From: Mytilus trossulus
Lineage: Eukaryota
Assembly (NCBI RefSeq): GCF_036588685.1
Contig: NC_086376.1
Span: 73,263,630-73,327,629, forward strand
Length of the DNA: 64,000 nt
Reading direction: 5' to 3'
Shown here: one piece after another, positions 1-64,000 of the stretch
How positions within the stretch are numbered: position 1 is the stretch's first letter
Layout of the letters: each line of letters starts with the position of its first letter
Translations under genes and position numbers: made by a program
Notes under the pieces: model-generated
The model's database searches: none
What the model saw: the letters and a program-made list of their open reading frames with translations, nothing else
What the model was told of the DNA's origin: nothing

Positions 1-529
1 TGACGTCAATCACATTCACAGCTATTCAATGACAGGGAACACGATTGGAGACGTTGGTTTTCGGATGGATTCTAAAATAAAAGAAGATCAAAGCCGCTAT
101 TCAAAAATATATGAAGGTAATGTGTAGTGGTCAATATACAGACAAATGTCCAAACGTGCAACACAATAACTTTTGCTTTCTTCTAAACAGACAAGAAAAA
201 GAAAGGCACTATAAAAAAAGTTGTATTTACTGGCAGTGGCTTTTTTATTTTTAATTAATATCATTTATATTAGTATTATTCATTTATTAGCATTTGTTTC
301 TCCATCGCCTGTTTTAGAATTTCTTCCCTCGTTTATCTATTTTTCAAATTCAACAGATCTCTATAATTTGATGCAATAAGTGGTTAACAAAATAACAAGA
401 AACATGATTAAGAAATACACAAAATGAATGTGGATATTAACGTTTATAATTCGTGCATCGCCTACCGAAACAAGACTTTGAATGCAAAACTTATTCTGAT
501 CCATATGATACTTCACAACACGAAGAGAG

Positions 530-2210
530 ATGTGTGCACTTGACATAGGATGCATAAATACAGTTTCTCCAAGAAATAAAAAAAAATACAGTATAGATTG
601 TGATGTATCTCTTTGCCATCTTTTTAAACCAGTAAGATCGGAACCTTTACATAAGAAAAAGAGGAAGTTTCTTCCTGTTCAGTTTACCAAGAGAGGAATT
701 GATACAATCAACATCTGCAACGTTCAACACCAGAAGCAGGTAAAATCTAAAATTCCACTTTTTTTTATTTTCAAAATCAGTAAAAAATTTTGTACCTATT
801 GTATCATACAGTTACAAACCATTGCATCCAACGTATTTAACTATAAACAAGCATCGGAGGGCCTTGATTTGGCACAATACCTAAAGCAACCTCTGACATG
901 TGACTGTTTTCACTTGCCATATATTAACATCTTCTATGGTCATGTTATAACTGGGGGTCTAAACATTAATCAACATGAACATCTCCGAAAGTTGATATTT
1001 CATGGTCCTAAAATTTAGAGAACCCCAACATATTAATTGGAACCATAACTTCAAAATAAGAATGTTTTCCATTGAGGACTACGCCAGAGCATGGTCTAAA
1101 CTTAAATATTGTTCATGGCTTCAATGGACATTACATTGAACAACCAATCGAGATACCTACCTTGTTTGTATTGGATACCAAAGCTTCACAAAATTCTGAA
1201 CAAACAAGGGTACATTGCCGGCTCATCTGGATGTTCGACTTTATAATTGTCCATTAAATTGACAAAAATTCTGTCTGAAGTGAAAGAGGTCTTCAGAAAT
1301 AATGTGACACTGGTTACTGACGTATTGGCATTAACCATATGTGGATTCTGAAAAACTCTAAAGATTTTCTGAATAATTTTGAATCTCGATTTTTTTTCCT
1401 GCAATTAGTTCAATGAAAACTTTATACTTTTCAATCCTGTATACCACCATTTCCCATGTGAAATTGAAAAATCGTCTTAAAGAAAAAATCCACAATACTT
1501 TGAACATAAAAGTTGTAGCATACGCTATATTTGTTTCTTTTTGAAACTATACGGCATATTTTGTTAATTATGAACAAAAAGGTAAAAAATGCTATACAGA
1601 GGAACAAGTGATCAGTATGCTGGAGTTACTTATGGACAACATATGTGTTGGATTTGGAAATAGACTGTTTGTCGGCCTTCTTTGCTGACCTCTTCTTTTT
1701 TTCATGTGAATCGGAGTTCAGTCAGCCACTTGTCAAAATCATAGATGCCAGGCCATTTAATTTCACATTCAGGTATATTTATAACGTTCTCCATAAATAA
1801 TCTAAACTTTTCTGATTAGGTTTTGTTGATATATCCTCCAGAACTAGAAATTAAGGAAACAACAGACACGGCTTCCGCCGTCTCAAATTTAGACTTACCT
1901 CGAATTTGACATACACGGTCATCTCAGTACCAGAATGTATGACAAACGGAACGATTTTAATTTTGAATATCAATTTCCCCCACCTAACAAAATACAATAT
2001 TCACCTATATATAAGAGATAAATTTTTCACTTATTCGGCATCAAAGAGCTTGTAGCTCCTACGTAAACTTTGAGAAAACGTCATCAGTGTCTTTTTCAAA
2101 GATAAAACCATCGAAAGGTAGCAAGACCTTGTTAATAAATACTCAATATTAACATCACGAATATTTCAAGATGGTCTTGAAATACATATTCTGGGTACTG
2201 ACGTTGTTTA
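530..2210 (+). mobile_element. Degenerate Penelope-like retroelement (PLE) reverse-transcriptase relic
   Basis: Frameshifted translation gives GHVITG..LRKLIFHGPK/FREP..INW (~940-1045), LLADLF-like (~1680), a degenerate RYIDD motif read as RYIYNVL (~1770), IYPPELEIKETTDT (~1830) and STRMYDKR.DFNF (~1925). These are typical of molluscan PLE-type RTs. Many stops and frameshifts. Confidence 0.75.
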
Positions 2211-2264
2211 TCATCTCTATAACGTGATAAAGTATTATATTATTTGTCTTTATCAATATGGAAA

Positions 2265-2480
2265 TAAACTCATCATAGATACCAGGACTATATTTTGTAT
2301 ATATGCCAGACGCGCGTTTCGTCTACAGAAAGACTCATCAGTGACGCTCGAATCTAAAAAAAGTTTAAAAGGTCAAATAAAGTACAAAGTTGAAGAGCAT
2401 TGAGGACCAAAATTCCTAAAATTTTGCCAAATACAGCTAAGGTAATCTGTGCCTGAGGTAGAAAAGCCTTACTATTTAGA
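2265..2480 (-). ncRNA. Retrozyme/PLE-associated repeat with intact type I minimal hammerhead ribozyme core (2304-2347)
   Basis: Minus strand reads GCGTCA-CTGATGA-GTCT(ttctgt)AGAC-GAAA-CGCGCG-TC/TGGC: both catalytic boxes, stem II, palindromic stem III and a cleavage triplet. The flank is homologous to the 43.5-kb array. Confidence 0.8.
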
Positions 2481-2769
2481 ATTTACTGTCAGGTCTGTTT
2501 TTGTTGATATCCATTTGACGTGATTATGTACTTGTACAACCCGTCATTGTGTTATTGTTCATTGATAGTTTATGTATTCTTGTCATACAATTTTTGCTAA
2601 TATTCTTTCTTTGTCTATATGACTTGTTGTGTTTCTTTGTCACCTATGACGTGGTTCTGTACTTTTACACCCCTGCATTATGTTATAGTGCCAGGGTAAA
2701 TGTTGCTTATTCTTGACCTTCGTTTTTGCTTATGTGCTTTCTCTATGTGCCTGTTGTGATTCTGATTAT

Positions 2770-3100
2770 TGCACAATATTGACTACTGTACCCGTTTTGA
2801 CATTTTTACCTATTATGTCTGTTTGTATTGTTCACACATCGCTGTCAATAAAATGGAACTGTATGCGACTGTCATACAAGTGAGATGTTTAGCTAGCTAT
2901 AAAACCAGGTTAAATCAACCATTTTCTACATGAGAAAATATATGTACCAAGTCAGAAATATGGCACTTGTTATCCATTTGTTTGATTTTTTGATCTTTTA
3001 ATATTACCATTTGATTAGGGATTTTTTTCTCACGCAGTTCAGTATTTATGTGATTTAGTCATTTGATTAGGGTATTTCCGTTTTGAATTTTCCTCGCAGT
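2770..3100 (+). repeat. Dispersed SINE-like repeat (core AAAACCAGGTTCAATCCACCATTT..GTACCAAGTCAGGAATATG)
   Basis: Homologous copies at ~17150-17250, 27690-27870, 44630-44940 and 58345-58460 (+), and ~22500-22660, 39830-40030 and 53800-53910 (-). Confidence 0.65.
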
Positions 3101-3140
3101 AAGTAAACATTTATATATATATATATATATATTGTGCGTA

Positions 3141-3320
3141 CCTTCGTCGGGGGTTATATCAGCTGTCTTCCCAATTGAAGAAAACAAATCTAAAGATCTT
3201 AGAAATTTTTCTGAAAATCGCAGGTGATTTGGTCCGTCTTCCGAAGATATGCGTTGTTCATTGACTATAGGGGTTTTACAGGCATGCGAATCTTCATCCG
3301 ACGTTCTATCCATGGTTTAA
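3141..3320 (-). pseudogene. Paralogous copy of the first coding exon of the unknown gene at 20604-20788
   Basis: MDRTSDEDSHACKTPIVNEQRISSEDGPNHLRFSEKFLRSLDLFSSIGKTADITPDEG aligns with MDRTSDEALHCCKVPIFNGQRTSLEDGPNYLPFSKKYLRSFDLFSSIEKTADITSDGNEG. The donor GAAG/GTAC is the same. No matching downstream exon was seen in 1-3140. Confidence 0.65.
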
Positions 3321-3442
3321 CTAAAAAAAAAGAGTATTTGTTGAAAAATAATAACAGCATGTTTTGGTATTAACTTGTTCAATTTGTTACATGAACCAGA
3401 TAAAGTTTTATTAAAAAGTATCAAAAAGCCATTAGTGTTATT

Positions 3443-3620
3443 TAAAATTGAGAATGGAAATGGGGAATGTGCCAAACAACCCGATCATAGAGCAGACAAC
3501 AGCAGAAGGTCACCAACAGGTATTAAATGCAACGAGAAATGTCGGCACCTGGAGGCGTCCTTCAGCTGGCCCCTAAATAAATATATGCTAGTTCAGTGAT
3601 AATGAACGCCATACTAAACT
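3443..3620 (+). repeat. Dispersed repeat (AAAATTGAGAATGGAAATGGGGAATGTG family)
   Basis: Other copies at ~25780-25840 (+), 36570-36690 (-) and 46615-46765 (-). Confidence 0.7.
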
Positions 3621-5008
3621 TTACATTTTACTAAATAATATTTAGTTAATAGAGGTTGTCAAAACGTACATAGAGACAAGATATTTTCCATATGTACCCT
3701 TTGAGAGAAACTGAGATCCCCCAGTTTAGGTTTATGTTGTTTAATCTTTCGTTTTCTATTTTGTGTTGTGTGTACTATTATTTGTCTGTTTGCCTTTTTC
3801 TTTTTTAGCCGTGGCGTTGTCGGTTTGTTTTCTATCTATGAGTTTGACTGTCCGTTTGGTGTCTTTCGCCCTCTTTCACTAACTCTTATAATATTTATCA
3901 ATGTATTCAACTCATACGCAATATCATGTTCATTTATACAAAGTAAGACACATTGGTGGAAAAAGTACTATTTAACGGATATAAAAGTGAAATTTCATTT
4001 CGCTTATCCTGCATATTCTTTTTTACTCAAACTCATGCCCTGTCTTTTTATTACAAGTTTCATCATCGTCCCCTTTTTAGCATTATGTTTAGTTTTAAGG
4101 AATTTCATAATATTACGCAATTAATCAAACAAATAATCTGGGTAGAAAAGGTTTTGAAAATTCCATTTTTATTGACTGATTTGTCTGTATTCATATAAAT
4201 GACATATTGAAAACAATCTGACTATTTGCTGTATTAATGGCTATAAATAGATTCATTAATTGTATTCGAAAAAAGAATACACACAACGATTTGTATTTAA
4301 ACGTTAGTATTGCTTTGTGCAAAAGACACATATAATGTAACGTTTGTTTGCTCTTTGTTTCAAATATTTATATTCAATGCAAATGACGGTCAATAATTTA
4401 AAGATATGTTGTGATAACGATCGATCTATATCATGTATATCTAGATCAATCTGGTTTTCACACGTATATTTATAAACATACACGTACGATACATACACAA
4501 AGAACAATACACTGTTTTATTTCTTTTTTTAAACTTGTAATACAATTATAGAAAGGAAATAATGAACAATTGTAGACCATTCTATTCATTCAATAGTCTT
4601 CAATGTCAATTCAACCATTTGATATTATATCGTCTTTAGGAGCTCTTCTTTCTTTTTCTTCTTTAGGTTATAAACACCTTTTTTCAATTTTGACAGTGCA
4701 TTGTCTTTGATGTGTATTCGTTGGAGTTCATATTGGAATTAAGATTCAGTTATTCCCTCTTCATGGTCGACTCATCGCTAATTTGATGCGATAAAAAGTG
4801 TCATATTTATCAAATCTCCAGTCGTTTTCGTTATATTCACGCAATAATTCATTTAACAAAAATGTAAGTCTTTAATACTTGATCAATAAGTTTGAACTAT
4901 GAAAATGGTAAAATGTTGTTTTATAGATAGTCATTGATGTGTTTTCTAATATCACAAAAAAAATGACTCTTAAGGTATTTACGAATGAGGTAGGTTTTGG
5001 AGAAATGT

Positions 5009-5130
5009 CAATCTCCGGCGCAGAGATCACATATATCCGTTCCGTTCAATACTTTGTAACACTACACTCATATTAAGTGCAGTATTGCAAAGCATGTATG
5101 GAACGGATATGAACTCTGCGCCGGAGATTG
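5009..5130. mobile_element. Short MITE-like hairpin element
   Basis: Perfect 17-bp terminal inverted repeat CAATCTCCGGCGCAGAG / CTCTGCGCCGGAGATTG, plus inner IR ATATCCGTTCC / GGAACGGATAT. Confidence 0.7.
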
Positions 5131-5420
5131 GAGCAATGTGACACCATTTGTCGTATCAAAGATTACCATGGAGAGGGAATAGCTAGATCCCAAAACTAGT
5201 ATGAACTCACACGAATTCGCATTAACGACAATGCTCTGTGAAAAATTGAAAAAAAGTTTAAATATTAAAGCAAAGCATCAAAGAAAGATGGTCTTTTAAA
5301 CAATATTATATCATGTATATTAAATGGATTAATTCGCCATAAGTTTTATTATTGGGTAAAAGCCATTGACATTAATGACTACTGAATTAATAGAATGGTT
5401 AACAATTGTTCATTCTTTCC

Positions 5421-6998
5421 TTTTTTTAGCTCACATGGCCTAAAAGGCCAAGTGAGCTTTTCTCATCACTTGGCGTCCGGCGTCCGACGTCTGTCGTCGT
5501 CCGTCGTCCGGCGTCGTTAACTTTTACAAGATCTATCTGCCCTGAAATTTTCAGATGAATCAGACAACCTGTTGTTGGGTTGCTGCCCCTGAATTGGTAA
5601 TTTTAAGGAAATTTTGCTGTTTTTGGTTATTATCTTGAATATTTTTATATATGGAGATAAACTGTAAACAGCAATAATGTTCAGCAAAGTAAGATTTACA
5701 AATAAGTCAACTTGACCAAAATGGTCAGTTGACCCCTTTAGGAGTTATTGCCCTTTATAGTCAATTTTTTACCATTTTTCGTAAATCTCCATGATCTTTT
5801 ACGAAAATCTTCTTCTCTGAAACTACCCGGCCAAATTGATCCAAAATTGGCCACAATCATCATTGATGTATCTAGTTTAAAAATTGTGTTTTTTGACTCG
5901 GCCAACCAACCAAAATGACCGCCATGGCTAAAAATAGAACATGGAGGTTAAATGCAGTTTTTGGTTATTACTCAAAAACCAAAGCATTTAGAGCAAAACT
6001 GACAATGGGTAAAATTGTTTATCTGGTGGAGATCTATCTGCCCTGAAATTTTAAGATGAACGGGACAACCCGTTGTTGGGTTGCTGCCCCTTAATTGGTA
6101 ATTTTAAGGAAATTTTGCTGTTTTTGGATATTTTCTTGAATATTATTATGGATAAAGATAAACTGTAAGCAGCAAAAATGTTCAGCAAAGTAAGATTTAC
6201 AAATAAGTCAACATGACCAAAATGGTCAGTTGACCCCTTTAGGAGTCATTGCCCTTTATAGTCAATTTTTAACCATTTTTCGTAAATTTTAGTTAACTTT
6301 TACAAAAAGCTTCTGCTCTGAAACTACTGGGCCAAATTTTACCAAACATAGCCAGAATCATTATTAAGCTATCTTGTTTAAAAATTGTGTTTTGTGACCG
6401 GGCAAACCAACCAAGATGGCCGCTACGGCTAAGAATAGAACATAGGGGTAACATGCAGTTTTTGGCTTATAACTCAAAAACCAAGCATTTGGAGCAAATC
6501 TGACAAGGGGTAAAATTGTTTATCTGGTGAAGATCTATCTGCCCTGAAATTTTTAGATGAATCGGACATCTCGTTATTAGGTTGCTGCCCCTAAATTGGT
6601 AATTTTAAGGAAATTTTTCTGTTTTGGGTTATTATCTTGAATATTATTATGGATAGAGATAAACTGTAAACAGCAATAATGTACAGCAATTTAAGACTAA
6701 AAAATAAGTCAAAATGACCAAAATGGTCAATTGACCGCCTAAGAAGTAATTGTCCTTTATAATCAATTTTTAACAATTTTCATACAATTTGTAAATTTTT
6801 ACTAACATTTTCCACTGAAACTACACGGACAAGTTCATTATAGATAGAGATAATTGTAAGCAGCAAGATTGTCAGTCAAGAAAGATGTACAAACACATCA
6901 CAATCACCTAAACACAATTTTGTCATGAACTGTCTGCTTCCTTTGTTTAATTCACAAATACCAAGGTGAGCGACACAGGCTCTTTAGAGCCTCTAGTT
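5421..6998 (+). mobile_element. Helentron-associated non-autonomous element (HINE/pearl-like) with internal ~500-bp tandem array
   Basis: T-run followed by a GCTCAC..GTGAGC subterminal hairpin, a GTCC/CGT microsatellite-like tract, and array units marked by AGATCTATCTGCCCTGAAATTTT at 5529, 6029 and 6531. The 3' end has GTGAGC (6966) and stem-loop AGGCTCT-TT-AGAGCCT, ending in TT. Confidence 0.85.
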
Positions 6999-7243
6999 TA
7001 ATATGAAATAAAACACAACTAAATATTCATTAAGCAAAAAAATATTTTACTTCCAGTCATGGGCCCAACAGGCACCAACATTCCACTCACCAAAATCATC
7101 AATGAGATAAAAAAACAAAACAATTTAAGTTCTTAAACATGTTAAAGTAATATACGATTTGTAATTATATAACGCTTTCGAATGCAAGTGTGATTGATAT
7201 TATTGATGACATATATATAGCCAAAAACAAAAGATGTCACAAT

Positions 7244-7545
7244 AAACAAGAAAGTGTCCTCAGTACACGAATGCCCCACTTACATTATCATTTTCTATGT
7301 TCAGTGGACCGTGAAATTGGGGTCAAATCTCTAATTTGGCATTAAAATTAGAAAGATCATATCATAGGCAACATGTGCACTAAGTTTGAAGTCGATTGGA
7401 CTGCAACTTCATCAAAAACTACATTGATCAAAAACTTTAACCTGAGGCGTGCGGACGGACGGACGGACGGACGGACGGACGGACGGACGGACGAACAGAC
7501 CAGAAAACATAATGCCCCTCTACTATCGTAGGTGGGGCATAAAAA
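7244..7545 (-). mobile_element. Short HINE-type element with (GTCC)n microsatellite
   Basis: Minus strand starts with the TTTTTATGCCCCACC..GGGGCAT hairpin. About 10 GGAC units lie at 7452-7491, a second ATGCCCC subterminal repeat at ~7271, and the element ends in CTTGTT. Confidence 0.8.
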
Positions 7546-9419
7546 TGTACACAATAATAGTTATATATATATATTGTACATATTTAGTTAAGATTATAAT
7601 ACATATTATATAAAGATAAACATATAGTCAACTAGCAAAAAACAAAAACTATACAAGTAACCATGTGTCATCCTGCGTGAGCAGAAAATGTGAATTTAAA
7701 GCATTTTGGTTTCCGAGAGGCATAGCTGACACCAGGGTTTGATGCCTCATGTACCATAGTCATGTATAAATATATCGTTCCTACCTGTATCAAAAAGCAA
7801 ACAACATGCAAGGTAGAATCATAAGTAACTTCCAGGTTATGATGCCTTAATTATAACAGAGAACATGTGAACAAAAAATTGTATTCTATAAATATATAAA
7901 TAAACGGGTGAAAACCGGAATAAGCTAGATATAGATCGATCGTTATCCAAACAAATCTTCATTCAAATATACATATCTAACATGTTTCAAACAGAAAGCA
8001 AAGAAACGCTGTTGTATATAAAATGTATTTTACACAAAGCAAAAGTATGGTATACATACAAATCATTGTGTATGTTTTTTTTCTCTCTCTCTCTCGAATG
8101 CAAATAAATCTATTTAAAGCCAGTGACACAGCGAATATTCAGGTTGTTAAGTAGGTCATGTATACACACTAATCAGTCGATAAAAGTGGAATTATATTCT
8201 CTTTTTTTTTCTATTTTCTATCATTTATCTATTGATTTAAATATCTTAAATGTTTATTTGCATGTTTTATGCAAGTTTTTTGTAATCAACATTTTTTGAA
8301 AGTTCTTTTATTTTGGTTTCGATTGTATTTGGACAAGCAATAACTACGAGGATTTCTATTTATAGATGTCAATATCAAAATAGAAAAATCATCAAGAAAA
8401 CATATATTAAACTAACATATAACAATATTAAGTAATAACACATATACATGGTGATGTGTAAATCTCAGGAGTAATTCAGGTATACAAAATACCTATTATA
8501 TATTTTATAATTAAAAAAATATTCTAGTGGTCCAAGTAGATATTGCCATGGCCATGTGAAAAGGGTCACATTTAAAAACAAATGACATATTCTTTTCTAG
8601 TGTAAGAAATTCTTTGATTGAATTTTGCAATCCTATAAAACCTACCTGATTTTCACAAAGTTTGGTTCTAGAAATATACCATTTTAAAGGAGTATAAATT
8701 ATTAAGTTTTTTTTTATCTTATTATTTCCTTTTTTTCTTTTTTTCTTAAATTTCCAACTAAACCAGTATTCATATTGAATGGAATTATTGTTTGTGTTTG
8801 GTTATAAATTCAATCACTTAGTTTAATCCATAAATCTTATATTTTATATATCATGTCGAAATATGTGCTCAATTCTTGTATCTGTTTGTTATATCTTAAT
8901 TTTGAATTCATTTGAGTCTATGATTTTGTATTGAAACCAATGAAGTATCGAATTTTTTTGGTGGTGTAAAAAGACATATTTGCACTTTTCCCAATCAACA
9001 TTTGTATTTACTCTCAGAGACCAGTTATCTTTACAGTAAAGCCTTTTACCTTTTTTTCTGATAAAACCTCACATATACATATCTTTTAAGCTATTTATAT
9101 GATAAACAAAGTGTTCTTATTTTATTTAAAAGAAGTGGTCCATGAATTTAATAAAGACAATCGAAATGGATATTATGTTTGAGAGAACTTTGATATGATT
9201 TTATTGCTGTTAGATCCAAATTATAACTAGAAATTAGGTTTAATTTCATAAATACAATGCATGTTGGCATTTCTCAAAAGACATTGATTTACCCTCATTA
9301 TCTACCAGAACATTTATCAGCTAAGTCTTTTAAAGGAAAAATATGACTGAAATAAAAACAAATAATTTAATAACTAAAACAATACGTATTATTTAAACAT
9401 AAAATATACATTAAAAAAA

Positions 9420-9900
9420 TAAAGAAAAGACTGTAACAGAATTCTTGAAATCTTCAATTATGTGATACCAAAACAATACCTACTTGTGAGAATATGTTTA
9501 CATAATATTATCCCAGTCCAGTTAATAAGAAGTTAGTATCAAAACACAGTGTAGGTCAATGACCGTATAATACGTTTATCGATTCATTTAACAAGGATAT
9601 AATGTAGAAATTCATAATGCGTACACACTTCTATCCAATTATAATTAGTACAAAATTTGAAACTTTAAGCATGTGTATAATATAAACACAAACAATGAAC
9701 AACCAATATCAGATGAGTTTTCCAGTCGATTAAAAAAAAACTACCAAAAACCACACAAAACTGGTTACAGTGACATTGGGAACTCATTGGATACGTTTAG
9801 TTCATTGTGTACGTGACTGCCGATATTTTATTTGTACTCGGATGTACTAAGAGGTGAAACGATATTATTTTCTGGCTCCTACGGATATTTATAAGAGTTT
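9420..9900 (-). repeat. Segmental duplicate of 21820-22350 (upstream exon/promoter region of the unknown gene)
   Basis: Collinear shared blocks: CTGTAACAGAAT, GAATATGTTTACAT, GTAGGTCAATGACC, ATGAACAACCAATATCAG, GTGACATTGGGAA, GTGTACGTGACTGCCGATA. Confidence 0.8.
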
Positions 9901-10532
9901 TCCCAACTAAAGCTTCTAGAATCATATTCAAAACAGTGTGGTCCTGGCCATTGATTGATGACCTCAATTATCCCATTGACTGTGACAGATTAAGTGAACG
10001 TTTGTCGGTTACAATCACTGCTCACTATGAACTTGTTAAAGACACTGAATCTGTGGGGTCACCAAAGTTTCTCAGCACCAAAATAACGCAATTCGAAAAA
10101 CGAATCCGGAATAATACGATGTGTTGATTTATATTAATAATATAAATCAAAACATAAAGGTTATTCCTGAATAATTTTTCGAAGGCATTACAAATTTTTG
10201 TCAGACTATGATTAAGTTTTCAAAGTTATAAGTAGTAATATTGTTATTGAACTTTTGGGTGAGAATACGATTTTTGAAAAGAAAAAAAAAGAAAATGTTT
10301 TTTCTTGTTTTTTCTTGTTTTTTCTTCAATCAATGGTTTTGATGAGAAAATAGCACTCTGTTTAAAATAGATCAACAGGGCAAATATTTACCTCAGAACA
10401 GTTTATTCATATTTTTATATAAGGAAAATACATTGCCGTTTCTTTTTTTGACTAGAAAATAATAGGTAAAAATTAGGATAAAGCCGTACTGTGTTTTAAT
10501 CTTAATCACTATAAAACAAACAAATATTCTAA

Positions 10533-13008
10533 GGACATACGGTACAGTTACAGGGAAGGAGATGACGTTGCTAAAGTTAACTGTTATTTCTGCGACGTCA
10601 AACGGTGACTTATCGGGAAAAGATGCAGATTCCGGCTGATTTTTATCATTCAAACTGATTTAACTTGAAAACGAGTTTATGTACCCTTCTTTTATAAAAT
10701 GATATTTGATTTGATTACTTAAGAAGATTATATAAATACAAAGATGTGGTATGATTGCCATTGAGAAAACTGTCCACAAGAGACCAAAATGACACAGATA
10801 TTAACAACTTTAGGTCATCGTATGGCCTTCAACAACGAGCAAAGCCCATACCGCATAGTCAGCTATAAAAGGCCCCGATATGACAATGAAAAAAGCAATT
10901 CAAAAGAGAAAACAACCACTGAATTACAGGCTCCTGGCTTGGGACAGACACATACTTAAATATTGTGGCAGGGTTAAACATGTTAACGGGATCCCAACCC
11001 TCCCCTAACCTGGGACAGTGGTATAACAGTACAACATAAGAAGGAACGGAACTATAAAAATCAGTTGAAAAGGTTAAACTCGGCAGAAGGACAAAAATAC
11101 AGTTGGACGTATGCTTAGAAACGTCGCACGCTACTGGTGTTACTTTGGTGAAATCACGGACAAGACACATTCATCTTGTTAATTTTTAAACATAAGAAAT
11201 TATATTATAAAGTGTTGTATATCATTTTTTAAGCTTTTAAACTCTTCTTTCAGATTATTGCAATTTTGTATATGTAACAGACCATTTTAATTAATTAAAA
11301 CTCAATAAAACCTTTATTTTGCAATATGATATCCTTGTCCCGCGTTACACTTTTAGTTTTGTGAAATTCTGAATGCCGTAAAAAACATATAATTTTTTTA
11401 ACCCAACGACATACAAGTATGTCTAGAAAAAGCAATTTATCAGTGGGCGATGACGAAATGTCGATTTTTCTCTCTCGAAAAGTCTGAAATAAAAGAAAAA
11501 GGGATCAAGATGATACAAATTATGTGTCCCATGCACGAAAGATTGCCGTAATTTTTTTTGAATTGTCCCAAAGAGGGAATTTCTGAGAAATCTCCATGTC
11601 GAAAGTCAATAATTCTTATACTAGTATTTTGTACAAAGATTACACTTTCGCCTCATGCAGTAATCAGGAAATTTTAAAACAAATTCTTTTTATTCGAGTT
11701 GATTAGCAATGTCCGACATTTTGTCCCTTTCAAACCAAATTGAATGTAGGGTTACGTTGTCTGTGTTTTCATGATGTTTTTTTAATACAGTGCCATTCGC
11801 TACATAAACAAAAATATAATGGATAAAAGTACAAAAATTTATCCCTATTTTGATATTAAATTCCCTTAAATTAAATCTAATATACAAGATATCAGATAAA
11901 ACTAAAATGTCCGATATAATGTCCCCACATACGATTTTGACGTTATTTAATAAAATATGCTTCTAACGTTCCGTCTAATTGTAATTATTGCGGTTTTCAC
12001 AGACGATTTGGAATACGGCTATCTTATTTTGTTGCTTAATAAGAAAACTTTAAAATTAATGTTTTATGTTGAAGGTCTACCGATTCACAAAGAAAGGATG
12101 GAAGAGAGATTTCCTCACGGAACTGAAGTGTTTTCCGGACTATAATATTCAGATCCTACAAATTAATAGAAAAACAACAGCTATAATAATTGTTCTCGCT
12201 AATTCCCTTGCATATATTTGTGCAGAGCTGCCATGCTAGATATGCCGTTGTCCTTTTGCCTTGACATTCTGGAGTGCAAAAATGAATGCATTTGCAGTGC
12301 ATAGTCAATCCATAATAAAAGAAATTGAATGCCCTTATAATTAAAATGTATATAATTAAATGGTTCCAATTAAAGTTACTCTTTTATCTTTAATTTGTTA
12401 ATAGAACTAAAGCTTAACATCTTTTATCTAAGAAAAAAAATCCTTTCTTAGGAAAAAAATGAATCCTTTAAAATTTATTGTAAAAACTATCTGAACAACA
12501 TGCATTTCAACGTTTTTATTTTGTCTTACGTCTTTGAGTGTGTAACGTTAGGTGACACCAGTATCGTGCGACGTTTCCAATTTTCCATGAAAACGTAAAA
12601 AGTGCATTAAAAAAAAAAAAAATTATTAATATACAGCAAACACTGATGATTGTTTTCTACATTCATGAACATGTGATAAATTTGAGTTATTTGTAAAAAT
12701 AACATGTTCAAATTTATTGTAAAAATTTATGCAATACTCATGTAACACACAAACTACAAATAATTGAAAAAAAACAGCTCGTGTTTATCTTTTAAAAGAA
12801 AAAAGATATGTATTTCTACAGAAAGGAAAAATACGTCCACAAATCCGTATTTTGAGGAAATATCTGAAATTTGAACCTCAATCTACTCATAACGTACAAC
12901 ATGAAGGTATATATTTTATTACATATTTGTTATAATCGGGTAAAAATATAGCTTACATGCAAATTTTCATCAAAATTTAAATAAGTATCAAAACTGTATC
13001 GTATGTCC
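10533..13008. mobile_element. Interrupted copy of TTAA-type (Kolobok-like) non-autonomous DNA transposon
   Basis: Ends GGACATACGGTACAGTT / AACTGTATCGTATGTCC-TTAA. Both arms are homologous to the element at 38517-39135, with about 1.9 kb of extra sequence inside. Confidence 0.65.
10740..11110 (+). repeat. Abundant SINE-like repeat (AAGATGTGGTATGATTGCCAATGAGACAACT family)
   Basis: Further copies at ~28175-28550, 33915-34170, 35068-35270, 46120-46250, 55510-55760 and 57400-57560 (+), and ~33455-33705, 47975-48145, 53490-53657 and 54335-54540 (-). Confidence 0.8.
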
Positions 13009-16000
13009 TTAACAAGGTAAATAGACACAATGGTACGAAGATACTCTATAGACAAAGCACAATTGCAAAAATGAAAGACAATATGCAGTGTATATAAAGT
13101 GCGAATCCAGCTAGTTCATTTTTACTGTTATATGCGGGTATGTCTATTGTAGAATAAAGGATCATGGGAAAACTGTATTTGTTTACGTTTTGAAAATATC
13201 AAGTTAAAGGATTTTAAGTTAAGTTTTAACATATTTTCATTGTGATATGTCTTTATAATATACAAACATAGCATTGAAGTTCAAATAAGTGTTATAAAAG
13301 CATCATAATATAGCATATCGATTATTGAAAGCGATCCATTTTAACTATATATGCGATGAATTATCACTGTTAGTGCAGTCATTATTAATGTAGAATTTTC
13401 AAAGATGCGAGGAATTTTTATTGTAGAATTATGTGATAAATGCACTTGCAACAAATGAAAAAAAACTTAGTTGATGACTTTAGGATTTATGATACATGTA
13501 TTTTCAAATTGAAATACAAACTCCTCATTCATTCTTCATCAAATATATATAGCTTTTCAAACTTGTAACAAAAGCGATTCTCAAAATGTCAAATTGTATT
13601 CTTCAGATAACGTTTCTCCTTGATTTTAACTTATATAGGGAATCACTGGAAGGTGACAGCAGCGGGCCCTCTTGGGCAGTCAGTGGGCCCCTACTTATGA
13701 AAAATTCTAGATCCGCGAATGGATACTACCGCAGAGGTAAAACCATGCACATTTGGGTTATTGTACACGAAATGCATGCTACAATTCATTTTTGTTGATT
13801 TTAGACCCTTTGGAACTCTATGTGGGCTATTTCAGCAACTAGGCAAAAAATCCCCAAACTAGATACATGGTTAGATTCAGCATGTCAACGAATTCCAAAT
13901 ATCTATTTTAAAGGACTTATAAATTTGGACCCCACAAAATTGAAAAAGGGACCAAAAATATAAAAAAAATGCATGCATCGGATACATTTGTTATTGAAGG
14001 CATGACTGCAACAATAGGATGAATATACAAAAATATCTTATTCTTGGGTCTCATTGGGGGGTTCTGATCCCGGATCCCGCTTACTGTTTTGTCAGATTCC
14101 CGTATTCAGCTTATTGTTTTGTCAGATTCCCGTATCCCGCTTATACTATGCAGTTCTAATTTTTATCCGTGTCCCGCTAGACTTCATTTCCCGTTTTTCA
14201 CTACACAATTATTTGACTTTCACCTGTCACGCTTGCAAAAAATCGGCAATCCGGCGTGACGCTTATACCCAAATGCTTTTTAAAAAATTTTACTCTATTT
14301 TGACTCATATTAAGCCCATTATAAATATATTAAAAAATTAGCGTAGATTTTTTTATCCCTTTTTATCCCGTCTCGTTTCGTTTTTGAGCCATATATACAT
14401 GGAGTCTTGGCTCACACCGAACAGCAAGTTATAAAGGGCTCCAGTGTAAAACCTTTTAAACGGGAAAACAAAGGTGCAATCTATATCAAGATGTACGTAA
14501 TTAGCGGTGAAGTGTCATGAAAATGGATAAAAAAAATAAGGATAAAGATCCCTATACGCTTTATAAGAAACTAAATGAATACATTTGAAATAAATGTTAT
14601 TTCTATTGAATTTATTAGAGTGTTTTAAAACCAAACTTTCCTCCGTAAGTTAAATTTTATCAAATCTTTCTCTTACTTTATCTATTGTTTGAGCAAGTCG
14701 ACTGAATTAAGGCTTTACAGCTAATTTCCTCATGCATGTAAAGCAAAACTTTGGTTGGCTTGCTTGCTTTGTTTGTATTATTGTTTATACAAACTTTGTA
14801 AATAAGATTGACATTTTTAAACAATATGAATAGGCATAGTTTAACTGTATTTTTAATATTTGAATTAAATTCGGTGTTATCATAATGATTATCCAATAAA
14901 AAAAAAAAGCAAGCAAGTCAACTAAAGTCTTGCTCTACATGCTTAAAGAAATGAGCTGTAATAGATAAAAAATAAATAAAAAATTATACAGTGAAAATGC
15001 ACCGCATATACAATAATAATGATTCGCTCCACAGTGAAAATGAAAGAATAGTATCATTATTCGACAGTAAACATGACTAGCATTACGAAATCATCATAGT
15101 GGAATTAAGTTAAATATGAAGAAACTGAATGACAAAACATATTCTACGTTATACAACTTTAATAATTGTATTAAAATGAATATTTTTTACTGCAACAACA
15201 TCTAACCTGTTAGTTATAAAGCACCTGCACGATCTGTTCGTGAAATGTCCTTAATATTCGCCTATTTTGGTATATATTTCACAGCTGGATGGCTTTAGGC
15301 GCGATAAAACCCCGCTCGCATCTCCTACTTTGTTTTATAAGTATTATGTATTTCTGAACATATACATTTTAACTAATTTTCTTGATTTTCTTCAAAAATT
15401 AAAAAAAGTTCGTCTGTTTATTTATCATTCTACATTAGACATTTATGGCATATACAGTAAAAATGATATTTTAGGATCCGCACTTTACATACACTGATAT
15501 GAATAAAAACAAAATGGCCAAATTCCAATAAAACAGTGGTTGAATGTATATATTTTGAGAAATGATAATGGGATATTCCCAAAAAAAGATAAACAGTAAA
15601 GGTTTATCATAAACAAAAACAAATACAAAAGAACCATATAATACGCAATTAAGATAATTCACAACGTCAGTACATAGAAACGTTAACTGCATACCTTAAC
15701 AATATTAATAAAATGAATTTTGGGACTGATTGATATTTTAATTTTATCTTTTACTATACATGGAGTTTCTTCATATGGGAAAATTTGCCATCGTTAAAAC
15801 TACTCAACATAACATTAAAATATATACTGCAGCTGTGCTTTTTGAGCAGTCAAATTGCATTGACTGTATATTTATATGTGATATACAGTCACTGACCGTA
15901 TATCACCTTGTTTATGACGTTGACAATGCTTTTCCGTACAGTTTTATTTATGACGTCAATAAAACATACAGGTTCGCGGCAATTTTACGTTGTCCGCTCA

Positions 16001-16069
16001 CAAGTAAAGAATGACGGTTTTTACCCTAAATACTTCATTTTGAACAGTCATAAGAGTTGCAGTATATAA

Positions 16070-16218
16070 AGAATAACCATACATTGTCTCGAAATATCAA
16101 TCTGTTATTTGTACTCGACTCGAAACAGGTAGAAATGCTCGGCACAGCCTCGCTTTCTACCTGTTTGTAAGCCTTGTACAAAAAGCATTGATATTTCGAG
16201 ACAATATATAGTTATTCT
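16070..16218. mobile_element. Palindromic MITE
   Basis: Nested IRs AGAATAAC/GTTATTCT, ATTGTCTCGAAATATCAAT/ATTGATATTTCGAGACAAT and AAACAGGTAGAAA/TTTCTACCTGTTT. Confidence 0.75.
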
Positions 16219-16814
16219 ATATGTACTAGCTTTCCATTATTGCCAATTGTGACTGTTTTGCTGAATGTGAATTTGCTATGCTCTTAGACGTGTCACGGTA
16301 TTTTTCTGTCCAAAATTTATGTATTTAGTTTTGATGTTATATTTGTTATTCTCATCGGATTTTTTCGTTTGTAGTTGTAAAATAATGTTGTTTTCTGTTC
16401 TTTTAATCACCCAGTTCATTTATAAGATTTTAGTTTGGGTCAACTAAATTTAAACAATGTGTTTTGTTTACAATTTGATTAAGGATAAATCTAATTACTA
16501 CCATTTTATTTATTCATGTATAAGTATTATAATTTTCAATGTTATTAATACATGTTATATCAGTATCACAAACCTTATCTCGAACTCTATCTTTATTTTT
16601 TTGACAAAATTAGACATTTAAATGTGACGTCACTTTTGTACGTTGATCTCTTCAGCTATCATATATTACATTGTTCGGCCGTTTTTTATGTGCTGATTTA
16701 GGTTGTAGTATGCATTCGTTTTTATTCTGAAGATAGTCACCACTTCGGTGTTAACATGTATAACTATTATATAGTAATTTTATTAAAGTTACTGCAAAAG
16801 TATGCACTATTTTA

Positions 16815-17020
16815 AATATTTTCTTATCCCAGGTAGATAACCTTAGCCGTATTTCGCACAACTTTTTGGAACTTTTGCTCCTTATAACTTTTGGTCTTCG
16901 GTGCTCTTTAGCTTTGTACTTTGTATTTTTTTTTATCTTAGCTTCACCGATAAGTCTTGTGTAGACGAAACACACGTCTGGCGTATTAAATTATAAGCCT
17001 GGTACCTTTTGATAGCTATT
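16815..17020 (+). repeat. Retrozyme-family repeat with mutated hammerhead (16941-16984)
   Basis: Reads CCGATAA-GTCT(tgtgt)AGAC-GAAA-CACACG-TC-TGGCGT. The CUGAUGA box is mutated. Confidence 0.7.
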
Positions 17021-18910
17021 ATTTGTGTGTTTCCCCGTCCTGTATATTCTACTATTTGTGTTTTTCTCCGTCCTGTATATTATACCATTTATTCGTATTG
17101 TAGTCCTGTCATGAATTGGAGTCACTTTTATGTTTTATTTAATATTGACATAAAGCGGGAGTTGTGGCAAGCCACAAAATCAGGTTCAACCTACCATTTT
17201 TTCTTAACATGTCTTGTACCAAGTCAGGAAAACGGCCATTGTTATATTATAGTTCGTTTCTGTGTGTGTATGACATTTTAGTGTTGTATTTCCGTGGTGT
17301 CGTTATTCTCCTCTTATATTTGATGTGTTCCCTCAGCAGCGGTTTACTACTGTTGCCATTTTTTATTTCCCTTTTGTACCAACTTTCGCAATGCAATATG
17401 CAGTTATTTTACTCCTTTTTCGGATCTATTTGTAGGCTCTCGTAACATCATATCGACTAAGTCTTTTTTTAATTATAAATAGTGACAGGGACTCGGGAAG
17501 AGATATTACTGTAGTGACGATATCTTATAGTAAAACTCTGATAAAATTTACAACAGCTTTGCAGTTTGACGTTAACTATGTTACTAACCAAAGATAAGAT
17601 GACGTCGCCGTGTGACGTCGACCTTGAATACACTTTGACTTCCGATACGTAACCGATCCCGCGGTCTTCACGACAATAACCAATGGGAGAGGCCAAGTTC
17701 AAAATTATGTTGGTAGAAAAGACAGAAAAACAAGACAATGAGGATTAAGACCTTAATATAGTAATGGTTGATTGTTAACGTCAATTTTATGATTGACAAC
17801 ATATTCAATAGCTGGGTTTTGCACATTTGGTGGTCCGGATGAACGACACCAAACTGCAATGTTGAACAGATAATTATAGATGATTTGCTTTGTAACAAGC
17901 CGCTTTTTGACCCACCAAGTGATTCGGCCAAGTGCAAAAAAGTAATATTTACAGATGAAGGAACATCTCTTGACTTGTCTATTCTATTTTTTTCCGACAG
18001 TTGGATACATTTTTTGGACTTGTATTGTACATTAAACCCACCAAAAAAGTGACAAAAAAAAATCTGGGAAATGTTTTTGATGTGAGAAAACGTTATAAAA
18101 AACTAATCAATTTTTTAGATGTCTTAATTGTCAGTCTCTGTGACAACATTTCCTTTTATTTAGAATTGGACTTTTTATCGAAATCCGCTCTCTTAGTATA
18201 AAATATTACCCGGCAACATGAACTCAAAGATAACATAACACTGGTTTTTATAATTATTTTCTTGTTGAATTTATTTACAAAATGAGAGAGTACCAGACCA
18301 AATTGCAATGATAAATAATAAACATAAATATAGTTTAACCACCTCCAATGCACATGTGTACAAGTTAAACGTTGAACTATTTAAGGAAAGCTTAAAATCG
18401 AAAATGATTTACATGCATGCAAATTGTTTTTATTTTATTCTATTTTATTTTATTTGTGATTAAACAAACTGGTTGCCTCAATGGTTTGTATTACAGAAGT
18501 ATTTAAAAATAAGAAATATCTAACTAAACAACTTTGATTTACTCCAGCTGTTTAATAGGACTCCAGAATGATAAACACTGCGCTTATTGAAAGTAAAGTG
18601 AGTTTGTGTCAATACAAACTATGTGGTGTTTAACAAATAATAAAAACCTCAACAATAATATGGAACATTCAGAACAATCTATGGGGAAATAATGACAGCA
18701 TGCATTATGACAATTGCATCATTATAAAGCTGGTATTCGTACAATTACAGAACAGAAAATTAAGAAACGCCATAAAATGTTCTCCCACTCATTTTTACAA
18801 AACACAACGACGAATCTTCTCGAAGTTATGGAAGTAACAATAAATAACTCTTTAACATGAACAAATCAATGTCAAATGATAAACCTACTCGGAACATTAT
18901 TGAAAACACA

Positions 18911-20781
18911 TCAAAAGGTTGGCTGAGAAAGCATGTTTTGTTCACGTCCAGTTTGTCGGACCTTGCTAGTCGTGACCCATTGTAAAGTTTGTTTCTGAAA
19001 AGAAGCGTGTTCATGAATATCCTCTTCCCCACTATCGTAATGTTCGGCTGTCACGTGCTTCGATCCTGAATTTGTCTTATTTTTCAAAGTTTTCACATTT
19101 GATATGTTCTGGTCTTCAGATGAGTTGTTAGTCTCAGCTGTGTTTAAAGAATGTTTTATTGTCACTATTTGGCCTTCAATGCCAATTGTACTCTGTTTAT
19201 TTTCAGGATGAACTTGAAAAGATTTGTTATCGTCAATGTTAGAACGTTCCCCTGCGATTTGATTCTGCGCACTTTTCTTTGATAGCCTTTTTTTATGTCT
19301 TATTTTCTGTCGATCACCAGGATCACTTGACCACCCTGATTCTGAACTATTTGTTTTAACTTGTCCATCCACCATTTCTGGTGAGCTGAAAGATAATGTG
19401 TCTTCATTCAACCACAATAATCCTAAGGTATCTTGATATCTATTACAATCTTTCGCTTTTTGCAATGCTGTGCTAGTAGATGATTTGCCTGGAATATCGG
19501 CTATGTTATTTAAATCTAATATATCGAAGTGTCCAAATTCATTAAGCCGTCTGCCTATACTGTCTTTTTTAATTTCCTCTGCAGTTTTCTCTCTGAAATA
19601 ATTGTCTCCTCTTGAACCTGAATATTTTGTTACATTTTGGACATCTTTTAATAATTTACTTCCTGTATATCCGGTGGAAAAACGACTCTCGTTATTTTCG
19701 TCCAAATAACTTTCATTTTCGTCAATTTCAGATTTGATATCATTATACACTGATTCAGCAGTTAATCCTAGCCTACTAACTTCGTCAGAAATTGTATGTT
19801 GTTTATTATTTCTAGATTTGGAAGTCTGTGGAAACGAATTTACTCTTGGCCTGAAGGTTAAATTGGTTGTATCTACAATATATTTTTTTTAAGATGAAAT
19901 TACTACAGACCAAATTACCATTTAGCAAAAAATGCATGTAGAGCAAAAACAAAAATAGTATGATAACAGGGTACCAGAAGTTGTATGTTATATTTATTAC
20001 AGATGACTGTGTTCATAGTAGAACACAGTGCAGTCAACCGCACATTTAAATAAATTCACTTACCTTCATTTGATTTGTGTTGAAAAAAAATCAATAGCAA
20101 TCATACACCATATATACAGTTTTATATACACGGGTTAATATCCCTAGTGTGTGTCAAATTAAGATACACACAAGTTGCGCGTAAACAAAAACAAATTCTA
20201 TGTAGTAATCCTGGACATATTTTTATTTTTAACAAGTGACGACTGAGTTTGACCATTTGTTTTGATTTGGAAAATATATGACCACAGACTAAATGTGTAT
20301 AACTATACGTTAATCAATGTATTCAAAGGATTAAAGGATCAAAGAATTATTTGTGTGAAAAAATGAGCATACTGACCAATATAAGTTATATAGACATAAA
20401 AATAAGAATACAAAAATGTTAAAAAGCCCAAATATAGTCATGATAGTACGAAATTGAAAGAGCATTGAGGAGCAAAAATTCCTAAAAGATTTGCCAAATA
20501 CAGCTTTGTAATATATTCCTGAGGTAGAAATGGTGCATTTGTCAAAAATTCAACATCCAGCTAATGAGCAGAAAACAGTCAAAAACATATATAGTGTGTG
20601 TACCTTCGTTTCCGTCGGAAGTTATATCTGCTGTCTTTTCAATTGAAGAGAACAGATCAAAAGATCTAAGATACTTTTTGGAAAATGGCAGGTAATTTGG
20701 TCCGTCTTCCAAAGATGTACGTTGTCCATTAAATATAGGGACTTTACAGCAATGCAAGGCTTCATCCGAAGTTCTGTCCAT
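18911..20781 (-). CDS. Uncharacterised ~379-aa hydrophilic low-complexity (S/N/K/E/D-rich) protein, two coding exons
   Basis: Exon 20604-20788 (ATG at 20781, phase-1 donor GAAG/GT) joins in frame to exon 18911-19872 (acceptor ttgtag), which has 320 open codons to TGA. A possible upstream 47-nt exon lies at 21892-21938. No recognisable domain. Confidence 0.65.
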
Positions 20782-21120
20782 TTTTTGTCTAAAATAGAAA
20801 AATATCCTTTTTTTAATAACAGCAGCATGTGTTGGTAGAAACTTACTTAGTTTGCTACATGAACCTGTTAAAGTTATAGTTAAAAAAACCATCATAAGTA
20901 TTAAGCAGAATATAAGTTGTCGAAACGCATTTACAGAAAAATGCGTTTTTCTGCTTCTTTTCTTCAAAAACAGTTTAAAATTCAAATTCAGACAATGGCA
21001 TTCCTTGTTGTTTTATTTGAAAGACCTTTAAATATTCATTTTAATATTCAGTACGCTCCACTTGAAAAAATCAGTCAAAATGACCAGACATATACCATTA
21101 ACTCTCAAATTCTTTAGTTT

Positions 21121-21400
21121 AAGAGTAGTCACACGATCATGTCATCGATAAAGAGTAATCACACGATTATGTCATCGACAAGGAGTAATCACACGATCTT
21201 GTCATCGACAAAGAGTAATAACACAATCATGCAATCGTCAAAGAGTAATCACACGATCCAGTTATCGACAAAGAGAACCACGAGATCATGTCAGCGACAA
21301 AGAGAAACATGAGATCAAGTCATCCGCGAAAGAGTAATCACACGATTCTGCCATCGACAAAGAGGTATCACATGATCATACCATAGCCGAAGAGTAATCT
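21121..21400. repeat. 30-bp minisatellite, about 9 copies
   Basis: Unit AAGAGTAATCACACGATCATGTCATCGACA, with variants. Confidence 0.9.
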
Positions 21401-23225
21401 GTATTAAACATTTATAAATGTCATTATACTCTATTCGATCGTCCGTTATTTGTTTTACCCATTGTTCTCCTATACTTCATATATTTGTTCTCTTTTAAGT
21501 TTTTTTTGTCCTATTTGCAAAGATACTTCCCGTTAAGAGCTGACGATAAATTTAGTTTTCTTTGTTGGACTCTGTTATTCTGCACTATTGCCCATTATTC
21601 TCTTTTCTGGAAACCTAATTCAGACCCTCGTGAACTAGGTTAGTTTTCACCAGTATCAATGGCAACGGTTAAAGAATAAAGGGATTATAAATGTATGTTG
21701 ACAAAAAAAAACAAACATATGCTTATTATTTAACAAAACATATGTCCTCTACATATTGAACTTGTCCCAAAAGTAAAACACTTTATTTTTAGTCTTACAT
21801 TCTAACATGATCAAAAAATAAAGAAAATACTGTAACAGAATATTAGAAATCTATAACAATTTTATTTCAAAACAATAAAAGTTGTTGTTACCTGCTTGTA
21901 AGAATATGTTTACATATATAATTATTATTATCCACGTCCTGTTAATAACAAGTTAATAATAGCATATCAAAACACAGCATATCGTGTAAGTAGGTCAATG
22001 ACCCGATTATGCGTCTATCGATTCATTAAAGTAACTAGGATAGAACGTAGTAGTTTATAATACAAACACACTTCTATTTTGTTTTACTGAGTATCTTTTC
22101 CAAACTTAAGATTTATCACGTTTATAGGCACCAAAAAGGAGCATTATGAACAACCAATATCAGCTAATTAAGTTTTCCAGGCACGATAATGTGGATAATA
22201 TACAAAGAAAACCACAAAAAACAAGTTGTTGTGACATTGGGAAGTCATTGAATACATGTACGTTTATCTCGATGTGTACGTGACTGCCGATAATTTATAT
22301 GTACTCTGATGCGCTTAAATGTAAAATGATATTATTTTCTGGATCTTTGTGATAATTTGTAATTGTTTCTTCTATGAATAATTTAAAACAAGAACCTTCA
22401 TTACACTTCTAGCAAAATACTCGGATCCGAAATGTTTTTTTGTCCTGTCAACACCAAATTAAGTTTGTAATTTTAAATATCATAAATTTTACAACGGAAT
22501 GAAAAGTAAAATTATCACAAAACACCAAATTCCAAGGAAATATCAAAACGGAAAGTCCTTCAACAAATGGCAAAATCAAACGGTTAAATGCACCAAACGA
22601 ATGAAAAGCAACTTTCCGATTACTCTTAACTTAGTACAAGCATTTCCTTATGTAGAAAATGATGGATTATCGCTATATATTGACAACAATATGAGTGCAA
22701 AACAAACCTCTAGACATAATCGGTAAACATGTGAAAAATTGAAAAATAAGTCAACATTGTGTTATGATCTTAATCACTATTTACCATGTTTACCATGTTA
22801 ACATGATTAAACAAACGTACAACTATGACAACAAAGAAAAACAAAACGGCTTAGGACAGAGCACATAGTAAAAATAAAAAACAAGAAAACAAAAAAAAAT
22901 GAACAAAGCACAAAAACACAGTGGCTGGATATATAAATACCAAGCCACGCAAAAAGGATATTAATAAAAAATGAATTTTAAAGGTTAAAATTTAAAAAAA
23001 AAAACATAAAAAATAATAACACTGGAACACGTAAATAAGATGATTAACTACGTTATACATAGAAATGTAACATGTATAACTTTATAATATTCATGACATG
23101 AGTTCTTTGATATATTGATATTTCCACATTTCAATACATGGTTTTTCTACACATGGGAAAAATTATCAAGTTTTAATCTACACCAATTAACATACGAATT
23201 GAATAAGTTTCCATCAATTCACCAT

Positions 23226-23801
23226 AGGAGTAGGTCCGGTAAGAGCCGATTTTGGCCTAGAATTCCAGGTTCATCTAACGAAATATTTTGGACACTTTTT
23301 AAACACTTAAGTGTCTATTTCAATTGATCCATTAGTTTATGTGAATGATTTCAACTGAGTTAGTCATTATAAACGCTCCGATTCAGGCTCAAATATGCAA
23401 AATCTATCAAATATGCAAAAAATCGTCTTTTTTCAGAAGGTTTTTGTTTAAAATGAAAGTAGCCGCATCCGTGTTCATCCTCAACCTTTATATATGTTAT
23501 GTATGATCATCAAATACAACTTACATTTCAATATCATGAATGAACACGAATGCGGCCACTTTCATTTAAGACGGACACTGTCTAAAATTTAACTAAAATG
23601 CTAAAATTGTAAAGATTTCAGTAATTCAGCATGACTTAATGATGTTAGTACCAATGTGCATTGTATTGTAAAGAAAACCAGCCCATATTTGTGTAGCAGA
23701 AGCATTCTACTTTCCAATAAATAGCTAAAAGATTCCATTTTTACAAGTTAATAAAACTGATATATTTTGGGACAAAAAAGGGACTTACTGAACCTACTCC
23801 T
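23226..23801. mobile_element. Non-autonomous DNA transposon (MITE)
   Basis: Imperfect TIRs AGGAGTAGGTCCGGTAAG / CTTACTGAACCTACTCCT. Confidence 0.7.
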
Positions 23802-24929
23802 CTCTCAATGTGACATGTATTTATGCGTCTCCTTTTTTACTTCTTGATCGGATCAATTTGTGGACTTTCCCGTATCATCACATGGACCTAGCCTTATTAA
23901 ATATAGAGCCAAGTCAAAAATATTGTTGGCAGAATAAAAAGAAAACAAAAAATTACAAAAACAAAAGTTATTTCCCAATTTAGGTGAAAGACCTTCAACA
24001 TCGTTTGTTGATTGTTGTTTTGTTGACGTCCAGTGATAAATATTGCATGCATATATAAGACTAGATTAGATTGACAAAGTGTTCAATAAGTAGGGTTTTT
24101 AAAGTTGGTGGTCCGGAGAGCCAACTGCCATGCGAAAATATAGTAGATAATTTGCCTTCTAAAAAAACGATTATGGACTCTTCCGGGTTTTTGTTTCAAT
24201 GTGCTATGAACGTTGCGTGATTAAGCATAATTTCCGTATACAGCCAGATGTAGTTTTGTATCTATAGATTCCGTAATGAAAACGGTCAGCTCCTCTTCAT
24301 TCTAATTGTTTTAGTGTCAATATCATGAAATAAGTTGATCAAATCTGTATTTCCAAATCAAACCTTACGGTTCAATGGTTCGTTTCGTCTAATCAGCATT
24401 GCATTTGTAAACATACCAGTGATTTGTGTTGCCTTTCAGTGCTTCTGTTGTTCCGTTGCTTGTCTTTGATAGTTGATGTGTTTCACTCGATTTTAGTTTG
24501 TAACCCGGGTTTGTTCTCTCTTAATCGATTTATGACTTTTAAAAAGCGGTATATTACTGTTGTCTTATTGTAACGAAGGAGCGATTGATAAACTGATTGT
24601 TTCTATAACGTTTAATGGCAAATAATTCATTTATATTCAAAAAGAAAACAAATGATTACTTTTTCATTAGGTAGGTTTTGCAAATTTTGGAATAAATGCC
24701 TGCGGTGGGGCCAAGTATAGTGTCCATACATATATACCAAGCGACGTAAAAACTAGAGACTCGAGGAAAGTAGGACTGCGACAAATGGAATATATACGTG
24801 TTTATTTGTTTCTCAAAAACTTATGATAAAATGTTGCAATAAAGTAACAAAACTAGAGCGAAATTGAAACCCTGTGTTTCATATTCCTTCAGAATTATTT
24901 TGTGAAACAGTTAATTATAGTTATAACAT

Positions 24930-25775
24930 ATTTCCAAACACCTGATTCCGACTTTTATTGGATACCTAAATTGAATAAACAAATAAATGTAACTATAACA
25001 AAATTAAATAGCGGGGTCTTCCACGTGATCCAATGAACTTTTTTTTAAATTATAAACATCAATTTTACCACCAATAAAAGCCGGGCTTTAGTTATTGTGA
25101 AACTACTTACTTTAGTGGCGGCGTAAAAATTCCAAAAATATGTAAGTATACATATAATCTAAGAATATTTACCTTTGCAAAAGTATTTGACCTGTCTACC
25201 CTTTACAAGTATTCCATATTCAAAACTTGAAGACAAATTGAATTGCATAAAAAAGAATGACCAACGTAGATACAAGTACCTAGCCATAAGGAGGGAAATC
25301 GTATTTTGAAAACAAATCACTGTGAATCAAACAAACCATTCTTTGTATAGGATCTTATAAAAAACCACAATCTAGCATTATCCTGTTACTTCACGTTCTG
25401 CATTATAGATTAAGTAATTTCACTAAATAATGCAACCATACCTAGTCCATCGAACTTGTAATAAAGAATACAAGTCTGACTTGTAAATTCACTTGCACCT
25501 AAAAATTTACAATGACGATCGGTTAGAAACACAAATTTACAACAAAATAGATGAATTCAGCATTTAAATTGTGAACTTTCTATTTCAATGTAGCAACATC
25601 CCAGAATCGCAGGCATGTGGTGTATTTAGCTCCCAGTCGATACGACATTCAAGAGCTTACATTGCTTAGATGAGGATTGCTACTTGCAAGGATGACAAAG
25701 ATCCAAGAATACAAAGCGGTGACGTCGAAATCATCCCTTTGAAAGTTGTTATGGACACGAATTGGTTGTGGGATG
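24930..25775 (+). mobile_element. Degenerate PLE-like RT relic
   Basis: Broken motifs FYWIPKL, AGSST, FDLSTLY.SIP, and CSNIPESQACGVFSSQSIRHSRA. Confidence 0.65.
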
Positions 25776-26779
25776 AAATAAAATTGAGAATGGAAATGGG
25801 GAATGTATCAACGAGACAACAACCCGACCATAGAAAAAAACAACATATGACGACGGTTACATTCTCGTACATTTAAATATTTTGAGAACAAAAATCGACT
25901 CCCGCCAGACGATTGGAAGATTGGGCAGCGAATAACACGTTTCGTCACATCAATATTTTAGATTTCTTACTTGGACTTTTCATGAGTCTTTTGATTCTGT
26001 TTTCCTCAATATGACTATAACAGGCCAACATACACAGTTTTGATTTTTGTTTTTATTCAGTATCCTGCACAGATGCAAGCTCCGTTATCATTTTTATATT
26101 CATACTATCTTGTGACTTTGAACGTTATACTTAATAAAAAAAATATATTTGAAATTTGAATTGAGATTTATTCTAAATTATTATTGTACCAGTAACAGTC
26201 CATTTTCAATTGAAATAAATTATCTTTAATGGTCAAACCGTATCCAATTTATTTGCTTTAAGATTATAAGTCATAATGATTTCTAAAGTTAGACTTAACA
26301 CGCTTATTCTAGACTTTAATATAAGATTAGAAAGTTCAAGGTTGTTCCACAATCTTTGTCCGAAATCGAGGTTAAGATTATCTTGTTTCTTAAATTTAAA
26401 TATTAAAATCTATACTAATTCTAAAAACATTTTCATAACTGCCAATTCGACCTGGTTATTGTTTTGTATGTTTGTTATAAGCCTTTTGACGTTGAATATA
26501 TTCATTAGAGAAATGCATTTTATGTTTGGATTTTTTTTTACTGTTATCTTTAATGGTTTGAGATCAGCTCGGATTTTTCTTTTTGATTTATCGAGCAAAT
26601 AAATAATAGTATACAGGTTTTCGATGTTGAGTGTTCTTTATAGATATAAGCTTTATTGTTTTTCATGAACAATTTCGGCTTTTCGGTTTTCTTTCTTATG
26701 ATTTTTCGAGCAAAAAATGAAAGTTTACAGATTAAAGAATGTAATTTTTACAACTTTGGTTTTGACCTTCTCAAACTAC

Positions 26780-28140
26780 TGAATTGCCCTTTCGAGTTAT
26801 ACTTAGATAAAGACATCTAATTGTTGAAAGGAAACAATATCCTTTGTCAAAAATCAAACAATTTTCTGAAATTGACATAATTAAGTGCCAGTCTGCCTAA
26901 GAATCAGGCAGTAGTGAAAACATAATAAAAATAACCCAATCAATTTGACAATGATTTCAGTTCATAATATGTAGTTATGCACAAAAATAACATTCATTTC
27001 TGTTTTCTGTTCTGGTAATAGAAGATACGATTTGGTTGAAATGCACTAGAAATCAACGAATAAGGGTAGTTAACTCTGTTATTTGCTGTCATTCTAACCA
27101 ATTTTCTAACTGAGTTATTTGATATTACCAGACACACACAAACGAAAGACTAATAATTCTTAACTCAGGATAATGGTTAGTATTTAATAGAATGATAAGC
27201 TCGGTGGGTTTTTTCTGATCATGTTTTGATTTTTACCTAAATTGTCTGATCCTTACAACGACTGGCACTGAAGATGGTTGTTGATTGTCAACATATTTGT
27301 TTCATTTTGAGAAAGTGTTTTTCAATAAACAATCTGGATCGTTATGAGAAAAATTTGTTGATTCATAGATGAGGTTTTCAGAAAGAATTAGGTAAAGCCT
27401 TATACTCCACAATCTGTTAGATATATGATGTCATCATATTGGATAATTCAGTTCTTTGATAAAGTAAAATGCATATATCTTATTGGAAGAAAAATACCAA
27501 AGACAGACACAAAATTTTCTTATATCTCACTTCTAAAAATTGACGAGAAGAGTTAGTTGAAAACAAATCATAATGAAAAAAATCAATGATTTCTTGTTCC
27601 CAATTGTTAACAATCAAGATTTTCATATGTAGAGTGTGTATCGCAATTGGACTTATTTTGTAGAAACTGTCAAAAAAGTGTGAGATTTAACCAGTTTTAA
27701 AACCAGGTTCAATCCACCATTTTATAAATATGAAAACGCCTGGACCAAGACAGGAATATGGCAGTTGTTATCCATTCGTTTGATGTGTTTGAGCTTTTGA
27801 TTTTGCCATTTGATGATAAGGGACTTTCTTTTAAAATTTCCCTCGGAGTTCAGTATTTTTGTGATTTATCTTTTTCCTATAATAATTTCTTTGATAGAAG
27901 ACAATGGTTGCTGCTTCCGATGAAGCTTTCAAACCACAGGTTCTAAACGATTAAATTGAAATCAACCCTTCGATTTTTTTTACGGATGACATCACGAGTT
28001 GGTCTATGAGTATGATCCTATTGTCGCTACCACAAACCTGTCCTCTTTTCCTTTAAATAGACACTACCAATATGAACTAACCATGGACAAATAAGTGGGT
28101 ACATCTAGTGAAACATGATCTGCTTATCCGTTTAGAGCAC
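26780..28140 (+). mobile_element. Highly degenerate PLE-like RT relic with 3' tail
   Basis: Collinear remnants of the same RT as at 530-2210 and 52660-53050, ending in an FYG..HELV-like segment and a TGCTTA..GAGCACC tail. Confidence 0.5.
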
Positions 28141-29439
28141 CATAAATTACCAAAAAAATGTGTTGGGTAGATATAGGAAGATGTGGTGTGAGTGCCAATG
28201 AGACAACTCTCCATCAAAATAACAATTTAAAAATTAAACCATTATAGGTTAAAGTACGGCCTTCAACACGGAGCCTTGGCTCACACCGAACAACAAGCTA
28301 TAAAGGGCCCCAAAATTACTAGTGTAAAACCATTCAAACGGGAAAACCAACGGTCTTATCTATATAAACAAAACGAGAAACGAGAAACACGTATATATTA
28401 CATAAACAAACGACAACTACTGTACATCAGATTCCTGACTTAGGACAGGTGCAAACATTTGCAGCGGGATTAAACGTTTTAATGGGCCCAAACCTTCTTT
28501 CTTTTTCTGAAACAATAGCATAACATCACAACATATAAAAACATACGATAAGGGTTCATTTACAAATCGAATGGTTTGTCTTTCATGAGATAGGTTTTTT
28601 TTTCATGTCAATTTTGATACAAGCACATATTGAAATCATTTAATTATCATCTTCATTGACGTGGGTTTGTTAAATTTGAACAAAAGGCCTTAAGCCTATA
28701 ATGTACTAATTTTATAGATTCTAAATTCTATGTCAAAGTTATGTTTGATTTAAATAAAGCTAAATGAAAAATCTATATTTTGTTGACGTGTATCCAAAGT
28801 TTTGTTATTATTTTGTCTATTTTGTGATCTATAATTGTTGAGTTTAAAACAGTAAAATAATATAACCTTTGAAGCAGCGTTAGAAAGATTTTGTTTGTTT
28901 GCATTGGTAAAGGAATTGGTTATGAATTATTTCGAAACCACAAGTGTTCATGTATTTTTACCGTCTACCATACTTAGAGTGAGCATATTCTTTGTCAGTG
29001 TGTACATCTTGTATAAGGTTAAAACTAGGGATATGATGGATAAAGGTAGTTTACCATGAAGTTGTATTCACACAGCAGGAAACATAGTAAACATTATCTT
29101 GATAACTTTTGGAGTATATATGCCAATGGAGGGTTTTAGTTTGATTTCGTAATATGATTAATGTTCAAAATATCCGTCATAGTTTGTTTTTTAGTAACAT
29201 AACACGAATGATTCTGTTTTCGTTGTTTGCCGTATTTCAAGATAAACCAAAACACTATACGATAACTTTGTGTTTACTGAAAATAATTGTCACTGAATCT
29301 TTTATCAGTTATATACTACATGTAACTAATTGTTCCAGATTCAGATATCAAAAAAGTTCTTTAGGCGAACAAATCGAACATCGAGGAGCCTTGTTTGTAA
29401 TGTCGAAAATTGTGTTGTCACAATTGTAATTTTTTTATA

Positions 29440-29550
29440 AATAAACTCATGATAGATACCAGGACTAACATTTTATATCTTCGCCAGACGCGCGTTTTGT
29501 CTACAAAGACTCATCAGTGACACTCGAATCAAAAAATATTTAAAGGCCAA
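29440..29550 (-). repeat. Retrozyme-family repeat with hammerhead carrying a GAAA>AAAA mutation (29482-29523)
   Basis: Minus strand reads GTGTCA-CTGATGA-GTCT(ttgt)AGAC-AAAA-CGCGCG-TC-TGGCG. Confidence 0.7.
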
Positions 29551-30777
29551 ATTAACGATGCGATTGATAAGCGGTCGATTTTTTTTTATATCATTTAGTA
29601 GCGCAATGTTTTGCAATGACTGTTACAATAATGACAGAATACAACAAAATTAGTATCAAATAAAGTTCATATCAACAGAAACCGATATATACATTGACAT
29701 TACATATCAACCATATTTTCTAATGTAAGTCTTTCTTCAATTACATGTGTTGTTCGAATTGTTCTTAAAATAATTGTTTCGTCAAGGACAACATTGAAAA
29801 TCAAACATTTACCATTGTGGTTAAAACAAAAAAGAATATAGACATATAACACCATGGCAAAAAGACAAACAGAAACGCCTACAGAGACATCTAAAGACTG
29901 AACAACACCCAAAACCAAAAACGAAAACTGAAGCTCTGATACATATTTGTGTTTGAGATACAATGGCTTATCGTGAATTCGTTTAACAAATACCATGAAA
30001 CCGGAAGTTTCAGATGATGACATCCCACTAGTAATCAATCTATCAATCATTATGAGGCAGTGAGTTATAAACTATACCGTGGCCTTTATGTACCAAAACG
30101 AAGAGAACCAACAATAATTTTGCTTAGTACAATGATACACTCCCACTATTAGGCGTTTTTCTCGTGCTCCTTTGCCCCATAACCTCCTTCCCATAATATA
30201 TATGAAAACAAGACAACTATGAAAAAAGTACACCATTTAATATATCCAATCCTGAGGTTGAAATCTTGAGTATCATAATGAAATGTTCTTATTTTCCAAG
30301 TCCTGATACGACTGGTCGTGGCATTGGCTAAAAAAATATGAATGAACATTAGATCAAGTTCAAGAACATATTTTAGTATGCATTATTTCCGTTTATGTGG
30401 TTATACATTTATGAAACAACAATAAATACAGTTAAATACAGTTAAACTGCTAAGTCGTTGAACCTTTTTACCGTTTGACACAACCCTAATACAAACAAAT
30501 AGTTGTACTGAACGTAATTAGCTTCATGTTGACAACAAAATAATAATTTGGGTGACGTTTTAACTCCATGTCAGATTATCCTAAATGTTCCTGGAGTGCA
30601 TATCCCCAAGTTTTGTTTTTAATGACATTACAGTTAATTCATTTTGTTTTATTCATGCAGTCATAATTTCAAATTTTCTTCCAATTGATGTGTACAAAAA
30701 AAAGTACCATTTCGGAAATCTTTAGTACTTTTGTGGATAAATTAATAAAGGTATTTATAATGTGAAAAACTACTCAC

Positions 30778-33700
30778 GCAATTTTGTGGTGTTTGGAATA
30801 CAGATGTGGATGCAATTCCTGGGGTAACTCCGAAAAACTCGACAGTCATTTGATATCCACCTTCAAGAAATTAATATAAGTGTAAAGTAACAACATATGA
30901 GCATTATACCATATATTACTAAATCTTTGGGCAATGTTAATCAAACAGACACCAGGAGTAAAAATAAGTATTTGGAAAGGTATGTTTTCTTCATATTCTT
31001 CGAAATGTGGTCAAATTATAAAAAAAAGTTACAGTTATATACACATTCGAGATCAATAAAATCAATTCAAAATTTGAATTCTTATAAGTTAAGTTTGATT
31101 GCTATGAATTGATTTTAAGTGTTTGCATTTATAAAACATACCTTAGGAAATGATGTCTTTCTTTGATGATGTTAGTGATATTTTAAAAAACAGTGCCAAC
31201 CTTTGTTTATACTTTGAAGATTACACGGATGTCAGTTTATTAGTTTAAATAATGCTATATATTGTGAATTGAAACTGTCAGATTTCTGATATTTTGTCTT
31301 TGCCTTGTAGTCCGGTTAATATGAACTAGGCATTGTCATGAAAAAAAGAACTACATTTGTTTGGAAATCCGCTCAAGACGTGTGTACACAAATTAAATAT
31401 AACATAAACAAATTAAATATCACGTTTCCCCCAACTGGACGATATCAAAATATCATATAATGCTGCTATATATAATTCAATTTGCGAATCCTACAGGTCT
31501 TTTTTCAGTTAATTATTTATATGAATTACATTTTCACTTTGATAGAAAAAAAACTCAAAGTAGCTCTTACTATTACATGCACCTTCAGTTTCTCCTGAGG
31601 TTTTCAATTTCCAAAGGTTTGTCTTAATGTTTGCTTAAGATGAGCTACGCATTGCCATAAAAAATCGAAATAACACAAATTAAGTATAACATAAAACAAA
31701 TTTAGTATCAACGTTTTTCCCATGCATTAAATTGTAAATCGGATCGGAATAATTAAAGTACCTCCATCTTCAGTTGCTCCTGATGCTTCATAGGTCAAAG
31801 GTACGCATCCATCATCGGACATAGTGGCATAGATAACATTCTGGCCCATATAGAATTTGTACATTGTAGCCATAACCTTTGAGCTTCCAGCTCCGAAATA
31901 AGACTGAATTATTTTTGTATGATTCTCTATAAAACAAGGTAAAATATAAAATAGTGATTATCAAATCATTTGAGAACATTTTATTTCGGAAGATGTTAAA
32001 TGTAAGCATATTCCATTACATAATCATATTTGTCAGGCTAACCCCCTGACCCACATCTTTTAAAATGGACGCCATAAAACAAAATTTTATGTTAGTTTAA
32101 ATTTTCTAAATAGCAGTCAAAAAATTGAATGGTGGTCTATTGATGGCCTTTGCGTTTTGGTGTCAACGGATTGCTATCTCGTCCCAAAATGTATAAATGA
32201 TTTAAGTAAGTCTTGCGTAATATTTTTTATTTTCATTTTATGCAATGCAGTTCGAATTATTTATTCAAATTAGGTGCACAGACTGTTTCTGCGAAGGTTT
32301 GTTAGAGATTTTTTTTCTGATATCTTTAGGTAATAAGCGAAAAAGCGAGTTCATATTATAGTTGATACAAAAGTATGCGGGCTAACACGAGTTAAACACT
32401 GATACAATAAAACGCAGAAAACACCAAGGAGTAACCAGAACACTCATTCGACAGACAACACATTGAACAAATCGAATGTCAAAGGAAAAATAAATGTCAA
32501 CAAAACACTAGACTTACTTGGAATACATCCGGGCTCAATTGAGTTAATTGGCATTCTCATACAACTAATTTCCATACCATCTTTTGTTGTTGTTACATAT
32601 TGTTCTCCCTGTTCATGAAAAAAAGACAAAAGTTTAGTTGACGCATTTTTTTTTAATATAAGTGAAAATAAAGGCTTATTCAAATACTCATTTTGCTTTC
32701 AGTTTATGTGAGTTCCAATGGATAATAAATCCGGTAAAAATATGACTCTTACATAGTAAACTATATAACAAACTTAAAATTGTAATAACTTTAAATCTTT
32801 AATTTCGTTACAACAATATGTTTATAAGTTAATAGTCATTATTAAAGTAAAATCAGGTATAAATTAGTATGACGATATTGTATTCACTTACAGAACTATA
32901 ATCTTGTAAAATTTTCTGTTCCATACCCTGACCGTCCATTGTAAGTTGTTGTGTTATAAATACTCTCCTCATGTCTGTATCTACAGTTACATTCTGTGAA
33001 ATCTGTAAATAGAATAATCAGTTATAATTCTATTTTAAGAATTTGTATTTGTATGTAAGGGGAGAATTATCCCTTTTGAAAACCATTCGGGATAATGATT
33101 ATAACAAAAATGTTTGTAAATTTGAAAGTATAAAAACAGAGTATTTTGCATAATTGCCAACCATGAAAACTGAAACTTAAGATTTCAAACTGCATGAATT
33201 AAATGAGTTTCCATTCTAAAATCAATAAACTTCATCAAAATTACCTCCGAGTAACAATAATCATTTTAAAAGCACAATTTCAAGTATCTGCTTATTTCTT
33301 TAAGTTTTCAAATTATTGACTCTTTATTCAAAATCATTAAAACAAATATTTTTTTAATCTATTTTATCTTTGATTAAACAATTAACGACAATTAATAATC
33401 AATCTATTTATATTGTTTCGCTAATTCATTGTGCTGCATTAACATAAACATTCAGTGGTTGTCGTTTGTTAATGTGTTACATATTTGTTTTTCGTTCATT
33501 TTTTTACATAAATAAGGCCGTTAGTTTTCTCGTTTGAATTGTTTTAAATTGTCTTATCGGGGCCTTTTAAAGCTGACTATGCGGTATGGGCTTTGCTCAT
33601 TGTTGAAGGTCGTATTGTGACCTATAGTTGTTAATGTGTGTGCCATTTTGGTCTATTGTGGATAGTTGTCTCATTGGCAATCATACCACATCTTCTTTTT

Positions 33701-34564
33701 TATATTATATACATTGTCTAGAATTTTCTTTTTAAATTTTGGAATTATTTCTGTAAAATTTTAATTCGAATTCTTAAAGTGCTTAATCAGACTAAATGTA
33801 CAAATTTATAATTTTGAGCTTCCATGAACTGTAAGCATGCATACATAGAATGTGTGACCCGATAAGATAATCTCGTATTGAAAATGTTTCAAAGATTGAT
33901 TGTATACATAAAATACGAAGATATGGCATGATTGACAATGAAATACTATCCAGCAGCAACCAAATGACGAAGATGTAATCAACTAAAGGTAACAATATGA
34001 CCTTCAACAATAAGCAAAGCCAATAGAAATAAGTAAACTAAAGAAAAATACCCAAATACCATACTATGTAAAACAATTCAAACTAGAAAACTAGCGTCTG
34101 ATTTATGTAATAAACAATAAACGAAACCAAATATAATACACATGTAGTTATTAACGACAACCAATGAATTACAACTGAGTTCCCAACTCTACGTTTATAT
34201 GCTCCTGACACCATGTTTAAAAGACTTCAAACTCCACGTTTACCAGAAACAACTCTCAATCATTCCTTTTATGAATGATTGTCTGTAACACCGATACTTC
34301 TTTTGTCCATGATCAAAGAAAGAGTAGGTAAAAGTGAAATAATTAATTAATTGGATAGAAATTGTTTTAAGAACTTAAAAAAAAAGGAAAAAAAAACATT
34401 TTTTTAAAGGTTTTTCTGTTATATAAAGTTACCTCAGTGTAATGTCCCTGTCCCTTGCCATCTGTGGAACCCAGAGCAATATACTCGGATCCTTCCCATT
34501 TACTTGGTGGACAGCAAGACCAAACCAAAGCTGGGAGCACAATCAAAGCTGTGTAACGAAACAT
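30778..34564 (-). CDS. Ependymin-related protein A (secreted, EPDR family)
   Basis: Exons 34433-34564, 32892-33002, 32518-32608, 31762-31926 and 30778-30860 are all GT-AG and in frame (194 aa). Signal peptide, CCPPSKWEG, EPGCIP, DDGCVP and terminal VFQTPQNC are present. The last exon is uncertain: candidate 30468-30485 (GCVKR*), or read-through to TAA at 30742. Confidence 0.9.
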
Positions 34565-35665
34565 TTTGTCCGATATAATTAAATTCTTCTACTTGTCAGT
34601 GTTATATATATACGAATTTGAAGGCTGGTTCTTATCACTTATTTTTCCATTTATAAAGTAAGAGCATAGCCTTCGTAATGGAAGTTAACCGATAAGATAA
34701 AGCAGATCAGAATCAGTTCATTAACCAGAACATATTTATTGGTGGTATGTTGAAATACCAGAACTTACCTAAAAAAAGACCCATTAATCATATGAACTTT
34801 CATCGTGAATTTGTGACCGACCGAACAATATTTTCCTCGCAATTTTGTACTCTTCATAAGTAGGAAGTATGTGAAGGTGAAAATCTTCGATCATGTATTT
34901 TTTTTAGAACTTTTTGTAAGGTAATAAATTCTAAGGAAATTGGATTTTTTTTTTATCAATTTGCCATTTTATTTTAACAATCAAAATATCTTTAAAAAAA
35001 TTAAAAAAAGTAAACATAATTTAAGTGCTGTCTTGTATACAATTTCATGATTCCGAATACAAATAAAAAAGAAGATGTGGTATGATTGCCAATGAAACAA
35101 CACTCCACAAAAGACAAAATGACACCTCAATTAACACCGAACGGCCTTCAGCAATGAGCAAAGCCCATATCCATAGCTATACAAAAAATAAAAAAAATAA
35201 AGCAAGCTCCGAAATGACAGTACTCGCAGTTACTGTCAGCTAGTTCAAACCACTAACAACTAATAAAAACAATCAGGAATCAAAATGCCAGTTGGTATAT
35301 GACATGAATGAATTTTATTCCATTTAAAGAAAATTTTGGATTTACGAATGGCTGGATGTAGCCTTGTGCCTCAAATTTTGAATTGAAATGCTTTCAAAAA
35401 TACCATATTACTTTATTGAAGGGTCAAGTTGCAAGAGCTGACCTGCGAACTTGAAAAAATATATGTTGTCAAAAGGTATATTTTGAGAAATGGTACCATG
35501 CTGAGAACTATGTGGAACACTTTAAAAATGTGAGATTTGAAATATCTTTAGATTTTGAATGTACATGAGTTTCAAATTTTATTTTTTAAGGATATGTATA
35601 AAAGGAACACTAGCTACAAGATATTTCAAAAATATAAAATATGATTTTGTTTTTTCTTACATTAA

Positions 35666-36259
35666 GGTAGATTCATGGTATACCGCCATCTTGTAATGTA
35701 CAATCACAATACAAAATCGGTCTAGTTATTTGCCTAAATCTGCAAATTTGGAGACGTATTTGCAATTTAATGGTTAGACTGTTTTTGTATATAAAGATTT
35801 TTTTTTAATTAATTGTATCAAACAAAATATTTTACCAATATCATTTTTTGAGGTTTCAAAATCATTTTTTTAAATGAGCTTTTTAAGGGGAGATAACTCT
35901 TTTAGTACAAAATTTATACTTGGCTAATAGAGATTTTTAAAATTTTTGCTTGTAGCAAGAAAAAAAGTTCGGTGACACCATGTTTTCTTTTTATTTTCTT
36001 AAGACATATTATGAACCCTATCTTTTCACAATTTATTTCAAAATTCTATCTCATAGAATTTTTTTATGCAGACTAATTATAATGTGTTTTTTCATAAACA
36101 AACTAACCAAATTTTGGCAATTTTCAACGCCTCATAGCTTGAAATAGAGCACGGTGACCCATATTTTTTATTAAATTTTTGAAAAAAGCATAGTAAAGTC
36201 CTCATATTTGCAAATTATAAGAAAATTATGTCTAAAAGAATATATACTTATGATCTACC
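35666..36259. mobile_element. TTAA-flanked non-autonomous DNA transposon (Kolobok-like)
   Basis: TTAA-GGTAGAT ... ATCTACC-TTAA. Confidence 0.65.
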
Positions 36260-37773
36260 TTAAAAAATGAAGTCCTAGTAGTGAAATAATCGACTGCACT
36301 GTAATGGTTTGTTAAGCACACACAACTTGTAACTATTTATTAGATCATAGGTGGTATTGGGAACATTGAATAAATTAACTGAACTGCAATTATTTTTGGT
36401 AAGAACCGATAGAATTGTGAGAATACATATCAACACAACATGAATTTCAGAGAGAGAGAGAGATTGACAATGTCTGCTTTAACAGGGTAAGCGTCTCCAA
36501 CTATAAAATATCACCAGCCTTGCGAATACACACTCAGTCATTTTGCAATAATCGGGAAAAAGACATAATCTCCGGGTGCGGGAATTTCTCGCTACATTGA
36601 AGACCTGTTGGTGACCTTCTGCTGTTGTTTTTTTCTTTGGTCGGGTTGTTGTCTCTTTGACACATTCCCCATTTCCATTCTCAATTTTATAATCGTTCAA
36701 GTTACAGATCGTACGACTATACTGAAGATCTATGACATCGACACCTCTTATCAGTCAACCGGTTCGTGAAGCTGATCGTTAAACTGAATTAGCGCCAATT
36801 TCAGTTGTTATTCCTCATACATGTAGCCTTGAGAGCTTTTTTTTGCGAAGAGAACATTCCCTTTAAAGCGACACGTAAAATTTGAACTCACACGTACGTA
36901 ACGTATGTCATACGATGAAGTGGAGAATCATATCATGCTACCGATAAAAAATGGGAAGTTGAAAATTGGTAAGTTGAAATCATCATAACATAGATTCTAG
37001 TTGCCGATCTGGTTGATATCAAGACAAAGGTCAAAATATGAAGCATACCATTTTTTCGGTAGTATTCTTAACTACATTGGCAAGTTCGCTAGGATATAAT
37101 ATATTTTTGTCATAATTGATTTTCTTTTACTGTTTAAATATAAATCAGGCTGTTGATTTATTATTTTAAATTCTTTCAAATGCTGTTGTTAAAACATACT
37201 TTCAGTTATAAGTTTTGACAAAATTGCTGTTCACATGGTGACCATAGAATATTCAGGTCTATGTCATTTTGTAATACATGGAATTTTTTCTGAACATAAA
37301 AATGATAACTTGCGTAAAAAAGATGTGTGTGAACGTATTTCATGAATTATGCCCATGTAATACATATACATATATTTCTTTATATCACAATATTTTATTT
37401 CGGGTACAAAGTGATATCGTGAAAAAGAACACAGCTGTGAATTAACAAAATAATAACATTCATAAATTTTGCATTAGTTTTGTTTTATTGTATGTCCACC
37501 TGATTTCTCTTGGCTCTTTTTTTTATTATTGCAAAGTAAAGAAATTATTTGTAAGGACAACTCGGTTTTCTTACTTTAATTGTACTTTAAGTGTAATTGA
37601 CAGTTAAGATGTCATTCACTGTTATTATTATAAGGTTGTATGCCTTATCATACATTTACCAGCTGTAAAGTTATTTAACAATGGGAAATTCTATATAATT
37701 ATCAGGTGTCAGTTCCGCATAAGTACCTGTGTATATATATCACTGTTCTCAGTTGGAAATCAAAAATCAGAAA

Positions 37774-40700
37774 ATGACTCGATTTGTTGCGCTTGTTTTA
37801 TTACCAGCATTTGTATTGGGTTGCTGTCCTCCAAAACAATGGAGAGGTATGGTGTTTGTAGATTATTCCATGCGGGGTGCTGATGGCATGGATCACCGGT
37901 CTGAGGTAAATGATGCTTTCTGCACTAATAAATATTTAAATACTGAACAAAGTACTTATATGCCTAGTTACAATAGCGTATAATTTTTACTATTCTTTTA
38001 CTTCATAAACTGGACAGGAATGGGTTTTACATCATGATTTGGTCACTTTTGAAATGTTTGAATTTAGACAACTGGTCTATCATATTTACTGCGAAAATGG
38101 TCTAATTAAAGGTGCACTAGCTCAAATCATGAATAATAATTTGACTCAAATTCTTATAATTGATTCATATCATATTAAAACGTATACGTGTCCATTTTTA
38201 GAAAGTCTAAAATAAACAACGTAAATGCTCGATAAAATGTATCAACATTTCGTGTGCATTTTAGTGTAGACGCTATCAAATTAACCACCGAGGTGTCGTC
38301 TGCAGACTGCGGATCTCTCACCCGATATAAACATAAATATTGATATTAATATATAGCGAACTCGTGTAATTTGCTATGTCCGTTTGATTTCATATTATTA
38401 ATAAAGGTTAATCAAAGTTTTTGCCAGTTTAAGAACTAGTTTGTGTGGATTGAATCAGTCATTCATATGGCTTACTCTTGTTTTCACTTTTAATATTGAC
38501 GTTCTTTTCCTTTTAAGGGCATACGATACAGTTACAGGGAAAGTAATGACGTTGCTAACGTAACTTGTTATTTTCGCGACGTCAAACTGTGACATATCGG
38601 GCAAAGATGCATTTTTCGACTGATTTTCATCGTTCAAACTGATTTAATTTGAAAACGAGTTCATGGACCCCTATTTTTCAAAACGTCATTTTGTTTCATT
38701 TTGCAGGGAGATTATGTGACCCAAATTTTATAAAACTGTAAATAGAGGATTTTTTTTAATTTTGATAAACATGCAGTAAAAAATGACGTTTTTCCTCAAT
38801 TCATGAACATTTGATAAATATGAGTTATTTCTGAATAAAAAATTGCATATTTTTTTAAGATATTTATAAAATACAGAAATTACCGATTACTTAACAAAAA
38901 ACAATTTGTGTTTATCTTTTATAACAAAAAAGTTATGTCTTTCTTTTGAAAAAGAAATTACGGCCACAAATCTGAATTTTGAGCAAATATACAAAATTTC
39001 GACCTCATTTTACTCAAAAAGTAGCACATGAAGGTATATCTTTTATTACATATTTGATTTAATCAGGTAAAAACTAGCCTATATGCAAATTTTCAGGAAC
39101 TTGTAAATACAGGATCAAAACTGTATCGTATGCCCTTAATAACTGAACACGCGTACTAAATTATAATCCTGGTACCTTTGATAACTATTAATTCATTCGT
39201 AACCCATCTCCGTCTAAGGGGTTGAATTGAGGTTCACATGAACATGGATTAAGTGAGGTCGAATTATTTACTTGCAAGTGAATAATCATCAGCCAAGTTT
39301 TTTTCGCTTATTTTTACAAAATGCAACCATACTGGCTTCAAAAATCGAATTAATATTTCATCAATAATTTTACAAAATTAAAAAAAATATATCGCGTAGA
39401 TAACGCTCCTTTTAGAAAACTTAATTACAGGAAAAACGATGCTACATCCCAATTTCATATCATACCACTGTTCATTTTATGTGTATATTACAGTTTGCAA
39501 AAAAGTCCAAATGTATATTCTGTCACTAAGTATGAGTCTTATTTTGAAAGATTTCAGAAGGTCTGATTTACGATCAAACAGTTAGGAAGTTGTTTGCAAA
39601 CCAAACAATAAACGTTGACGGGGGACCTGAATTTCACCAGACAGCTTTACTAGACTTTAATACGGTAAGTACTGAAATGAATTTTTATTCATAAAATGTC
39701 AACACATGATAACAAATTAAATATTAGTACATGTATGTAGCTCTTTTAACTTCAAATTAAAAAGTGCGATTTCCTTGTAACATACCATCCTTAGTGTATA
39801 TAAAAAAAAGAAAAAAAATTACAAAAATACTGATGTGCGAAGAAAATTCAAAACGGAAGGTCCCGAATCAAATAGCAAAATCATACAATAAATCACATCA
39901 AACGAATTGACAACAACTGTCTTATTGCTGACTTGGTACATGCATTTTCAAATGCAGAAAATACTGGGTTAAATTGGTTTTATAGCGCTAAACCTCTTAC
40001 TTGTATGACAGTCGCGTCGAATTCCAATTATATTTACAACGATGAGTGATCAGAAGAGACATAATTTGTAAAACTATGGATACCGCAGTCATTACTATGT
40101 CACAATCTCAAGACAAAAATACAGTTTTAATTTATTTAAAGCGTATTACAAGCTTACATACAAAAACCCTACCTATCAAAACATTTTTTAGAAAGACATT
40201 ACAATACATAATACATAATACATAATATAAGACATATCACTGTCATGTGAAGTTATATTATTATGTTCTTTAATTTTTTAACATTATAGACAGAATATAC
40301 TTTTAATGGCGAAATTCTGATCATTAATAGCTTTTCTCCTTTGATGAAGCGTTACAATTGTGTTGTCCTTTGGGAAACTGATCTATCTTTTTAATTGTGC
40401 AGGATATAGAATACTTAGTCCGGGATAACAAGTGTACGAAGATGAATATTACAACCATGGAACCAGGGTGTATACCAAGTAAGTTCCGAAGGATGATAAT
40501 CATAGATGCTCTTATACTATCCAAGCATAAACAAAACAAAATCAATATAGTGATATCTCCATATACCTATATGCACTCAGTATAAAATATTAAAAAAAAA
40601 TACAAAGAACGAATAGGAATTATGTGAACACACTTAACATGAAGTTTTGACAGTGCAGAAGTTTGATTTAATGTTCTCTCTTGGTCAATAACGCTCCAGC

Positions 40701-42493
40701 AAGTTCGGGTTATTATTAAAATTAGGTCGTTAATAGCTCTGCATGAGACTCTTCAGAAGCATTTGATTAAAATATAATTAGTTATAGTCAAAGGTACCAG
40801 GATTATAATTTAGTAGCCAGACGCGCGTTTCGTTTACATAAAACTCATCAGTGACGCTCAAATCAACATAATAAGCTTTAGATCATACATATAAAATATA
40901 CTGAAATTAAAAGTGTAAATAAGACTACATTCTTATGGTATCTTTCTTTTAGTGAGTTATTTGCATCACACAAAAAAAAAAAAAAAAAAAAAAAACAAGC
41001 TGTCGGCTCCCTTTGAGCAAAGTTCACATTTGGAAAAAATTTGATATTATGTTAAGGTCATCTTTAAGTTGCAGCGCGTTTACATATTCCTGGTTTTCAA
41101 ATGTGTTGGCTGTTCTTAACTGATGAGAATAAATTTAGAAAAGCGCTTCAGAGGCAAACAATGTATAATTTTCATTTAAAGGGAATGAGTTATATGTGAT
41201 TGTAGTATAATATTTCTTTTATGCGCATAAAATATCATATTTTGAACTAAACATTGGAGTTGAGAATTTTAAAAACGCTTGAAGCAGTTAATCATCTTCA
41301 TTCCAGATAATGCAACTGTAATAAATCATTCGTACATGGGTGCTGGAGCAGCTAAGGTTAAAACAACAATGTATAGATTTCAATATGAACAAATGTTGGT
41401 TTACCTGACTGTCGCAGATGATGGCTGTGTTCCAATACTTTACGAGGGTGCAGGAATGAACCAAAAAGGAGGTATTAACATCCTGTTAAGAGTCACATAT
41501 ATTTATTTTATATAATGAAACAACTACACATCATACTACATAGTCCAAACTATTTAAATATAAAAACACATGTATGTATACGAATAATGGCATTGACATA
41601 AAGAAATTGAAATATTTATTTACCTCAAAATGCTGCATAATCCTAATTTTTTTTTTATAGAATCTGTTAAAATGGGTATACAGTATATGGGAATTGAAGC
41701 AGTTGCGTCTGATCCATCAGTATTTAGTTTACCAGCCAGTTGTGTAAGTATATTTAGTCGGACTTTTGTTATTAATATTTTTCGTTAAATTATTCTAAAT
41801 TAAAGAATATATTTCTATAATGCAAAGCACGGATTCCTTCCCCGGCATTGGCTTCATTATTATTTTTCCTTTTTGAATTATAGCCCTTTATATTTATATA
41901 AAGATTTGACTTTTCCGATATGTTGACCTAGAGCAGGACAAAAAGATACCCTTATTGTCGAAATATGCATCTGGTGCAGTGAATATATTAGGCAAAAGTA
42001 GTTTACCTGTGCTCAAATCTCGCAAATCGATTAAGGAGGTAAGAGGCATATTCAGAGGGGTGTATAGGATGGCCACCCTTTTCTGTGAAAAAATGGTTGA
42101 TTATATTGGGAATAACTTAAGCATGACCGGAGCGGTCCCCTCTTAAGCAGTCAGTGGGCCACCACATATGAAAATTTCTGGATCCGCCACTGAGAAGAGA
42201 CAAATCTTGGTTCCATAAAATCACTTTATTTTAAAATAACGGTATAATCGATACCAGAAACTAAATCCTCAAAAAAGGGTAAACACTATCATGACTATGT
42301 AGAATTGCTGGCAGTTACTGAGGTAACATGTAATTATAGAATATGTTCTAGATTGATCTTTTTCATTAAATACAACTTTTCTTTTTTTTAATATGCGATC
42401 CATACTTGTTTTTTTTTTAAATACAACAAACTCATTGTAACAATGATGATGATAATAATTTTGCCTTTTATTTCATTGTAGAGTATGCTGTGA
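37774..42493 (+). CDS. Ependymin-related protein B (193 aa)
   Basis: Exons 37774-37905, 39551-39664, 40403-40478, 41307-41471, 41661-41743 and 42482-42493 (SML*). Signal peptide, CCPPKQWRG, EPGCIP, DDGCVP and DPSVFSLPASC are present. TATA-like element at ~37732 and AATAAA at 42545. Confidence 0.92.
38517..39135. mobile_element. Intact TTAA-flanked non-autonomous DNA transposon (Kolobok-like) in EPDR-B intron 1
   Basis: Perfect 17-bp TIR GGGCATACGATACAGTT / AACTGTATCGTATGCCC, with TTAA on both sides. Confidence 0.85.
40815..40857 (-). ncRNA. Type I minimal hammerhead ribozyme motif (antisense, in EPDR-B intron 3)
   Basis: GCGTCA-CTGATGA-GTTT(tatgt)AAAC-GAAA-CGCGCG-TC-TGGC, with an intact core. 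Confidence 0.8.
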
Positions 42494-43099
42494 TGTGTTA
42501 AGTGTAGTGATTGCTGAGTGATTAATACGGGTATACCTTTTTCGAATAAAATTAACAAATATGTGTACAGTTATGATTTTGCATTTTTACCATCATATAT
42601 AGATATATTCACAGCGATTAGATACCCTTATGAATAAATTGGAGACTTAGACAAACACAAATCTTTATCTTTTTGTCAACTACTTCTTTGAGGAGTTCAG
42701 TTATATTGCACATATGTGTTGACACGAATTATTATGTCCCTATCATTGAAATGGTAATAATTTTCTATTTCCATTATATTTACATACTTAGGATTTTCTA
42801 CAAAACGAATACATAACATTACCTGTATATCGACAAAAACTTTTGGAAATTTGGGTCCTAAATGCTCTTCGTTTTCGTACTTTATATTAGGACTTTTAAA
42901 CTTTTTTTTTAAATTAAAGAATTTTTTTTTACATCCTTTTAATCATATTATCTATGATTTGGTTATGTGTACGGTCAGTCAAAACAGAATTGCAGTTTTG
43001 TTTTCGTTTTTGCTGCAAAGCAGTGATTTTTCTATCGTATATAAGTTTTCAAAATTAAAAGCAAAAAAGCAAAAAGCAAAAAGCAAAACTGATTAAAAA

Positions 43100-43480
43100 T
43101 CATCCTTCGAGGGATACGATAGCACATATCTGGTGATATGCTTATTCGGTAAGTCACATTCTGGGACAAAGGGAATGGAAGTGTTGTAACGATAGTCGGA
43201 ACATATCCTTCGTCATTTATGAAATAGATATTCAATAACGGTCAACCAACTCGTACTGACGCCGTTAAATTTGCAAAGGGATGATTTTAACTTCACCAAT
43301 AGGAACTTTTGGTTTATTTGCTTGCTCAAAGAAATCATGATAGGAAATACAAGCACTTGAATATCATATCAACTGGGAGTAATATTCTCCAAATAGAGGG
43401 AATGCTGGAAAGTTGCTAAAACGAAATTGATAATTCACAATTGGGAAGCTGAAATTATCGCTTTGCTAATTTACACTTAC
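43100..43480 (-). mobile_element. PLE-like RT 3' fragment
   Basis: Minus strand encodes DFSFPIVN..SNFPAFPLFGEYYSQLI.YSSACISYHDF-like motifs, collinear with the other PLE relics. Confidence 0.6.
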
Positions 43481-43539
43481 CATTCTTATAAAATAAATCA
43501 GGAGTAGTTGTTTAGGGTTTCAGAAGAACAAACCTTTAA

Positions 43540-44102
43540 TAAGAACTAAGGTTTCAACTCCCTCAGGCAAAGTTGGCTTTAGATGAATTTGGCTATTTAT
43601 TTTAGGTATTTTTTGACATAAAGCTCTTCAACGGTTTCGGTACTTATACATCGTCGGATTTCAAATGTTTTGCTTTGAGCGTTCCCGATGAAGGTAAATC
43701 CAGAAAAGCGCTTCGGACGCAAGAAATTAATAACGTGTTGTTTTCAATATTTTACACCACTGGGTCGATACCTCTGCTGGTGGACTATCAGTCCCCGAGG
43801 GTATCATCAGCTCGTAGTCAGTATTTCGGTACTGACATGATTTAACAAACTTTACTAAAATTGTCCGTTTATAAATTTATAAATTATTAAGAAACTAAGG
43901 TTTCAACTCCCTCAGGCAAAGTTGGCTTTATATGAATTTGGCTATTTATTTTAGGTATTTTTTGACATACAGCTCTTCTACGGCTCGGTACTTATACATC
44001 TTCGGATTTCAAATGTTTGGCTTTGAGCGTTCCTGATGAAGGTAAATCCAGAAAAGCGCTTCGGACGCAAGAAATTAATAACGTGTTGTTTTCAATATTT
44101 TA
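43540..44102 (+). ncRNA. Retrozyme-like tandem array: 348-nt monomer (about 1.6 copies) delimited by two hammerhead motifs
   Basis: Near-identical direct repeat with period 348. Each copy has GCGTTC-C(T/C)GATGA-AGG(taaat)CCA-GAAA-AGCGCT-TC/GGACGC. Predicted cleavage after 43714 and 44062. Confidence 0.8.
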
Positions 44103-47100
44103 ATCTTATCTTGTGATGTTGATCAGTATTACTGTGTTTCTCTATCTGTCATGTTTTTCAAGTGAGTCAATTGGTAAACTTTTTAATTAATAAATTTTGC
44201 TTTATGTCGTAGCTGTCAGATAATGTTTGTATAAATATAGAGTGTATGTAGATTTTGAATATTTTGTCTCTTGGATTGTCTTTATGTTTAATGGTTTTCA
44301 CAATATTAGATAATCGTCTTTAATATAGGACACTTATTTACAACACTTTCGAACAAAACCAACTGTCAAAAAAACAATTAAAAGATATTTGAAATAGATA
44401 AACTAATTACTCTTAGTTTACTACATGTATATATGAAAATTGTTTTTTATTCTTCTTGAGCATCATCCGCAGTTTTAAATAGGATCTGCGGTCCTCAGTT
44501 TATCGTTTTATATACAGTGTCTTTTTGACTGGTGTTTTTACTTTCGTCGCTGCTTAGTTTACTACCGTATGTAGTCGGTTTATCTTTATTAATTAGTTTT
44601 GGTATCCTCTTTTGTCCCCACACCTTATCAATATAATGGTTTTTGTGCGACTGTCATACAAGTTAGAGATTTAGCTAGCTATAAATAAAGACAACAATAG
44701 TATAACGATGTTTAAAAGTCATAAATCGTTTGAGGGAAAACAAATCTGGGTTACAAACCAAAACCACGAGAAACACATCTACTAAAACCTGGTTTAATCC
44801 ACAATTTCTTCATAGGGAAATGCCTGTACCAAGTACTAAGATAGTTGTTTTACATTCGTTTGATATTATAGAGATTTTGATTTTGATTTTGCCGTTTGAT
44901 AATAGCCTTTCCGATTTGAATTTTTCTTGGAGTTCATTTTGTAAAACAAATATTTTTTCGGGGGGGGGGTCGTTCGCCTCTTTTAAAGATTTTTAAAATA
45001 CTTTTTATGACGAGTCTTCAGTCAAACTAACCCAAATATTTTGTCAAATTTTCTTATGAATGTATAATTCCTAAATTTCATATATTAAGGACACATAAAA
45101 AGTTTGTACTAAGGGCTAATTTATTAGATTGGGCATACATTTTGAATATCTGTGTTACGATTAACGGTTATGTGGAGTTTAAATGTTTAACCCCATGTCA
45201 AATAATTCTTCGAGGCTGTAAATTAATCTGCCTGCTAAGATAAGTAAATACAACAAAAATCACAACTCTACTAATAAACAAGCCAATGACAAAAAAGAAG
45301 GTTGTAGAAAATTTTTGTATTCATGTACGAACAGGGGGTGAAAGGTACCAGAGGAACAGTACAACTCATAGATCGATAACAAACCGACAACACCATGGCT
45401 AAAAAATAAAAAGACAAACAGACAAACAATAGTACACAAAACACAACATAGTAAAGCAAAGACCGAGCAAAACGAGCCCCACCAAAAACAGGGGCGATCC
45501 CATGCGCTCCGGATTGGTAATCAGATCATGCTCCATATGTGGCATTCGTCATGTTATTACAAACCAAGTAAATTTGATGTTGTCAATTTATTTTCGATTA
45601 AAAAATTTAAATGTTCCTCTGGTGTCTTTTCTTTTCTTTTCTTTTACACAATCTGCAGACACCATTGCACGTTGTAATTAGGACAGGATCTGTATACCGG
45701 TACATGTTATGGTAAAAGAAAAAGTAGAAAGTAATTTTTTTTTTTATTAAATTATGATACTAAGATCAATTCGTTTAAAGAAAGTTAACAGATGTCCATT
45801 CAATAAAAATGTCACATATTTATATCGTTCAAATTTGATTATGATAAGACACTGCGTCATATAAAGGCAACATATAGAATGAAGTAAATATAAGCAGCAT
45901 TTGTCGAAATTTGACGTCAGAATGTAAACGTCACACAGGTAGATATATAAAATAATGTTGTCATTCAGAGTATTTTCAAAATTATAATAGAACAATAGGA
46001 TATATATAAAGTACAGAGTCACGTCATATGTACAAAAGCGCATTTTGACTTCATAAAAACTCATATGTGACGATCGATTTCAAAACGTTAACAAGTATAA
46101 GTTATGTACTAAATATAAAAAAAAGAAGATGTGTTATGATTGCCAATGAGACATCTCTCCACAAGAAACCAAAATGACACAGAAATTAACAAGAATAGGT
46201 CACCGTACGGCTTTTAACAATGAGCAAAGCCCATACGGCATAGTCCGCTATAATTTGATTAGCATGGAAGACCCAACATTCCGAACGGTTTTGCCAGTTA
46301 CATATAATATAATCTATTTCTTGTGAATAGAATCATAAGCACATACATTTTGTGAACAATTATAATTATGACCATATCAATGATTTTTTTTTAAGTAAAC
46401 ACGTCAGAAATTCATTAATAAATGTCTATTTGAATTTACTTCCTGCAAGATTTGACTTCTAAACTTTGGGTGGTTTACAGTAACTTATAGACATAACAGC
46501 GAGTAAGCTTGTATTGCTGAAGATTAATTAATGTATTGATATGAAATACACCAAAACAAGTAAGTGAATCCGGCTTATTTTCTACCTCTAATTGGCATTA
46601 TCACTGAACAAGTAGATACATTTATTTAGGGGCCAGATGAAGGACGCCTCCGGGTGCGGGAATTTCTCGCTGCATTGAAGACCTATTGGTGATCTTCCGC
46701 TGTTGTATTTTATATTGTCGGGTTGTTTTCTCTTTGACACATTCCTTATTTCCATTCTCAATTTTATTACAAAGCATTCAAATACCTTTCTTAGAAGAAG
46801 ATTGATAATTCTTCAATTTACATGTCTCCATATTCACTTATTGTATGTTCTTGATACTTATCAAACATACTATTTGTTCTTACAGTTTTCTATTTTTCTA
46901 AGAGAACATAATGAAGATTGAGAAAACATGATCTCGAGGGTACTTGTTTTCTGCCTTTTAATAACATAAATAATTGTTATGTTATATTAATAAATATAAA
47001 GATCCATAACAGTATCACACGATTTTTTATACAAAGATAGACAACTCTAATATTCATTGAGTTTTAAAAAAATCCTTCATATGTTTTATGAAAATTAATG

Positions 47101-48453
47101 TAGCAACCATTACAACAGTATTAACTTACTGCATCGGATGCACATTTTGTCAATTAAGATCTCTTCGGTGATGATCGATGCCAAACTATCTGAATATCTT
47201 AACTTCTTTAAAAGAAATCTGTTTTAATAAAAGCTATGAAATATATGAGCTTTTTCTAAAGACCAATGAAGATATTTCACAATAAGATGCAACTTATCGC
47301 TAATTATTTATACACTAAGACATGGAAATGCATAAAACACAATGACATTTAAACCACTCCTATTCCGACTATCTAATTCTTTAAAACGATATGTTGAAAT
47401 GGTGTATGTCTCAAAAGTTCCTTTATTGTTTTTTCAGGGGGGTGGATCGTGACCCTTTGCTAGCAAAATGTAGAAATTTTTTATTTAATTGACCCCACTG
47501 CCTGAATAGTCCTCGTCACAATATTTATGAATTCCATCAAAGGAAAGTCGAAAATCGTGACTACCGGGTTTTATAAGCTTGGTGCAATTACCATAGGAAA
47601 ATTCACAAAAAAGGAAAAAACATTGAGAAAATCTTAGCAGGCGCCCAAATAACTGCCTAGTAACTTTAAATATATAAACCTCGTTCACCTAATGGGTTAG
47701 ATAATTTAACATGACCACGCCCACAGCATCATCTAAGTTCAGCTTTTCGTTATGTTTTTTCGTTCTTTTTTGTCTTTGTTACATCATTTTACTTACCTTT
47801 TGATAAAAGTGTTAAACAATTGTTTGACTTATATTTTGTTTTACTGTAATATACTTAATCTTTACATGTTCATATCAACCAGGGCACTGATTCATACAAA
47901 GATATTTTGTTCATTCATAAAAGAACCTGTGACAATCTTTATCTTTCATTTTATGTGTAATAGATTTATAAAACAATACTTCGTCATTTTGGGGCCTTTT
48001 ATAGCTGACTATATAATATATGCTTCGTTAATTTTTGAAGGCCGTACGGTGGCCTATAGTTGTTAATTTCAAATGCATTTAGTCGCTTGTAGAAATTTTT
48101 TTCCATAGCTCATTGGCAATAGAACCACATCTTCTTATTTTCATATTGTGTGAAAATATAAATCTGCTTGTTTTGTCTACAACATCCTTAGAAAGTTTTG
48201 CAAACGTTTGATTTAAAATTATGACCATATCAATGATAATTCAAATGAAAGTGTTTGGAAATATCAAAACATATCATATCAGCTGTAAAAGAGGGACGAA
48301 AAATACCAGAGGGACAGTCAAACTCATAAATCAACAATAAACTGACAACGCCATGGCTAAAAATGAAAAGGAAAAGGACAAAAAGACAAATAATAGAACA
48401 CATACCACAACATAGAAAACTAAAGAGTGTAAAATTAGTATGCAATACTTTTG

Positions 48454-48863
48454 TAATAGAGGTCGTATAAAAACGTATCAACCGTATCATAAACGTTGAC
48501 GTACAATCATCTTCAGATATACAAGAGGGACAAAAGATACCAAAGGGACAGTCAAACTCATAAATCTAAAACAAACTGACAACGCCATGGCTAAAAATGA
48601 AAAACTGTTATGTGATCCCGAGCTAAAGACTAATATAGTTTTTCCCTGTCACTCTGGTATCTTACGTCCCTCTTTTCCAACAATTTAGTCAGCTACGCAA
48701 TCAAATACTAGCAATTGAAAACAATCAGTTGCCCATTTGCATTATTGAAAGTATATACAAGTAAAGCTCGGGATCACATAATGTTTATTGGTAAATCTGC
48801 AAATGCGTATACGTCAACGTATCTGATACGATTTGTACGTCTGCAAATGACAGACCTCTATTA
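48454..48863. mobile_element. MITE with long imperfect TIRs and an inner inverted repeat, just 3' of the cGLR gene
   Basis: TAATAGAGGTC..CGTATCA..ACGTTGACGTA is mirrored at 48808-48863. Inner perfect IR TATGTGATCCCGAGCT (48609) / AGCTCGGGATCACATA (48765). Contains a short repeat insertion at 48521-48604. Confidence 0.7.
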
Positions 48864-49071
48864 ACACTTGTTTGAAATTCTCAATGAAGACGAAACGTGC
48901 GCCTGGCGTATCAAATTTTAAGCTTGGTACCATATAATCTTATTGTTTTTCTAATCCAAAAAAAAAAAATAACCTTTCATAAATATTATTGATGCAAAGT
49001 TATTCTGGGAAAAATAACATTATTTGATATTTAAGACTTCCCATCGACAGTACGAATTGCATCTGTTTGTA

Positions 49072-51968
49072 TCACTTCCGTCTTTTTATTGCTAAGTCAA
49101 GAAGGAGGTTCGTCATCATATCCAATGCTTTAATATAGGGATGCTCCATGTACTCGTCACGGACTTCATAGCTGTCAGGGAATGCGACGGTTGGACGGCA
49201 ATAAACGAATGCACAGTTTTCAGTAGCGAACCAAGTTTTCAGTCTATGTAATATTTTCAGTGCCCAAATGTGAATATAACCAGTTCTATTTCTTAATGAA
49301 CACGCTAGATTGTACCTCATTAGTCGTAATGCTATTTCGTGACTTGGTGTATAGCAGCTATGAGATACCATTTGGTCATTAAGAAGACCATACGACAGAT
49401 GTGGGTCGAGTTCAAAGAACAAAGCATTCTTCAACATATATGATGTAATAATTTCGGGACTGCAAAATGATCCTGAATCACAGAAACTCCGCAAAGACTT
49501 TATCAATTTATATGCATCTTTTACTTCTGTCATTAGCCGCATTAGTATACATCTCTCTACATTTAGGAACGACAGACGAGCAAATTCGCTCTTTCGGCAA
49601 ATTACATGCCATTGATATTCCCTATGGCTAATAAAGTTTGTAACCGGAGAGGGAATCAAGTTTTGGATTACTTCAGGTATGTGTTGTTTAACAATTACAG
49701 GTACTAAATCAATATTTATGTTCAGATCTCGTGCTTCCAGTCCTATCCATTTTAATCGTAGGGGTGCAGTGAGAGAGCTCTCCACGACAAGATTTGTTTG
49801 TACCCATTCTACAGATTTTGCAATTGGAAGAACATTCCAATAAAACGGTGAATCTTTCCAAAAATCATTCGAATTGAGTACTGTATAAATGTAGGAATTA
49901 AATTTTTCGTAGATATTCCAGCTTAATGATTCCCCACTATGTACAATGTCTGTATCATTGTCTCTTTTCACGGTGATATCTTTACGAATATCTTTTATTG
50001 TCACTTCATTTGCTTGCTCAAAGGTATCGAAATAAAACCAAGGACTTAAATGTTTTAAATGAAACTGAAAGTCAAATTCATCAAGTGGTAGAATTTTTGT
50101 TTCCTCACTTATACTTCCTGCTAATTCTATCTCCGATTGAAAAATTTTATCGATTTCAGTCAAGTGCTCTGATATCTTATTAACCAATTTCTTGACATCT
50201 TCAAATATAGTGCGTTCAATGTTACTCATGATTAATGGTCCACAGTTATGATCATGCAGTAAAAGATCTACTAGATTTGCACCTTTTAAATCTTCTCTCT
50301 TGACATCTGTTGATTCCCAATACACAGATTCTTTCTCATATAATATGGTACTTCCATTTGCCCTGCATGTCTTGCAACACGAATATGGCAGCCCATTTTC
50401 TTGTAGTGGTTCTTTATTATATGCACATTTAAAATGCTGGTCCATCAATACTGCATTTGTTGATTCCCAATACACAGATTCTCTCTCATATAATATGGTA
50501 CTTCCATTTGCCCTGCATGTCTTGCAACACGAATATGGCAGCTCATTTTCTTGTAGTGGTTCTTTATTATATGCACATTTAAAATGCTGGTCCATCAATA
50601 CTGCATTCGTTAATATGTTAGAGGAGTCATAATCCCGAAGTGGTTTCCCTCGGTTATCGACAACATTCATATCAAATCCAAAAACATCCATGTAATTCAA
50701 TGCTGCAGTGTTGTTTTCAAATAAAGATAAGTGTTGGACACGTCTTCCGTAATTGTCTTGTTCATCTAAATCCTTCTTATCTATGATTTCAGATAGCAAT
50801 TTTAATGCAGACAATTCCTCTTCCTCATTTTTTATCTTGTAATTTCTCGAAGGATGTAAAACAGAATAATGTAAACAAGTCCTTCCAAATGTATCTCTGA
50901 CAGATGGTTGACCTCCTATAGTCAAAAGAAACTTCAACAAACGTGTAAATCTAAACCAACTAGCATAATGTAATATTGTACGACCATGTAAATCGGTTTG
51001 GTTACGGTCAAGTCCATATTTGGATAAAATTTCAACCTTTGTTATGATATCTGTTTGCATTTTTTCTTTGTCCAATCAGAAAGGCCTCGAACCAACAATC
51101 CGTGTATCGGAGGCAGTGGTAATGCACAGCATTTTGTTGATAACTTAATCTTAGGAGAACATCTTTCCATAAACATCTTGAGTTCTTCAGGTGTCAAAAG
51201 TAACAATAATTTATGAAAAGCTGTCACGATTCCTTGTGGTTCTGATATATTAATGTCCGCATTATGTTTTACTAACAACAGCACTATATCGAGACTCGTA
51301 TTACTTCCCTGTAAACAATGAGAGTATAACAAAGGTGTAAAGTCATCATCATCTCTACAATTTGCATCTGCTCCGAAAGACAAAAACAGAGATAGTAGAG
51401 GAAGATTAGCTGTTTCCATGGCCCAAAGCAATGGTCGATGTTCACTGTCACCGTTTGGGTTGGTATGATACGTTTGTATAAGTTCCCGAGCAAATTCTAT
51501 GATATCGGTTTGTGAAATATTGCCAACTTCATCACTTCCTCGAAGTCGACAAAGTTTACACAGAAAATGATTTCTGTAAGTGTTTACTTTCTGGCTAGTC
51601 TCATTTTTTGTCATTTCTAACCAACTTCTTATCTTATTGAGTTGATTGTATTGTCGGGGAAAACCTACTGTAAAGCATTTATTGTTTTGTTCTTGATCTG
51701 CATAAGGAATAATTTTTTGCAGAGGACTTTTATAACAATTTTCGTACAAATTAATTTCAGATGCATATGGTAAAAGTAAGCTCCATATTTCATCTACAAC
51801 TTTTTGATCAGCAGCCATATGCAGGATAGTTTTAAAGCCTCTTATCCTTGTATTTACTAGTTTTTCTTTAGTATTGTCTTGTAATGATAGAAGTTTTTCT
51901 TTGCATCCCTCAGTATCATTTTGAGTAACTAATGAGGCGAACGTCTGTAGGTCTGTCTTTGTCGACAT
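49072..51968 (-). CDS. Ankyrin-repeat / cGAS-like receptor (Mab-21 nucleotidyltransferase, cGLR), about 965 aa, split by one frameshift near 51060
   Basis: Ankyrin motifs: KTILHMAA, RPLLWAM..GADAN..DDDFTPL, ADIN, GRTILHYA, GRTCLHYS, GRRVQHLS, DNRGKP. NTase motif AGSISEETKILPLDEFDF, third acid in INIDLVP, and Mab-21 C-lobe motifs RLSFLNVER, YKLIK and SYMLKNALF. A splice acceptor at 51999-52000 implies a 5'-UTR intron. Confidence 0.88.
50308..50607 (-). repeat. In-frame 150-bp tandem duplication (2 x 50 aa) inside the cGLR CDS
   Basis: NAVLMDQHFKCAYNKEPLQEN(E/G)LPYSCCKTCRANGSTILYE(R/K)ESVYWEST occurs twice. Confidence 0.95.
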
Positions 51969-52659
51969 AGTTCTAGGTCAGAGAAGGAAGGTTAAAACCT
52001 AAAAGAACGCAAATGATTAAATTTAGTGTTAATCATAAATTGTTATCGTCGTTTTTTCTTTAGCAACTATTTTTTTACGTGTTTCAACGAAAGTTGCATT
52101 TGCAAATCAGCATTTCCCAACATTAACAATTTTTTAAAAGAACAGAATGATATATATTTGTATATGATGAAAAGGTTAAGTTATTATACAATTTATTTCA
52201 TTCATTTCTCTCTATCCAGCTTGAAGAAAATTTACCTGTAATCATAAATCTTTATTCTGTTTGTAATTATTACATTTAGGTGCATTTCCTATCTGTCCAT
52301 CACATTAATGAAAATGAATAATGTATGTAGATTGATTAGCATTTCAAGTGTAGCTGAATATTGCCACTATTAATAATGTGAGAATAATTTAATTTTAATA
52401 TATAAAGAAAACAAATTTACCATATAAACATGATAAACTTCGTATTGTATTGTCGTTAATACATCCGGTTCACATTCTTATAACAAGTATAATATTTCCG
52501 GTATTGTGTATCTAGCACAATACATAACAAATGACTAAATACATTAGGCTGAGGATATTATATTTGTATAGACGTGTATGTGTAAATTCATTTTGCACAT
52601 GTATATTTGAAATATCTTCAATATGTTGCAGTATGACATATCTACTTACAGTTGTTTCA

Positions 52660-53050
52660 AACATTTCTATGTAGCAACATCCCAGCCGCACCAGCATATG
52701 GAGTATATGTGTCTCAATTGATACGATACTCTATAGCTAGCTCAAAGTACGTTAATTTTGTTGAACAAGGAAATACTGCTTTCTCAAAAATTGCTAAGAC
52801 AGGGCTATGAATTAATCAAATTAAGATCAGCACTCAAGAAATGTTACGGTCGCCATCATGAGCTGATTGGCCATTATGACAAAAGTACGTCAGAAATCAT
52901 ATCTGATATTCTTCATCAGTCATAATAACCTTCCATCATAACCGGACTAAACAAAGAAATAACACGACAAGTGTCGTATACGGTGTAGGAAATGCTTACC
53001 TTCTGGAGCACCCGATTTCACTCCCGGTTTTTAGTGGAGTTCGTGTTTTT
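52660..53050 (+). mobile_element. PLE-like RT 3' end, well preserved
   Basis: FLCSNIPAAPAYGVYVSQLIRYS...LLSQKLLRQGY...YGRHHELIGHYD, followed by a TGCTTACC..GGAGCACC..CCCGGTTTTT tail. Confidence 0.75.
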
Positions 53051-54757
53051 TTTTAATTTATTATTTATAACTGTTGACAACGGTTGATGTACATGTCCTT
53101 TGCTTTCTTTAGTCTATGTTTACTCCTTGGTTTTGATTGTTATTGTCATTTGCTGACACTTGTCCGTTTGACAAAATTATAATGCACACAACATAATTTC
53201 ATTAATTGAAGCAAACGTTCTTTGTACAACTTCAACATACTCTATTGAAGAATTGCGACCCAATGGTATCCTTTTTCATAAGGTTGAACACGAATGCATA
53301 GGTTTAATATGTATTTGGTTATTTGTAAGAGGTGCTTATTGCACATCTACTTTTGTCATATTTTATATGGACATTTTATGTTCATCTGGATTGAACAGAA
53401 AGTCAAAGAGCGATCATCGGGAAAAGATACAAGAAAAGAGAAAGTACTCAGAAAGAAAAAAAAAAACATTTCTGCTGTACCAGGTATAAATGTTTTACAT
53501 TGTCTTATCGGGAACTTTTATAGCTGACTATGCGGTATGGGCTTTGCTCATTGTTGAAGGCCGTACGGTGACCTATGGTTGTAAATGTCTGTGTCATGTT
53601 GGTCCTTTGTGGATAGTTGTCTCATCGGCAATCATACCACATCTTCTTTTTTTATATAGCTTCACTGTTGGTCCTTTAATGATGTTTTTACACTCTATAA
53701 CGTTTGAATTAGGTTTGTTATTTACCAATTTTTTCTAGAGCATCACTAAAATGCACACCTGATGAAGTACAATTGTCATCTCTAATGTATCAGATATAAA
53801 AAGTAAAATACCAAAAATACCATACTCCAGGGAAAATTCAAAAGGGAAAGTCGCTTACCAAATGGTAATATCAAAAGCTAATACACATTAAACGAATGGA
53901 AAACTACTGTCAACTATGTAAACAAAGAAACTCAAATGGCATATAGACACTCTATTGAAAAGGCACATATGCAAAAATGAAATACTATAATGACCAAAGC
54001 ATAAACACACAATTGCGGGATGAATCGATACAATGTACAATAAGATTATGTATATGCAAGTTAAAATAAAAAGAATTCGCCATATTCTATATTTGTATAA
54101 TTCTTAAGTTTACTCTTTTTCAGTTTGTCTACATTTTTTCTAATACATGATTTTTGTGATTTATACATGCTTTACTTTTTTTACTCAGTCTGTAAATGTG
54201 TTATAATAAATGTTTCTTATGTTTGGCAGTATCGGTTTTGTTCATTATTGATGGCTGTTTTTACTATTGTTGTCTCTTGGATATAGTCTTTTTCTTTAAC
54301 ATGTTTAACAATCATACAATTTATGTGATAATTCGTTTTTCATATAGATTAGACCGTTGGTTTTCCTATTGAATTGTTTTACCCTTGTAATTTTTTGGAG
54401 CCCTTTAAAGTTTGATATTCAGTGCGAGCCAAGGTTCCGTGTTGAAACCGTACCTTGACCTATAATGGTTTACTTTTATAAATTGTGACTTGGATGGAGA
54501 GTTTTCTCCTTGGCATTTATACCACATCTTCCTTTATATATAGCACATCTACTTGTGTTTTTTTTTAATTTCACATTAAAGTGTATATATTGTTTAATGT
54601 ATCCTTCTATCCAATTATACAACACAACTCATAAGATTGAAATTTACAAACAGTAATTTTGTTTTAAAATGAAAATATATGATAAATTGGGAACACCAAA
54701 TAGTAAACACCACCATGTTATATGGCTATAAACATAATTTAAACAATCAATGATTAG

Positions 54758-54916
54758 CAGTGGCGGATCCAGAGGGGGGTTCCGGGGGTGCGCACCCCCC
54801 TTTATTTTGGCCGATCAATGCATTTGAATCGGGACATATGTTTTGCACCCCCCCCCCTTTTCCCTGGGCTAGCACCCCCCCCCCCCCCCTTTCGAAAATT
54901 CCTGCATCCGCCACTG
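54758..54916. mobile_element. GC-rich MITE with 6-bp target-site duplication
   Basis: TIR CAGTGGCGGAT / ATCCGCCACTG, flanked by GATTAG on both sides (54752-57, 54917-22). Related remnants at ~42045-42192 and ~13635-13720. Confidence 0.85.
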
Positions 54917-56213
54917 GATTAGAGATTGTGTATTGAAAATAAACTCATCACAGATACATGGGTTGTAATTTTAACACATAATTGCTGACAACTGGGCTGG
55001 TGGCACCCTCGGATAATAAGATTCAGAATTTAGATAACAGATAGTTGGTGGCATATGATTTCTTAAAGAATCAAGTGTTGGGCATGCTACTGCAATTTGT
55101 AGTCATCCGTTCTACTCTACTACTGTTTGTGAATAAAAAAAAAATATCATGTTAGTTTCTTTGTGTGGAGGTGACTTTCTAAAGAAATATCTTTTGCCAT
55201 CTCAATTCATATCAATGTTTCGAAATAAAATGCAAGTTTCAGTTGTTTGTACAATGAAAGTTGGTATACAGGTAAATATCCTGTAAACACAGCAATTATA
55301 TTCAAACACTTTACAGAAGGGGTCATGGCCTTTTATGTATTTGCAAGTTTATCACCTTGAACATTTATAATTGAAATTCCAAGAATTATTTCGTTCTGTT
55401 TGCAAATTCCGAAGAAGTAGAAGGTATCAGACCACCAATTAACCTCTCCAATTTAGAACGTTTGTAAAAGTAGGCCTACTATGACACAAATGATATGCGT
55501 TTGATGTCATTAGATATAGGAACATGTGGTGTGAGTGCCAATGAGACAACTCTCCATCCAAATAACAATTTTAAAAAAGTAAACCATTATAGGTCAATGT
55601 ACGGCCTTCAACACGGAGCCTTGGCTCACACTGAACAACAAGCTATAAAGGGCCCCAAAATTACTAGTGTAAAACCATTCAAACGGGAAAACCAACGGTC
55701 CAATATATATATAAAAAAACGAGAAACGAGAAACACGTATATATTACATAAAAAAACGACATTGTTTACTTAAACTAACCAACAAATTTTGCAGAAATTA
55801 AGTTTTTAATGAAAGAGAAATATATTTAGCCCATTTTGAGTCAAAATCCACGTGTCTGAGTTAAGAATTAATGAGCTCTATAGTATATTAATTGAAGATA
55901 ACCAGACGTTCTGCATGTAAAAAGGTGATACATGCATTATAATTCAGGGTATACCTGGTTTCTATGAAGTTAAACTTAAGGTAAAATATTAAGAATGTTG
56001 TGAAAATTGCAAAATGTGGTTGAACAGATAGGGATTTTTAATTGGTGGTCTGACACATAGAAAAAAAGTAAAATCTGAGATAATTGTTCAAGGTGAAAAT
56101 CCGCACTGGTGCATGCTTTATCATGTTAATCAGTAGAAATTGATAGGGAAATGTTTACAATTACACTATTTATAAATCTTAAAGTTAACGAGACTGTGTT
56201 CAAAGAATCCGTA

Positions 56214-59200
56214 ATGTTCCAGAACATCCTACTCCTGGCTTTACTGGCTTTAGTATTAACATGCTGTCCCCCGAAACAATGGAGGGGGACTGTTTATATT
56301 GATTCAAATACAAAAACAGCTGATGGACAAGAATACCATACGCAAGTAAGTTTTAATTTATTTTACAATATTCAAAATAAGATATTAGCGTCATAAGAAT
56401 GTCCTCATATTGTGTAGTTTGTTAAGTAAAAAACAGAGGAGGGAGAACATAGAAAACCTTTTCATTATTTACGGGTATACGTCACAGAGACCGCAACACA
56501 ATGTCATACATGTATGATAACCAAAGGAGGGCAACATATTTGGAAAGCATCTTCCGTAACTCCTATGACTCATCATGTTCATGCGAATTGAGTAAAAAAA
56601 AGCACACTATAAGTTTCCGACGATATATATATGTTTCGAGAGATTGCAGCCTTTCACATAATTTTGTTGATTCCTAAAATCATCAGCTAATTGCTCGTGT
56701 CTGTGAATCACTTCAGTTTTAAAAGGAGTCTTGTTCTATTAGTGTCTTAATTTTCATAGATGATCATACTTTATTTTTGTCGTCATTTTCTAAAGAGTCA
56801 TATTTAAGTGTGTGTGCTAATTATTTTTTCATATAATATATTTTAATATTTAAAGTTCAAATACATATCTGCCTTGTAATACAGATGTCCCAGGACACAG
56901 TTGTCGATGAAATCATTCGGAAGGTTTATGTAAATCAAACGATAAGTCTTAATGGTGGACCTGAATATTTACAACAAGTTTATCAAGATTTTACCACAGT
57001 AAGTTGTTAAAAATTACATCCAAACAAAATACAGCACATGAATATGTAAAAGAAAACAGTAACATTCATAAGTGTATCAAAATCGACTAAAATAAAGATC
57101 CCTTAAAAATACTCAAATAAATAGAGAAAATTTATGAAGACAGAGTTCTATTTGGGATTATGCCAATGTAAATGGTCAGTTTAATGCCCTATAATACCAA
57201 AGTTGATTAATTCATTTGTAGCAGCAGTTTGGGATTTGAAATTAATTGAACATATTTTCTTGATGAAAATATGTACTTTATTACATTTTAGAACTTTTGT
57301 TGGAGTACATATGCTAATGGGGAGCTTTTTTTGTAATTTGTAGATTAAAAGACCTAAAATAATAATTTCGGATTGGCCATCGGAGCTATACATGTAAAAA
57401 GGGAGATGTGGCATGATTCCCAATTTGACAACTCTCTCCACAAGAGACAAAACGACACAGAAATGAATATCTATAGTTCATCGTAAGGCCTTCAACAATG
57501 ATCCAGACATATACCGCATAGTCAGCTATAAAAGGCCCCGAAATGACGAATGTAAATTGTTACAATACAAAAAGTGCATTAAAAGGAATTTAAAAAAACT
57601 CCACTTTTACTTATATTCTAGTTATATTGTAGGGTCTTCAGTATGTTATCAAAGGTGGTGCATGTTTTAGTTATATTGTAGGGTCTTCAGTATGTTATCA
57701 AAGGTGGCGCATGTTTTACGATGAATGTATCGAGCTCTGAGCCAAGTTGTATACCAAGTAAGATAGTATATTAAGATGTCTTATTAGTCTGCCGACACGT
57801 TATATACCAAGTAAGATAGTATATTAAGATGTCTTATTAGTCTGCCGACACGTTGTATACCAAGTAAGATAGTATATTAAGATGTCTTATTAGTCTGCCG
57901 ACACGTTGTATACCAAGTAAGATAGTATATTAAGATGTCTTATTAGTCTGCCGACACGTTGTATACCAAGTAAGATAGTATATTAAGATGTCTTATTAGT
58001 CTGCCGACACGTTGTATACCAAGTAAGATAGTATATTAAGATGTCTTATTTGTCTGCCGACACGTTGTATACCAAGTAAGATAGTATATTAAGATGTCTT
58101 ATTTGTCTGCCGACACGTTGTATAAGTGTTTGAATGCTCATAATTACAATATTTAGTACGTGAACATTACTGTACGAAGTCAGGAATATATGCTGGCCGG
58201 TTAAGGTCATTTCTCGTTTTTCGCCCATCATATTATATAGGTCGAAAACACGAAAAATGCAAAATATTTTTCTTTCCGATTTCGCGTTTTCGAATTTGCG
58301 TTTTCGCCCTATAGAATATAATGGGTGAAAACCTGCCACCATTGGAATATGACATTTGTTATCCATTCGTTTTATGTGTTTGAGCTTTTGATTTTGCCAT
58401 TTGCTTAGCGACTTTTCGTTTAGAACTCTCGGATTTCGGTATTTTTGGTGATTTTACTTCTATGATATGTTGGGTATAGAGGTTAAAATAGTGAGATGCG
58501 GGATATAGTGAGGCAAAAGAGATGGATCTGAGAAAAAGAATGAAAAATAACATAAACACGGGATTTAGAAAAAGAACATCCCTGTTTTGATCTATTTGAT
58601 AAAATTGTTAAACCAATACTTCTGTACGGTTGTGAAGTCTGGGGTTTTGGAAATAATTCAATAATCGAGAGGCTTCATATTAAATTTTGTAAAATATTAC
58701 TTCTATTAAAAAAGTCTACTCCTGATTTTATGATTTATGGTGAATTGGGAAGATATCCATTAGATATTTCAATTAAGTTACGAATGATAAATTTTTGGTT
58801 CAAGTTGGTAACCGGAAAACCTGACAAATTGCCTTTTATTTTGTATAACTTAGCAACTGCCAAATATGGTACAAATGTTTTATGGTTAAAACAAGTCAAG
58901 TCAATTTTAGACACGTGTGGCTTGTCATATGTATGGAACAATATCTTTTTTTTGTAAATAAAACATGGCTACATGTAACCATCAAACAGAATTTAATAGA
59001 TCAATTTAAACAAAAATGGCTGGCAAGCCTACAGGAATCACCAAAAGCATTAAATTATCGTTTATTTAAAGATACTTTGAGTTTGAGAAATATTTAAATA
59101 TTTTGGATGACAGGCAAATATCCTTATTTTTTAAATTTCGAACTTTGAACATGAAATTTCCAATAGAAACTGGAAGATGGCAAAACATAGAAAGAAAGAG

Positions 59201-60512
59201 AAAACAGAAAATGAGTATTATGTAATTCAGATGCCATTGGTGATGAATACCATCACATTTTTAATTGTTCAGCTTTTGATAACTGTAGAAAAAAATGTAT
59301 TGCATTTTACTATAGAAATAGTCCAAACACATTGAAGTTTTATGACTTAATGAATTCAAAAAAATGTTCAGAACTGAACGAACTATGTAAACTTATTAAG
59401 GAGATTAATAACAAATTGAACTTTTCTGGGTGAACAATTGTGAATGCCTCTATCTACTTTCGTACATTATTTATTTATGTAATTTTGAAATATGTATAAT
59501 TATCTCTATACCTTTGTAATTTGGTTTGTGAGAATAAAGATATATATGGTAACCCCTCATATGTGTATCATGTGATACTTTACAGTAAATCGTGTGGATC
59601 AACCACTAAATCAACATAAAGAAATCAGACTGCATTTTTATACCTTTAAGTATAACTACCGTTTCCTTGTTTGTTTTAGAAAACGCAGAAGTGGTTTCTA
59701 AGTCTTTCATTGGATCAGGGAAGACAGCTCTGAAGGCAACAATGTACCATTTTACAAGAGATAACCTTGATGTACATCTCACCATGACAGACGATGGATG
59801 TATACCAGTAATGGTCGAAGGCAATGGCGTTACACAAACAGGCGGTAAATTTAGCTTCTTATTTTGAAAAAAACATTTTATGATATGTATATTTATTTCA
59901 AAAATATTATCTGCCCTCGAGATATCTATAACGAGTCAATTACAACATGTACATCACCTGCGCAGTCATTTGTTATAAATACGAAATGCACAAATACACA
60001 GTACGCAGTCATCTCGTGTTGAGGGAGTACATTGCCGCTTTCTGTACGTTAGATTAAATCCTTGCAATAACTTTTTAATAATGTGCATTGTTTACTTGAT
60101 GCTACCTCAACATATTTGGTAACAAAGTTCCACTCTAAAAATTATTGATTGATTAAAAATTTACATTAAAGGTAATCCCTACCCCTTATGCAATGTCAGA
60201 GACAAACAATTCTCTTGAAGCAACTTAACAAAACATTTCTGAGAATGGTGTAGGTCTGGTGTAATTTTCATTAACATAGCTATCCATTTGAGAACATAAT
60301 GCAGAGATGTGTAAATTAATGTAGTAGCTCACCAAACCATAATAGCTTTATAAAGATGACAAAAAAAAATTTTCGTGTTTACTTTTCCAACTCTATGACT
60401 ACGTTTGTTTTTACTTGCAGAAGATATGAAAATGGCGGCAGAATACATGGGAATAGTGGTGGCACCTATGAATGTTTCCATTTTTGATATTCCGTCAATC
60501 TGCATGAAATAA
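56214..60512 (+). CDS. Ependymin-related protein C (192 aa)
   Basis: Exons 56214-56345, 56885-56998, 57682-57757, 59680-59844 and 60421-60512. Signal peptide, CCPPKQWRG, EPSCIP, DDGCIP and SIFDIPSICMK* are present. TATAAA at 56171 and AATAAA at ~60710. Confidence 0.92.
57746..58124 (+). repeat. 53-bp tandem repeat, 7 copies, each containing the exon-3 donor site
   Basis: Unit GTTGTATACCAA/GTAAGATAGTATATTAAGATGTCTTATTAGTCTGCCGACAC; copies are near-identical. Confidence 0.95.
58575..59540 (+). mobile_element. 5'-truncated non-LTR retrotransposon (LINE) 3' end in EPDR-C intron 3
   Basis: DLFDKIVKPILLYGCEVWG..STPDFMIYGELGRYPL..RMINFW and C-terminal PIETGRW..CNSDAIGDEYHHIFNC. Contains frameshifts; AATAAA at ~59533. 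Confidence 0.85.
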
Positions 60513-62149
60513 ATATAAAAAGAAATTTTAAATGCGTTACTGAAATTAAAAAAAAAAAATGAAGCAAATGTATTCATAAATTGAAAAATATATATATATG
60601 TATTTGATTATCAATTATCAAAACAGAGTAAGTACTTTTTTTTTGGCACATTTTATCAGCACAGTACATATATCGTTTCAAAAGGTTCTTTAAGTCTTAG
60701 TATATTTTGAATAAACATTACTTGAGTTGAATCCCAGTACTGGTTCTATATCAGTATCATATAATTACAAGCTTTTGAAAACTCATAAACTGCATTTTGT
60801 GAAAAACTAAATAAGCGCTTAGTTCATATACTTCATACTGTACACATTGATATGGGAATTTATAATTGAAATTCGTCTAATGATTTGTTTGGTCTCGCCT
60901 TGATAAGAGTCAAAAGCAAGCCACAAGCGAGTCATATTTATGCTGTTTCCGGCGTGTGCAATGGCAACGTCAAAAATGTTTTAATTTATGATTAGGTCAG
61001 TAAATGAAGTACAACTAGTAGTAAGTCAATGATATTTGTTAGGCATGCAGTTGTACATATATAAGCATTCACACATCTCATTTCCATGGAGATTATTTGG
61101 ACCCACCCTCAGTCTAATTTGGACCCATCCCTCAGTCATAGCCTATTGACTTCGAAACTAATACATATTTTACAAGTATCCACCAACAAAACCCAACAAT
61201 TACTACTTCAGGTGTTTGTTCATCATATTCTAAAAGTGAAAGTTTGCGTATATGCTAGTTTAAAGGAAACCACCTCTAATTAGTCTATGTTCTTCTATAT
61301 GCAGTTGTATTAGCTTTGGTACATCTCATTTCCATGGAGATCATAATAGCTAAAATTTATTTAATTAATTAGTTTATTTCAATAACAAATGAATATTTAG
61401 AAAGTCTTTAGGTATATTTAAATGTCTTAATTCGCGTTTTTAAGACATTTAAGAGATAGGCAAAATATACTAAACGGCCATGGCTGAACAAAAAGCAGAC
61501 ATATAAAAGTTCACAAAAAACAAGACTGAGCAACACGCATATCCCCATAAACAAACTTAGGGTATCTCAGATTCTCTGGAAGGTTAGAAATGTAATCCTG
61601 TATATGGCACCCGTCGTTTTTCTCATGCAAATGGTATGTATATATAATGTAACCCTAAAATTAGTCTAATTTAGTATGTCAGTTTCAACATTCCTTTGCC
61701 AATTTTTGTGTGTTTTGTTTTTTGCGTGTTTTCTATGCTTTCTTTTAGCCATACAAATGAAGGAAATCACAGATCATCTGCTTTTAATGTGTTTTTCAAT
61801 CTTTTAAAACAAATAAACAAAAACAGAACACTAATCTAAAAGGGGGATATGCGTCTTGTTTCAGAATCCTACATAACAGTCCTTTCTTTTTTAGTAGCAA
61901 GTAAAAGTGTTAACCCATAATGATTCATTTACAATTTCTTTCTCATTTTTGAATACACACTTTAGTCTAAATTGTTGGACTTGTTGTTGTCCTGAGTATA
62001 AACGAAATATCTACTGATAAGCGTTTAACTATTAAGTGGACGTTTAATCAATGGTAAATTGATAGTGTCTTTCTAAATGATTAAAACAGTTAAAATGGTA
62101 ACAGATTTTATTGTACAAAAAGTAAAAAAGCAAACAATTGATAAATCAT

Positions 62150-63519
62150 TTATCGTCTTCCAACTCCAATTCCGGCAAATGCAGGTACATTTGCACCCTG
62201 TAAGAGAAAAAACCCAATTAAAGTCGGAAAACATAAATATAATTAATAAAAAGTTATTGAGATTATTTAGGAAGTACAACACTAATTCATGGTCCCATTA
62301 CTTTCTATGTTAAATTCCTCCATTTCAACCGGGCACACCTCTTTCATTTTAAGTTCAAATGAAGTGGCAATCATTGCATGTCAAAGCAACACTTTATGGT
62401 GTCTTCTACTGAAAAAATCAGCATACCTTACATTGCATATAAGAAAGAACTGGTTTCCGGAACTTCGGATGTACCAAAACAGGTACTTCAGATCTGACAA
62501 ACAGACCAAATGTACCCTCTTTTTAAAAGTTGCTGCAGTTTTTTAAATATTTAAAATTAAAAGTCCAAAAGTGTTCTACAGTCCTTCAGCTTTCATTTGA
62601 TGCCAAAACTACCTAAATATCTTACATATTTTGAAAGTTACACTCATGCGTAGGAACTATTTTGCGTTAAATATGTACTACTTTCTGGTATGTGCTTTCT
62701 GGCCGGTCCCGAATTAGTGGTGTTACACCTTTACAAAAATATGTAACTTTTGATGCTGCATCACCATTAGTATTGTTTCAAGTTTTTATTGTCATGTGGT
62801 TTGTATTTCTTTGCCGTTTGGGCGGTTAAGTGCTCGGAATCAGACCAAATGCTCTTTTAGCATAGTGTATATAATTAGTTTCTCTAAAAAGAAAACGAAA
62901 ACAATACTTACACACTGAGCTGGTACATTGAAGACTGACGTATCTGCAATACCTGGTGTTATTCCAAAAAACTCAACTGTCATTTGGTATCCACCTGAAA
63001 TGCGAATATAATTTGTCATCTGGTTTCATGGTATTTTGTTAATCTTATATCTTGTGTCACAAGTGGCGTAGGATTTACAGAGAACCTGAGATCAACCCCT
63101 GTTTTTGGAGTGGAACGTATCGCTGACGTCTTTAGTTTTCTATGTTTTGAATATATCTTTGGTGTCTCTCTTTTGTCTCCATGTTTTTTTCTTCAGTTAA
63201 GTTGAATATGTGTGCCGCATGCCTGTAGGCTTATTACAATGTGTTTCTTAGAAATAAGATAATTCGTGGGCAGTGATGTCCGTATCTTGTGTTGACAAAT
63301 ATAACATACAATCAAAACGCTGAGTTCAAGACGTTAAAAGTAAATATATTTTACCTCCATCAGCATTCTGACCGGCTGCTTCATATGCCATTGGTATACA
63401 ACCGTCATCAGCCATAGTTATATAGGAAGTAGACATGCCAGTATCATATTTGTAAACTGTTGTCATAATCTTAGAGCTTCCAGCACCCATGTACGACTTT
63501 AATACTGCGGTAGCATTTT
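62150..63519 (-). CDS. Ependymin-related protein D, 3' part (exons 4-6); 5' exons lie beyond the window
   Basis: Exons 63355-63519 (165 nt; SYMGAG..DDGCIP), 62912-62994 (83 nt; GGYQMTVEFFGITPGIADTSVFNVPAQC) and a probable last exon 62150-62197 (GANVPAFAGIGVGRR*). Confidence 0.88.
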
Positions 63520-64000
63520 CTAAATAACAAAAGACGATTAAAATTGGTATTAATTTGTTTTTTTAGTCTTCTTGTCGTTTAATTTTGAAAACTATAAATT
63601 CGTATAGAATATAAAACAATTCAAACAAGAAACATAACGACCATATTTATATAAAAAAAAATTCTGGACCAGTTAATGTAGTATGATTGACAATACGACA
63701 ATATCCATCCAAAAAACAAAGGACAAATTAAGATGTAAACAATACCACGTCTCCGTCCGTCCTTCAACAGAGAGCAAACCATTTGACCATATGCAGTGAT
63801 CAACTTCCATTAAAAAATATAAAACAATTGTTACCGTCAGTGATGAATTGATGAAAAAAATAACTTGCCTTCTCTTATTAGTACTAACTTGACATGAAAA
63901 CAAATGGGGTGAACACACGACTTCTGCGTATTTCAATAATTACAATTCATTGATTTCGATAGAAATGTTCTGTGTTTGTTTTTAGTTTCAGACCATCAAA

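Follow-up and report, generated by a model that had tools for sequence, protein, structure and literature searches.

A minor hammerhead retrozyme family of Mytilus trossulus that likely spreads through a borrowed Naiad enzyme

Results

An insertion of 1.62 retrozyme-like units

The window analysed here is a 64,000-nt stretch of the Mytilus trossulus genome (contig NC_086376.1, positions 73,263,630 to 73,327,629). At 43541-44098 it holds an insertion of 1.62 head-to-tail units with a period of 348/349, the parts of which are given in Table 1. The initial annotation had described a non-coding direct repeat of period 348, and this proved correct: two blocks recur at spacings of 349 and 348 with 97% identity each, and the longest stop-to-stop frame within the repeat is 79 aa. 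The copies, then called near-identical, are about 96-97% alike (7 substitutions and 1 indel over about 212 nt), and the insertion is recent in a relative sense only, with 4 substitutions per copy from the family majority against 0.5-1 per unit in the youngest arrays. GC content in 43001-44000 is 0.35. No LTR, PBS or PPT was seen in the repeat by eye, and a search for an empty paralogous site of the insertion found none.

Upstream on the same strand lies an ependymin-like gene, EPDR (37800-42500, +), with predicted exons at 37800-37900, 39550-39664, 40400-40480, 41300-41473 and 41661-41743 and a short last one; its match to the ependymin profile PF00811 is weak (E 0.052, below cut-off). The repeat had been placed about 1 kb downstream of this gene, in agreement with a predicted last exon (from about 42482) roughly 0.9-1 kb upstream of it.

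Table 1. Coordinates of the insertion and its parts in the window
Feature	Position	Strand	Remarks
Target-site duplication TTTAAT, left copy, 6 bp	43535..43540	+	Sequence and duplication test
Partial unit, 5'-truncated	43541..43714	+	Starts at about monomer position 175
Upstream type I hammerhead motif	43679..43720	+	Private U4C at 43686; predicted cleavage after 43714
Full 348-nt unit between cleavage sites	43715..44062	+	Predicted monomer
Naiad-type element	43753..43815	+	Bulged stem-loop at 43759-43815; predicted RT binding/initiation signal
UUCG-capped hairpin	43817..43836	+	Present in both retrozyme families compared, not in Naiad
Downstream type I hammerhead motif	44027..44068	+	Core intact; predicted cleavage after 44062
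3' tail beyond the last cleavage site	44063..44098	+	Extends to the fixed 3' end of family A
Target-site duplication TTTAAT, right copy	44099..44104	+	Overlaps the T-rich element end

Each copy contains a hammerhead motif, with cores at 43685 (CCGATGA) and 44033 (CTGATGA). Stem I (GCGTTC/GGACGC), the palindrome AAGCGCTT and both predicted cleavage sites are as first annotated, and so is the U-to-C change in the upstream core. Stem II, recognized from the start as atypical, consists of GG/CC (2 bp) closing a loop of 5 nt and is flanked by an unpaired A on either side; in the downstream motif these extra A residues are 44040 and 44050, and stem III is a helix of 2 bp with a palindromic GCGC loop. 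An Rfam scan of 42000-46000 gave no match at E<=1.

A dispersed family with an unusual core

We searched the genome (1.3 Gb in 14 large contigs) with a 30-nt core of the family to which the window copy belongs, here called family A, and found 794 exact copies, against 0 for the reversed control. Tandem hammerhead-bearing arrays of this family lie on all 14 large contigs, with units of 348-350 nt and 1.1-18.2 units per array. Two sister families have canonical hammerheads: family B, with 11,823 exact cores and a period of 354-355, relative to which family A is 15 times rarer, and family D, with 5,209 cores (counted with the loop sequence left free) and a period of 349-352. Whole units of A and B align with 67-69% identity, rising to about 84% at positions 37-126, and 2/8 pairs of the UUCG hairpin are changed on both sides between them. 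A search for loop variants of the A core gave 142 matches; the 30 inspected are older copies or fragments, none of them next to a long ORF. One divergent relative of the unit (69%), L136 (1624-2111), has a deletion in the stem-loop and a different stem II and possibly represents an older family.

The membership features found in family A are short, low-GC, dispersed head-to-tail repeats, a type I hammerhead in each unit and target duplications of >4 bp. The term retrozyme-like, first applied to the single locus, is borne out at the level of the family by its tandem hammerhead arrays, its homology to the M. galloprovincialis lineage and the sense bias of family reads. Comparison of 119 units showed 5.7 differences within arrays and 9.6 between them, and in 17 of the 19 multi-unit arrays some variant is present throughout the array, both of which fit one template per array. 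Higher-order repeats in arrays L032, L024 and L056, consisting of exactly repeated 4-unit and 3-unit blocks, are likely the result of local duplication. We rejected a multimer donor for L032, the private variant of which is seen in no other place.

The core is intact (CUGAUGA) in 150/161 units of young family-A arrays. Exact-core genome counts gave 8 copies of the U4C form against 794 intact ones, so U4C is a rare private change that arose as damage after insertion. The extra A before G12 is fixed in family A, no copy being without it; we found no tested precedent for a hammerhead with this extra A in the literature searched, and supplementary files may bear on the point. Between A and B, 87.5% of the cells in stems I and III are paired and 3/8 pairs have both sides changed. 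In this comparison of 6 distinct rows from two lineages, the covariation score was matched by 3/500 shuffles and the count of double-change pairs alone by 98/500 (not significant). Conservation figures for the 3' strand of stem I were set aside, since the choice of loci biases them. Despite the low identity of A and B (67-69%), none of the 11 invariant core bases has changed, for which simple arithmetic gives a chance of about 0.02.

Folding of the 348-nt unit did not favour the self-cleaving form that the initial annotation had expected. In context, pairing of the stem III palindrome with the 5' strand of stem I is predicted to put the active fold at a disadvantage of 9-11 kcal/mol to the free fold, and stem I itself has a predicted probability of about 0.01. 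Compared with shuffles, the family-A monomer showed no better folding (z -0.28), and circular forms of it gave -0.15 and -0.36, against -2.9 for family B; the highly self-paired monomer described for retrozymes, which is not diagnostic, was thus not found in family A. An intermolecular stem III would have 8 bp and is predicted to be worth about -10 kcal/mol, which makes dimeric or protein-aided cleavage of family-A RNA plausible.

Two further hammerhead-like sequences were set aside. On the minus strand a string near 43657 is the complement of a stretch able to pair with the core; it is not kept in B and does not form the main predicted fold, and therefore we claim neither an antisense ribozyme nor a conserved lock. 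A solo motif at 41120, within a decayed remnant of family A that occupies 41081-41168 (+) inside an EPDR intron, has AA/UU replacing GG/CC in stem II, a form unique in the genome that was not taken as evidence of covariation.

A fixed 3' end and scattered 5' ends

To compare insertion ends we used the window copy and 39 comparison loci, which are top matches among the 150 listed (best 40 of 2985 candidates scored) and therefore favour young copies that contain a complete unit. The 3' end falls at monomer position 36-43 in 39/40 of these insertions, with 22 at position 40, and at position 50 in the remaining one. The 5' ends of the 40 insertions are spread uniformly over monomer positions 4-345 (KS p=0.52). 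Target duplications of at least 6 bp, mostly with TT at the start, flank 13/40 insertions, against 100/1560 mismatched controls. In families B and D, terminal copies judged by eye also end directly before the conserved segment. The tail of the window insertion is ~36-40 nt long, and its end (44098) would mark the start of reverse transcription. One internal start, with copying that passes the cleavage site, means that the template would have been a circle or an uncut multimer; a linear cut monomer is excluded because copying would stop after 40 nt.

A stem-loop shared with Naiads

The bulged stem-loop of the window copy is common to other retrozyme families and to the 5' end of Naiad, a Penelope-like element (PLE). 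A GIY-YIG search returned 149 matches from the best 150 of 615 candidates scored, many of them with long ORFs. When the segment common to A and B was made into a profile, it matched Naiad 5' ends with 19-21.7 bits, the best reversed control reaching 4.5 bits over 859 kb, and the window copy is identical to Naiad at 49/67 aligned bases when an internal hairpin found in Naiad only is left aside. The strict motif is present in 15/16 Naiad loci that hold the ORF start and in 0/7 truncated Naiad loci and 0/25 other GIY-YIG loci; some of these 48 loci overlap one insertion, and among the 25 others the ORF start is contained only in the longer stretches, which represent three families.

When retrozymes and Naiads were folded separately, most formed the same outer helices, but not the window copy, where a base of the outer helix is missing. 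In an alignment of 11 sequences, 97.8% of the cells of 21 pairs are paired, and three outer-helix pairs have compensatory changes on both sides. The covariation score was reached by 0/500 shuffles and the number of double-change pairs alone by 60/500 (not significant), counts that, like those for the hammerhead stems, come from few independent lineages.

The position of the element relative to the 3' end is also shared. Naiad 3' ends in L183-L190 lie within a T-run immediately before the same element in 8/8 cases. In these Naiads and in L135 the stem-loop is confined to the tandem junction, directly past the 3' end; the downstream end of a solo Naiad is without it, and full-length copying would therefore require tandem or circular RNA. 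Intact Naiad ORFs are present in the same genome, among them one of 1011 aa. A partner ORF, P0001, has an N-terminal GIY-YIG domain (PF01541 at 138-228) and CxC, DKA and RT motifs read in its translation, and these marks, as given in PMC8557442, assign the group to Naiad; Pfam RVT_1 gave no match to this ORF at E<=0.01.

The same arrays and the same fixed 3' end are formed by ribozyme-free mini-Naiads that consist almost entirely of the stem-loop element. L246 (C12, 1229-2157) has about 7 near-identical units of 131 nt and L247 (C10) about 2.4 units of 140 nt, each unit made up of the stem-loop, the first ORF codons and a T-rich end, joined via short microhomology. The stem-loop element thus seems nearly sufficient for array formation, and the hammerhead is not required for it.

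Outside the element we found little in common between the two groups. Family A and Naiad share one weak similarity (E 0.007), Naiads L183 and L135 have no canonical hammerhead, and a search for a PLE that shares the family-A tail gave 129 matches, with no PLE end among the 30 inspected. A 27-nt match between the tail of family B and the Naiad 3' UTR was rejected as a shared tail, since a short piece of retrozyme has inserted there into one of three UTR sub-repeats, some 410 nt away from the end of the Naiad. L113, L114 and L118 (551-578) contain such a 28-nt, 5'-truncated family-B insertion, which a Naiad subfamily carries along in one sub-repeat of its 3' UTR. In the window itself a decayed piece of a Naiad 3' end was recognized by eye at about 44780-44950 (+).

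RNA reads

Four RNA runs labelled as the same species, three of them stranded, came from individuals other than that of the genome. The repeat is covered by reads, 80-90% of which run on unlike it and are mostly sister-family reads that align via the shared segment. Outside the shared segment, family reads are about 2-4 times sense-biased in the three stranded runs. The retrozyme family is transcribed; nothing in the RNA points to the window locus as the source. Read depth is steady across 43714, with no pile-up of ends at the cleavage sites, and in short reads circles and uncut multimers look alike. Many reads in X21 and X22 start at a CA step at 43917-43918 (monomer position 203-204), which marks either a genuine end or a site prone to fragmentation.

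Discussion

Our results suggest that the window copy represents an inserted stretch of 1.6 units from a minor family of non-LTR retrozymes, which probably spreads by means of a borrowed Naiad enzyme recruited through a Naiad-type stem-loop. Retrozymes and Naiads have the stem-loop beside the same stopping point, and therefore the Naiad reverse transcriptase likely binds and copies retrozyme RNA. Transcription of an array would yield multimeric RNA, which the hammerhead would cleave slowly or with assistance (dimeric or protein-aided), and a host ligase would join the units into ~349-nt circles. The Naiad reverse transcriptase, predicted to be recruited by the stem-loop, would then act at T-rich DNA nicked by the Naiad GIY-YIG domain, in target-primed copying that may begin a few bases upstream of the stem-loop, run backwards round circular or multimeric RNA and stop at random. 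A purified PLE protein, PAc, has been reported to need a region near the ORF start and to begin reverse transcription internally, hammerhead or not (PMC11167929), and internal initiation in retrozymes and Naiads would agree with this biochemistry. More tentatively, and on balance with less confidence than doubt, we suggest that family A could be an undescribed third mussel family with an active core variant, and that all mussel retrozymes could be ribozyme-made circles with a captured Naiad stem-loop, copied in rolling-circle fashion by a ribozyme-free, telomerase-like retrotransposon.

Family A may instead be a non-autonomous Naiad passenger, copied from uncut multimers or otherwise-made circles, with a vestigial hammerhead that no longer cuts; we regard this as unlikely. 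It draws on the identical array anatomy of the ribozyme-free mini-Naiads, on the predicted misfolding and lower abundance of family A, on RNA-read ends, which do not pile up at the cleavage sites, and on published work in which PAc insertion in vitro was unimpaired by hammerhead mutants (PMC11167929) and 8/9 Xenopus retrozyme dimers stayed uncleaved in vitro (10.64898/2026.07.22.740005). However, a vestigial hammerhead is at odds with the retention of every invariant core base and with the compensatory changes in stems I and III, and the youngest arrays are clonal but unlike the rest, in keeping with a circular template of one unit.

There is a slim chance that the stem-loop was inherited from a Naiad-like ancestor and that another, hammerhead-bearing PLE with a C-terminal GIY-YIG now mobilises the family. 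Three further PLE families with long ORFs exist in the genome, Xenopus retrozymes are reported to be related to pLTRs of other PLE clades (10.64898/2026.07.22.740005), and GIY-YIG scoring covered the best 150 of 615 candidates, which leaves room for other element-bearing PLE families. Yet neither the element nor the unit was matched in the examined loci of those three families, and both its pairing and its distance to the 3' end are kept, as expected for a signal in use.

The initial annotation had proposed that the locus itself releases a 348-nt circle, expressed by read-through from EPDR and cut by both hammerheads, which now appears hardly probable. The gene is on the same strand at a short distance, both motifs are present, and the U4C variant of a viroid, although considerably less active in vitro, retained enough activity for infectivity (PMC3088659). 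Release from this copy is nevertheless disfavoured by the rare private U4C, by the predicted misfolding and by the lack of flanking reads. Several AATAAA signals lie between EPDR and the repeat, and window alleles are rare in the reads, with 43686 being T in 41/47, 51/53 and 89/91 of them (X21-X23). The flanks (43470-43537 and 44116-44300) received 0 reads in 4/4 runs and the EPDR exons had no coverage either, so that these runs, from other individuals, count only weakly against read-through. The locus is an ordinary, partly decayed copy and likely a passenger that seldom or never yields a circle.

Satellite DNA amplified by unequal crossover only has almost no chance of being the explanation, for although the exact higher-order blocks of L032 and L024 speak for it, it gives no account of dispersal, a single fixed 3' end, random 5' ends or target duplications; unequal crossover is contradicted as the sole mechanism and remains as a secondary process.

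Retrozymes in mussels are already known, and the present findings add the mini-Naiad arrays and, for family A, the link to Naiad and the fixed, odd core. In M. galloprovincialis, two families of similar sequence have been described, in which the repeats are 350-390 bp long, cleavage is slow (about 0.1 per min) and circles are abundant (PMC7229834); they resemble family A in their low-GC tandem units of about 350 bp with a type I hammerhead each and a palindromic stem III. The 375-nt Rtz of that species (PMC4918200, Additional file 11) shares, by eye, the stem-loop segment and has a homologous body. The initial annotation had noted that non-LTR retrozymes are reported from mussels; family A is homologous to that lineage but not of its hammerhead type. 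The published hammerhead, by eye, is of the B type, with a 3-bp stem II closed by G10.1-C11.1 directly before GAAA, whereas stem II of family A has 2 bp and an additional A on either side, and the pairs of stems I and III are different. The two published Mytilus families are likelier to be B and D than A, which may or may not be among them.

Naiads, as described in PMC8557442, resemble retrozymes in their fixed 3' end, 5' truncation and partial tandems, to which we add a shared 5' stem-loop lying equally far from the 3' end; unlike family A they are autonomous 4.3-kb elements with an ORF, and their stem-loop has an extra internal hairpin. Likened by description, the PAc Poseidon element of Anolis carolinensis (PMC11167929) has an internal RT start downstream of the hammerhead site, near the protein-binding region, and AT-rich targets, but it is autonomous and of another clade. 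The minimal PLE hammerheads of PMC4209133, of low activity and dimer type, share with family A an extra nucleotide between A9 and G10.1 and a palindromic stem III; they differ in a stem II of 6-8 bp, and an extra base before G12 is not described in the part of that source available.

A PLE origin of retrozymes has been argued for vertebrates on the likeness of their sequence to PLE ends (10.64898/2026.07.22.740005); the available part of that study includes no mollusc, has Naiad in coral only and describes neither an RNA signal nor a fixed end. According to a 2020 review, animal retrozyme repeats are without a conserved motif that would indicate an autonomous helper (PMC7761336). We found no Naiad-retrozyme link in the literature searched, on which the supplements of PMC7229834, PMC8557442 and the 2026 preprint may bear. 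The shared stem-loop beside the shared fixed end names a candidate helper for animal retrozymes, a stated open question. It is also the first candidate recognition signal for Naiads, which can be tested with a 60-nt RNA and an intact ORF, and the mini-Naiads L246 and L247 offer minimal substrates for the Naiad RT. The family-A core probes how far a hammerhead tolerates insertions beside stem II. Were mussel retrozymes indeed circles with a captured Naiad signal, the missing helper would be named, a portable PLE reverse-transcription signal of ~60 nt would be defined, and hammerheads would be shown to be parasites of PLEs.

The window also contains fragments like family B or its sister families at 2272-2477 (-), 16734-17020 (+), 20445-20521 (-), 29482-29551 (-), 39151-39189 (+), 40775-40870 (-), 42786-42882 (+), 48884-48931 (+) and 54973-55012 (-). 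At 49072-51977 (-) there are two long frames, of 667 and 311 aa, with ankyrin repeats.

What the first reader, a model, noticed from the sequence alone, without database searches (positions are those of the whole stretch)
49072..51968. Ankyrin-repeat-fused cGAS-like receptor with an intact catalytic triad
Seen: about 450 aa of ankyrin-repeat region, a Cys/His linker, then a full Mab-21/cGAS-type NTase. GS-x11-EFD parallels cGAS GSYYEHVKISAPNEFD, IDLVP gives the third acid, and RLSF..E, KLIK and SYxLK follow. The segment between RLSF and KLIK is too short to hold the vertebrate zinc thumb. Known: cGLRs make cyclic-dinucleotide messengers for STING and are expanded in bivalves. Inference: the ANK array may sense a protein or other non-DNA ligand, or autoinhibit the enzyme, making this a candidate innate-immune sensor of unknown ligand and product.
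Basis: partly seen in the sequence, partly recalled or inferred. Interest (0 to 1): 0.85.

Follow-up and report, generated by a model that had tools for sequence, protein, structure and literature searches.

The report
Frameshifted mussel ankyrin–cGAS-like receptor gene
This is a mussel (Mytilus) gene that joins about a dozen ankyrin repeats to a cGAS-like signalling enzyme with intact catalytic residues. This domain layout is already catalogued in animals, and the copy in this assembly is broken by a 13-base deletion that four other public samples do not carry.

Summary
On the minus strand, 51968-49072 encodes an N-terminal ankyrin solenoid, a disordered linker and a cGAS/Mab-21-type nucleotidyltransferase.

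- **Fold and active site:** The AlphaFold2 model of the C-terminal 388 aa (pLDDT 85) superposes on mouse cGAS at Z 24.3, 3.2 Å over 304 residues. GS-x11-ExD and the third Asp are invariant in all subfamily homologues. There is no zinc thumb.
- **Frameshift:** The reading frame is split into a 308-aa and a 667-aa ORF by a 13-nt deletion at 51073/51074. All four public runs laid on the locus carry the missing 13 nt. Full-length 907-913-aa forms exist: named M. edulis and M. coruscus proteins and an unnamed assembly-derived one.
- **Transcription:** One contig, from a run guessed to be RNA, is spliced across a 422-nt 5'UTR intron.
- **Family:** It belongs to a divergent mussel clade that scores below Pfam's Mab-21 threshold. 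It is significantly related to ANK-Mab-21 proteins that pass the threshold. The genome holds at least 93 Mab-21 loci and several STING loci.
- **Likely ligand:** The enzyme domain has pI 6.1, which argues against nucleic-acid sensing.

Verdict: a new member of a known kind, with ligand and product unknown. Interest is moderate, not 0.85.

The parts
52421..52442 (-). 3' end of a non-coding first exon (5'UTR). The exon ends at 52421 and is followed by GTAAAT.
   Evidence: The 21 loose letters of a contig from run X5 match 52422-52442 exactly, with 0 chance matches in shuffles.
51999..52420 (-). 5'UTR intron of 422 nt, GT...AG, with a polypyrimidine tract before the AG.
   Evidence: The spliced X5 contig joins 52421 to 51998. 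The donor and acceptor were read.
49072..51998 (-). Single coding exon. ATG at 51968, final stop at 49074-49072.
   Evidence: The M. edulis protein P0001 aligns collinearly with no intron.
51042..51968 (-). ORF A, 308 aa: the N-terminal ankyrin repeats, ending in 10 out-of-frame residues and a premature stop.
   Evidence: It is identical to a 308-aa protein held in NCBI/UniRef (P0063).
51073..51074 (-). Frameshift site. 13 nt are missing here, which in other copies encode the rest of ...SD-SIYR-MDKE...
   Evidence: tblastn switches frame at 51075 and P0001 residues 299-302 are missing. All four runs have 13 nt inserted behind 51073.
49072..51075 (-). ORF B, 667 aa: the last ~3-4 ankyrin repeats, the linker and the NTase. 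The first in-frame ATG is at 51060.
50626..51968 (-). Ankyrin-repeat solenoid region, ~450 aa and about 12 repeats once the frames are considered together.
   Evidence: Pfam ANK hits. The orthologue model is helical-repeat over residues 1-450 and matches AnkB/ankyrin-1 solenoids.
50304..50603 (-). In-frame tandem duplication (2 x 150 nt, 98% identical) inside the disordered, poorly conserved linker.
   Evidence: It is absent from the M. edulis and M. californianus proteins. The linker has pLDDT 25-33.
49075..50238 (-). cGAS/Mab-21-type nucleotidyltransferase domain (388 aa modelled).
   Evidence: AF2 pLDDT 85.3, pTM 0.85. Foldseek gives cGAS at E 5e-11. VIA-align gives Z 24.3, rmsd 3.2 Å over 304 aa. 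Pfam Mab-21 scores only 15.5 bits but spans the full profile.
50071..50118 (-). GS-x11-ExD motif: G320 and S321, with catalytic E333 (50079-50077) and D335 (50073-50071).
   Evidence: Read. Invariant in alignments A1 and A2. It aligns with GSYYERSKVGEPDEFD of cGLR1 8gjy.
49708..49710 (-). Third catalytic Asp (D456, in IDLVP).
   Evidence: Invariant in the subfamily. It aligns with the DLVPAI of Cv-cGLR1 8gjw.

Best explanation
The locus is a Mytilus gene with one non-coding exon and one coding exon. It encodes an ankyrin-repeat-fused cGAS-like receptor (ANK-cGLR): about 12 ankyrin repeats, a disordered variable linker, and a bilobed Mab-21/cGAS nucleotidyltransferase with a complete GS/E-x-D/D active site and no zinc thumb.

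It belongs to a divergent clade so far seen only in mussel-type sequences. That clade sits inside the very large bivalve cGLR expansion.

Shown:
- Fold, catalytic residues and architecture.
- Spliced-transcript evidence.
- Full-length 907-913-aa forms: named M. edulis and M. coruscus proteins and an unnamed assembly-derived one.
- STING genes in the same genome.

Inferred:
- The enzyme makes a cyclic di- or oligonucleotide second messenger for a STING-type receptor.
- Because the catalytic domain is acidic, it is switched on by something other than dsDNA or dsRNA.
- The conserved ankyrin solenoid acts as the partner- or ligand-binding module, or as an autoinhibitory module.

The allele in this assembly carries a 13-nt deletion that truncates the protein after 308 aa. 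It is therefore a null or severely altered allele, or less probably an assembly error. At best it could yield an N-terminally shortened product from the internal ATG at 51060.
For: - **Fold:** pLDDT 85.3. The top Foldseek hits are all cGAS (E 5e-11) plus Cv-cGLR1. VIA-align gives Z 24.3, 3.2 Å over 304 aa, covering model residues 1-384.
- **Sequence links:** phmmer links the domain to P0014 (E 1.7e-13) and P0015 (1e-12) in a library of 1.84 billion proteins. Of 46 such relatives, 37 hit Pfam Mab-21 and 33 hit ANK at E<=0.001.
- **Paralogues in the same genome:** L003-L010 are ANK+Mab-21 in single long ORFs, and seven of the eight exceed Pfam's Mab-21 cut-off.
- **Profile search:** the A2 profile hits cGLR1 at 8.5e-29 and cGAS at ~3e-26 in the PDB.
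- **Active site:** the catalytic residues are invariant across subfamily members that share 33-53% identity.
- **Clade:** the subfamily forms a clade with SH-aLRT support of 100 on a long stem.
- **Frameshift:**. All four runs carry the 13 nt.
- **Full-length proteins:** XP_071169787.1 and CAG2243076.1 (M. edulis), CAC5425843.1 (M. coruscus) and an unnamed 907-aa protein from a Logan assembly.
- **Spliced contig:**
- **RNA-like depth in run X4:** gene depth is 45-257 and the adjacent high-copy repeat is at 45. In DNA run X1 the repeat is at 18,424 against ~40 for the gene.
- **STING:** ligand-binding-domain exons are present.
- **Charge:** pI 6.14 against more than 8.5 for nucleic-acid-sensing cGLRs.
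- **Domain conservation:** ANK and NTase are equally conserved and the linker is hypervariable.
Against: - Pfam Mab-21 is below its gathering score for this protein (15.5 against 24.1 bits). phmmer against PDB sequences finds nothing.
- The strong PDB profile hit uses a profile that also contains canonical paralogues.
- No enzymatic activity, product, ligand or STING coupling has been tested.
- The window's own allele is frameshifted. One DNA run (X1) shows a different 1-nt deletion at 49750 inside the NTase, before D456. The gene may therefore be dispensable.
- The labels 'RNA?' and 'DNA?' on the runs are guesses made by the tool.
- The source individual's reads were not identified, so an assembly error at 51073/4 is not excluded.
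Confidence: 0.8

Rival explanations
1. The gene is decaying into a pseudogene in this species group. The ANK-cGLR is dispensable and accumulates independent loss-of-function alleles.
For: - The 13-nt frameshift in the assembly.
- A different 1-nt deletion at 49750, in an A4 run, in DNA run X1.
- M. galloprovincialis models VDI40124.1 and VDI40123.1 stop at ~490 aa, in the linker.
- The M. californianus model has only 515 aa.
Against: - Full-length 907-913-aa forms exist: named M. edulis (two assemblies) and M. coruscus proteins and an unnamed Logan-derived one.
- All four runs are intact at 51073, and three of four are intact at 49750.
- The catalytic residues are invariant down to 33% identity.
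- A spliced transcript was seen.
- Apart from the one deletion, both window ORFs are fully open.
Confidence: 0.15
2. The 13-nt deletion is an assembly or consensus artefact, and the source animal has an intact gene.
For: None of the four laid runs, including two labelled with the same organism as the best DNA holder, shows the deletion.
Against: - A 13-nt loss in non-repetitive coding sequence is not a typical long-read consensus error. It lies next to, not within, the short A-run.
- None of the laid runs is demonstrably the source individual. X1 differs by about 1%.
- Mussel genomes are highly polymorphic. This last point is from my own knowledge.
Confidence: 0.2
3. It is a nucleic-acid sensor like cGAS, Drosophila cGLR1 or oyster Cv-cGLR1. 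The ankyrin repeats serve only as a scaffold for downstream signalling.
For: The closest solved structures are the dsDNA- and dsRNA-activated enzymes. Most characterised cGLRs respond to nucleic acids.
Against: - The NTase domain has pI 6.14, and subfamily members are mostly 5-7.7. Nucleic-acid sensors are above 8.5.
- There is no zinc thumb.
- The N-terminal spine helix is not basic. This is read directly from the sequence.
Confidence: 0.12
4. It is a non-catalytic Mab-21-like protein similar to MAB21L1/2, or an NTase with a different chemistry such as 2'-5' oligoadenylate synthesis or protein nucleotidylation.
For: The family profile also hits MAB21L1 (2e-12) and MB21D2 (1.8e-11). The product is unknown.
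Against: The full GS/E/D/D set is invariant, which points to a catalytically competent enzyme. The best structural matches are cGAS and cGLR1. Alternative chemistry cannot be excluded by computation.
Confidence: 0.08

Closest known systems
ANK-fused cGAS-like receptors catalogued by Li et al. 2023 (doi 10.1101/2023.02.22.529553; Fig. 1C/S2A, Table S2)
   Same: The architecture is the same: ankyrin repeats plus a cGLR NTase core with a putative active site. It is enriched in bivalves and cnidarians. Mytilus galloprovincialis is listed with 218 cGLRs and 9 STINGs.
   Different: - This clade falls below Pfam's Mab-21 threshold.
- Its orthologues' accessions were not found in the held supplementary tables. 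Those tables are truncated, so this is inconclusive.
- I found no paper describing the function of any ANK-fused cGLR.
Vertebrate cGAS (e.g. mouse cGAS, PDB 4k9b)
   Same: It has the same bilobed NTase fold over the whole catalytic domain (Z 24.3). It also shares GS-x11-ExD, the third Asp, and the RLSF...E and SYxLK motifs.
   Different: Identity is 17-18%. It has no zinc thumb, an acidic rather than basic domain, and an N-terminal ankyrin solenoid instead of a disordered basic tail.
Crassostrea virginica Cv-cGLR1 (PDB 8gjw/8gjy family)
   Same: It is a bivalve cGLR with the same fold (Z 22.3). These are the best PDB profile hits (8.5e-29 and 2e-27).
   Different: Cv-cGLR1 is a stand-alone, basic enzyme activated by nucleic acid. 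This protein is ANK-fused and acidic.
Human MB21D2 and other orphan cGLRs
   Same: They also have a predicted complete active site and no known activating ligand.
   Different: The sequence relationship is distant, and MB21D2 has no ankyrin domain.

Membership tests
cGAS-like receptor (cGLR) / Mab-21 NTase superfamily | Bilobed cGAS/Mab-21 nucleotidyltransferase fold | tested here: met
   The AF2 model has pLDDT 85.3. Foldseek top hits are cGAS at E 5e-11. VIA-align gives Z 24.3, rmsd 3.2 Å over 304 aa.
cGAS-like receptor (cGLR) / Mab-21 NTase superfamily | Catalytic GS loop plus the [E/D]-x-[E/D] ... [E/D] metal-binding triad | tested here: met
   G320, S321, E333, D335 and D456 are invariant in the subfamily. 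They align with the cGLR1 motifs.
cGAS-like receptor (cGLR) / Mab-21 NTase superfamily | Pfam PF03281 (Mab-21) at its gathering score | tested here: not met
   It scores 15.5 bits against a 24.1 cut-off, although it spans profile positions 3-195 of 197. Homology is instead established through relatives such as P0014 (E 1.7e-13), which scores 52 bits on Mab-21. Seven of the eight more distant paralogues in the same genome also pass.
cGAS-like receptor (cGLR) / Mab-21 NTase superfamily | Ligand-dependent synthesis of a nucleotide second messenger | not testable with these tools
   This needs recombinant protein and TLC or LC-MS.
cGAS-like receptor (cGLR) / Mab-21 NTase superfamily | A STING-type receptor in the same genome | tested here: met
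   PF15009 exon matches over the cut-off were found at four loci on contigs C3 and C14. Li et al. list 8-9 STINGs in Mytilus species.
Vertebrate-type cGAS (orthologue) | Zinc-thumb (H-x5-CC-x6-C) insertion between the RLSF...E strand/helix and the following helix | tested here: not met
   Only 8 residues (MRLMTEVK) lie between ERCIL and DAYKLIK.
Ankyrin-repeat proteins | Tandem 33-residue helix-turn-helix repeats forming a solenoid | tested here: met
   Pfam Ank_2, Ank_4, Ank and Ank_3 are above their cut-offs in ORF A; Ank_2 and Ank_4 are above theirs in ORF B. Residues 1-450 of the orthologue model match AnkB R13-24 and ankyrin-1.
Intact protein-coding gene (in this assembly) | An uninterrupted reading frame from the ATG to the family's normal C-terminus | tested here: not met
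   A 13-nt deletion at 51073/4 causes a stop at 51044-51042.

The most novel reading that the evidence does not exclude
This conserved mussel clade of ANK-cGLRs could be a cGLR class switched on by a protein or another non-nucleic-acid ligand. The ~12-repeat ankyrin solenoid would capture the ligand, or be released from the NTase on binding.

The gene could also be kept in mussel populations as a presence/absence-like polymorphism of functional and frameshifted alleles. No ANK-fused cGLR with a described function turned up in my literature searches, so this would be the first with a tractable sensing mechanism.
Probability: 0.15. Interest if true: 0.75.

Novelty: new member of a known kind. 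Interest (0 to 1): 0.35.

Why it matters
cGLRs are a large family of animal pattern-recognition receptors, and the ligands of most of them are unknown. ANK-fused members are obvious candidates for sensing something other than nucleic acid.

This locus adds three things:
- A well-defined, transcribed clade that domain annotation misses: none of the seven homologues has a Mab-21 hit on record, and the named ones are labelled 'uncharacterized', 'hypothetical' or 'unnamed'.
- Natural full-length orthologues that can be expressed directly, so no sequence needs repairing.
- A hint of segregating loss-of-function alleles.

It does not reveal a new architecture or mechanism.

Tried and rejected
The M. 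edulis orthologue's DNA and neighbourhood could not be fetched, so no dN/dS was computed.
- **phmmer against PDB sequences**, using the single domain, found nothing.
- **A close-family-only profile against the PDB** (A3) was swamped by ankyrin hits, because the ANK columns entered the profile. It therefore gave no independent test of the NTase.
There is no evidence either way.
- **The full-length orthologue model** has pTM 0.72. That could mean the domains pack together, but no PAE or coordinates were available, so I make no claim.
- **'Cys/His linker' as a zinc site** is rejected. It is not conserved and is predicted disordered.
- **Presence of the 150-nt duplication in other individuals** is unresolved. 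Contigs break at the repeat.
- **Catalogue check** of Li et al. for this gene's orthologues is inconclusive, because the held tables are truncated.
- **The two ORFs were never joined.** Each was searched separately, and the natural intact orthologue P0001 was used for the full-length model.
- **A 'TA' insertion at 50061 in run X1** was not interpreted. It probably reflects a clustered substitution, HLKHL in the window against HLIYL in M. edulis.
Full report
**What is in the sequence**

On the minus strand there are two long ORFs, 51968..51042 (308 aa, ATG start) and 51075..49072 (667 aa). They overlap by 34 nt in different frames. They are two of only three ORFs of at least 180 aa in the 64-kb window. 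The window is AT-rich (about 31% G+C), as expected of animal DNA.

Pfam finds ankyrin repeats in both ORFs.
- GS-x11-EFD (LAGSISEETKILPLDEFD)
- IDLVP
- ARLSFLNVE
- DAYKLIK
- ITSYMLKNAL

Only eight residues separate ERCIL from DAYKLIK. The vertebrate cGAS zinc thumb cannot be present.

**The frameshift**

The closest database protein is an uncharacterised 911-aa Mytilus edulis protein (P0001, XP_071169787.1), 92% identical over the NTase domain.

- tblastn of P0001 on the window aligns residues 1-298 in one frame, ending at nt 51075. Residues 303-909 align in another frame, starting at the same nucleotide. Residues 299-302 (SIYR) are lost. That amounts to a 13-nt deletion.
- More distant homologues all have residues at this position, so the deletion is the derived state.
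- Contigs of four public runs were laid on the locus: two guessed DNA and two guessed RNA, under three organism labels. All four have 13 nt inserted behind 51073. Read on the minus strand, this restores ...SD-SIYR-MDKE....
- The 308-aa truncated product is on record in NCBI/UniRef exactly as encoded here (P0063). The 662-aa product from the internal ATG at 51060 is not on record.
- I could not identify reads from the assembled individual. The best DNA holder differs by about 1%. An assembly error is therefore not excluded, but it is the less likely reading.

**Gene structure and expression**

A 525-nt contig of run X5 lies on 51496-51999. It continues with 21 letters that match 52422-52442 exactly. 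The genomic sequence shows ATG|GTAAAT at 52421/52420 and TTCTTTTAG|G at 51999/51998.

The contig is therefore spliced across a 422-nt GT-AG intron in the 5'UTR. That supports an RNA origin for it, and shows that the whole coding region is one exon.

In run X4 the gene has word depth 45-257 and the adjacent high-copy repeat at 48800-48916 has depth 45. In DNA run X1 the repeat stands at 18,424 against about 40 for the gene. X4 therefore behaves like RNA. Both of these runs carry the intact 13 nt.

**Identity of the C-terminal domain**

Sequence evidence:
- The single-sequence Pfam match to Mab-21 is sub-threshold (E 0.019, 15.5 bits against 24.1). It does span profile positions 3-195 of 197.
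- phmmer against PDB sequences finds nothing.
- An exhaustive phmmer search of 1.84 billion representatives returns 56 proteins. Only six are below 1e-30.
- The next tier includes P0014 at 1.7e-13 and P0015 at 1e-12. Of 46 such relatives, 37 hit Pfam Mab-21, 17 Mab-21_C and 33 ankyrin families at E<=0.001.
- A six-frame search of the window's own 1.3-Gb genome finds one 37%-identical paralogue (L002) and eight more distant ones. Most are ANK plus Mab-21 in single long ORFs, and seven of the eight exceed Pfam's Mab-21 cut-off.
- A profile built from these sequences hits cGAS-like receptor 1 (8gjy 8.5e-29, 8gjw 2e-27), cGAS (~3e-26), MAB21L1 and MB21D2. The GS...DEFD and DLVP motifs are in register.

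Structure evidence:
- AlphaFold2 on the 388-aa domain gives pLDDT 85.3 and pTM 0.85.
- The top Foldseek hits are all cGAS (E 5e-11), together with oyster Cv-cGLR1.
- VIA-align gives Z 24.3, rmsd 3.2 Å over 304 residues. Model residues 1-384 cover mouse cGAS 155-502. Cv-cGLR1 scores Z 22.3.

Conservation: G, S, E, D and D are invariant in all ten subfamily members at 33-92% identity, and in nearly all paralogues.

**The N-terminal domain and linker**

The intact M. edulis orthologue was modelled whole (pLDDT 77, pTM 0.72).
- Residues 1-450 are helical repeats. They align with 12-repeat ankyrin solenoids: AnkB R13-24 at TMt 0.69 and ankyrin-1 C-terminal half at TMt 0.75.
- Residues 453-510 are disordered (pLDDT 25-50).
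- Residues 515-911 are the NTase.

The linker is the least conserved part, at 9-18% identity among distant homologues. ANK and NTase are both at 30-53%.

In the window the linker holds an in-frame 2 x 150-nt tandem duplication (50304-50603, 98% identical). The M. edulis and M. californianus proteins lack it. Its Cys and His residues are not conserved, so it is not a zinc module.

**Family context**

- In a quick maximum-likelihood tree the ten subfamily members form a clade with SH-aLRT support of 100 on a long stem (1.65 changes per site).
- Full-length 907-913-aa forms exist: named M. edulis proteins from two assemblies, an M. coruscus protein, and an unnamed protein from a Logan assembly. 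The M. galloprovincialis and M. californianus models are shorter.
- The genome has at least 93 Mab-21 matches over Pfam's cut-off. Most lie in single long ORFs, some in tandem arrays.
- STING ligand-binding-domain exons occur at four loci.
- Li et al. 2023 (doi 10.1101/2023.02.22.529553) already describe ANK-cGLR fusions as one of the recurrent architectures. They list 218 cGLRs and 9 STINGs for M. galloprovincialis, and 119 and 8 for M. coruscus.
- Another first-stage note of this scan flags an intact ANK-cGLR elsewhere in this genome. That fits.
- I found no paper on the function of any ANK-fused cGLR.

**How it most likely works**

Shown: a catalytically complete cGAS-like NTase is tethered by a flexible linker to a conserved ankyrin solenoid. 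There is spliced-transcript evidence, and STING receptors are present in the genome.

Inferred:
- The enzyme makes a cyclic nucleotide signal for STING.
- Its domain pI of 6.14 is in the range Li et al. associate with non-nucleic-acid ligands (subfamily mostly 5-7.7). Nucleic-acid sensors are above 8.5.
- The ankyrin array is therefore the best candidate for the ligand- or partner-binding element, or for an autoinhibitory one.
- ANK and NTase are equally conserved. That argues for a conserved partner or an intramolecular contact, not a rapidly evolving recognition surface.

The attempt to test ANK-NTase docking was not run by the tool.

**Loss-of-function variation**

Besides the assembly's 13-nt deletion, DNA run X1 has a contig with a 1-nt deletion at 49750. 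It lies in an A4 run upstream of D456. Run X2 has an in-frame 18-nt deletion at 49195.

These hints of segregating disabled alleles fit a dispensable, polymorphic immune gene. They rest on single contigs, and a second nearby copy in some genomes cannot be excluded.

**Verdict**

The copy in this assembly is frameshifted. The architecture is already known and is abundant in this genome. Ligand and product remain unknown.

It is a new, divergent member of a known kind. Interest is about 0.35.

Noticed in passing
window 48800-49033: A very high-copy repeat lies about 40 nt downstream of the gene's stop codon. Its word depth is 18,424 and 2,566 in DNA run X1, against about 40 over the gene. Many loose ends show that it is dispersed in the genome.
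   Followed up: partly
window 48279-48851: A cluster of direct repeats (91 nt, 90% identical) and inverted repeats (34-61 nt, 74-85% complementary) lies downstream of the gene. It looks like nested MITE-type elements.
   Followed up: no
window 49750 (run X1) and 49195 (run X2): Other individuals carry their own indels in the NTase coding region. X1 has a 1-nt deletion in an A4 run, which shifts the frame. X2 has an 18-nt in-frame deletion.
   Followed up: partly
window 49091-49098: Small indels of 1-4 nt in several runs change the last few codons. This matches the different C-terminal tails of the window protein (…LLLDLAIKRRK) and the M. edulis protein (…LLLSK).
   Followed up: no
G000:C8:15512499-15582880: A tandem array of at least ten stand-alone Mab-21/cGLR genes sits within 70 kb. 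Their open frames are about 330-430 aa, and a few contain stops. These are the strongest Pfam Mab-21 matches in the genome after one locus on C14.
   Followed up: no
relatives P0014 and three others: Some ANK-Mab-21 relatives are very long (over 2,200 aa) and also carry a MYND zinc finger.
   Followed up: no
window 18911-19750 (minus strand): A 279-aa ORF with no Pfam match. It is the only other ORF of at least 180 aa in the window.
   Followed up: partly
window 43540-44102: An earlier first-reader note calls this a retrozyme-like locus. I did not examine it.
   Followed up: no
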